Origin: Malassezia furfur
Lineage: Eukaryota
Strand: one strand, 5' to 3'
Assembly: GCA_052055015.1 (NCBI GenBank)
Contig: JBQJIT010000034.1
DNA length: 46,935 nt
The position numbers were made by a program, and so were the translations under genes. The notes below the pieces were generated by a model. It had not been told where the DNA came from, did not search any database, and worked only from the letters and a program-made list of their open reading frames with translations. Numbering within the stretch: position 1 is the stretch's first letter; the number at the start of each line of letters is the position of its first letter. This document shows positions 1 to 46,935 of this stretch, one piece after another.

Positions 1-191
1 GGGATGCGCAAACTGCGTCGCGTGCGCCGCCGCCCGCGCCGTGGGACACGCTGTTTGCGCCGCGCGACACGCACCGCATGGCGCCCGCCTGGGCGCTGGC
101 GCGCACGCTGCACGCGCTTGCCGCGCGGCCTATGCGCCTGTGGGACGCGGCGCCCGAGGTGTGGCAGCGTGCCTCCCTGCTACGTAGCTAG
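1..191 (+). CDS. 3' end of an unidentified gene entering from the left edge (partial)
   Basis: Frame starting at nt 3 is open (DAQTASRAPPPAPWDTLFAP...WQRASLLRS*) with codon usage like neighbouring genes. TAG at 189-191 abuts the RIM20 stop at 192-194. No family recognised. Confidence 0.45.
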   Translation, partial: DAQTASRAPPPAPWDTLFAPRDTHRMAPAWALARTLHALAARPMRLWDAAPEVWQRASLLRS

Positions 192-2405
192 CTAGTCGCC
201 GAACCGGATCGCCCCGCCCGGGAACGCGCCGCCCGACGGCACGGCGCGTGCGCGCCACGCCGCGACATCGGCGCGCAGCGTGTCGAGCAGCGCCGCGAGC
301 CGCGCGTAGAACGCATGGCCCTCGCTCACGTGCTGCGTGAGCGTCGTGTAGGTGGTGTAGGCGTCGCGCACGCGTGCGTACGCCGCATCCTGGGCCTGCA
401 GCGTCGCGTCCAGCGCTGCGTCGTCGTGCACGGCCGCGACGTGCGTGCGAATCTGGCGGAGCAGCGCGGCCTGTGCGTCGCGCAGCGCATCGCACTGGGC
501 CACGTAGGGGGTATACTTGCGCATGCCCGCATCGAGCACGTCGTCCAGCGCGCCGGGGTCGACCGCCTCGACGTCCGCGCCGGCGCGCACCTCGCCGAGG
601 TGCCGCTCGCGCGCCGCCGCCTCGAGGCGCGGGCGCAGCACGTCGGTGTCGCACGCCGAGCGCACGCGCTGCAGCAGCGCGCGGCGCTGTGCCGCGCTGT
701 CTTCGAGGCGCTCCACGTCCGCACGCAGCGTGCGCAGGCGCGGGGCGGCCGCGCGGCGCACGCGCTCCACCTCGTAGCTCGGCGGGAGCACATGGCGCGC
801 GAGCTCGGCACCGCCGCGCTCCATCACCGCGAGCTCGGCGCGCACGGCCTCCCACTGCGCCCGGACCGTGGCGTCGCTTGCGCCCGCCTCGGCGAGCGTG
901 CGTTCGTACTCGCGCCAGAGCGTCTGCAGCGCGTGCTGCTGCGTGACGAGGTCCTCGGCCACGCCGGGCACCGCGCGGAACACGACCGACTCGAGCTCGG
1001 CAAGCACGTCGGCACACTGTGCGGCGACCTGCGCGTTCTCGTCGATCTTGCGGGGCAGCGCCGCGAGCGGTGCACGCTGCAGCGCCGCCGTGTACGTCGC
1101 CCACTCGCGCGGGATGCGCTGCGGCGACTCGATGCGGTTGAGCAGGCCGGGCAGGTGCAGCTCGGCGAGCGCCGCGGAGGCCTCGGTGTCTAGTGCATGC
1201 AGCCGCGCCTCGACGACCGTCTCGCAAAAGTGCCGCTTGCGGTCGCTGTACAGCCGCTCGGCGACATCGATGCCATACGTCATCAGCCCTCGGAACCACA
1301 GCGCATGCTCGTCGACCAGCGCACGCGGCGACACGACGCCCTCGGGCGGCGCGGGCTTGGCCATCTCGGCCGTGCCCAGGTCGGGCAGCGCCGCTTCGTT
1401 CGTGGCCGACTCGAGATAGATGAGCTGGTTGTCGCGCTCAGCGCGCGCCAGGTTCGTCTCGACGATCGACTGCAGGTCACGGAGGTCGTCTACAAGCGCA
1501 TGGGACGGCAGCGCACGCAGCGGCAGCGCCAGCGCCGCGCGCACCTGCGAGGCAGCGAGCGTCAGGCGGCCGAGCTCGTCGCCGTACCGCTTGTGCACGA
1601 GATCGTCGCAGCTCTTGCGGTACTGCGCTGCGGCGGAAAAGTGCAGCTGCTTGCACCGCGTGTGCACTTTATATGCCTGCGGCAGCGGCGACGCGGCCGC
1701 CGCGTTCGCGCTCTGCTCGTACAGGTCGGCGGCACTGCGTGCGAGCTTGGCAATCGTCGTGTCTTTGTACGCGTCCTGCGTCGCCTTTTGCCAGAAACAC
1801 TCTTGCGCCTGCGCAAGCATGAGCGTCTGCAATGCCGTGAGCGACGCGGGCGCCAGCTCGTGGGGCGCATCGGCGCCCTGCTCGGCTGGGGTGAGCAGCG
1901 TCTGCAGCAGCTGCAGGGTTCCGGCGGCATGCTGCGTCAGGGCATCACGTACCTGAAAGTGCGTCGTCGCACGGCGGATACTCTCCTTATCGCTACGCGA
2001 CTCGGACTGGCCCAGCTGCGCGTACTGTGCCGCGATGCACTGTACGATGCACGCGCGCTCCATCGCAAGCGACGGATAGGCTACCAGGCGGCTGCTTGTG
2101 AGTCCCGAGCCCCAGGGAAATCCGAATCCTAGCGGGGTATGCGCAGCATCCTTGGCACCTGCGTTGCTGTCGAGCACACGCAGCAGGAATGCGAGCTGCG
2201 CCGCATACGCCAGAAGTTTTGGTACGCTCGACACGGCGATCGGCAGATGGATGCACGCATCACGCGCCGCACTCCATGCCTCGATGTCTGGCTCGTATAG
2301 TGCGCTGTGGATATCCGGGTATGCGGCGTCAAGGTACGCGATCACGGGGTCGCGCAGCGCGACGTGCTCGGACCGCGGCGCGCCCAGACCCAGCACGTTG
2401 GACAT
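192..2405 (-). CDS. RIM20: pH-response regulator PalA/Rim20 (BRO1 + ALIX V domain)
   Basis: BRO1 motifs (ERACIV, LMLAQAQECFWQKA, AERDNQLIYLE). In-frame 21-nt intron 1932-1952 (GTACGTGATGCCCTGACGCAG); removal restores the BRO1-type HFQ|HAAG. Confidence 0.88.
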   Translation of the reverse strand: MSNVLGLGAPRSEHVALRDPVIAYLDAAYPDIHSALYEPDIEAWSAARDACIHLPIAVSSVPKLLAYAAQLAFLLRVLDSNAGAKDAAHTPLGFGFPWGSGLTSSRLVAYPSLAMERACIVQCIAAQYAQLGQSESRSDKESIRRATTHFQVRDALTQHAAGTLQLLQTLLTPAEQGADAPHELAPASLTALQTLMLAQAQECFWQKATQDAYKDTTIAKLARSAADLYEQSANAAAASPLPQAYKVHTRCKQLHFSAAAQYRKSCDDLVHKRYGDELGRLTLAASQVRAALALPLRALPSHALVDDLRDLQSIVETNLARAERDNQLIYLESATNEAALPDLGTAEMAKPAPPEGVVSPRALVDEHALWFRGLMTYGIDVAERLYSDRKRHFCETVVEARLHALDTEASAALAELHLPGLLNRIESPQRIPREWATYTAALQRAPLAALPRKIDENAQVAAQCADVLAELESVVFRAVPGVAEDLVTQQHALQTLWREYERTLAEAGASDATVRAQWEAVRAELAVMERGGAELARHVLPPSYEVERVRRAAAPRLRTLRADVERLEDSAAQRRALLQRVRSACDTDVLRPRLEAAARERHLGEVRAGADVEAVDPGALDDVLDAGMRKYTPYVAQCDALRDAQAALLRQIRTHVAAVHDDAALDATLQAQDAAYARVRDAYTTYTTLTQHVSEGHAFYARLAALLDTLRADVAAWRARAVPSGGAFPGGAIRFGD

Positions 2406-2460
2406 GGTGCGAAGCCGTGCGCGGAGGCTGACTCAGCTGCCCTTTTTTTTTAGCGAGACC

Positions 2461-3090
2461 ATGGCGAGTGACGCGCGTGCAGTGGGCGCGGAAGCGGGTG
2501 TGCCGGCGCCGACAAGCGCGCCGGTGCACTCGACGGCAGACAGCAGCGAGGCGGCGCCAACGCAGCAGGAGCTGCAGTTTGCGCGCGCGACCTACATCAT
2601 CCTCGCTATGTGGCCGGCGATGCGCCAGGCCGTGCTCGAGATGTGGGGCGGTCCCGAGTCTGAAGAGAAGCGCGACTTTTTGCTGTCGCACCTGTGTGAC
2701 GAGTACGGTACCGGGAAGGGCAAGCTCCCGGACATGGACGACCTCACCGACCTCCTGGAGAACTACCTGGCCGAGGAGTACGACTGCCAGCTTGAGGACG
2801 ACAGCGCCGCGCTCGTCGCGCTCCACGTGTGCAACACATACAAGGCCGTGTTTGAGGAGCAACACGGGACCGAGTTCCTCAAGCAGCTCGAAGAGGCGTT
2901 CGCCAAGGTGAGCAAGTCGAGCGTCAAGAACCAGACGCAGGAGATCGCTGAAGACGAAGAGGATGCGTCTGACGATGCGCACGAGGTACCTGCACCCACG
3001 ACTTCGGCGCCGCGCACACCTGTGCCGCGGCCCGAGCCCGAGATCGACGAGGATGGCTTCGAGACCGTAGTGAGCCGCCGCCGGCGTTAA
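2461..3090 (+). CDS. TSR2: Pre-rRNA-processing protein Tsr2
   Basis: WPAMRQAV...WGGPESEEKRDFL (WGG domain), LEDDS, and C-terminal EIDEDGFETVVSRRRR. ATG at 2461 within ORF 2098..3090. Confidence 0.9.
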   Translation: MASDARAVGAEAGVPAPTSAPVHSTADSSEAAPTQQELQFARATYIILAMWPAMRQAVLEMWGGPESEEKRDFLLSHLCDEYGTGKGKLPDMDDLTDLLENYLAEEYDCQLEDDSAALVALHVCNTYKAVFEEQHGTEFLKQLEEAFAKVSKSSVKNQTQEIAEDEEDASDDAHEVPAPTTSAPRTPVPRPEPEIDEDGFETVVSRRRR

Positions 3091-3134
3091 TTTTGGTAGC
3101 TTCCTCCACTTGCACCCACGCGCCGCTGCGCGTG

Positions 3135-5904
3135 ATGGACGACAAGGCGGATGCGTCCTCGCTTTTCTTCCACGCGAGTCGCACGTCCGACGCCTCGGGC
3201 GAGCATCCCAGGCGGCTTGCACACCTTTCGGCGTCGTTCCGGCTGCACGATGCCGAGATCGCGTTTTTTAACGCGGTCGTTGGCTCGCTGCCGGCCGCGT
3301 CGGACAGTTTTGGGCATCTGAAGCGCGCGTACGATGCGCAGATGCGCGTGCCCGCTCTGGTGCACCGCATCGCACGCGCACTGGACGTCGGCCCGGACGA
3401 TACGGCGGCCGTCGATGCGCGGCTATGGAATACGCTCCTCGCGCTCGTCCAGGTACGGGGCCATACGTGGGCCGAGCGCTGGGACGCCGTGCGCGTCTCG
3501 CTCGGCCTCGACCCATGGGCCTCAGACGACGACGAAGAATCTTACTCAATGCACGAGCTTACGCACGCGCTGCAAACGCCCGCATCGCCTGCACACACCG
3601 CAGGACCATCGGCATGGACACTGTTCGACGCGCCGTCTGCGTCGCACTCGCCGTGGTCGTCTCCGCGCAGCGTGTCCAGTGACGGAGCACAGGACGCCTC
3701 CGATCACCGCTGGATGCAACGCAGTGCGTCGCCAATGAACCTCAGCGAGCTACGGCGCGCACCACTGCCGACCCCCGCGTCGCTCGCATGGACGCCGCGT
3801 AGTGTGCACGGCGTGTCGAGCCGGTCGCAGGATAGCGACGTGTCTGACGATGAGCTGGATGCGCCGTACAACTGGCGAACCCAACGTACTTTGCGTACCG
3901 CCGATGCATGGGGCGCTGCGCGTCTCCTTGGCCGCATGCTCCGCCGCTGGTATGCGGCGCTCCGAGCACAGCACGAGGCCGCCGTAGATGCTGCGCGCGC
4001 GCACGACCGGTGCATCGTGTCACAGAGCCTGGCTGCATGGCGCACGGCGACGCGGCAATCCCAGCGGCGCAGCACACTCGCTGCGGCGTATGCGGACCGC
4101 GCGCTACTGCGTCGCGCATGGGGCCACTGGGTGCGCCGCTGGGCGGCGCTTCTCGATACGCGGCGCGCCGAGCACCGTGCCGCGCTACGTTCTGCCTTCT
4201 ACGAAGTGGATACCCGGCGCAGCCACGCAATCGTCGCGGTCGCGTGGACGGTACGTCGACGACTCACACAGCTCTGGCGCCAGGCGAGCGATCGACGCCT
4301 CGCGGTGGCCGTTTGTGCTATGCGCACGAAGCATGCGGCGTTTGCAATATGGCGCGCACGGTCCGAGGATGCGCGCACACTGTCTGAGCGGGGCACGGCA
4401 ATTCGCCGCCGCCGTGTACAACGTGTGCTGCGCGACGTATGGGCGCGATGGACTCAGCAGACCAAGCGCCGTCATGCGCTTGCTGTGGCCACAGAGCAGC
4501 ACCATATGTGGCAACAGCACAATGCATGGACCAAATGGCGCACCCATCTCGCGCGCATCCGAGCGCTGGACGTGCGCGCGGATGCATGGGCCGGCGCTGC
4601 TACGCACTTGCACCTGCGCGAGGCGCTGCGCCGCTGGCAGCTGCGTGCACGGGCGGCGTATGCTGTGCGCGCGGCCGATGCACAGATCGTGCAGACCGCA
4701 TGGCAGACGTGGTGGGTTCGATTTACGGAACGCACCGTCGCTTGGCAGGGTACGTCACTGTCTCACACAGACTGGCAGGCGGACGCCGAGGCGCGGTGGG
4801 CACGGCGGCGCACCGAGCATACCTGGGCGCAGTGGATACAGCGTACCGCGTACTGGGAGCGGCAAGCGCAGTATGCGGCGCGTACACATGCCATGCGCAT
4901 GCTTTGGGCCGCCTACACACGCTGGGCCGCACGCGCACACGCTCGTAGGGAGGACGCGCTGCGTGCAGACGGTGCCGCCCGGCTGCACACGCTGCGTGGC
5001 GCATGGCGACAGTGGCAGGCGGCGCACCAGGCGGTACGAGCACGCCGCCTTCGTGTTGCGCTCGACGTGCAGGTGGTGGGCAACGCGTTCCAGGCGTGGC
5101 GCCTGCGTGCTGCTCAGGCACAGCACTGGCGCACGGGCGCAGCCCTGCTCGCGGCACAGACCGCCGCGCGCGTGCAGCGGACGTGTCTCGCGCACTGGCT
5201 GAGTCGCGCGTGTGCGCGGCGCGGCGCGTTCGAAGACGCGGCCGAGCGCGCCGACACGCAGTGTGTCGCACGCGCGCTTGCGCACTGGCGCGCACGCTGC
5301 CGCACCGTGCGCTCACATACCGACATGGCGGATGCTTTGCGTGCCGCGTATGACCAAGGTACGTGGCCGACTCACCAGACTGTGCACGGCATGCATTGCA
5401 CACATGGGTCCGTGCGCACCGACTGGGCACGCTGCAGACCGCGTGGCAGGCGGCGCGTGACACCCGCCGACGCGCCGTGGCGTGGGAGCAGTGGCGTGAT
5501 GCGTTGGCGCACGCCGCGCTCTCGTACGAGGTACGTGTGGTGCTCACGCGCAGGAATACGCAACGCTTGCGGCCCGGCGGCGGTGGATGCTGCGCCGCTG
5601 CTTTGTGCACTGGCTTGCCCGCACCAGTGTGCTGCCTGCCGTGGAGCACCGGCGCAGTACGCTGCAGGCGCACGCGCTGCGCCGGTGGGTCGACAAGCTG
5701 CGCGCGCGGCAGCGCGAGGCGACCGCGCGTGCGTTTGTGCGTGCGACGGTGCTGCGCGATGCGCTCGCGACGTGGCGCGCCAAGTGCGCGTACTTGGCCG
5801 AGCTGCGCGCCGTACAAGGTCTGCACGCACGCGCGCGGCGCACCTCGGACCCACACTTTCGGCGCCGGCTGGCGTTTGTGGCGCCGACGGCGCGTTTCTC
5901 GTAG
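3135..5904 (+). CDS. SFI1: Sfi1-like spindle pole body protein (centrin-binding Trp repeats)
   Basis: Many LxxxF/WxxW[RK] helical repeats. Introns 4251-4271 (21), 4750-4770 (21), 5359-5378 (20), 5531-5553 (23) join ORF frames 3093, 5363 and 5587 into one repeat protein ending at TAG 5902-5904. Confidence 0.75.
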
Positions 5905-5909
5905 CGACT

Positions 5910-6733
5910 CTACTTACGCGAGACATGGTACGAGCTCGCCTGGTTCGTCGGCAGGATCAGCACATCGGCGATGTTGACGTGCGGCTTGCGGCTCGCAGCC
6001 CACACGACCTCCTCGGCAATGTCTTCGGCGGTGAGCGGCTCGATGCCCTCGTATACCTTATCAGCCGCCGACTGATCGCCGCGGAAACGCACGAGGCTAA
6101 ACTCGGTCTCGACCATGCCCGGCTGAATCTCGCTCACGCGGATCGGCGTGTCCACGAGCTCCATGCGCAGCGCGGTGGTGAACGAGTGCAGCGCGGCCTT
6201 CGACGCGCAGTACACCGAGCCGCCCGGGTACGCATTCACACCGGCGATCGAGCCGAGATTGATGATGTGCCCCGCGTTGCGCGCCTTGAACTCGCGCACA
6301 AACTGCTGCGTGATGTGGATCAGGCCGTGCACGTTGGTGTTGAGCATGCGGTCGATCGCGTCCGGCTTGACGTCGCCGACGCGGTCGGTGCCGACGGCAA
6401 GGCCCGCATTGTTCACTGTGTCAGCACGAGCGACCTACCCAGCACATCCACCTCGCGGCCCCAGTCGGGCAGCAGCGTGAGCACCTTGTTCACCTGCTCT
6501 GTGTTGGTCATGTCGAGCGACACGGCCGCGTAGCGCCCGCCCTTGCCCGTCTGGCCCGCTCGGTTCGCTTCTTCGCACGCGCGGCACACTTCGGCGAGCT
6601 TATCGGCGCGGCGCGCGGTGAGCACGACGTTGGCACCCGCACGCGCAAACAGTGTCGCAGTCGCGGCGCCGATACCCGACGACGCGCCGGTCACCAACAC
6701 CACCTTGTCGTGCAGCAGCTTGGTCGTCCACAT
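5910..6733 (-). CDS. NADP-dependent short-chain dehydrogenase (YdfG/YMR226C-like 3-hydroxy acid dehydrogenase)
   Basis: TGASSGIG, NNAG, YCASK, PGMVETEFS motifs. 23-nt intron 6416-6438 joins VDVL|VNNAG. Confidence 0.9.
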
Positions 6734-6781
6734 CGTGGTGTGTCTGTGCGTTCCGCCCCACGTGGCCGCCGGCAAACGACG

Positions 6782-9094
6782 ATGGCGCTCGTGGAGGCCG
6801 CCGACGTCCGGCGTGCGCTCGACGCGCTCGACGCCGAGGACGCCGCGCGCTCGGCACGCATCGACGCGCTCCTCGCGCGCGCCGCTGATACTCTTACCCA
6901 TACAGATGCGGACGCCGCGCGCGCGGTTCAGCCGCAACTCGCGCGCGTTGCGCACGACGCCGACGACGTCGCTGCGCGGCTGCACACCACCGCTGCGACC
7001 GCCGCGCAGCTGCACGCAGACCTGCACGACATCCACGAGGAGCGCACGCGCGTGAAGCAGGCGATCGACTGGTGCCGCGCGGTGATCGACGTCAAGGAAG
7101 CGTGTGCGGCGCTTGCCGACGCCCTCGACCGGCACGACTGGGACGCAGCCGCAACGCACTGTGCGGCGGCGCTCGCCGTCGACCCCGCGGTGGTGCACAG
7201 TACGTTTGCGCAGCACACGGCGCCGACCGCGGCTCTCCCCGAGGATGCGCCGCATACCATCGCGGCGCTGCGCATGCGGCTCCTCATGGCGCTGCGCACA
7301 CAGTTTGTGCACTATGCGATGGAGGACCGCGACGAGGCCCAGGCCACGCGGTTCTTGTCGCTGTTCAGCGTTGTGAAAGCGCACGATGAGGGCATCGCGG
7401 CGTACACGGCGCTCGCGACGCAGATCGTGCATGCGCAGGGCAAGCCAATCCAGGAAAAGCTCCTTGCCTCGCCGCCGGCCGCGCCGTACTACAGCGCGCT
7501 GTGGGCGGCGCTGTTTGACAACCTTGCCGTGTTCATCCACGAGCACCAGCCGGTGGTCGACCGCCTCTTCCACGCCGAAGAGCACCCCGGATTTGTCCAG
7601 GGCGTCTTGCCGGGCCTGAGCGCCGAGTGGACACGGCTCGGGACACAGGTCCTCGATGTGCTCGACGAGCGCCGCACGCGCGCACGCCTCGTAAAGGCAT
7701 GCGCATCAGCGCGCTTTACGGTCGTAGACGCGGTACGGGCTACGCCGTACACGCCGGGACGCATCTTCGGCTCAGATGACGCGCAGGGCAAGGACCGTGC
7801 TATGCCGTTTGCCCTCACGCGACCCAGTACACCGAGCGTGCCGAGTGCGCCGCCCGCGCCCGATGGGCCGGATGCGGGCGTCATCGACGTGCTGCTCACC
7901 GAGCTCGCGCACATCTCTGCGCAGTGGGCGCTGTTTGTGCAGTTCCTGCACAATGCGCTGCACACGAGCCCCGCCGAGCTCGATGCGGCGGCGCACCGCG
8001 ACGCGCGCGCCTCGCTTGTGCCGCGCATCGAGGCGCTGCGCATGGACGCATACCTGCCGCTGCAGCGCTATGCGCTGCGCGCCGGCCTTGAAAAGGCGCA
8101 CGCACTCGACACGGCCGACCTCGAAGCGCGGCCAGTCACGAGCTCGATGCCCGATGACCTCTTTTTCGTGGTGCGCACCGTGCTCACCCGTACGTTGAGC
8201 ACGTCCTCGGTGTCCGTCGTAGAGCGTATCGTCGACGACGTGCTTGCGCTGCTCGACACCGAGTACGCCGACGTTGTTGTGCTGCGCATGGACAGCTGCC
8301 GGCGCACGCTCAACGTGCCGCGCCTCGTTGAGGGGCCCCGGCGCATCGCAGCCGCGCGCGAGGTCAAGATGACTATGGCCGTGTACCTCAATGTGCTCGA
8401 CGTGTCGGCAGCCTACATGGAGCGCATGCTGCAGGACCTACAGGACCGTGCGTTCCTCGCGCAGTACTATAGCGAGCAGCCGGCTGGCGACGACGCCGAC
8501 GTCTCGGCCACGAGCGAGCTTGCCACGGTGCAGGACACACTGAGCCGTCTCGGTACGCTCGTGCCCAAGCTGCGCTCTGCGCTGCAGTTTGAGATGGAGG
8601 AGCTCTACACGACGCTGGTGGAGCCGCGCGTGCAGGCGCTGCTGGCCGAGGTACTCCCCGAGCTCGTCTATGAGCTGGATGAGGCCGCGTATGCCCGTGC
8701 CGAGGACGAGAACCGCATCGTAAAGCGCCTGCAGACGCATCTCGATGCGCTGCTCCCGGGCTACCGCGCGCTGCTCACCGAGGCGAACTACGCGCTGCTC
8801 TTCCTTCACACACTCGACGCCATCCTAGCGCCGCTCGAGCGCGCGGTGCTGGCGACGCGCTTCACCGAGCTCGGTGCGCTCCGCTTCGACAAGGACGTGC
8901 GAGCGATGCTTGCGCTCGTCACCGCCGATGCGCCGTGGGGCGCGCGCGATCGGTTTGTGCGCCTGCAACAGATTGCCTTTGTGCTGAACCGTGACGATGA
9001 CGAGGACGCATACGAGGCCGGCACAGCGCTCGGCATCTCGTGGCAGCTCACGCCCAACGAGGTGCAGCACGTTCGGGGCCTTGCGCTCCGCTAA
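6782..9094 (+). CDS. COG4: Conserved oligomeric Golgi complex subunit 4
   Basis: Helical protein with SSMPDDLFFV and C-terminal FTELGALRFDKDVR...RDRFVRLQQI...WQLTPNEV typical of COG4. No intron seen. Confidence 0.85.
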   Translation: MALVEAADVRRALDALDAEDAARSARIDALLARAADTLTHTDADAARAVQPQLARVAHDADDVAARLHTTAATAAQLHADLHDIHEERTRVKQAIDWCRAVIDVKEACAALADALDRHDWDAAATHCAAALAVDPAVVHSTFAQHTAPTAALPEDAPHTIAALRMRLLMALRTQFVHYAMEDRDEAQATRFLSLFSVVKAHDEGIAAYTALATQIVHAQGKPIQEKLLASPPAAPYYSALWAALFDNLAVFIHEHQPVVDRLFHAEEHPGFVQGVLPGLSAEWTRLGTQVLDVLDERRTRARLVKACASARFTVVDAVRATPYTPGRIFGSDDAQGKDRAMPFALTRPSTPSVPSAPPAPDGPDAGVIDVLLTELAHISAQWALFVQFLHNALHTSPAELDAAAHRDARASLVPRIEALRMDAYLPLQRYALRAGLEKAHALDTADLEARPVTSSMPDDLFFVVRTVLTRTLSTSSVSVVERIVDDVLALLDTEYADVVVLRMDSCRRTLNVPRLVEGPRRIAAAREVKMTMAVYLNVLDVSAAYMERMLQDLQDRAFLAQYYSEQPAGDDADVSATSELATVQDTLSRLGTLVPKLRSALQFEMEELYTTLVEPRVQALLAEVLPELVYELDEAAYARAEDENRIVKRLQTHLDALLPGYRALLTEANYALLFLHTLDAILAPLERAVLATRFTELGALRFDKDVRAMLALVTADAPWGARDRFVRLQQIAFVLNRDDDEDAYEAGTALGISWQLTPNEVQHVRGLALR

Positions 9095-10215
9095 AGCTTG
9101 ACTACCTGTTCGGGCCGATACCCCAGCTCGGCGAGCAGCCCCCGCAGCGGGCCCTGCGACACCATGTCGCGGCCCTTGTCACCTGCCATAGCCCGCACAA
9201 ACCCGTCGGGGCCACACACAAGTACGAGCCGATCGGCGTCTGGCGCACTCCACGTGCGCAGGTCGGCTGCCTCGATGCGACCGAGCGCAAGCGGCAGCAC
9301 GTCGCCGCTGGCCAGGCGCAGCTGGTAGTGCGTCGGCGACGTCGGCCACCACCGCGTGCGGCGCTCCGCGTGCACTTCAGCGGGCACGGGCGGGCCCTCG
9401 AGTGCGGCAACCGTGCCATGGTGCGCCGCAAGACGCTCGACCCAAAGGCCGACACGCACGCTGGGGTGTTCTCGCTGGAACGCTGCGAGCTCGGGCACCA
9501 TCTCGAGCGTGTCGAGCGACTGTGCAGCGTACAGGACGGTGATGCGTGGCACCGGCCCCGCGGCAGCGGCGTAAGCGTTGGATAGGAGCTGCACCGCAGT
9601 GCTTACACCCGTACCCGCGACAAGCTGCGTTAGTGCGGCACGTACCAGGACAATTTCGGTGGGCACACGCGCCGTGCCCAGCTCCCACGTCGGCACAGGA
9701 CCACGGAGCGACACGGGGGATGTCGGGCGCAGACGATGCAGGTACCGCGACATTTCGCCATCTGAGTACCGCTTCACAACGAACGACAACATGTGGGGAT
9801 CAGTGCGCGCCAGCATCTCGAGCGGCGTGTAAGCGCGCTCGACTTGTAGTGACGGCTCTTTGATGTAGTATGCGTAAATGGCCAGACGCCGCGCGACGTC
9901 GTCGTCCGCGGCAGCATTATCCACACCCGTGTCACCGTTGGCACGCACCCGCAGCAGGCGGTGTACGGGCGCCTCGTGTGGATCAAACGCGTCCGTGGCA
10001 TTGCGCGGCAGGCGCACACTTTCTTCCAACGTCAGTTCCGCATACCGCGTCCGCTGCGGCACGGGCGGCGCGTCGTTCCGGCGCAGCCAGTATGTCGCAC
10101 CGGCTCCCGCACACGTCAAAGCCACGAGCGCACCGATGCGCCGCGACGCGCGTACGGGCCGCGCCCGCGGCGCCGCCTGCGTCGCGAGCGCGCGTGCGCC
10201 CAGCGTCCACACCAT
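9091..10215 (-). CDS. CYC2: Mitochondrial cytochrome b5 reductase-like flavoprotein (Cyc2-like)
   Basis: ERAYTP, VKRYSDGEMSRYLH, LRGP, VCGPDGF, QGPLRGLL motifs; N-terminal presequence plus TM segment. In-frame 21-nt intron 9625-9645 removal restores IVL|LVAGTG. Confidence 0.75.
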   Translation of the reverse strand: MVWTLGARALATQAAPRARPVRASRRIGALVALTCAGAGATYWLRRNDAPPVPQRTRYAELTLEESVRLPRNATDAFDPHEAPVHRLLRVRANGDTGVDNAAADDDVARRLAIYAYYIKEPSLQVERAYTPLEMLARTDPHMLSFVVKRYSDGEMSRYLHRLRPTSPVSLRGPVPTWELGTARVPTEIVLVRAALTQLVAGTGVSTAVQLLSNAYAAAAGPVPRITVLYAAQSLDTLEMVPELAAFQREHPSVRVGLWVERLAAHHGTVAALEGPPVPAEVHAERRTRWWPTSPTHYQLRLASGDVLPLALGRIEAADLRTWSAPDADRLVLVCGPDGFVRAMAGDKGRDMVSQGPLRGLLAELGYRPEQVVKL

Positions 10216-10283
10216 GTTCCTGCTGAGTCAGCGGGGCACGGCCGCGGCGCTGCCCGTGCACCTCCACGCCCAGCACCTCCAGG

Positions 10284-12167
10284 ATGCACGCCGGAGTGGT
10301 CCCGGCGAGCGAGATCCCGACGGCGGAGGCGCGCAGCCTTGCGCGCACGTTGCAGGTGCTCCTGTATCTGCCGTACGACGTCGCAACGACGCTCGGTGAG
10401 CAGTGCAAAGAAGCCATCGCCGATCTTCCAGAAGACAGTCAGCCGCTGACCTACGACGGCCTCGTGGACGTCGCCCGGTTCTGCGTCGAGGAGGAGCCGG
10501 GATGGTCCGAGCAGCAACAGACCCAGCTTCTCTCTGGATTCCCACACGTCAAAGGTGACGCGCGCCTCGCCAACCTGTATGCCCAGTTTGAGCGGCAATT
10601 CCCAGGCCTGCGGTACGTCGCTGCGACACGCACCAGTGCGCAGGTTACCGACGAGCTCGAGAGCATCCTGCACCGCACGGCTTCTTCCCACGTCCATGAT
10701 GCAGGGTCTTCTGCGTGGATATCGGAGCTCGAGCGCAACATGGACGCGCTCTGGGAAGTGTCGGTGGACCGTGCTACGGCTCTCGAAGAAGGTACATTGA
10801 GCCTGGCCGATGTACCGCAGGAGCCCACCGCAGCTGAGAAGGATGTGCAGGATTCCATTACGGTGGTGCCTACTGCCTCGGAGACGCCCGCACAGGCGCC
10901 TGTTACGGCCGCCCCCCCAACGGCCGAGCCCGCTGCGCCAACGAAAGAGATTCCTACCGAACAACCCTCTGCTGTGCCGGCAACATCTGTGCCAGCCGCT
11001 GCTGCCCCAGCCATGCCTACAGACCCCGCCTCTACCACGGCCGACGTCTCTAAGCCCACGCCGGCACCGACCGACACCCAGAAAACGGCCAGTGTACCGG
11101 CTTCGGCGCCGACCGACGCAGCGGCGCCGCCTGCCGACGACGAGACGCAGCCTTTCCTGTCGTTCCCCTCGTTCCGCGCACTGGCCCTGGCCTCGCCGGT
11201 GTTGCAGAAATTCTTTGAGCACGACTTGGTACACTCGATCCACTTGGAGCCCGTGCAGCGGTCGAGTACGGGCGGAGCATTTGCATGGCATGCGGCACCT
11301 GTCGCCCCGCGCGGAACGCCCAAGGCAGTCGCGGGGAATACGGGCAAGTCGTCCAACGGCACCGTGTCGCTTGCGTCGACGCTCATCCACGGCAACGCCG
11401 CCCCGTTGGATGCGGATACCCCCGCGAGCTACTCCCGGGACGTTACGACCGGTACACGCGGCAAGGTCGTAGGGTTCCTGGGCGGTCTGTTGGGCGAAGA
11501 GGGCAAGACCCGTATGGATGCACTGGCCGATCAAGTGGCTCTGCGGCTGCAGACACACACGGTCAAGGGTCCGCTGCCTAGCTTCGCGCCCCACACACCT
11601 ACCGAGCCGGAAAAGCCCAAGAGCATGTGGGGCAATGCGTTCATGCGCGGCGCCTCGGCAGCAGCCGGTGCAGTGACAGGCGAAGCAGGCGTACGTCCCA
11701 GCCTCGGCGGACGGCTTGTGGGCGCATTGCGTCGGCAGCCATCCAAGACCGAGCACGAATCGGGCGCAGCGGCTCCCGCCGAGGCGGAGCAAAAGGCATC
11801 CCAGGAGGACGACGCTATGGCCGACAAGGGCCCCGAGGCGGCCGTGGAGAGCCTGCGTGTTGCTAACGAGGCGCTCACACAGGAGCGCGACACGTTTGTG
11901 ATCGACGAGGTGCAGTCTGCCGACCCGCAAGGAGATGCAGACGAAGATGAACACGACGTGATGAACGATGCTGAGGACATGGATGTGCTCGGCGAGCCGG
12001 AACCGGCGAAGCCGGATCGCTCTGGAACCGAGTCGCCCATGGGACAGTTGGAAGGGCGCGAAGCGAAGCGCGCACAAGGTACGTACACTTGGTGTCATGA
12101 GTGCTATATACTAACACGATGTGTCTCCGCACTGCCTATAGAACTACGTCATGCTGCGGCCCAATGA
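10284..12167 (+). CDS. Uncharacterised protein: degenerate OHCU-decarboxylase-like N-terminus, Pro/Ala/Thr linker, Gyp2-C-terminal-like motif
   Basis: Long ORF with good codon bias; FERQFPGLRYV...WISELER...DRA resembles fungal OHCU decarboxylases. Likely in-frame 63-nt intron 12079-12141 (GTACGT...ATACTAAC...TAG). Confidence 0.6.
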   Translation: MHAGVVPASEIPTAEARSLARTLQVLLYLPYDVATTLGEQCKEAIADLPEDSQPLTYDGLVDVARFCVEEEPGWSEQQQTQLLSGFPHVKGDARLANLYAQFERQFPGLRYVAATRTSAQVTDELESILHRTASSHVHDAGSSAWISELERNMDALWEVSVDRATALEEGTLSLADVPQEPTAAEKDVQDSITVVPTASETPAQAPVTAAPPTAEPAAPTKEIPTEQPSAVPATSVPAAAAPAMPTDPASTTADVSKPTPAPTDTQKTASVPASAPTDAAAPPADDETQPFLSFPSFRALALASPVLQKFFEHDLVHSIHLEPVQRSSTGGAFAWHAAPVAPRGTPKAVAGNTGKSSNGTVSLASTLIHGNAAPLDADTPASYSRDVTTGTRGKVVGFLGGLLGEEGKTRMDALADQVALRLQTHTVKGPLPSFAPHTPTEPEKPKSMWGNAFMRGASAAAGAVTGEAGVRPSLGGRLVGALRRQPSKTEHESGAAAPAEAEQKASQEDDAMADKGPEAAVESLRVANEALTQERDTFVIDEVQSADPQGDADEDEHDVMNDAEDMDVLGEPEPAKPDRSGTESPMGQLEGREAKRAQGTYTWCHECYILTRCVSALPIELRHAAAQ

Positions 12168-12392
12168 AACAGGTGTACATCGCGAACAGCTCCCACCATG
12201 ATACCCCACGCAGATCTGGAGGGATCATCACGTGCGCAAGGTTGGGGTCTGTGCGGGGAGACACCGCCGGCCACTCTCTACCTGGGGCGGAAGAAGAACC
12301 AAGGGGCGCAGACCGACTATGCATGCAAAGAACTATGCGTCTAGATGGTGCACGGCTTTTCCGTTGGTGCAGTACATTGCCATGATCCGCGG

Positions 12393-13052
12393 TTAGATTT
12401 TCAAGTAGCCCTTTTCCTGCAGGTACCGAACGATCTGAGCGACGCTGTCCTCGACCGACGACTTGTCGGCATCGATGTGGATCTCAGGGTTGGAAGGCGC
12501 CTCGTAGGGAGCCGAGATACCCGTGAACTCTGATGGTCAGCACATATGACGTACCCTTAATCTCGCCGGCCTTGGCCTTCTTGTAAAGACCCTTGGGGTC
12601 ACGCTTCTCGCACTCTTCGATGCTGGCATCCACAAACACTTCAATGAAGGGAAGCGGGGGATTGTGCTTCGCGTGCAGCTCGCGCGCAAAGTCACGGTCA
12701 GCCTTGTACGGCGAAATGAACGAGGTGATCGTCAGCGTCGTCGACGAGGCGAACAGGAGCGACACCTGGAATGAGTCAAGAAACACACCTCAGAAATACG
12801 ACGAATGTTCTCCTCGCGGTCCTTGGGCGAGAAGCCGAGGTCCTTGTTCAGACCAAAGCGAATGTTGTCACCATCCAGGCGGTAGGCCGACTTCTTCAGG
12901 TGCAGCAGGTGCTGCTCAAGCGCCGTAGCGATCGTCGACTTACCCGAAGCAGACAGACCCGTGAGCCAGATCGTAGCGCCCTGCTGCTTCAGGAGGTCGC
13001 AACGCTCCTCGTACGTGACAGTGCCGGGGTGGAAAGTGATGTTCGTCGCCAT
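12393..13052 (-). CDS. MET14: Adenylyl-sulfate (APS) kinase
   Basis: [15 protein letters not shown]-loop, [18 protein letters not shown]. Introns 12766-12788 (23) and 12530-12554 (25) give [17 protein letters not shown] at 12393-12395. Confidence 0.95.
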
Positions 13053-13088
13053 GGTGGGAGAAGTTGGATGACTAATTGGGGAGCTACC

Positions 13089-14309
13089 TCAGTTCTTCTT
13101 CTTCTTCTTGACGCGCGTGCTCAAGTCATTGACAGGCTGGTTCGGCTGCACCTTGGTCGTACTCTCGCCCAGGGCGGTCTGTGCAGCATTCAGGAACGCC
13201 TCCCGGATGGTCGCTTCGAGCTCGGGGTTCGACAACTTGCCATCCTCCTTGAGCGCCGCCGGGTTGGACTTCATTTCGTCGAGCTGTGTGAGTGTTAGTA
13301 GGCACGTACCTTTAGTTCCACATCCTTGAGCACCTCTTTCACATCGCGGATCTCGCGCTGACGCTGGTCACTGTCCATGGCGGCCAGATTGTCCCGCTCT
13401 GACACGAGCTTTCCCTCCAGCGCGGGGACTTCTTCCTTCTCCAGCTCCACAAGGCGTCGCTGAAGCACATGCAGTGCCTGCTCAATATGGGAAATAGCTT
13501 CGCCTCGCCGTTCATTGTTAGGGTGGAACTCGAGCGCCAGACCCAACCGCAGATGGGCATCTGAAAGACGGCGGGAAAAGGGAACGAGTAGAGGCGCGAG
13601 AACGCGCAAAGACGACGCATAGTCTTCGGACGCTTGCTCAAAGTTTTCTGTGTAAACCATGCACACATACCAGACTCGAGACCCACGTCGCCCAGATCAT
13701 TGTAGACCTCACCCAGCTCAATTACCAAGTCACGCTCGTCCAACTTGTCACCGGTCAACGTAACCAGCTGTACATCATGCTTCGTTCGTGATGCCGCATC
13801 TTTCGAGGATGCGGGTTGTGAAGCCGAGGTGCCAAGAATCCGCTCGAAGATTACGCGCGACAGGTCCAAAACGGTGAAAGCAACAGCAAGATCGTCCTCT
13901 TCTTCCTCTTCCTCTTCCTGTGCCTGATCGGCGTCATCAGTTGCTTTGCGCTTCCCCGTTGCTTTGGAGGGTGCATCGTCGTTGGCCCCAGAATCGTCCT
14001 TTTCTGCGGGAGGTAGTGGATCGTTCACGGACGGCGCCTCAACAGCACCGCCAGTTCCCAGGGCACCACCCACCTTGATAAAGTGCTCAAGCAATGCGCG
14101 CCCATACAGGTGCAGAATGGGCGCGAGTTCCGGCGCGTCTTCATCATATGCATCACGTCTGGGTCAGAAGTATGCACCTACAGCTCCTCCAGTGCAGATG
14201 CCAGCAGATCCGCAGCACCGTCGTATTTCTTCAAAGCAAAGCACCGGTTGGCTTCGTCGAGCTGGACCTTGACCTGGTCTGCAGCACTGTCTTTGCTTGG
14301 TTTCGACAT
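13089..14309 (-). CDS. NASP/Sim3/Hif1-family histone chaperone (SHNi-TPR)
   Basis: YGRALLE, acidic tract then DDLAVAFTVLDLSR, LGDVGLE|SENFEQA, C-terminal VNDLSTRVKKKKK. Introns 14159-14181 (23), 13648-13670 (23), 13284-13309 (26). Confidence 0.85.
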
Positions 14310-14545
14310 GATCGTTGCACGCGACGCGTTTCGACGCGTAAATGTCACGGCCACGTGCTGACCAAAAAAGTAGGACAAAGTGCTCGACTCCACCGCGTGC
14401 GGAGCCATTGTAAGGCAAAATCAAGTGATAACGTCTGTATACAAACCTCACTACTTTCTACATGAGTCAGTGTGACCCGTATTAATAGTTTTGTATAGAA
14501 ACAAACAGGATGCGATCTACGCACAAGTATACTTGCACGCCTCCA

Positions 14546-14877
14546 TTACTTCAAAATCTTCTTCTTCATACGTTCAAAGAACGTCGGCTTCTTCCGCACC
14601 GAGTCATTGGTAGGGTCCTCCGCGCCGACGATCTCAGGACCAGTCTGCGCATCTTGCTCAATTTGCGGAATGGGTGCGCTCTGGTCCTGAGCCAGCTCGG
14701 GTGCGACAACCGCGGGCTGTTCAGAGTACAAGGCCGGGTCCTGCGACACTTTCTTGGACGACTCTGGACCAACAGTAATGTGCTGTGTGTTAATAGTACA
14801 GGCAGGCATACCGAGCGAATCTTATTGCGGTCCTGCGCATCGGCAGAACCGAGATGTGCAACGTTGTTTCCAGGCAT
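14546..14877 (-). CDS. Small hypothetical protein (100 aa, two exons)
   Basis: ATG 14877, exon 14812-14877, 29-nt GT-AG intron 14783-14811, exon 14546-14782 ending KKPTFFERMKKKILK*. Frame is consistent across the junction. Confidence 0.55.
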
Positions 14878-14997
14878 GTCTAGGGAGGTGTAGAAGAGCA
14901 ACCAAGACGAGGACCCCGGCGTCCGGATCTGGGAAGTAGGATGTTTAGTAAAGGGGGCTTGGCAACCAGGTGGAGGCGCTAGTAACGCCTCGCCAAG

Positions 14998-16320
14998 ATG
15001 GAGGAGCATGCAGCGTTTCTGGTGTGGATGCAAGATGGAGGCGCAGAGTTCGCGGGTAAATTGTACTTTTCGCAAGGTACGTACAGTCGCTCATGACAGA
15101 TGATGTTGCCGGATGGGGCATGTTTACGGAAGAGGGAATAGAGGCAAATACGCGCGTCCTGACGATACCCCAGTCCCTCTGTATACACCCCGAACTTTGC
15201 CGCGTGCATATCGAGTCTATCGTTGCATCATCCGTATCGCAAGAGCTCGTGCCGCAAGATTTCTTGATTCTGTATCTTGTGCTACACAAGCTGTATGAAG
15301 GCATGGACCTTGCTGAGATCAATGTATCCCTTCTGCACAAGCCGTACGTGCGCATTTTGCCCAAGACCTTTGGCACGCCGCTTGAGTACTACCCAGCGGA
15401 ACTGAGTCTCCTCGAAGGAACGTCGCTCTACAACAATGCCCAGTTGCAGCTACAAAGGACGGCCGAGAGTGCCCAGCGGCTCCGCGCATGGCTCGTGTCG
15501 GCCCTCGAAACCAGCACCGACCCTGCGCGCGAGCTGCTCCGCTCTGCGGCCCAAAACGAAAAGGCATGGTTGGCCCAATGCCGATGGGCGCATAATGTGT
15601 ATACAAGGTACGGCATATGCTAATGAAGTCGGAGCTTCCCTGCGTCGATTGCCGGCTGGTCGTCGCCCACTGAGTCGGTCCCTGTACTCGTACCCGGCTT
15701 GGATTGCCTGAATCACCGCCGCGGCGAGCAGGTTACCTGGGAGTGTAGGGATCACGCTGCCTGCTTCGTGACGCGCTCTGCGGTGGTGCCGGGTGCCCAG
15801 GTGTTTAACAATTACGGTGCCAAAAGCAACGAGGAGTTTGTTGCCTCGTACGGGTTTGTCCAGCCCGGGGGCCCAGACGACGTGCTGGTCCTTGCGCTGC
15901 GACGGCCCAACGATGGTGAGCTTGAGATGGTGTACTGGTCAAAATCGCAAACCGAGCCACCGGCCGAGGTGCTCCAAATCCTCACTGACCAAATGGCGCA
16001 GGAGGATGCCAACGATCCCGAAATTGCTTCGCTGCTGCGCCAGGCAAATGCATGTGAAGCTCTAGAGCAGTTCCTTCGTATGCGGCGGTCCCACTTTACC
16101 CGGACCCAGCATGAAGTGGACGATGCACTCCCGTGGATGGCAGAGGATGGGACGGACGGTGTCCGCGAATCGATCTTGACCATGATCCGCGAGTATCGCA
16201 ACGGTACGGGCATCGACTCACCCAGGCCAAGCCGAGCTGCTGGAACGCGGCGTAGAGTGGTCACAGACCAAGCTCGATGCCCTTTTGGACGCGCTTGAGG
16301 CTCGAGGATATACGGTATAG
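14998..16320 (+). CDS. SET-domain protein lysine methyltransferase (Rkm/Efm1/SETD3-like)
   Basis: GWGMF, YT|SRSF, PGLDCLNH, QVFNNYGAKSNEE..YGF, YRN|GQ. Introns 15077-15099 (23), 15608-15628 (21, contains in-frame TAA), 16204-16225 (22). Confidence 0.85.
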
Positions 16321-16325
16321 ATCGA

Positions 16326-18044
16326 TCATCGCTCCGTCTGCGCGGGCAGCACATAGCGCTCCCAATTGTGTTTGCGGCGCAGGCGCATGCGGTCCTGGCT
16401 CAGCTCAAGTACCTCACTCGACATGACAGCATCGCGCAGCAGCGACAACCTGCGGTCGCGGTCCAGCGGCGGCTGCCCTGGCCCGGGAGGCACCACAGAC
16501 TGGAAGATGTCCTGAACGCGCCGGAAATTGAGTACCGTATCGAGCGGCACAAAGCCATGGGCGTCCATCTGCTGGCGAAGGAAAAAGTCGAGCTCGAGGT
16601 TGTTATCCGAAAAGTAGAACTCAACCTGGTAAAGCAGCTGTTGCACGAGGATCGGCGAGTTGGATGTCATCGGTGCAGGCGAAGCACTTGGCGGGAACAT
16701 GGCCATAGCGGGCATCATCGGTCCAAAGCGCGGATCATACGGCGCAGGCATAGTTGGTGCCGGAACAAAGTAGGCATACGGCATCATGGGGACCTGCATC
16801 GGCGCCATGGGCGGCCCACGAGGGTATAGCGCAGGAACTGCATGCGGCGGCCACCCAGTACCCTGCATGCTGTCCAACGAGCTGCTCTGCACCTCGCCTG
16901 CATCTGAGCGCGACTCGTCCGCATCCGAAGAAGAGACATTGCTTTGAGTCTCGGCACGCGATGCGGCCGGGGATGCGACTGCCGTGCCATCCGCCTCGCT
17001 CGAGCCCGAATAGGACATGCTAGGCGCCACATGCATGGGTGCACCAGGCACCATTACGTGTGGCGCAACTTTGGGGGGCAGTGGAAGCTGCGGAGTGGTG
17101 GTGATGGCATTGGTGCGTACACGCCCTGTACCCCAGCCGCGGGGACGACCGTCGCGCCCTTGCCGCGCCCAGTCGCGGCCATCAACAGGGTAGTCAAAGC
17201 CAAGCGGCATGGGCATCATTGTGAAGTAGCCCATGGGCATGCTCCGGGCAGCCTGGGCATATGCCTGCATCGTCGAGTTGTGCTGATCCGAGGACCGCAC
17301 GGGAGCAAATGAGCCGTCCGAGGTCGGTATTGGCGGACCCATGGGCATCGCATAATTCGCAGGAAGTACCGTTGGGGCAAATGGCGGGAGGTGAACAGGC
17401 TCGGCGGATTGTGTGCTATCGCCATGTGCATTGTTAGGAGACTCCTGGGCACGCCTCACAAAGCGAGGGGTCGGAGGGCCGCCATTGAGCAAATGGATCC
17501 GAGCAAGCCATATATCATTGTCTGATGGCACATTCGCCGTTGGGGGTGTTGCATTAGCGGAACCGCTGGAGGAGCCGCTCGTGGTCGGCGCTGTAGAGTG
17601 CTGTTCCAGTTGCCGCAATTCGCGGGGACTGCCGGCTGTAGATGAAAGCGACGGCGGAGAAAGCACAGGCGTAGGTATAGATCCAGACGTTGAAGAGACG
17701 GTCGTGTCCTGTGCGCTGGTGGTTGTATCCTTCTTTTGTACCTGCGTCATTCGCTCACGCATGCGTTCCGTCCAAACGTTGGAGGGACTTCGTGATGGTG
17801 TGGTTGATCTGCGCACTGACCTTTCCGGTTGCGTTGTATCGTTGACAATTGCCTGCATGGGAGGCTCATCCTCCTTTGGTGCAGGTGTCAGTGCGGCCGT
17901 AATCAAGGCATCGCTCTGTTTTGGACTCGACTCCTTGTCCTGTGCCTGGGTCTTTTGGCTTGCGGCCTTACGGAGTCGCTCGGCGTACGAAACGTTCGGT
18001 GCCGATTTAGACGTCTGTGTCGTTGTCCATGCACACCGGGACAT
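16326..18044 (-). CDS. La-motif RNA-binding protein (Sro9/Slf1/LARP1-like)
   Basis: C-terminal La motif QVEFYFSDNNLELDFFLRQQMDAHGFVPLDTVLNFRRV after a long disordered region. Confidence 0.85.
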   Translation of the reverse strand: MSRCAWTTTQTSKSAPNVSYAERLRKAASQKTQAQDKESSPKQSDALITAALTPAPKEDEPPMQAIVNDTTQPERSVRRSTTPSRSPSNVWTERMRERMTQVQKKDTTTSAQDTTVSSTSGSIPTPVLSPPSLSSTAGSPRELRQLEQHSTAPTTSGSSSGSANATPPTANVPSDNDIWLARIHLLNGGPPTPRFVRRAQESPNNAHGDSTQSAEPVHLPPFAPTVLPANYAMPMGPPIPTSDGSFAPVRSSDQHNSTMQAYAQAARSMPMGYFTMMPMPLGFDYPVDGRDWARQGRDGRPRGWGTGRVRTNAITTTPQLPLPPKVAPHVMVPGAPMHVAPSMSYSGSSEADGTAVASPAASRAETQSNVSSSDADESRSDAGEVQSSSLDSMQGTGWPPHAVPALYPRGPPMAPMQVPMMPYAYFVPAPTMPAPYDPRFGPMMPAMAMFPPSASPAPMTSNSPILVQQLLYQVEFYFSDNNLELDFFLRQQMDAHGFVPLDTVLNFRRVQDIFQSVVPPGPGQPPLDRDRRLSLLRDAVMSSEVLELSQDRMRLRRKHNWERYVLPAQTER

Positions 18045-18213
18045 CCTGGGCCCGACTCGGAGCGATCAGCTGCACAAGCGCCCGGGTCGGTCGGCAATCC
18101 GCACGAGAGGTGGAGTGACAAGCTCCAGGCGGCGCATGCGCCAAGGCGCGCAGCTGCGCCCCGCGCGAATTTGCAATTAAACCCCGCTACGCTTATATCC
18201 TACACGATGGTCA

Positions 18214-19042
18214 TTACGCGTCAAGCATGCCGGATTTGTAGGTCATGTAGGTGAACCTGCTGTGAGCGTTCGCGCGACCTACTCCTGTAACCCAATACGC
18301 GCGTCCTTAGGCCGCCCTTGAGCGGGGTCAGACCGGAAGTATGTGCTCGCCTCCTCGAGCATTTCAGCGAGCTGCCGGTGAGCATGACACGTACCTCGTT
18401 CGTTGTAGCACGCTCGCCCAGCGACTGTGCAGCATACCGTAGCTCTTCCAAGCCTATACGCCGTGTCTCGAGCTGCCTGTCGTCCACCTCAGTTGGGACG
18501 TGCTTATCCTTGTCGTACGTCGCTAGTGCCGACGACGGGACAAGGGGGATGCGTTCCAACAGCAGGCGGTACAAGAAACGCGCCTTTTCGTGCAGGTCTT
18601 TGCGCTTCGGCATGCGGTTTCGTGAACGACTCGACTCCGCCTCATCGGACCCAGAGACAGAGTCGTCGTCCGCGGTGGGGTCGTATGCATCGCTAGCATC
18701 CGAATCTCGCTCCTCTTGCTCCCCCAGCACAATTTCGAGCGCCTCAATGAAATCATCACGCCGAATAGTAGGTCCCTCCTTTGAAGGTTCGGTAGACTGC
18801 CTCAGCAAAGATTCGACCTCGTCCTGCGTCATCGCATCCAGATGGAACGGCGCTAGGGCATTTGGCAACTGGTGTAGGAAAAGGGTTGGGGTGTGCGTAG
18901 GTATGACCGCCTCTTCTGGAATAAATCCGCCAGCGTCTGGAAGGAATCCACCTGGCGCTTCATTCTCCGGCCCATCGCTTTTTGTTACGCCACAGGCGCG
19001 GTCGTAGGCGCGCCCAATGCGCGCACGTAGCGCAATGCTCAT
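18214..19042 (-). CDS. EF-hand-like protein, possibly Rad33-like
   Basis: IGLEELRYAAQSLGE...E|LAEMLEEA...IGLQE|FTYM resembles a degenerate calmodulin/centrin lobe; GGF repeats near the N-terminus. Introns 18372-18394 (23) and 18257-18282 (26); TAA at 18214-18216. Start chosen at ATG 19042. Confidence 0.55.
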
Positions 19043-19112
19043 CCGTGCGCAGGACCCCGGATCGTGTGGAGGGGAGTAGATTCGGCCGATCCTGGCGACC
19101 GCTTCCATCAGC

Positions 19113-19429
19113 ATGGTAGGTGCTGGGCGTGACTGACGCAGGCTTTGTCCGACCGGATCATTGGTGGCGCTTTCCTGGCCGTTGCCACCTTCGTCTTTGT
19201 ATACTATACGCTTTGGGCACTGGTGCTGGTACGTTTCTGGGCACTGACCCAGCCCTTCTTCCCCCCGGATGCGTCCATCCAGTCCTATTTCCCCGCGCGC
19301 GTCTGGGCCGTGCGTCTGCCAGCGCTGCTGCTGGTGGCGGGTCTCGGGTTTATCGGTCTATTCATCGCTAGCGTGATCCAGAAGCAGGAAATTGCGAAGA
19401 AGGAGAAGGAAGCACGCAAGGGTGCATAA
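19113..19429 (+). CDS. DPM2: Dolichol-phosphate mannosyltransferase regulatory subunit
   Basis: DRIIGG...FVYYTLW...PF...YFPARVWAVRLP. First coding exon is the ATG only; introns 19116-19141 (26) and 19229-19252 (24, in frame). Confidence 0.9.
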
Positions 19430-21451
19430 CTATGGACGACGTCCCTTGGCCTTGCGGGACGCGTTGCTGGGCTTGGTCGGCGGGTCCGGCACATACGCTG
19501 CGCCTCCATGCAACGACTCTTCGGCCGGAAGCACCTGATCCATCTCTTGTACCTTGTCTCGTGCAGACACGTAGAACATGACGTCGCGGAGCTCCTCACT
19601 CAGGTCGGCCACACGTGTTTGTAACGCCTTCTGCTCCTCTTGCAGCTTCTCAACGTGTTTGTAGAGCCCGTCCGAGACGCTCTTTTCCTCATCACGCTCC
19701 TTCTTGAGTGCGCGTGCGGATTCGAGTGCGCGCCGCAGCTGCGTCTCGTAGCGCGTGGCCTGTGCATGTGCATTGACCAGTTCGTTCTGCAGTTCGGCAC
19801 ACCGTGCTTCGCCCTGCTGGTACTTGGCTTGGAGTGATGCATAATCGCTGCGGATCTGCTCGGTCTCCTCGCGAGGCGCCCTTTCGGAGCGCGCGACGGC
19901 AAGCAGGCCCTCGTAGTAGATGCGCTGCGAGTCCAGTTGCGACATGATCATGCTGGAGTACTCCAAGCCCAGCGCATGCATCTTTTCCTCGAGCAGGTGC
20001 ATGTCGTTCGGATGAGAGGACGCCGAGGCATCCGCACTCGTAGACATGTTGGGCAAGGCAGATCGTGCCTGTACAGTTCCAGGGTAGCGCGCGTTCCACA
20101 CCTGTTCAGGCGTTGCAGCGGCTACGCTGCTGGCGCTTGGTAGCTCAACCAGTTTGCCGTCCGACTTGCTCTGAATCAAGCGATGGACGTAGCCATCCCC
20201 AGCGTAGTCCCATACACGCTGGGTCTCGAGCTCAAGACTGTACAGATGACCTGTCTCGGCAAAATGCTCACGCGCATGGCCTTGCTTGTACCGACCACAC
20301 CCCACATGCGCACAGATCAGGCATACCCACAAGTCGGTCGAGCTACCACACTGCTCGCAGTTGGTTGCGCGTGAAGCAGTCTCGCTCGAGGACGATGCGT
20401 GGTTCTCGTCGAGTGCTGGTGTCTGTGTGTAGCGACACACCGGGCAGCGGCTGTCAGTCCAGCGCTGCAGGCAATTGCAGTGGAAGGTGTGCTGGCAGAT
20501 ACCCGTGATCAGGCCAGACACGGTAGCATCAAGCCGGTCAAGACACACAGGACAGGTCGGAAGCTCATAGGCGGCGGTACGTAGTGGAGACGACGCCTGG
20601 TATGGGAGCAGCGCGTGCAAGGACGCATCCTTCTCGACATCGGCAGGCGAAATTACTGGCCAAGGCTCTGAATGACTCAAGAGGGGCTGCGAGTGGGGCA
20701 GCGACGGGCTCGGCGCCGCCGTGACACCCGTGATGTATACCAGCTTGCATGTTGCCGATGGCTGCGTCAGTGGAAGACGTACGTCGAGCGCTTGGAACGG
20801 TCGGCCATTATACATCTTGTAAAACTCCTCCGCATCGACGGTGTCGCGGAACTTGAGAAGAACGAGGTTGTTTTCGAGGTCGACATGACTGCATTAGTTG
20901 GAGACGCACCGAACAATTCGCATGTGCTGGATCGCTTCCAGGGCAGGCTCGACAAAGTCCAGTAGTGAAGATACAGTGATGGAAGACGGGACCGATACCA
21001 TGCCTAGGATCGTCCCGATAGGGTCCTCGTCTGTATCTTCGGGCGGTTCGGCAGGTCTCCCACTCACGGACTCGTCATCAAAGTCGTCGCCGAGCAGGCG
21101 GAAGAGATGCACGATACCAAATGCGATACGCACGTCATGCTGCACCTCGGAGTCACTCCATTCGTCGCGTGCTGGTTCGACCTCAAAGGTGTCGACCTCT
21201 TGAAATCGACCGTATGTCTCGTTGCCCAAGTTCTCCATGGGGTGTCGGGGCGCACGCCGGCGCACACGAACAAAATGGACTTCGATCGGCCCGAATCGCT
21301 GGTCGAGATCGGCGGGGTGCTCGGATGGGGGTGCCCCGGGTGTTGCAAGTGTCGTCTGTGGGCTCGCAAAGAGCTTGGAGGGGAACCGATATGTGCCTTG
21401 GTCTCCAACAAACTCACAGATGTGCAGGTGGTACGTCGGCCAACGAGCCAT
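19430..21451 (-). CDS. ETP1: BRAP2/Etp1 RING + UBP zinc-finger E3 ligase
   Basis: VLLKFR...FY..YNGRPF (BRAP2), ELPTCPVCLDRLD RING-H2, WVCLICAHVGCGRY zf-UBP, coiled coil. Introns 20889-20909 (21, contains stop) and 20762-20782 (21). Confidence 0.9.
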
Positions 21452-21524
21452 CGGCACCACGGTCCATCCCTCGAGGCGCCAGGCACGAACGCTACACCTC
21501 CACACGACCCCAGACCCCGGCGCC

Positions 21525-26066
<4,542 letters not shown>

Positions 26067-26259
26067 GATGGAATTGGTCCACGGATAACGTGCAATTCGC
26101 TCAACGGCTCTGGTCTACCTCCGCGATGCGGTGGCAACTCACGAAGCGTCGTAAGCGCGGACCACCGGACGGTTCAACGCGCACGCACGCGTGGCGATAA
26201 TGGGAATTATGCCGATCACCGTGCACGCCCCGGATGACGTAAGGACCTCCACCCCCACG

Positions 26260-29200
26260 ATGGCTCCGGGGGGCGCGCCGCGGTTCGCGTCCTTTCAGCC
26301 GAGAGCGCGCGCGCCGTCTGCGGCCCAGCAGCAGCCAGAGGACACGCAAAAGGAGAGCACACATGTGCATCAAGACAGCTCAAAAATCTCAGACGTGCAG
26401 CACGAGCATAAGCACCGCGAGCGGACAAAGCATCGCCATCATGGGCACGCACGCACTTCGTCGTCACGGCACAGACACCGCGAGCGCGGGGAGCGCAAAG
26501 ACCCGCTTGTATCTACCGAGCAAGATCCAAAATCACATGGCGACCCACTTTTTATAATTGATCGGTTCGGCGACGCGGATACGGCGAGGCTGGGGCCCGG
26601 CAACTATACCACACCCAAGTACGAGCGAACAAACCACTGCATGGCTCTGGGTCATGCGGCACAACGTGCTCGGCCAGCCCAAACAGCACCTTCGAAAAGT
26701 TTGGTCGAAGCTCGTGCGCCTGCGTCAAGTTCTCCGTCGCATGACGAGGCCGCCTATGTCGAGCTGGAAGCCCCTAAAGAAGTACCCACACACCAGGCCT
26801 ACCGCGACCCCTACCGCACTACAAAGACACCCAAAAACGGCGAGAACCCCACTGAATCGCCCCTTTTTGCGCATGATTCGGTCCAAGCGCAGAGCCGTGA
26901 GCTCCACAAGCGCACGCAGCAGGACCCAAGTAATCTTCGTGCATGGTTTGACCTCGCCGAACTCCAGGCGCGAGTGATGCACCCCGACCCAACTACACCA
27001 CTTTCGCGTGCAGAAGAGTCGAGTGTGGCACGCATGCAGATGGCAGTCTTGGACCGTGCTGAAGAAGCATCGGCGCAGAACAAGGGGGCAATCCCGTTGG
27101 TGTTAGGACGACTCCTGGTGGCGGCCAATGTCGGCCTCTGGACCAGTGAAAAGCTGAATCGTACCTGGCGAAAAGTGCTTGAGGAGTACGTGGGGCGTAA
27201 TGATGCGTCGCTTCGTGAATACTGTCGCTTGTGGTGGCTCTATGTCCAATTTCGGAAAAGTGACTGGGCGTCGTTTACGCTCGACGACATGCTTGGCATC
27301 TTTGGAGAGGCCCTTACAGCCCCACAGCAAACCATGTTTGTATCTGATCCGGGGACTGTGCATGCATACCAACTGGACATCGTAAGCGAGCTCTGTTCGA
27401 CTTTGCACAGTGCAGGGTATCAAGAACGGGCCTATGGGACCTTGCAGGCGCTCTTGAAACTACATTTGGGTATGCTGGAGTATGCGCGTGATAGCCGCCT
27501 TACCTTTGAGCATATCACAGAGATCCTTGGGGCCTGGTGGGATGCAGAGCATGCGAGGGTGGGAGATGCGCTTCCCTACGATGGTTTCCATCTGGACAAT
27601 GACCTGGAAGTGGTGAACCAGCCATCTCAATACTTGCAAAAAGCTAGTGCAGCATTCCACAAACAGCCTGACCAGGTGGACAGCCTCAGCAATCAGGATA
27701 TGGTGGCTTGGCAGCGGGCCGAACTCATCGCGGCCGAGCACGCGTCACCCTGGCGCTTCGAGGCAGACGTTCCCGGCAGGTCGGTCGATCCATTCTCGTA
27801 CGTGCTATTTGATGATCTCCGCATGGCCATGGTCCCACCTGGACCGGATGCACTTTCATCGACGATCCGTGTCGCCGATGCTTTGTTTGCATACGTGGGT
27901 CTGCCCTCCCACTGGTTTTCTTCATCGATGTTGTTCGGCCAGACATCCTTCTCTGTGGTGGATGAACTCCGACAACACCCCACCGTCTGGCCTGACGTGG
28001 AGCACTACTGGGTCCCCTCGGCCATGTGGTCGCAGGAACCGTGGCTGAAGTCCGACAACGCCCAACAAACGCCGGTGCAAAACGTGCCACTCACCCCTGA
28101 TACCCTCTTTCCGCGCACCTTGCAGGATCCGCGCGGGCCTTGGTTTTGTGTTTTGCCCGAGCTTCCGATGAAGACGGCGCAGACTGCAGAACGTATTTTG
28201 GTACATCTTGAGCAGCGTTTAGACGCAGCGGGTCACAAAGACCATGCGATCATGATTGCATTGCCGCATGCCATGGTGTGCGTCGCTGCTGGTGACCACA
28301 AAAGTGCACGCAAGGTCTTGCGTGCAGCGCTGCAGCGCGACGATCAGCGCCCCATGCTTTGGTATGCGTATGCCCAACTCGAACTGAGCACGTCGGGTAA
28401 CGTCGAGGCCGCGCGAAAAGTCCTGGTCCAGGTTCTAGGCTCGTTCAGACGTACGACCACACGCAGCCATGCGTACGAAGCACACCTGCTCTGGGCCCTT
28501 TGGGCGGAGTTGGAATGGGCTGCGGGGGATAGCGCAACAGCCTTGCGTGTTCTTGCAGTGGCTGCATCGGCTCAATTGGAGTTTGCGTTCGATACCAGCA
28601 GCTTGCATGCGCGCGTCTTTCCGTCCCAGAAGGAAGCGCTGCGTGGCACCGAAAAGCTTCATACGCTGCAGACGCTGCGCAAACAGGTTGAGCGCACATG
28701 CAGTAGTGTGGGGTCGCATGCACCCATGCTCCCGCCTCTGGCCTTTTGTGCTGCGCTTGCGGAATTTTTGCTGCAAGACGTGCCAGCCGGTGATGAGATG
28801 TCGGCACCTGCATCCATCTTTAACAATGTACTCGCAACGACCCAGGGCAGTGTGCAACAACAAACTGCAACAGCCTTCCAGCGATTCCTGTATACCCTGC
28901 GTCACGTCTCCCCCAACACAGCCTTTAGGCCAAGGGAAGTGCGCGCGATCACAACGCGGTTGGCTCAGCAGGATGCACAGAACTCGTGTCATCTACAAGT
29001 GCTAACGATTCAAGAGCAGCACGCGCATCTCGAGAACTATGTGCGTGAATTTGTCCAAACCACGGTCCTGCAGAAGGGTGCGACCGGTGCATGGATAGAC
29101 CTACTGTTGCGACCGGCCCAGGAAATTGCCGAGGGATGGTACAATGCCGAGCAAGCATGGATGCTCGCGATTGCAGTCGAGCTCCGTGTACAGAGACACC

Positions 29201-29666
29201 TCGATGCAGATCGTATTCGCCACATTTTCGACCGTTCCCTCTATGTGATGCGTGCCTCGTCCATGCTGTGGCATTTGGCGATCGGGTTCGAGATGCATCT
29301 CCTCGCCAATCCAACGGGACAGCGGCGGCGCGTAACGAACCAGACGTTGCAGCGTGCCAAGGCGCTGATTTACCAAGCCATTCGGCACTGTCCTTTTGAT
29401 AAAGGTACGTCGAGTTGACTCACCCAGCGTTCTACCTGCAAGCATTTTCGCCCCGCTTGGAAGCGGTGTTTGACGCCCAGGAGCTGTACGCACTGGCCAC
29501 TATGATGGAGGAGAAACAGCTACGCATCTATACGGACTTGGATGAACCCATGCGTGCAGATACCCTACAAGAGCACGACGCTGTCCCTGACGAAGCCGAG
29601 GCCAAGGACTGGATCGCAACGTTCGTCGACGACATTGCGGCAGCCACCGTACGGGGCTCCTCGTAG
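26260..29666 (+). CDS. NRDE2: NRDE2/Nrl1-like spliceosome-associated HAT/TPR protein
   Basis: N-terminal PRFASF, IDRFGD, GYQERAYGTLQAL, WWDAEHARVGD, DPFSYVLFDD, LWYAYAQLE, CPFDK|AFYL, MMEEKQLRI. Intron 29405-29427 (23). Confidence 0.85.
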
Positions 29667-29820
29667 ATTGCCATGGCCACGTGGATGGTTCGTACATGTC
29701 TATTCTGCAGTGCCTGACGGGAATCGAGCCAATGAGAACTGTAGATGTCACGAAGTCGAGATTTGATGCGCGCATGGGCGACCGATGAGGCTGTGAAGTT
29801 ACGCCAGCCTTTCTTCTCCC

Positions 29821-30894
29821 ATGATGCGGGCGGCAAGCTGGCTCGCCCTAGCGGCGGCATGGATGGCGTGGGTGCCTGCCATTTATGCCAGCCCAATGAT
29901 GGTCAAGCGGGCAACTACGTGCAACGGGTATTCGGACCTGTGCAACCGGCAGTTCTCGAATGTCACCTTTATTGGTGCACATGACTCGTATGCCGTGGGG
30001 CCGACGTCGCGTTTCGGCGCAAACCAGGAGCTTACGGTTAAGGACCAACTCGACAGTGGCATCCGTGCGCTGCAGATCCAGGGCCACAAGTCCTCTAATA
30101 GTGGTGGGTCCGGTATTTCGCTGTGTCACACGAGCTGCACCATCCTGAATGGTGGCACGCTGGAAAACTACCTGTCGAACGTCACCGACTGGGTCAAGGC
30201 AAATCCGAACGACGTGATCAGTATTTTCATCGCCAATAACGACAACCTGCCAGCGACACAATGGGACCAGGGCTTCAGCTCGTCGGGTCTCAAGTCGTAC
30301 ACTTATGCTCCAGGCGGCCAGAAGCTGGCCAAGAAAAACTGGCCGACGCTACAGGACATGATTAGCAACAACCATCGTGTGGTGGTATTTATGGACTACG
30401 AGACCGACATTGGCAACGTCAACTACATCCTGCCTGAGTTCAAGAACGTGTGGGAAAACCCCTACGACCAGATCAAGACACCGTTTAACTGCACGCCTGA
30501 TCGGATCGACGGGAATGCCAACAGCATGATGTACCTTACAAACCACTTCCTCGACCAGGAGAAGGAGCTGTTCGGCCAGACGTTTTCAACGCCCAATGTC
30601 GACCAATTGAACACGACCAACGGCATTGCATCCATTCTGCAGGACACGAACAGCTGTGCCCAGGAGCACGGATCGTACCCGACCTTTGTCCTGGTCGACT
30701 TCTTTGCCAAGGGAAATGGTTCTGTGTTCGAGGCGGCGGCTCAGATGAACAACGTGAACTTTAACGGTGCCAGCATCTCGACGTCGAACACGGACTCGGG
30801 TGAGGAGCAGCATGATGCAGGATCAGCGACGCGGCCTCTGGCTGCGTACTGGGCGGCGACGGCCGCACTGGCGATGCTCCTAGGACTCGCATGA
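29821..30894 (+). CDS. Secreted, probably GPI-anchored PI-PLC-like phosphodiesterase
   Basis: Signal peptide; CNGYSDLCNRQFSNVTFIGAHDSYA, NQ...QLDSGIR, LCHTSC, NHFLD, PTFVLVDF; Ser/Thr linker and hydrophobic C-terminus. Confidence 0.85.
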   Translation: MMRAASWLALAAAWMAWVPAIYASPMMVKRATTCNGYSDLCNRQFSNVTFIGAHDSYAVGPTSRFGANQELTVKDQLDSGIRALQIQGHKSSNSGGSGISLCHTSCTILNGGTLENYLSNVTDWVKANPNDVISIFIANNDNLPATQWDQGFSSSGLKSYTYAPGGQKLAKKNWPTLQDMISNNHRVVVFMDYETDIGNVNYILPEFKNVWENPYDQIKTPFNCTPDRIDGNANSMMYLTNHFLDQEKELFGQTFSTPNVDQLNTTNGIASILQDTNSCAQEHGSYPTFVLVDFFAKGNGSVFEAAAQMNNVNFNGASISTSNTDSGEEQHDAGSATRPLAAYWAATAALAMLLGLA

Positions 30895-31025
30895 TAGGTG
30901 TGTAGATAGGTAGATCACAGACAATTACGATGCTCCAGTATCCAATTACTTGTATATGACACGATCACGTTTACCTACAAGCATTGACTGTTTGTTTTGG
31001 TATAGGAATCCGAGGACGGCAGCAT

Positions 31026-33406
31026 TTAATCCACATCCATGTCACCCTGCTGCTTGCCCGCCTGCTCCTGGTTCGCCTGACCCTCGGCGTTCGCGTTGGC
31101 GTCCGCCTTGGGCGCCTCCGGCGCAGCGCGGGGCTTGGGCTTGGCAAGGATGGGGGTCACAACATAGATCACGTCGTCCTTGTTCTTCATGATGTCCTCC
31201 ACAGTGAGCTTCGGGTCGGCGTTCTTGGGCAGCTCGCTCTGCTTGTACATCCAGTCGTCGAGCCACTTGGACACGTTGGCGACCTTCTCAATCACCTTAG
31301 TCTTGTCGTCATCCGACAGGTGGTCGTACTTCTCGCGCTCCTGCTCGAACACAGTCGAGTACTTGTTGAGCACCTCACGCAGCTGCGAGGCGGCCTTGGG
31401 GCGCTCCTCGTTCTGCTTCCAGCGGTTCTGGATGGGCGCACCCATCTTCTCGAGCGCCTCGAGGCGCGAGGTGTAGGCGGACTTGGTCGCATCCTCGCCC
31501 TCCTCCGTGTAGAGCCAGTCCTCCGCCTGGCTCAGCTCGGCGAGGTACTTCTCCTTCTCGTCCGCCTGGACAAAGGCAGCGTAGCGCTCGCTCAGGCGCG
31601 AGCGCTGGTCGTAAATGTACTCCTCCAGCGCGTTGCGACGGTCCTCGGTGTCCGCCACGAGCTTGTCGGCGGCGTGCATTTGGCCCTCCTTCTCCTTGAG
31701 CTGGGCAATCTGCTCAACGGTCAGGTGGCTGATGTGCGAAACGATGGGCAGGTCGTCCTTGCGCTGCAGCTTCTTCACCACGCGCTTCTCGGTCTTGACG
31801 GGCTCACCCTCGACCTGCTGCGCACCCTCCACAGGCACTTCCTCCTCCTTCTCGACCTCGTCAACCGTGTAGGCGCTCTCCACGTTGAGCACACCGTGCA
31901 GGTTGAGACGCGCCTTGACCTTGACGATCGAATGGTCGCCCTGGGCGTTGGGCGCCACCTTGTCGATACTCACCCGGCCGAGCGCCGGCTGGGTGCCGAT
32001 GGGCAGGTGCGCAGGGTCCGCGTAGGCCGCCTCAAGCGTGAAGGGCTCCTTGCGGTAGAAGGTAAGGATCTTGGTCGAGGGCACGGGGTTGTTCTTCGAG
32101 AAGACCACCAGCTCGTTCTCCTCGTCGGGCACATCCGCAGCGGGCGGCCACGAGACCTTGATGGGGTAGGGCGAGATGTCGTGCACCGAGAACTCACGCA
32201 CGCGGAACACGGGTGAGAGCGTGGCGCAGGCGAGCGTGTCACCACGAACCACCGCCTCGTCGGCGTTGAGCGTGGTCGAGAGACCCTTACCGAACCACGC
32301 GGCGATGCGCTCCTTGAGCGCAGGCACACGCGTGCTGCCACCGACGAGCTCGACGGAGAAGATCTCGTCCTTGGTGAGACCCGACTGCTCGAGCGCCTCG
32401 TTGAGCGGCACCTCGATGTTCTCAAGGTAGCGCTTGATGAGCTCCTCGAACTCCTCGCGCTTGAGCTGCGACGAGGCGTCAATGTCGTTCATCAGGCTCT
32501 CGACGTTGAGCTGCGCAAGGCTGTTGGCCGACAGCACCTTCTTCAGGCGCTCACACCCAGCAGCCAGGCGGAAGACGGCCTTGGGGCTCGAGAAGACATC
32601 GATCTTGTACTTGCCCTTGAACTCCTCGGCGAAGTGCTCCACCAGCGCGCGGTCGAAGTTGCGGCCACCAAAGTTGGGGTCCGCCGACGCACCCAGCACG
32701 GTGAGTTGGCCCTTGCTGAACGCCACCACCGAGACCTGGTAGTTCGAGTGGCCAATGTCGACAAACACCACATTGCGCGGGTTCTCCGGCTCAGGGAGGT
32801 CCGTCTTCGTGATACCGTAGCCGAGCGCAGTGGCCGTCGGCTCATTGATGGCACGCAAGGGGTTCAGGTTCGCGATCTCCGCGGCGGCCAGCATGGCACG
32901 GCGCTGGTTGTCCGTGAACCAGATGGGCACCGAGAAGACGACGTCGCTCACCGTCTGACCACCCAGCTCGTTCTGCGCCGTGTCGCGCAGCTTGGCCAGG
33001 TACATGGCGAGCACCTGCGTCGCCGAGAAGACGTGCTGCTCACCGGCGTAGTTCACCTTGACACCGACTTCACCGCCGGCGTCGACCAGCTCGGCGTAGA
33101 TGAACTTCTTCTCGATGTTCTGAATCGCCTCGTCGTCGAAGGTGCGACCGACGAGGCGCTTGAGCGACCCAACCGTGTTCTTGAAGTTGGACGTCTGCGC
33201 GGTGGCCGCAGCCTCACCAATGGCACGCGCCTTGTCGAGGAACGACACAAGCGACGGCGTGCTGCGGTTGCTCACTTCGTTTGCGACAATGTCGACGCCG
33301 CGCGCGCGGGCGACGCCGATTCTGCACGGTTAGCAAAAGAACTTCAGGCATGCAATACGTACTTGCTGCTACTGTTACCGATATCCAGACCGACAACACT
33401 AGACAT
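31026..33406 (-). CDS. SSE1: Hsp110 chaperone / nucleotide exchange factor
   Basis: VVGLDIG, NEVSNRSTPSLV, TLNADEAV, RNALEEYIY, C-terminal GDMDVD. 41-nt intron 33322-33362. Confidence 0.95.
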
Positions 33407-33563
33407 ATTCGGTCAATACACTCGAGTGTGTCCAAGAAAAACGTTTTGGCCCGGCCATTGTTTTAATTCTTTCTTGACCGCGGGCGCCTGTGCGTCGGCC
33501 ACCGAGCCAGCGGGGCGCGTGGCAAACACGCCCACTCAGTGGCCTACCAGGCCGAAAAACACC

Positions 33564-33586
33564 TTCTACAAGATTCTCCGCCCTTC
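33564..33586. promoter_or_regulatory. Candidate step-type heat-shock element upstream of SSE1
   Basis: TTC at 33564, 33574 and 33584 (TTC-N7-TTC-N7-TTC), about 160-180 nt upstream of the SSE1 ATG. Confidence 0.4.
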
Positions 33587-33805
33587 CGCGTCATTCGGCC
33601 CTCGAGGACCCGCAAAGACGCTGACTAACCAACGTGGGCGGATTCCAATTTTTTGGCAACTAGCTCTACAGATCCCATGCGGCATGAAGAGTCCAGGCCA
33701 GTGCAGCATCGTGGCCGATGCACGCAAGTAGAGAGACATGAGACTCGCTATATCATAGCAAATCCATCGTATGACAGAACGACACCGGTATAGACAATCA
33801 AGCGC

Positions 33806-34947
33806 TTAGTTCATGCGGCGAACCAGGCGGTTGATGTCCGACTCGTGGTCACCAGCGTCACCGCCCTCGATGTAGTGCTTGAACTTGCGCTTCTTGAAGC
33901 CGCCCGTCGGGCTCGAGAGCTGGAAGGGCCACAGGAACTGGTTCGCGACCTTGAAGTTGGGGCCAGCAGTGGCGATCTCGTGGACAAGGTCCTCAACCGA
34001 GATGATGCCGTACTTGCCGAGCTGCTCCTCAATGATGCTGTTGTCGGTGATGGGGATGCGCTGGCGGTTGATCTTGGCGTAACCGCGCTTGTAGATAAGC
34101 TCACGGATCGTCTTCAGGTTCGGCTCACCCCAGGCAACGTAGGGAGTGATCAGCTGGAGCATCTGCTGGGTCGCGTTGGTGAGCTTCAGGAAAACACCGT
34201 TGTTGACCTGGAGCAGACGCAGGAGCTGCATGATCTTGCGCGGCTTCGGGGGGATGTTGCTGATACCACGCAGACGCACAACAAAGGCAACACGGGGCTG
34301 GGCCGGCACATAGAAGTCACCCTGCGACTTGGCGAGGCGGCGAAGGCGGATCTGCTCACGCTCGAGCGCCTTGTACTCCTTCACGTACTGCTCAGCACGC
34401 TTGAAGATGACGGCACGCTTCTGCTTCCGGGCCTGTAAGGGTTAGTATTCGTTCACGCAGATCGTCTCCCGTGTCTGCTTCACGCGATGAAGACCCCTCC
34501 CATGACAATGAAAAGTCAAATCAGCCCCGAAAGATGGTATAATTGAGACATCATCGACAATGCAGAGCATGCCTAGTCCACAAAAGGTTGGTATACATCA
34601 TGTAGAGGGCGTCGGGGATGTGCGCGCAGACACGGGAGATGTGCAGTACACACCTTGCGGAGCTCGACGGCCTTGGCCTGCTTCTCCTCGCGGAGCTTCG
34701 AGTCGGTCTTCCGCTTCTTCAGAAGCGTCTCGGGGACGAGCACATCCTTGGCGCTGGGCACAGAACTGGATCGGTGTTAGTATCGTAAACCCAAAAAAGT
34801 GCGGCATCCAAGCTGCTACGCGCATCGTATCGTGCCCTTTCGCGCGTGTAATCACCGCACATACAAACGGCACGATACAAGCACCCGTATCATAGCGAAG
34901 GATGGATCCGCGTGCAGTACGTACGTCTTGACCAGGGCAGCAGACAT
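33806..34947 (-). CDS. RPL7: 60S ribosomal protein uL30 (L7)
   Basis: [45 protein letters not shown]. Exons 34925-34947, 34654-34765, 33806-34432; introns of 159 and 221 nt with TACTAAC branch points. Confidence 0.97.
34518..34605 (-). ncRNA. Intronic box C/D snoRNA, snR39B/SNORD2-like (predicted guide for LSU rRNA Gm805, yeast numbering)
   Basis: On the minus strand: C-box-like ATGATGT (34595-34601), C'-like GATGATGT (34548-34555), guide ACCATCTTTCGGG complementary to LSU rRNA CCCGAAAGAUGGU, one unpaired G, then box D CTGA (34521-34524). The D+5 rule points to the G of CCCGAAAG. Ends are approximate. Confidence 0.85.
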
Positions 34948-35541
34948 CTTGAATGTAAGTGTCGGTGCAACCGATGGGAGGTGAGAATGAAAACCTTCCG
35001 CGAGCACGACCTTACAGCGCGCGCCGTGCCGCCGGCACCTTGTTCCTCACGTGAGCAATATAGTTCTATCAATACACGTGACATGGTGGAGGACGGCGGT
35101 GCTCTCGGCAGCGGGTCTGAGCACGGTGGACGGCCTCTGGAGCTGTGTCAGAGCCATGCTAGAGTGTGCTAGAGCCAGCGGTGGGGTACCATCAGGCCTC
35201 ACACAGACCGGATAAGATGTAGTCTTTTGCACAGTAAGCCTAAGATTCGCATAAATGAACTCTCTTGGAGGTTATTCCAAGTTGGATAACTATGAAAAAG
35301 TCTAGACTCTTGTACTTTGCACATTTTGGATTCCAAAGATGATGGCAGCCTTTCGCTAACCGGATATCGTCCTGTAACGCCTCGTCTTACTTGGTCGCAC
35401 GTTGGTAGCAGGCGGGTACATGCCACGTCCGAATCGAACGAGTGGAGGCCGATCGGGTAGCTCCCGATCGCGTCCGCTCAGCAGCGATCGTCGTCACCAA
35501 ACACTGGTTGCCGTCCCCAGGGTGCAAGCGAGAGGGCAGCA

Positions 35542-36516
35542 ATGTCCTTTTTCTACTCGGAGAGCTCATTTTCGGACAACCCACTGACGGGTTCCCAAGC
35601 CGAAGTATGGGGTGGCACAAGTCAATCGAATGTGTTCGACAAGGCGCCAGTAGAGGTGCCGAAGCCTACCTCCCTCGTGCCTGACACGGACGAGGTCGTG
35701 GACGAGGAGCATCCCTGGGGTCCCCCGCCCGAATTAGCTCCTGTGAAACCAAAGCAGCCTTCTGAAACGCTGCATCCGTGGGACCGGATGTCATCTGCGC
35801 CGGTAGACCCAGAGCCGTTGGCGGCGGTGTCGGACCCCGCCTTCTCGCCGTTTACCGCGCCGAGCAGTGGCGCTCCGTCGTATTTTGGCGAAACACATGC
35901 GCCAGACCCGCAACCCTATGCGACTACGAACACAGTATACCAGACTGCGGCAGAATCCGTTCAGCCCGCCGCACCCACGGACCGATTGAGCTCGGATCGC
36001 GTTTCCCAACCTACCGCGGCGCATCCATCGAGCACCGCGCGCGCTGCCGCCCAGGCAAAATCTGTATACCCTACTACCTACTCCCCTTTTGCGCGCGTGG
36101 AGACGGTGGGCTCTCGATACGACACGAACGATGACATGTATGGTGTGCCAGAGAACTTTTTGGAGGTCGAAGTGCGGAACCCTATCACGCACGGACACGG
36201 GCGCAAGATGTTCACGGATTACGAGGTCGTGACGCGCACAAACATCCCTGCATTCAAGCTGTCTTACTCTAGTGTGCGGCGCAGGTATTCCGACTTTGAC
36301 TACTTCCGTGATTTGCTGGAGCGCGAGTCGAACCGTGTCAACATCCCCATGCTCCCGGGCAAGGTGTACACGGGACGCTTCTCCGAGGACGTGATTGAGG
36401 CACGTCGTGAGGGCCTGGAGCGGTTCCTGCAGATTGTGGCGGGACATCCCTTGCTCCAGACCGGGAGCAAGCATATGGCCGCGTTTCTCCAAGACCCGCA
36501 GTGGCGTCGTCCATAG
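35542..36516 (+). CDS. SNX3: Sorting nexin-3 (PX domain) with long disordered N-terminal extension
   Basis: [53 protein letters not shown]. Confidence 0.92.
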
Positions 36517-36643
36517 CAACGAATGTTTGGTATCATTATCAACAGTGATCTATGCCAGTGGAGCACGCCAAGAGGCGGCCGCGACAGCCTTCATGCATCG
36601 CGTCTTGATCCAAGGAAAGGGGTGTCCAGTATCCGCTTGCGGT

Positions 36644-37600
36644 CTACTCTTCCTTGACGTGGGCACGCGTCTCGGGCGGAGACTGGTTTGCCAGAATCAG
36701 GGGGTCGTCATCACGATGCGGCTCGCGGAAGCTGTTGCCGAGGCGGTCGCAAAGGGTAGTGTACTGGCCGTAGTTGCAAGTAAAGTACAGGTGATGCAAA
36801 GTGTGGTGTGCCGGACCATTGATGATGCGCTCCAGCCCCGTGCCCGTGATCATGTCGGAATCGTGGATCATGATGCTCCACATGTTCACAAAGCCAAACA
36901 AGGCAAGGAACAGGAGCTTGTTCAGGGGGAACAGCACCGGGAAAATGTGGTACGGCAGACTCTGTGCATACCCGTCAATCGGGTGGAATGCGTGCGAAGC
37001 AAACGGCGTCGGCACGATCCACTTGTGGTGCGGCTTGTGCACGTATTTGTAGATGGAAGGGTGGTGCTCGATACGGTGCACCCAGTAGATGCAAATGTCG
37101 GTGAAGAGCAGGAAGAAGGGGACACTCAGAATCAGGTACCACAATCCGTACTCATCCCACCGATCGTATACCCGCGAATAGCCTCGCACCTCGGCCACGA
37201 ACCATGGCACCGTCAGCAGGTCGAGCCAAGGGAATGCGCGGAGCGATGACTGGATTTCGAGTTTAATCTGATTTTTGAGGAAGCGGGGATGCTTCATCAG
37301 ATCTTTGTTGAACAGGAAGTAGTAGGACATGGACGCCATCGAGAAATAGAGCAGAATGATGCCAATGTATGTGATCACGTAGAGAGAGATCGTCTGGCGT
37401 ACAATGTTGTCGCGCGGCAGCCACGATACAGCCTTTCCAGGTTCACCGCACTGGGCAATCATCTGCTGCGTATCAATCGCCGTTTTGTTCAGCATGGAGC
37501 CCTGCGTGCCACATGCCGAGGAGAATCGAGACGCAGGCAGCAGGTGGGCCCACACGGAGTCCAGGACGTATTCATCCGCAATGTGCAGAACCAGGTCCAT
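36644..37600 (-). CDS. ERG3: C-5 sterol desaturase
   Basis: MDLVL..ADEY start, HPRFLKNQ, His boxes HRIEH, HKPHHKW, HTLHH, TPFASHAFHP, NYGQY. Confidence 0.95.
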   Translation of the reverse strand: MDLVLHIADEYVLDSVWAHLLPASRFSSACGTQGSMLNKTAIDTQQMIAQCGEPGKAVSWLPRDNIVRQTISLYVITYIGIILLYFSMASMSYYFLFNKDLMKHPRFLKNQIKLEIQSSLRAFPWLDLLTVPWFVAEVRGYSRVYDRWDEYGLWYLILSVPFFLLFTDICIYWVHRIEHHPSIYKYVHKPHHKWIVPTPFASHAFHPIDGYAQSLPYHIFPVLFPLNKLLFLALFGFVNMWSIMIHDSDMITGTGLERIINGPAHHTLHHLYFTCNYGQYTTLCDRLGNSFREPHRDDDPLILANQSPPETRAHVKEE

Positions 37601-37689
37601 GGTGCCGGGAACGCACACTTCACTAACAACGCGAGCCAAAATTTATGCAAGACTATGTGGCGTGACTCTGGACCCGATCAGATCACGTG

Positions 37690-39021
37690 TTACATCAGCC
37701 GAGGCGAGTAGGCGCACCACTCGCCCTGAGGCGCGGGCGCGTCGGGCTGCAGCACGCAGCACCATTTCCACACGATGCATTTCGTGTGGTCCATAGTTTT
37801 GTCCTGCGCCAGTGTTCCCACTTCGACACGTGCTGGGATGGGCGAAACGAGCGACTCGGGCACGGGCAGGGGGTCAAAAACCGTACGCAACGCGGCCACC
37901 TGTTCCAGGGCATGGCCCAGGGCAGACAGGTAGGACGTACTTCGCTGCCTTTCGAGTGCATAGATAAGCAGATGGTCCGCGATTTCATTGTATCGCGCAA
38001 ATCGCGAGGGAAGGAGCGAGCCACTCACGCCGCGGCGCTCGTCGTCGTCCGACTCGCTGGGGGCAAACAGGTTGATCCGCGCCACATGCGCACCATCGTC
38101 CACACCTTGTAGCCCGATCGTGACGAGCGCAATATCGCGAAGCTCGACTTGGATCTCGCCCGCCCCGTCACTCCACGATACGAGGCGCGCGCGCACTCGC
38201 TGCATCGGGAGATGCTGCCCAATGTCACGGCTCGGCGACCTCAGCGCCTCGGCCTCGTTACGGCATCGTACAGAAATGGTTTCATTAAACGATTGGACGA
38301 GCGCACTAAGCGCTTCTTGAACCGACTGGCCTTTGGCGGACGCCTCGCACTCCTCGATCCAGGGTGTAAGGCTTGCAAAATGCAGCGCCGTCGGCATCGG
38401 GTACAAGGGGCTCCGCAGCGTGGATCCGGGCGACTGTTTGGTGCTTCGCCCTTTTCCTGACTGGTTGGCGGGCATATCGGTCAACCGTCGGCGTTTTTGC
38501 CGCATCCTCAAAAGCACCTCGCGGACTTCGGTCGGACTGAGTGGGTCTTGGGCAAGTTGGCGCTCGACGACCTGGACAGCAGTATCGCCATCCGAGCATC
38601 CTGGAAGGGACTCATGCATAAGCGAGTTGAGCTGCTCCAGTACATGCGCAATGCCCGTCGCATTCGACTCGTACAGACCCAAGTCGTGCGTCGACGTGCT
38701 GCCCGCGTTGTTTTGTGCGCCGATGGCAGCTGCAAGGTTTTGTTCGGTAGAGTATGGTATCCGCATAAGTGAGTTAAGGGGTATAAGCAGATCGTTCAAG
38801 CTGTACATGAGGCCTTCGTGCATGGATGGAGGCTGCCGACAGGGCCGGCCTTGCGCTAGCGGCAGGTCCAGCAACGAAAGCATCTGGTTGACATGGAGCA
38901 AAGCCGCCTGCAGCTCGCCTGCCGAAGGACGTGTGGGTTGATTCGCCACTTCCTCGTTCTCCTTTTCCGCATCCGCTTTTTTGGCGGCTCGCGTTGCCCG
39001 AGCCGGACCTCCCTCGACCAT
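37690..39021 (-). CDS. Uncharacterised protein, weak resemblance to Mediator subunit Med27
   Basis: Uninterrupted ORF. The C-terminal pattern (INLFAPSE...PSRFARYNEIAD...TVF) loosely recalls Med27. Start uncertain (39021 or 39057). Confidence 0.5.
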   Translation of the reverse strand: MVEGGPARATRAAKKADAEKENEEVANQPTRPSAGELQAALLHVNQMLSLLDLPLAQGRPCRQPPSMHEGLMYSLNDLLIPLNSLMRIPYSTEQNLAAAIGAQNNAGSTSTHDLGLYESNATGIAHVLEQLNSLMHESLPGCSDGDTAVQVVERQLAQDPLSPTEVREVLLRMRQKRRRLTDMPANQSGKGRSTKQSPGSTLRSPLYPMPTALHFASLTPWIEECEASAKGQSVQEALSALVQSFNETISVRCRNEAEALRSPSRDIGQHLPMQRVRARLVSWSDGAGEIQVELRDIALVTIGLQGVDDGAHVARINLFAPSESDDDERRGVSGSLLPSRFARYNEIADHLLIYALERQRSTSYLSALGHALEQVAALRTVFDPLPVPESLVSPIPARVEVGTLAQDKTMDHTKCIVWKWCCVLQPDAPAPQGEWCAYSPRLM

Positions 39022-39100
39022 CTCCGCAGCGAGTGGTGGAGGGCAGCACCGGTGCACATTTTAGTCACACGCGGCGTTGCCCCACGAGACCCCCGCGTCC

Positions 39101-40294
39101 ATGGGTATGGTAGCATCCAAGAAGCCTAGCGTTTCGCCAAGTACGGAGGCCCAGCTCGAAGGCCTGGCCAAGCAGCTCACAAATGCGAAAGGTGCGTGCG
39201 ATCGGCCACTCATGCAGTCCAACGCGTGCTGATTATGGCCGGTGCGGGGATCTCCACCAGTGCTGGGATCCCTGACTTCCGCTCGCCCGTCACAGGCCTG
39301 TATGCAAGTCTGGCCAAATACGACCTGCCGTACCCGGAGGCCTTGTTCGATATTGGGTTCTTCCGCGAGAATCCGCAACCATTTTACACGCTGTACAAAG
39401 AGCTCTATCCCGATGGCTCGCGGTACAAACCCACGCTGACACACTGCTTCTTCCGTCTTCTCGAGAAGAAGGGCAAGCTTTTACGGGTATTTACACAGAA
39501 CAGTACGTGCGCATGGCTCACACAGTCGACACACTGGAGCTCTTGGGTGGCCTGTCCCCGGTCATGTTGGTCGAAGCCCATGGCTCGTTTGCCAAAGCGC
39601 GCTGTATCGAGTGCAAGACGGAGGTGGACGACGACTGGCTCAAAGAAAAGGTGATGAGCGGATCTGTGGCCCGTTGCGAGCAGCCCAAATGCCAGAAAAA
39701 GGATCAGGTGCCCAGCATCAAGCCCGACATCGTCTGTACGTGGTATGGCTCATGCAGTTTTCGGCGAAAACTTGCCGGATCGTTTCTTTGAGCGGCTGAT
39801 GGACTTCCGTCGCGCACAAGTTTTGCTGGTTATGGGAACGTCACTGGTGGTATGTGTGGTACTTAACCCAGGTCAATCCCTTCGCGTCCTTGATCGACGA
39901 AGTGCCGCTTCGGTGCCCGAGGTACCTGTTTAATCTCGACCGCGTGGGCGAGTCGCGCTCGGGTGGTTTTCTATCCCGATTTGACCGTCTTGGTGGTGGC
40001 GGTTTCGATTTTAATGAAGACTCGCGAGACGTGTTTTGCCAGGGCAAAGTGGACGACACGATTCGTGTGCTCGCGCAGAAGTGCGGCTGGGAAGAAGAGT
40101 TGGACAGTCTCTACAACGAGCTCCATGCCCAGCCCGCTCCAGAAAGTACAAACAAGGAAAGCGCAAAGGACTCCGCTTCGTCCGACGCAGACCAGTCAGA
40201 CGGATCGAGCTCCGGTGCAACCGATGCTCTGGCCGAGCAATTGCAAGCCACGAAACTGGACGCGCGCACGGACGCTAAATCTGAGAAATTGTAA
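39101..40294 (+). CDS. HST2: NAD-dependent deacetylase, Sir2 family class I (Hst2/SIRT2-like)
   Basis: [48 protein letters not shown]. Introns 39192-39217 (26), 39503-39525 (23), 39736-39757 (22), 39850-39871 (22). Confidence 0.92.
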
Positions 40295-40325
40295 TTAGTT
40301 GTATTTTCAGCCAAATTCTCCCTGC

Positions 40326-41779
40326 ATGACCCTTTGTGCCGAGCAAGTCGCACGGACTTGTCTCGATGCATACGCAGCCTTACCCAATGGAGGAGGCAAA
40401 CCACAGCGCCGTTCCAACGGAAGGTAGGTCTATGTCTTACGCAGGAATGAATGGACCATTCTTTCAGGCACCGTCTTGCAAGTGGACGACCAGTGGGTGC
40501 CTCTCACGTTGGCGACTGGCGTGAAGTGCACTCCGTACGCTCGTCTCTCTCCCTATGGCGACGTACTGCACGATTACCATGCCGAGGTACTTGTGAGGCG
40601 ATCTACCCGCGCATGGCTGCTAGAGCGGCTCCTTTCGGAATCTCACAACACAGAAGATACGATCGATGGACTCCCACGCCTCTTCGTTCCAATGCAAGCA
40701 AGCCAGGACTTGCCCAAAAGATGGCGCTTGCATCCGCAAGCCCGAATCCACCTGTATATATCGACTTTGCCTTGCGGTGAGGCATCCACTGAACTGCTCC
40801 ATGCACGTCACCAGCAGCAGGACTCGCTGGAAGGAGCCATACGTGCGCCAGAACACAACAGTGCCTTTCTTCTTCGTGGAAGGCAGACTACTGCGACACG
40901 GCAGGGGATTCTGCTACGAACAAAACCTGGGCGACGTGACTCGCCGCCTAGCATCAGCATGTCATGTTCGGACAAATTGCGCATATGGAATACGCTGGGA
41001 ATCCAGGGCGCATTGCTCACACGCTGGTTGGAGCCGGTCTTTCTGACAAGTGTAGTCGTATCTTTGCCCGACGCCGATCTTTCGCTTGCATCGACGTGTT
41101 CCCAAGTCATTGCAGGCCTACACCCATCTCAATTGTGCCCTGTCTATGCCGTATCAACGCCGTTCCCTGACAGTCGTGAAATGGTGGAGCAACGCCTATC
41201 GAAGGAGACGGGCATCGCCATTGGGTCTCCAGAGTGGTTAAATATTGAGCCAGTTCCAGGCGCGGCATGTACGTGGCATACTCACGCAGCCATTGCATGG
41301 CGCCGCAACTATCGTATGGAAAATTTGCTGGGAGGAATCAAGATGGGAGCGTCGACAAAAAGGAAAAAGGATGTGTTACCACAGTCTTCATGGTATGTGG
41401 TTGGTTGGGCTGAAACAGGTCTTCACTATGTCCACGAGCATGGTACCTGCAAGTTCTCCACGCAGAACAAGTACTGGAAGGGAATGTCGTTTTGCCATGT
41501 GAAAGCTATGCGAAACGCAAGCATCCCTCAGCATCTGTGTCTGCTCACCAAGCTCCTATTGCTGCCTATCAGGAGGCCAAGCGCCAGCTGTGCGGGGATC
41601 TAGACGATGCAAAGAGGGAAGAACGAGTCCAAAATTTTCTCGCAATCAACTCGGGCGGGTCAGATGCAACTGATGCCAAAGAAGATGTCTTGGACAATGC
41701 GGAAGCCAATGAAGCCCCTCTCCAACACTGGTTGGCAACGCCTCTCCGCATGAATGCATTTTGTGTAAAAGTGGAGTAA
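40326..41779 (+). CDS. TAD1: tRNA-specific adenosine deaminase 1 (ADAT1)
   Basis: GKP...R|NEWTIL, LATGVKC, LHDYHAEVL, PCGEAS, RTKPGR, SMSCSDK, GIQGALL. Introns 40424-40444 (21, contains stop), 41269-41289 (21), 41393-41418 (26). Confidence 0.88.
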
Positions 41780-41835
41780 TTTAGTCATTCGACACTTTTT
41801 TTTGTACGCTGCACCGGTCGTGCGACCAGCCAACC

Positions 41836-42800
41836 ATGACCCGCTACACGAAACTGGATGGCCGTCGTTCCATCCCCTCTGGGCATGATGTTCCATCTAC
41901 AGACGAGCCTAATGACACACACGCACCTAATGACACACACGCACCTGCTGAGCCTCAAAACACAACTTCCGAAGAGAGTCAGGACCCGAAGCGGCTGCTC
42001 AAGCGTGCCAAGCTTCTGCGCCTGAAAGCCAAAAAGACCAACTCGGACGAGACACGCGCCAAGCACTTGCAGAACGCCAAGGCGCTTGAGCAGCAGGCAA
42101 ACAAGCTGAATGGCCTACGTGGAAGTCTGGGCAAGCGCAAGAAGGACGAGGATGCACCGAGGGGCAACCAGCGCCCCCGGCTGGGTACGTGACTTTCACT
42201 AACCTAGACGCCGATCAAAAATCCGAGTTCCGACGGCAGATGCGTGCTCAGGAGCGCACAAGTAACATGCGATGCTTTGTGTGCCGTGGAACGGGCCACT
42301 CTGCCAAGAATTGCCCTGAGAATGTTGGCACGGGGAGCTCGTCGCTGACCGATGTCTCCTCGTCCAAGTTGGGCAAGGACACGGTCGGCATTTGCTTCCG
42401 GTGCGGCAGTACCGAGCATACGCTGGCTAAGTGCCGGAAACCTACGCCGAAGGATGGAGACGAGCTGCCGTTCGCTACGTGTTACATCTGTACGCAGAAA
42501 GGCCACCTGGCATCCAAGTGTCCCCAGAACCAGGGTCACGGCGTGTACCCGGACGGTGGCAGCTGTAAGGTGTGCCAGTCTGTGGAGCATCTAGCGAAAG
42601 ACTGTCCGTTGGATCCGCGGCGTACCTCGGCGGCGCACTCGGTCGAGGCCGGCGGTGTCGGCATGGTGTCCACCGATGACATCCCGGTCGGTGCGGACGA
42701 TGACGAATTCCACCTGCTTGCGCGGAAGCGCGCGCAGACGCAGCCCAAGTCTGGGCCGGCGCCGTCCCGCAAGCCTGCGAAAAAGGTTGTCTCGTTTTAG
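41836..42800 (+). CDS. CCHC zinc-knuckle protein (ZCCHC9-like)
   Basis: Four CX2CX4HX4C knuckles, FATCYIC..KGHLASKC..N..GVYPDGGSC, terminal KKVVSF. Intron 42185-42207 (23). Confidence 0.85.
41908..41946 (+). repeat. 18-bp in-frame tandem duplication (PNDTHA x2)
   Basis: CCTAATGACACACACGCA repeated twice, followed by CCT. Confidence 0.9.
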
Positions 42801-42841
42801 CAAGGGATTCTGTAGTGTAGGGTATATAGCGCATACGTCGT

Positions 42842-43739
42842 CTAACCGAACCATCGGTAGATCATGACTGCGTCAGTGTGGCATGACGTACAAAAGGCAA
42901 ACAGCGTAAACACGGCGCCCACGGCAAAGATGATGCGGTCCTGCGCACCAATCCGGTCGATAAATCCAATGAGCTCGCGGCTCAACCCCACCGTGTTGGC
43001 TGCGTCAAGCAGCCTTTTGCGCGTGCCCTTGAGAATTCCGCGCTGCTCGACGAGGTTTCCCAGCACCGACCGCCCTTGGGCGATAAAGGCGTCCAGCTGC
43101 GCCTCAGTGTTCTGGATGAAGGAGTGCTCACGCAACGCATGGTTCTCGCGCATGCTGTAGGGCGACTCGGAGCTGAGCGGCGCGTTGGGCTGGTGCATCT
43201 TGTAGGCGGCCAGCGGATCGGGCGGTGCAGCTCCGCCGTACATGTAGGGCGATGCGTGCGTCTGGGGCGGCTTGTAGTGTGCGGACAGCGTGGGCTGCGC
43301 GTATGCCTGTAGTGCTGGTCGCGCAGATGACATGGGATGCATGGAGAGTGGTGCTGTATGGCTCGACATGTCGACGGCCTGTGTGAGTCTGTGCACGTAC
43401 TCTGGGTCGCGCTGCGGATGTAGCGGGTGCCATGGGTCGCGCTGAGGCCGATGCGTGTGAAGGCGCGCCGCTCATATCTGCACGGGCCAGCGTCTCGCGT
43501 AGCTGATTGACTTCGGCGCGGAAATCGGCGGCGCGTTGGAGTGCCTTTTCGCGCTTCGCGATGACCAACTCGCGTTTGGCCATGCCCTCGTAGTCCTCGA
43601 CGGTTTTGAGGAGCGTTGTGATGGCCGCATTGATCTGTGCACGCCGTGCAGACGTGTGCACCGGATCGGCGCTGTACGCGTCGACATCGGCGCGGATCGC
43701 GGCGGTCTGGCGCGTGGCCAGGTTGTACAGCGAGTTCAT
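42842..43739 (-). CDS. BOS1: ER-Golgi Qb-SNARE Bos1/membrin
   Basis: MNSLYN..A.RQ start, RENHALREHSF, LDAFIAQGRSVLGNLVEQR, ANTVGLS, C-terminal TM. Introns 43379-43400 (22) and 42868-42891 (24, in frame, inside the TM). Confidence 0.92.
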
Positions 43740-43821
43740 CGAGGGTTGGGAGAGCCAGGCACGTTGCGGTGTCTGTGCTGCGCACGTGACGCCACTGGTT
43801 TCTTCGCGGACTCCAGAGACA

Positions 43822-45762
<1,941 letters not shown>

Positions 45763-45860
45763 TAGGGAAAAAGCGAGCGTGTGGCCCTGCGGCTTCCCTG
45801 TTGCCGGCTAATGGGTGGCGCGTGATTGGCCCAACGGGAAATTCGTTACAGACCACGTGG

Positions 45861-46935
45861 CTATGGCGGCGGAGGTACGAGTACGGTGGCAAGCCCCGCG
45901 GCGATGGCATCGAGCCAGGCACCGAGATCGTTGACCGTCTGCATGAGCTCGGTGTGCAGCTCCTGACGGTTCATCAGGTTTGCGAGGTCCAGGGGGCGCA
46001 GCGCGGGGCCGTCGAATAGCGCCGCAGGAGGGGTATGGAACACATCCTTGTCCAGCGCAGGCAAGGCGGGCACGTGGCGGCGCTGCGGCGCGCGCGGGGC
46101 ATCGCCCTCGTCGCTTGGCAGCGGCGGGTCCGACGTCTTGCGCAGGTGCGCAGGGCTCATCAGCGGGTTTGCTAGTATCGTAGGATCCGAGCCGCCGTGG
46201 TGTTTTCGTAGATGTGCATTTTCCTCCGACGTGCCCAGCACCGACAGCGATGCCGACGCGGTGAGTGCCGTGGGCGACGGCGAGGTGCCGCCGCCCGCCT
46301 TTTTCGGCGAGGTGCCGTCCACGTCAGGCTGCAGACGCAGAAGCGGCTGCATCGGCACGACGCGCGTGCGGCTCGTCAGCGAGTGCGTCGTCTGGTGCGC
46401 ATACGCACGCGATCGCAGGTCTGCTGCGCTGCCGCTGCGGCTGCGTGTGCGGCTGATGGCGCCCTGCGGTCGGAAGCCTGCAAACGGCTCCTCGAGGAAC
46501 GACGGGATATCGTGCCGCGAGGATGGGTCTCCGCGTCGCTCCGCGTCCGCCGCTGCGGCGCGACTCGCGTCCAGGCCGAGCGACGACGAGGAAGCGGCCA
46601 TCCGCAGCGCCGGTGGCTGCACCGCGCGACGGCTCGGCACGAAGCGGCCGACGCGCCGCAGCGCGGGCGAGCTGCGCGGCGAGTCGCCCTCGCTCTTTCC
46701 GCCGTCGACCTCGGGCGAGGTCGGCTGCGAGAGGCTCGGCGCAAACGGCTCGCTCGGCTCAAACGGCGAGGTGCTGGGTGTCGTGTGCGTCTCGGCGTGC
46801 TCCACCTCGTCGATCGCCGCGAGCGACGGGCTGCGCGACACGACCGAGGCCGCTGGGGTGTCGCTCGGCTCCGTGGGCGGTTCGGACGGGGGTGCAGAGG
46901 GTGCGGGCGGCGCAGGCGGCGCAGACGGCGCGGGC
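45861..46935 (-). CDS. C-terminal part of a gene running off the right edge; possibly the tail of a Kic1/Nak1-type STE20 kinase
   Basis: Open Ser/Pro-rich frame ending in the amphipathic RPLDL...ELMQTVNDLGAWLDAIAAGL motif. Catalytic domain is not in the window, so the family call is from memory only. Confidence 0.5.
   Translation of the reverse strand, partial: PAPSAPPAPPAPSAPPSEPPTEPSDTPAASVVSRSPSLAAIDEVEHAETHTTPSTSPFEPSEPFAPSLSQPTSPEVDGGKSEGDSPRSSPALRRVGRFVPSRRAVQPPALRMAASSSSLGLDASRAAAADAERRGDPSSRHDIPSFLEEPFAGFRPQGAISRTRSRSGSAADLRSRAYAHQTTHSLTSRTRVVPMQPLLRLQPDVDGTSPKKAGGGTSPSPTALTASASLSVLGTSEENAHLRKHHGGSDPTILANPLMSPAHLRKTSDPPLPSDEGDAPRAPQRRHVPALPALDKDVFHTPPAALFDGPALRPLDLANLMNRQELHTELMQTVNDLGAWLDAIAAGLATVLVPPPP

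Follow-up and report, generated by a model that had tools for sequence, protein, structure and literature searches.

The 20-nt element at positions 5359 to 5378 of the window, the whole 46,935-nucleotide stretch of Malassezia furfur DNA analysed here, is probably a genuine U2-dependent intron of the smallest M. furfur size class, and most introns of this genome would consist of a single unit of 20-23 nt with a CTNAC branch motif and a hard limit on the lariat loop at position +16. Taken by itself, the identification of this element as a real 20-nt GT-AG intron of an Sfi1-family gene is very probable, as judged from the DNA and from related proteins. The window is nuclear DNA of M. furfur; the protein P0002 of M. 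furfur CBS14141 is 100% identical. It should be noted that the sample is one 47 kb window, and rarer shorter loops may exist elsewhere in the M. furfur genome. The elements of the Sfi1 gene that enter the argument are as follows.

5359..5378, + strand: very probable GT-AG intron of 20 nt in the Sfi1-family gene, phase 1, recognised by its sequence, the frames, codon scores and the match to the Malassezia brasiliensis ortholog.
5379..5530, + strand: 152-nt middle exon with Sfi1-like W-containing repeats, absent from the NCBI M. furfur model (P0002).
5531..5553, + strand: 23-nt intron, branch A at +16, tail of 7 nt; coding in P0002.
4750..4770, + strand: in-frame 21-nt intron, A at +16, tail of 5 nt; its 7 aa are retained in the NCBI model.
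4251..4271, + strand: in-frame 21-nt candidate intron, A at +16, tail of 5 nt, recognised by motif only.

The host gene belongs to the Sfi1 family by its match to Pfam PF08457 (31.3 bits for exon 1, above the cut-off of 22; the last exon reaches 20.8 bits, just under it), and the UniRef name of the M. brasiliensis ortholog (P0004) is Sfi1 spindle body domain-containing protein. Searches for Sfi1 homologs returned three proteins only. The element itself reads GTACGTGGCCGACTCACCAG and consists of the donor GTACGT, a 6-nt spacer, CTCAC and then CAG, so that the A of CTCAC lies at +16 and 4 nt ahead of the last G, exactly as the sequence-only reading had described it. That reading had also observed that there is no polypyrimidine tract, and the tails of 4-5 nt indeed leave no room for one.

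Several features of the gene point to removal of this element. Sfi1-like sequence is encoded in frame 0 up to 5358, in frame 2 over 5379-5530 and then, starting at 5554, in frame 1 until a stop near 5901, an order that requires one element of length 3n+2 followed by a second such element, the 23-nt intron at 5531-5553. Codon scores connect the frames on either side of 5359-5378, with a small margin downstream (-5 versus -8); over the last 90 nt of the middle exon they reach 7 in the exon frame versus -1 and -47 in the others, and this best-scoring frame is reachable only through a 3n+2 deletion. Translated in the frame set by the 20-nt splice, the middle exon matches 42 of 48 residues of P0004, which is itself a gene prediction. 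Across the junction the ortholog reads ..AAYDQ-D-RVRHALHTW.. (DQ|D), and at 5531-5553 it joins ..LSYE|EYATL.. (junction SYE|EY). The frames and the ortholog thus agree with the earlier proposal that the 20-nt element supplies the frame change by which the Sfi1 repeats continue. A close relative (P0003) reads both elements through in frame, which means that their lengths there sum to a multiple of 3, unlike the 43 nt that 5359-5378 and 5531-5553 total in M. furfur.

By its GTACGT and CAG ends, its CTCAC branch motif and its ortholog-colinear frame, 5359-5378 is an intron of the major (U2) GT-AG type. U12-type introns carry the donor /RTATCCTT and the branch sequence TCCTTAAC, and a minor-type identity was ruled out by the donor GTACGT and the branch CTCAC; no GTATCC donor occurs among the window introns. 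Use of the next AG 3' of 5378 as acceptor was also rejected, since inspection shows that the resulting 79-nt intron would lead to a stop within a few codons.

It is quite improbable that the NCBI gene model is correct as it stands, with a single 172-nt intron at 5359-5530 and with 5531-5553 coding, or that both forms arise by alternative splicing. The 865-aa M. furfur CBS14141 protein does read ..AAYDQGTCGAHAQEYATL.., and the 172-nt segment has GT..AG ends and maintains the reading frame. However, its acceptor is GAG, with no CTNAY in the 8 nt next to it (..CTCTCGTACGAG); GAG acceptors number 0/40 among the window introns, and the longest of these is 45 nt. The segment that the model skips carries the W-repeat pattern along with the ortholog match just described. 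The same model also retains the 21-nt element 4750-4770, exactly the 7 residues of which are missing from the M. brasiliensis protein and the removal of which restores the AWxxW repeat motif; removing 4251-4271 likewise yields AWTLW, consistent with the Sfi1 repeat motif. On these comparisons the NCBI M. furfur Sfi1 model appears to be wrong at three or four places.

The remaining introns of the window share the construction of the Sfi1 elements. From 44 candidates a tally of 40 introns was obtained after four were dropped. All four have odd tails; 6057-6092 and 10425-10454 keep the frame and score well when read through, and the frames are not linked at 46372-46408 and 18260-18282. Frames are linked in 37 of the 44 candidates and unlinked in 7, and they are linked in 19 of the 24 candidates with a length that is not a multiple of 3, where chance would give one third. 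Those at 19116, 40424, 43379, 42868 and 33322 have unlinked frames and were retained among the 40 by motif alone. Intron size has a median of 23 nt, a mode of 21 nt and a maximum of 45 nt; the donor is GTACGT in 28/40, and the acceptor is CAG in 39/40 and TAG in the other. The motif [CT]TNA[CT] is found 4-8 nt before the end in all 40, which is partly a criterion of selection. Measured from the branch A to the last base of the intron, the tail is 5 nt in 29 introns, 4 in one, 6 in two, 7 in six and 8 in two. Introns outside the Sfi1 gene that are used below are the following.

22115..22135, + strand: in the IKS1-like kinase gene, 21 nt long, branch A at +16, with an in-frame stop.
22219..22239, + strand: in the IKS1-like kinase gene, 21 nt long, branch A at +16.
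22616..22637, + strand: in the IKS1-like kinase gene, 22 nt long, branch A at +17.
22914..22934, + strand: in the IKS1-like kinase gene, 21 nt long, branch A at +16.
20762..20782, - strand: in the BRAP2-like gene, 21 nt long, branch A at +16, with contiguous flanks in related loci.
1932..1952, - strand: in the BRO1/ALIX-like gene, 21 nt long and in frame, branch A at +16, recognised by motif.
18372..18394, - strand: 23-nt intron, A at +16, tail of 7 nt, recognised by motif and linked frames.
13284..13309, - strand: 26-nt intron with CTACTAAC (A at +15) followed by CTCAC (A at +21, tail of 5 nt), recognised by an in-frame stop and the frames.

The position of the branch A was counted in a scan of both strands of the window for GT[AG]NGT-Nk-CTNAY-Nt-AG, which defines 36 introns (among them 18260-18282, which is outside the tally of 40), and the chance expectation was taken from 60 first-order Markov simulations. 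No intron has its A at +10 to +15, 16 have it at +16, six at +17, seven at +18, two at +19, two at +20, three at +21 and none at +22 to +25, against 0.25-0.58 expected per position, with the caveat that the CTNAY definition partly presupposes the branch position. The 21-nt pattern GTRNGT-N6-CTNAY-NCAG alone occurs 13 times in the window against 0.03 expected. Tails of the +16 introns measure 4 nt (one intron), 5 nt (13) or 7 nt (two), so that the loop is constant and the tail variable; the only 20-nt intron in the window keeps +16 and saves one base in the tail (4 versus 5). For eight of the 16, orthologs give independent support. The floor of 16 nt between donor and branch that had been proposed from a few examples is therefore seen as a step in the motif-defined set (0/36 at +10 to +15, 16/36 at +16), and many introns below 16, the finding named beforehand as contrary to it, did not appear there (0/36). 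The examples cited for it are present as given, namely the 21-nt intron 1932-1952(-), which reads GTACGTGATGCCCTGACGCAG, and the 23-nt introns 5531-5553(+) and 18372-18394(-), all with A at +16. Two scans of the window for frame-supported GT..AG elements shorter than 20 nt gave only weak matches with poor donors, an antisense match and overlaps with real introns.

Comparison with related loci supports the short introns and suggests that they are of restricted distribution. Malassezia-like metagenome contigs (L001-L007) served as relatives, and in these loci the six introns starting at 22115, 22219, 22616, 22914, 20762 and 20889 correspond to uninterrupted coding sequence. For example, the exon peptides flanking 22115-22135 are contiguous in L001, L002, L004, L005 and L007, with the split codon alone between them; at 22219-22239 only TGG (W) separates the flanks in 5/5 related loci, where the orthologs read YKHAWVEM; and at 22616-22637 the flanks are contiguous in 5/5, and the Pkinase Pfam match is split over two frames in M. 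furfur. The 7 aa AYVHHSP of 22914-22934 occur in the M. furfur read-through only and are missing from 8/8 aligned orthologs, with contiguous flanks in four of five related loci and no downstream match in the fifth. An alignment with human ALIX likewise places a 6-residue gap beside VRDALTQ, the translation of 1932-1952. A PDB comparison of the cytochrome-b5-reductase-like ORF that contains the 9625-9645 intron gave no match. Four further introns lie at positions common to M. furfur and the Malassezia-like loci, and in every comparison the M. furfur copy is the shorter (23-27 versus 25-50 nt), the branch A of the relatives lying at +19 to +39. All six tested introns of 21-22 nt are thus missing from the relatives, as against none of the four longer ones, the six being located in only two genes, the IKS1-like and the BRAP2-like one. 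A motif scan of L001-L007 found no real intron with A below +17; of two apparent cases with A at +11 in L002/L003, one corresponds to the first 19 nt of a DPM2 intron 34 nt in length, and the other has stops in all six frames.

Four of the 40 introns (12766-12788, 29405-29427, 42185-42207 and 13284-13309) carry a second, upstream branch-like motif with its A at +13 to +15, and these bear most directly on the nature of the floor. The intron 13284-13309(-), with the sequence GTACGTGCCTACTAACACTCACACAG, lies in a gene whose name NASP comes from a sub-threshold SHNi-TPR match only (18.9 bits against a cut-off of 21). Its orthologs in L002 and L004 are 28 nt long with a single CTACTAAY and A at +21. 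In M. furfur the spacer upstream of CTACTAAC is down to 2 nt, where it had been 8, and downstream of the motif lies a new CTCAC-ACAG. This comparison shows CTACTAAC as the ancestral branch motif. The sequence-only reading had noted a perfect TACTAAC with A at +15 followed by a second CTCAC (A at +21), as if the first were too close. The arrangement is as described, and the explanation is less secure: the +15 site could be the one in use, in which case the floor would be 15 or lower.

Such cases feed a rival account, to which we give a rather low probability, that the 20-nt intron is real and the +16 floor is not mechanical. The step would then come from the small sample or the motif definition, from a constraint on total length (at least about 20 nt) or from a deletion bias that stops at motif overlap, and loops of 13-15 nt would be used elsewhere and perhaps in four introns here. 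The sample of just 36-40 introns agrees with this account, as do the upstream motifs at +13 to +15 in 4/40, including the conserved CTACTAAC at +15, and a tail so nearly fixed at 5 nt (29/40) that loop and total length are almost one variable; Stentor, moreover, branches at +10, so that 16 is not a universal limit (PMC9505925). The sharpness of the step, from 0 to 16 introns, argues against it, however. Tails of 7-8 nt occur in 8/40 introns and never together with a last-motif A at or below +15, the single 20-nt intron trims its tail rather than its loop, and in 4/4 double-motif introns it is the downstream motif that has a standard tail of 5-6 nt.

The compact unit comprises the donor GTACGT, about six unconstrained bases, the CTNAC branch motif and (N)CAG, with the A of CTNAC as the predicted branch point. 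The pile-up at +16 would mark a hard minimum for the lariat loop. This minimum could be set by the need to dock two pairings in one active site, that of U6 with the 5' splice site (positions 1-6) and that of U2 with the branch sequence; the latter would occupy about five positions before the A, which would leave a linker of about 4 nt between the two pairings. The 3' splice site would be the first AG, 4-5 nt past the branch, reached through no polypyrimidine-tract step. The stronger version of this reading, which we regard as possible and put forward tentatively, is that a hard 16-nt minimum loop operates with yeast-like signals at all three sites, that the whole intron population stands against this wall, that ancestral branch sites which slid in too far were replaced downstream, as in the NASP-like case, and that the 21-22 nt class is young or lineage-specific.

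Whether so short a loop calls for an altered machinery is a separate matter. A remodelled spliceosome, with U2AF/Mud2, SF3b/SF3a parts, Slu7 or Prp18 lost or truncated or with altered U1, U2 or U6, seems to us unlikely. A tail of 4-5 nt is too short for a polypyrimidine tract, and the base preceding branch A is C in 19/40 introns (CTCAC/CTCAT), both of which could favour remodelling. A C at that position cannot pair with the canonical U2 GUAGUA. Stentor also lacks some regulators and has partly different branching factors (PMC9505925). Yet the same source reports that Stentor, with its 10-nt loops, retains all snRNAs, including the ACAGAGA box in U6 and the branch-recognition sequence in U2, and has a Prp8 of 74% identity, and the same anchored tail is found in Yarrowia and Trichomonas (PMC2483917). 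The remodelled set of SF3b, U2AF or snRNAs that was earlier deduced from the 16-nt loop thus does not follow from loop size, given the 10-11 nt loops of Stentor with conserved snRNAs and most core proteins conserved (PMC9505925). A search with Rfam of the window and five related loci found no snRNA and no other family.

Should the +16 wall hold genome-wide, the smallest lariat loop that can be closed with full donor and branch consensus pairing would receive a number, and the manner in which U1 and U2 share one intron early in assembly would be constrained. M. furfur, as a fungus that can be transformed and that stands near the yeast and human spliceosomes of solved structure, would then offer a test bed for the smallest substrate of a canonical spliceosome; CRISPR and Agrobacterium transformation have been published for M. 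furfur (10.1101/638429), and public RNA-seq data are cited in PMC9040865. There are also practical consequences for annotation. As 10 of the 13 in-frame 21-nt introns contain no stop codon, gene predictors miss them silently. With the NCBI Sfi1 model apparently wrong at three or four places, the proteomes of M. furfur, a commensal of the skin and at times a pathogen, probably contain many 7-residue insertions and skipped exons, and if the stronger reading above is true, current M. furfur protein annotations would be systematically wrong at in-frame 21-nt introns.

Budding yeast reportedly has a minimum distance between 5' splice site and branch site, described by Kohrer and Domdey in 1988. The sequence-only reading held that yeast and human spliceosomes need a much longer linker, and for human extracts this agrees with a distance of about 50 nt between 5' splice site and branch site in vitro, where the distance is under steric constraint (PMC6692369). 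The M. furfur spacing is about one third of that minimum, which suggests that early complexes of U1 and U2 on one intron would be unlike the geometry implied there. Tiny introns as such are already known from other Malassezia, where default minimum-intron settings are known to fail: M. sympodialis has 5350 introns with a mean of 30 bp, 99% of them supported by RNA-seq (PMC5389616), and M. restricta was annotated with a minimum intron length of 20 and then 15 (PMC6473144). No description of the branch position, a 21-nt modal class or a wall at +16 was found in the accessible parts of the Malassezia intron literature. The closest likeness in working is with Stentor coeruleus, which has ultra-short GT-AG introns of fixed geometry with a 5-nt tail, equal to the M. 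furfur mode. Its introns differ in being 15-16 nt long and AU-rich, with loops of 10-11 nt, a GUA-only donor and a weak branch consensus (PMC9505925), whereas those of M. furfur have a full hexamer donor, a CTNAC motif, GC-rich sequence, a 16-nt loop and 20-21 nt in total, in an unrelated lineage; 5359-5378 is accordingly not an intron of the Stentor type and resembles it in working only. At the 3' end, the window introns have the anchored branch-to-AG structure of Yarrowia lipolytica, Trichomonas vaginalis and Giardia lamblia, which likewise lack a polypyrimidine tract and keep the branch motif at a constant, very small distance from the AG; in the counting of that study the gap from CTNAC to AG has a mode of 2 nt in M. 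furfur, as in Y. lipolytica, and is 1 nt in the 20-nt intron (PMC2483917). The distance from donor to branch in those species, however, is ordinary or long, with median introns of 204 nt in Y. lipolytica and 104 nt in T. vaginalis (PMC2483917). Fusion of the branch motif to the AG is thus a known convergent pattern, shared with Yarrowia and Trichomonas, and the unusual part of the M. furfur introns is their 5' half.

The ORF upstream of 5359 matches the Pfam Sfi1 family (31.3 bits, cut-off 22), and P0002, a hypothetical protein of M. furfur CBS14141, is 100% identical to the C-terminal half of the ORF at 3135-5357 (+). Evidence was drawn from the 46,935 bases of the window, from the published literature, and from sequences of relatives (proteins as well as metagenome contigs). 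The Sfi1 ORF is in frame 0 up to 5358, and W-rich repeats of the same kind follow in frame 2 at 5379-5530 and then in frame 1 from 5554 to the stop, so that two elements of length 3n+2 are required (branch A positions are counted from the intron start):

5359-5378 (+): 20-nt element, GTACGTGGCCGACTCACCAG, consisting of a GTACGT donor, 6 bases, CTCAC and CAG; A at +16, 4 nt from the end
5531-5553 (+): 23-nt element, GTACGTGTGGTGCTCACGCGCAG, the second 3n+2 element; A at +16

The sequence-only reading had described the first of these as a 20-nt intron with A at +16 that supplies the frame change needed to continue the Sfi1 repeats. The window sequence agrees in sequence, length and branch position, the W-rich repeats do pass from frame 0 to frame 2 there, and all further examples cited in that reading are found as described.

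Three proteins related to the gene were compared: P0002, P0003 from a close relative, and P0004, the annotated M. brasiliensis ortholog. Across this region P0004 reads ..AAYDQ-D-RVRHALHTWVRAHRLGVLQTAW..ALSYE-EYATLAARRRW.., which is the exact product with both small elements taken out, and 42 of 48 residues agree between P0004 and the translated middle exon (5379-5530). P0003, known solely as an uninterrupted ORF call, runs through both elements in one frame, so there the two must total a multiple of three; in M. furfur they total 43 nt, and such a change in length would be expected of non-coding sequence. A single frame at 2973-6533 (+), spanning the whole gene, both introns and beyond, is open for 1186 codons as a side effect of high GC content (0.54-0.72 in the window), and ORF callers such as that behind P0003 therefore read through the introns. 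Codon scores trained on window ORFs with Pfam support give the middle-exon frame 7 vs -1 and -47 across the 90 nt that end at 5530, and a small margin (-5 vs -8) directly downstream of 5378. We consider it highly likely that 5359-5378 is spliced as proposed.

The NCBI model P0002 reads ..AAYDQGTCGAHAQEYATL.. instead, which corresponds to removal of one 172-nt intron (5359-5530) and translation of 5531-5553 as coding sequence. That intron would end in ..GTACGAG without CTNAY nearby, whereas the 40 introns tallied in the window end in CAG (39/40) or TAG (1/40) and never in GAG (0/40), and the longest among them is 45 nt. P0002 also includes as coding sequence two 21-nt GTACGT..CTCAC-ACAG elements that are in frame and contribute 7 residues each:

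4251-4271 (+): removal regains the AWxxW repeat motif (AWT/LW)
4750-4770 (+): removal regains AWxxW (AWQ/DW); exactly these 7 residues are missing from P0004

The public M. furfur Sfi1 gene model is probably wrong, and the 20-nt Sfi1 intron is very probably real. A further 12 residues shared by M. furfur and P0003, YTRWAARAHARR, have no counterpart in P0004 (protein alignment A2, columns 594-605); this gap could be a true deletion or another annotated small intron.

Throughout the window, 37 of 44 candidates join the best frame upstream to the best frame downstream in the way that splicing demands; among the 24 with lengths not divisible by three, 19 do so (chance, one third). Several candidates split Pfam domains:

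6416-6438: adh_short, profile 1-81 and 82-186 in separate frames
12766-12788: APS kinase, across frames
22616-22637: Pkinase, across frames
20889-20909: BRAP2, across frames

The strongest test of intron status is comparison with related DNA, for which Malassezia-like loci (L001-L007) were obtained by scanning metagenome contigs with the IKS1-like kinase. At 22115, 22219, 22616 and 22914 on the + strand and at 20762 and 20889 on the - strand (the last compared with L001 only), the flanking exon peptides adjoin in these loci with only a split codon between them, indicating that the six elements are insertions in otherwise colinear coding sequence. For example, TGG (the W of YKHAWVEM) stands alone between the flanks of 22219 in all five loci compared, L001, L002, L004, L005 and L007. 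Likewise, the read-through translation of 22914-22934, AYVHHSP, occurs in 0/8 aligned orthologs, and a 6-residue gap in human ALIX adjoins the translated 1932-1952 element. Among the introns with A at +16, orthologs support 8 of 16 (5359, 5531, 4750, 22115, 22219, 22914, 20762 and 20889), with 1932 a weakly supported ninth. At the site of intron 22219-22239, the Malassezia sp. CBS 17886 ortholog carries an extra ASLT, and AG where others have AW (alignment A1, columns 301-320); judged from the protein alone, the 3' end of a tiny intron seems to have been annotated as coding sequence here.

The pattern GT[AG]NGT-Nk-CTNA[CT]-Nt-AG (both strands, k 0-15, t 0-7, no earlier AG in the tail, which runs from branch A to the intron end) has 36 matches. 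Their branch A falls at +16 (16), +17 (6), +18 (7), +19 (2), +20 (2) and +21 (3), with 0 at +10 to +15 and at +22 to +25, against 0.25-0.58 expected per position in 60 first-order Markov simulations of the window. The 21-nt form has 13 matches vs 0.03 expected from dinucleotide shuffles, and the tails at +16 are 4 in 1 intron, 5 in 13 and 7 in 2. With four frame-found introns (weaker donors or TTNAC branch motifs) added and four doubtful candidates removed, the set of 40 introns has lengths of 20 (1), 21 (13), 22 (5), 23 (10), 24 (3), 25 (1) and 26 nt (3), plus 27, 29, 41 and 45 nt (1 each), the median being 23 nt. The A of the last motif lies at +16 (16), +17 (8), +18 (7), +19 (2), +20 (1), +21 (3), and +22, +33 and +37 (1 each), and the tail is 5 in 29/40. 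Two window scans for frame-supported GT..AG elements shorter than the tallied introns yielded just weak matches with poor donors, an antisense match and pieces of real introns, and no base preference was found at positions 7-12 of the 21-nt class. The floor of 16 nt from donor to branch A, claimed from inspection, is thus confirmed in the window far beyond chance; it is a well-supported local pattern whose exact value may be 16 or 15.

The value of 15 concerns the NASP-like intron, 13284-13309 (-), which reads GTATGT-CAATCGTT-CTACTAAC-GACGAG in L004 and GTACGT-GC-CTACTAAC-ACTCACACAG in M. furfur. The 8-nt branch motif is kept in both, the spacer upstream of it goes from 8 nt (L004) to 2 nt (M. 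furfur), moving its A from +21 to +15, and in M. furfur a second motif downstream has the standard CTCAC-ACAG ending (A at +21, tail 5). The earlier suggestion that the first motif had come too close to the donor fits spacer loss with a new downstream motif, but CTACTAAC also provides, with equal justification, the best candidate for a branch that works at +15. In three other introns, 12766-12788 (-), 29405-29427 (+) and 42185-42207 (+), the standard motif is directly preceded or partly overlapped by TTGAC or TTCAC (e.g. TTGACTCAC), and a second branch A at +13 or +14 is possible.

Four M. furfur introns are common in position to related loci:

DPM2 intron: M. furfur 24 nt; relatives 49, 34, 34 and 25 nt
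CDC48 intron: M. furfur 27 nt; relatives 50, 44, 43 and 29 nt
Intron of the gene at 14159: M. furfur 23 nt; relatives 34, 27 and 27 nt
NASP-like gene intron: M. furfur 26 nt; relatives 28 and 28 nt

The branch A of these introns lies at +19 to +39 in the relatives, and a motif scan of L001-L007 placed it at +17 to +25; two +11 matches in that scan are not introns. With branch A at +17 or beyond, the sampled relatives are not at the wall, whereas M. furfur is. Six of 10 comparable M. furfur introns, all of 21-22 nt and in only two genes, are missing from the Malassezia-like loci, and the 4/10 that are shared measure 23-27 nt. This distribution suggests that the minimal 21-22 nt class may be lineage-specific, by gain here or loss elsewhere.

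The short M. furfur introns have a regular anatomy. We propose that each whole short intron would be recognised as one unit, with the A of CTNAC as the branching nucleotide. Positions 1-6 would be paired first to U1 and later to U6, and about five positions before the A to U2, leaving approximately four linker bases, which would account for the loop minimum of 16. The acceptor would be the first AG 4-5 nt downstream of the branch, without a polypyrimidine tract; a single intron suggests that the tail can fall to 4 while the loop stays above 15. The donor is GTACGT, with C at +4, in 28/40 introns. In 19/40 introns the branch A is preceded by C (CTCAC 14, CTCAT 5) and in 14/40 by G (CTGAC); a C in that position would have no partner in the canonical U2 branch-recognition sequence. 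No in-frame stop occurs in 10/13 of the 21-nt introns, so that retention or mis-annotation would add 7 residues with the frame unbroken, unlike in ciliates, where 3n introns are reportedly avoided.

Very short introns are already known in the genus Malassezia. The portions covered of published accounts give 5350 introns with a mean of 30 bp, 99% RNA-seq-supported, in M. sympodialis (PMC5389616), and minimum lengths of 20 and 15 in the M. restricta annotation (PMC6473144). No description of Malassezia branch geometry, the 21-nt mode or the lower wall was found in the parts covered of the literature outside subscription journals and figure S8 of PMC5389616. The premise that other spliceosomes need a longer linker between 5' splice site and branch holds for human spliceosomes, which require about 50 nt in vitro (PMC6692369). 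Stentor has spliced introns of 15-16 nt in which the branch A sits at +10 or +11 and is followed by a 5-nt tail; its snRNAs are all retained, as are the U6 ACAGAGA box and the U2 branch-recognition sequence, and its Prp8 is highly conserved (PMC9505925). A small loop alone therefore need not imply a rebuilt core, and the remodelled spliceosome earlier read into the M. furfur introns would not be required. An anchored, tract-less 3' intron end is likewise a known convergent state, described for Yarrowia, Trichomonas and Giardia in the part of PMC2483917 covered, with Yarrowia at 2 nt, the same as the M. furfur mode when counted by that paper's convention. The short M. furfur introns are a variant within the known ultra-short spliceosomal introns.
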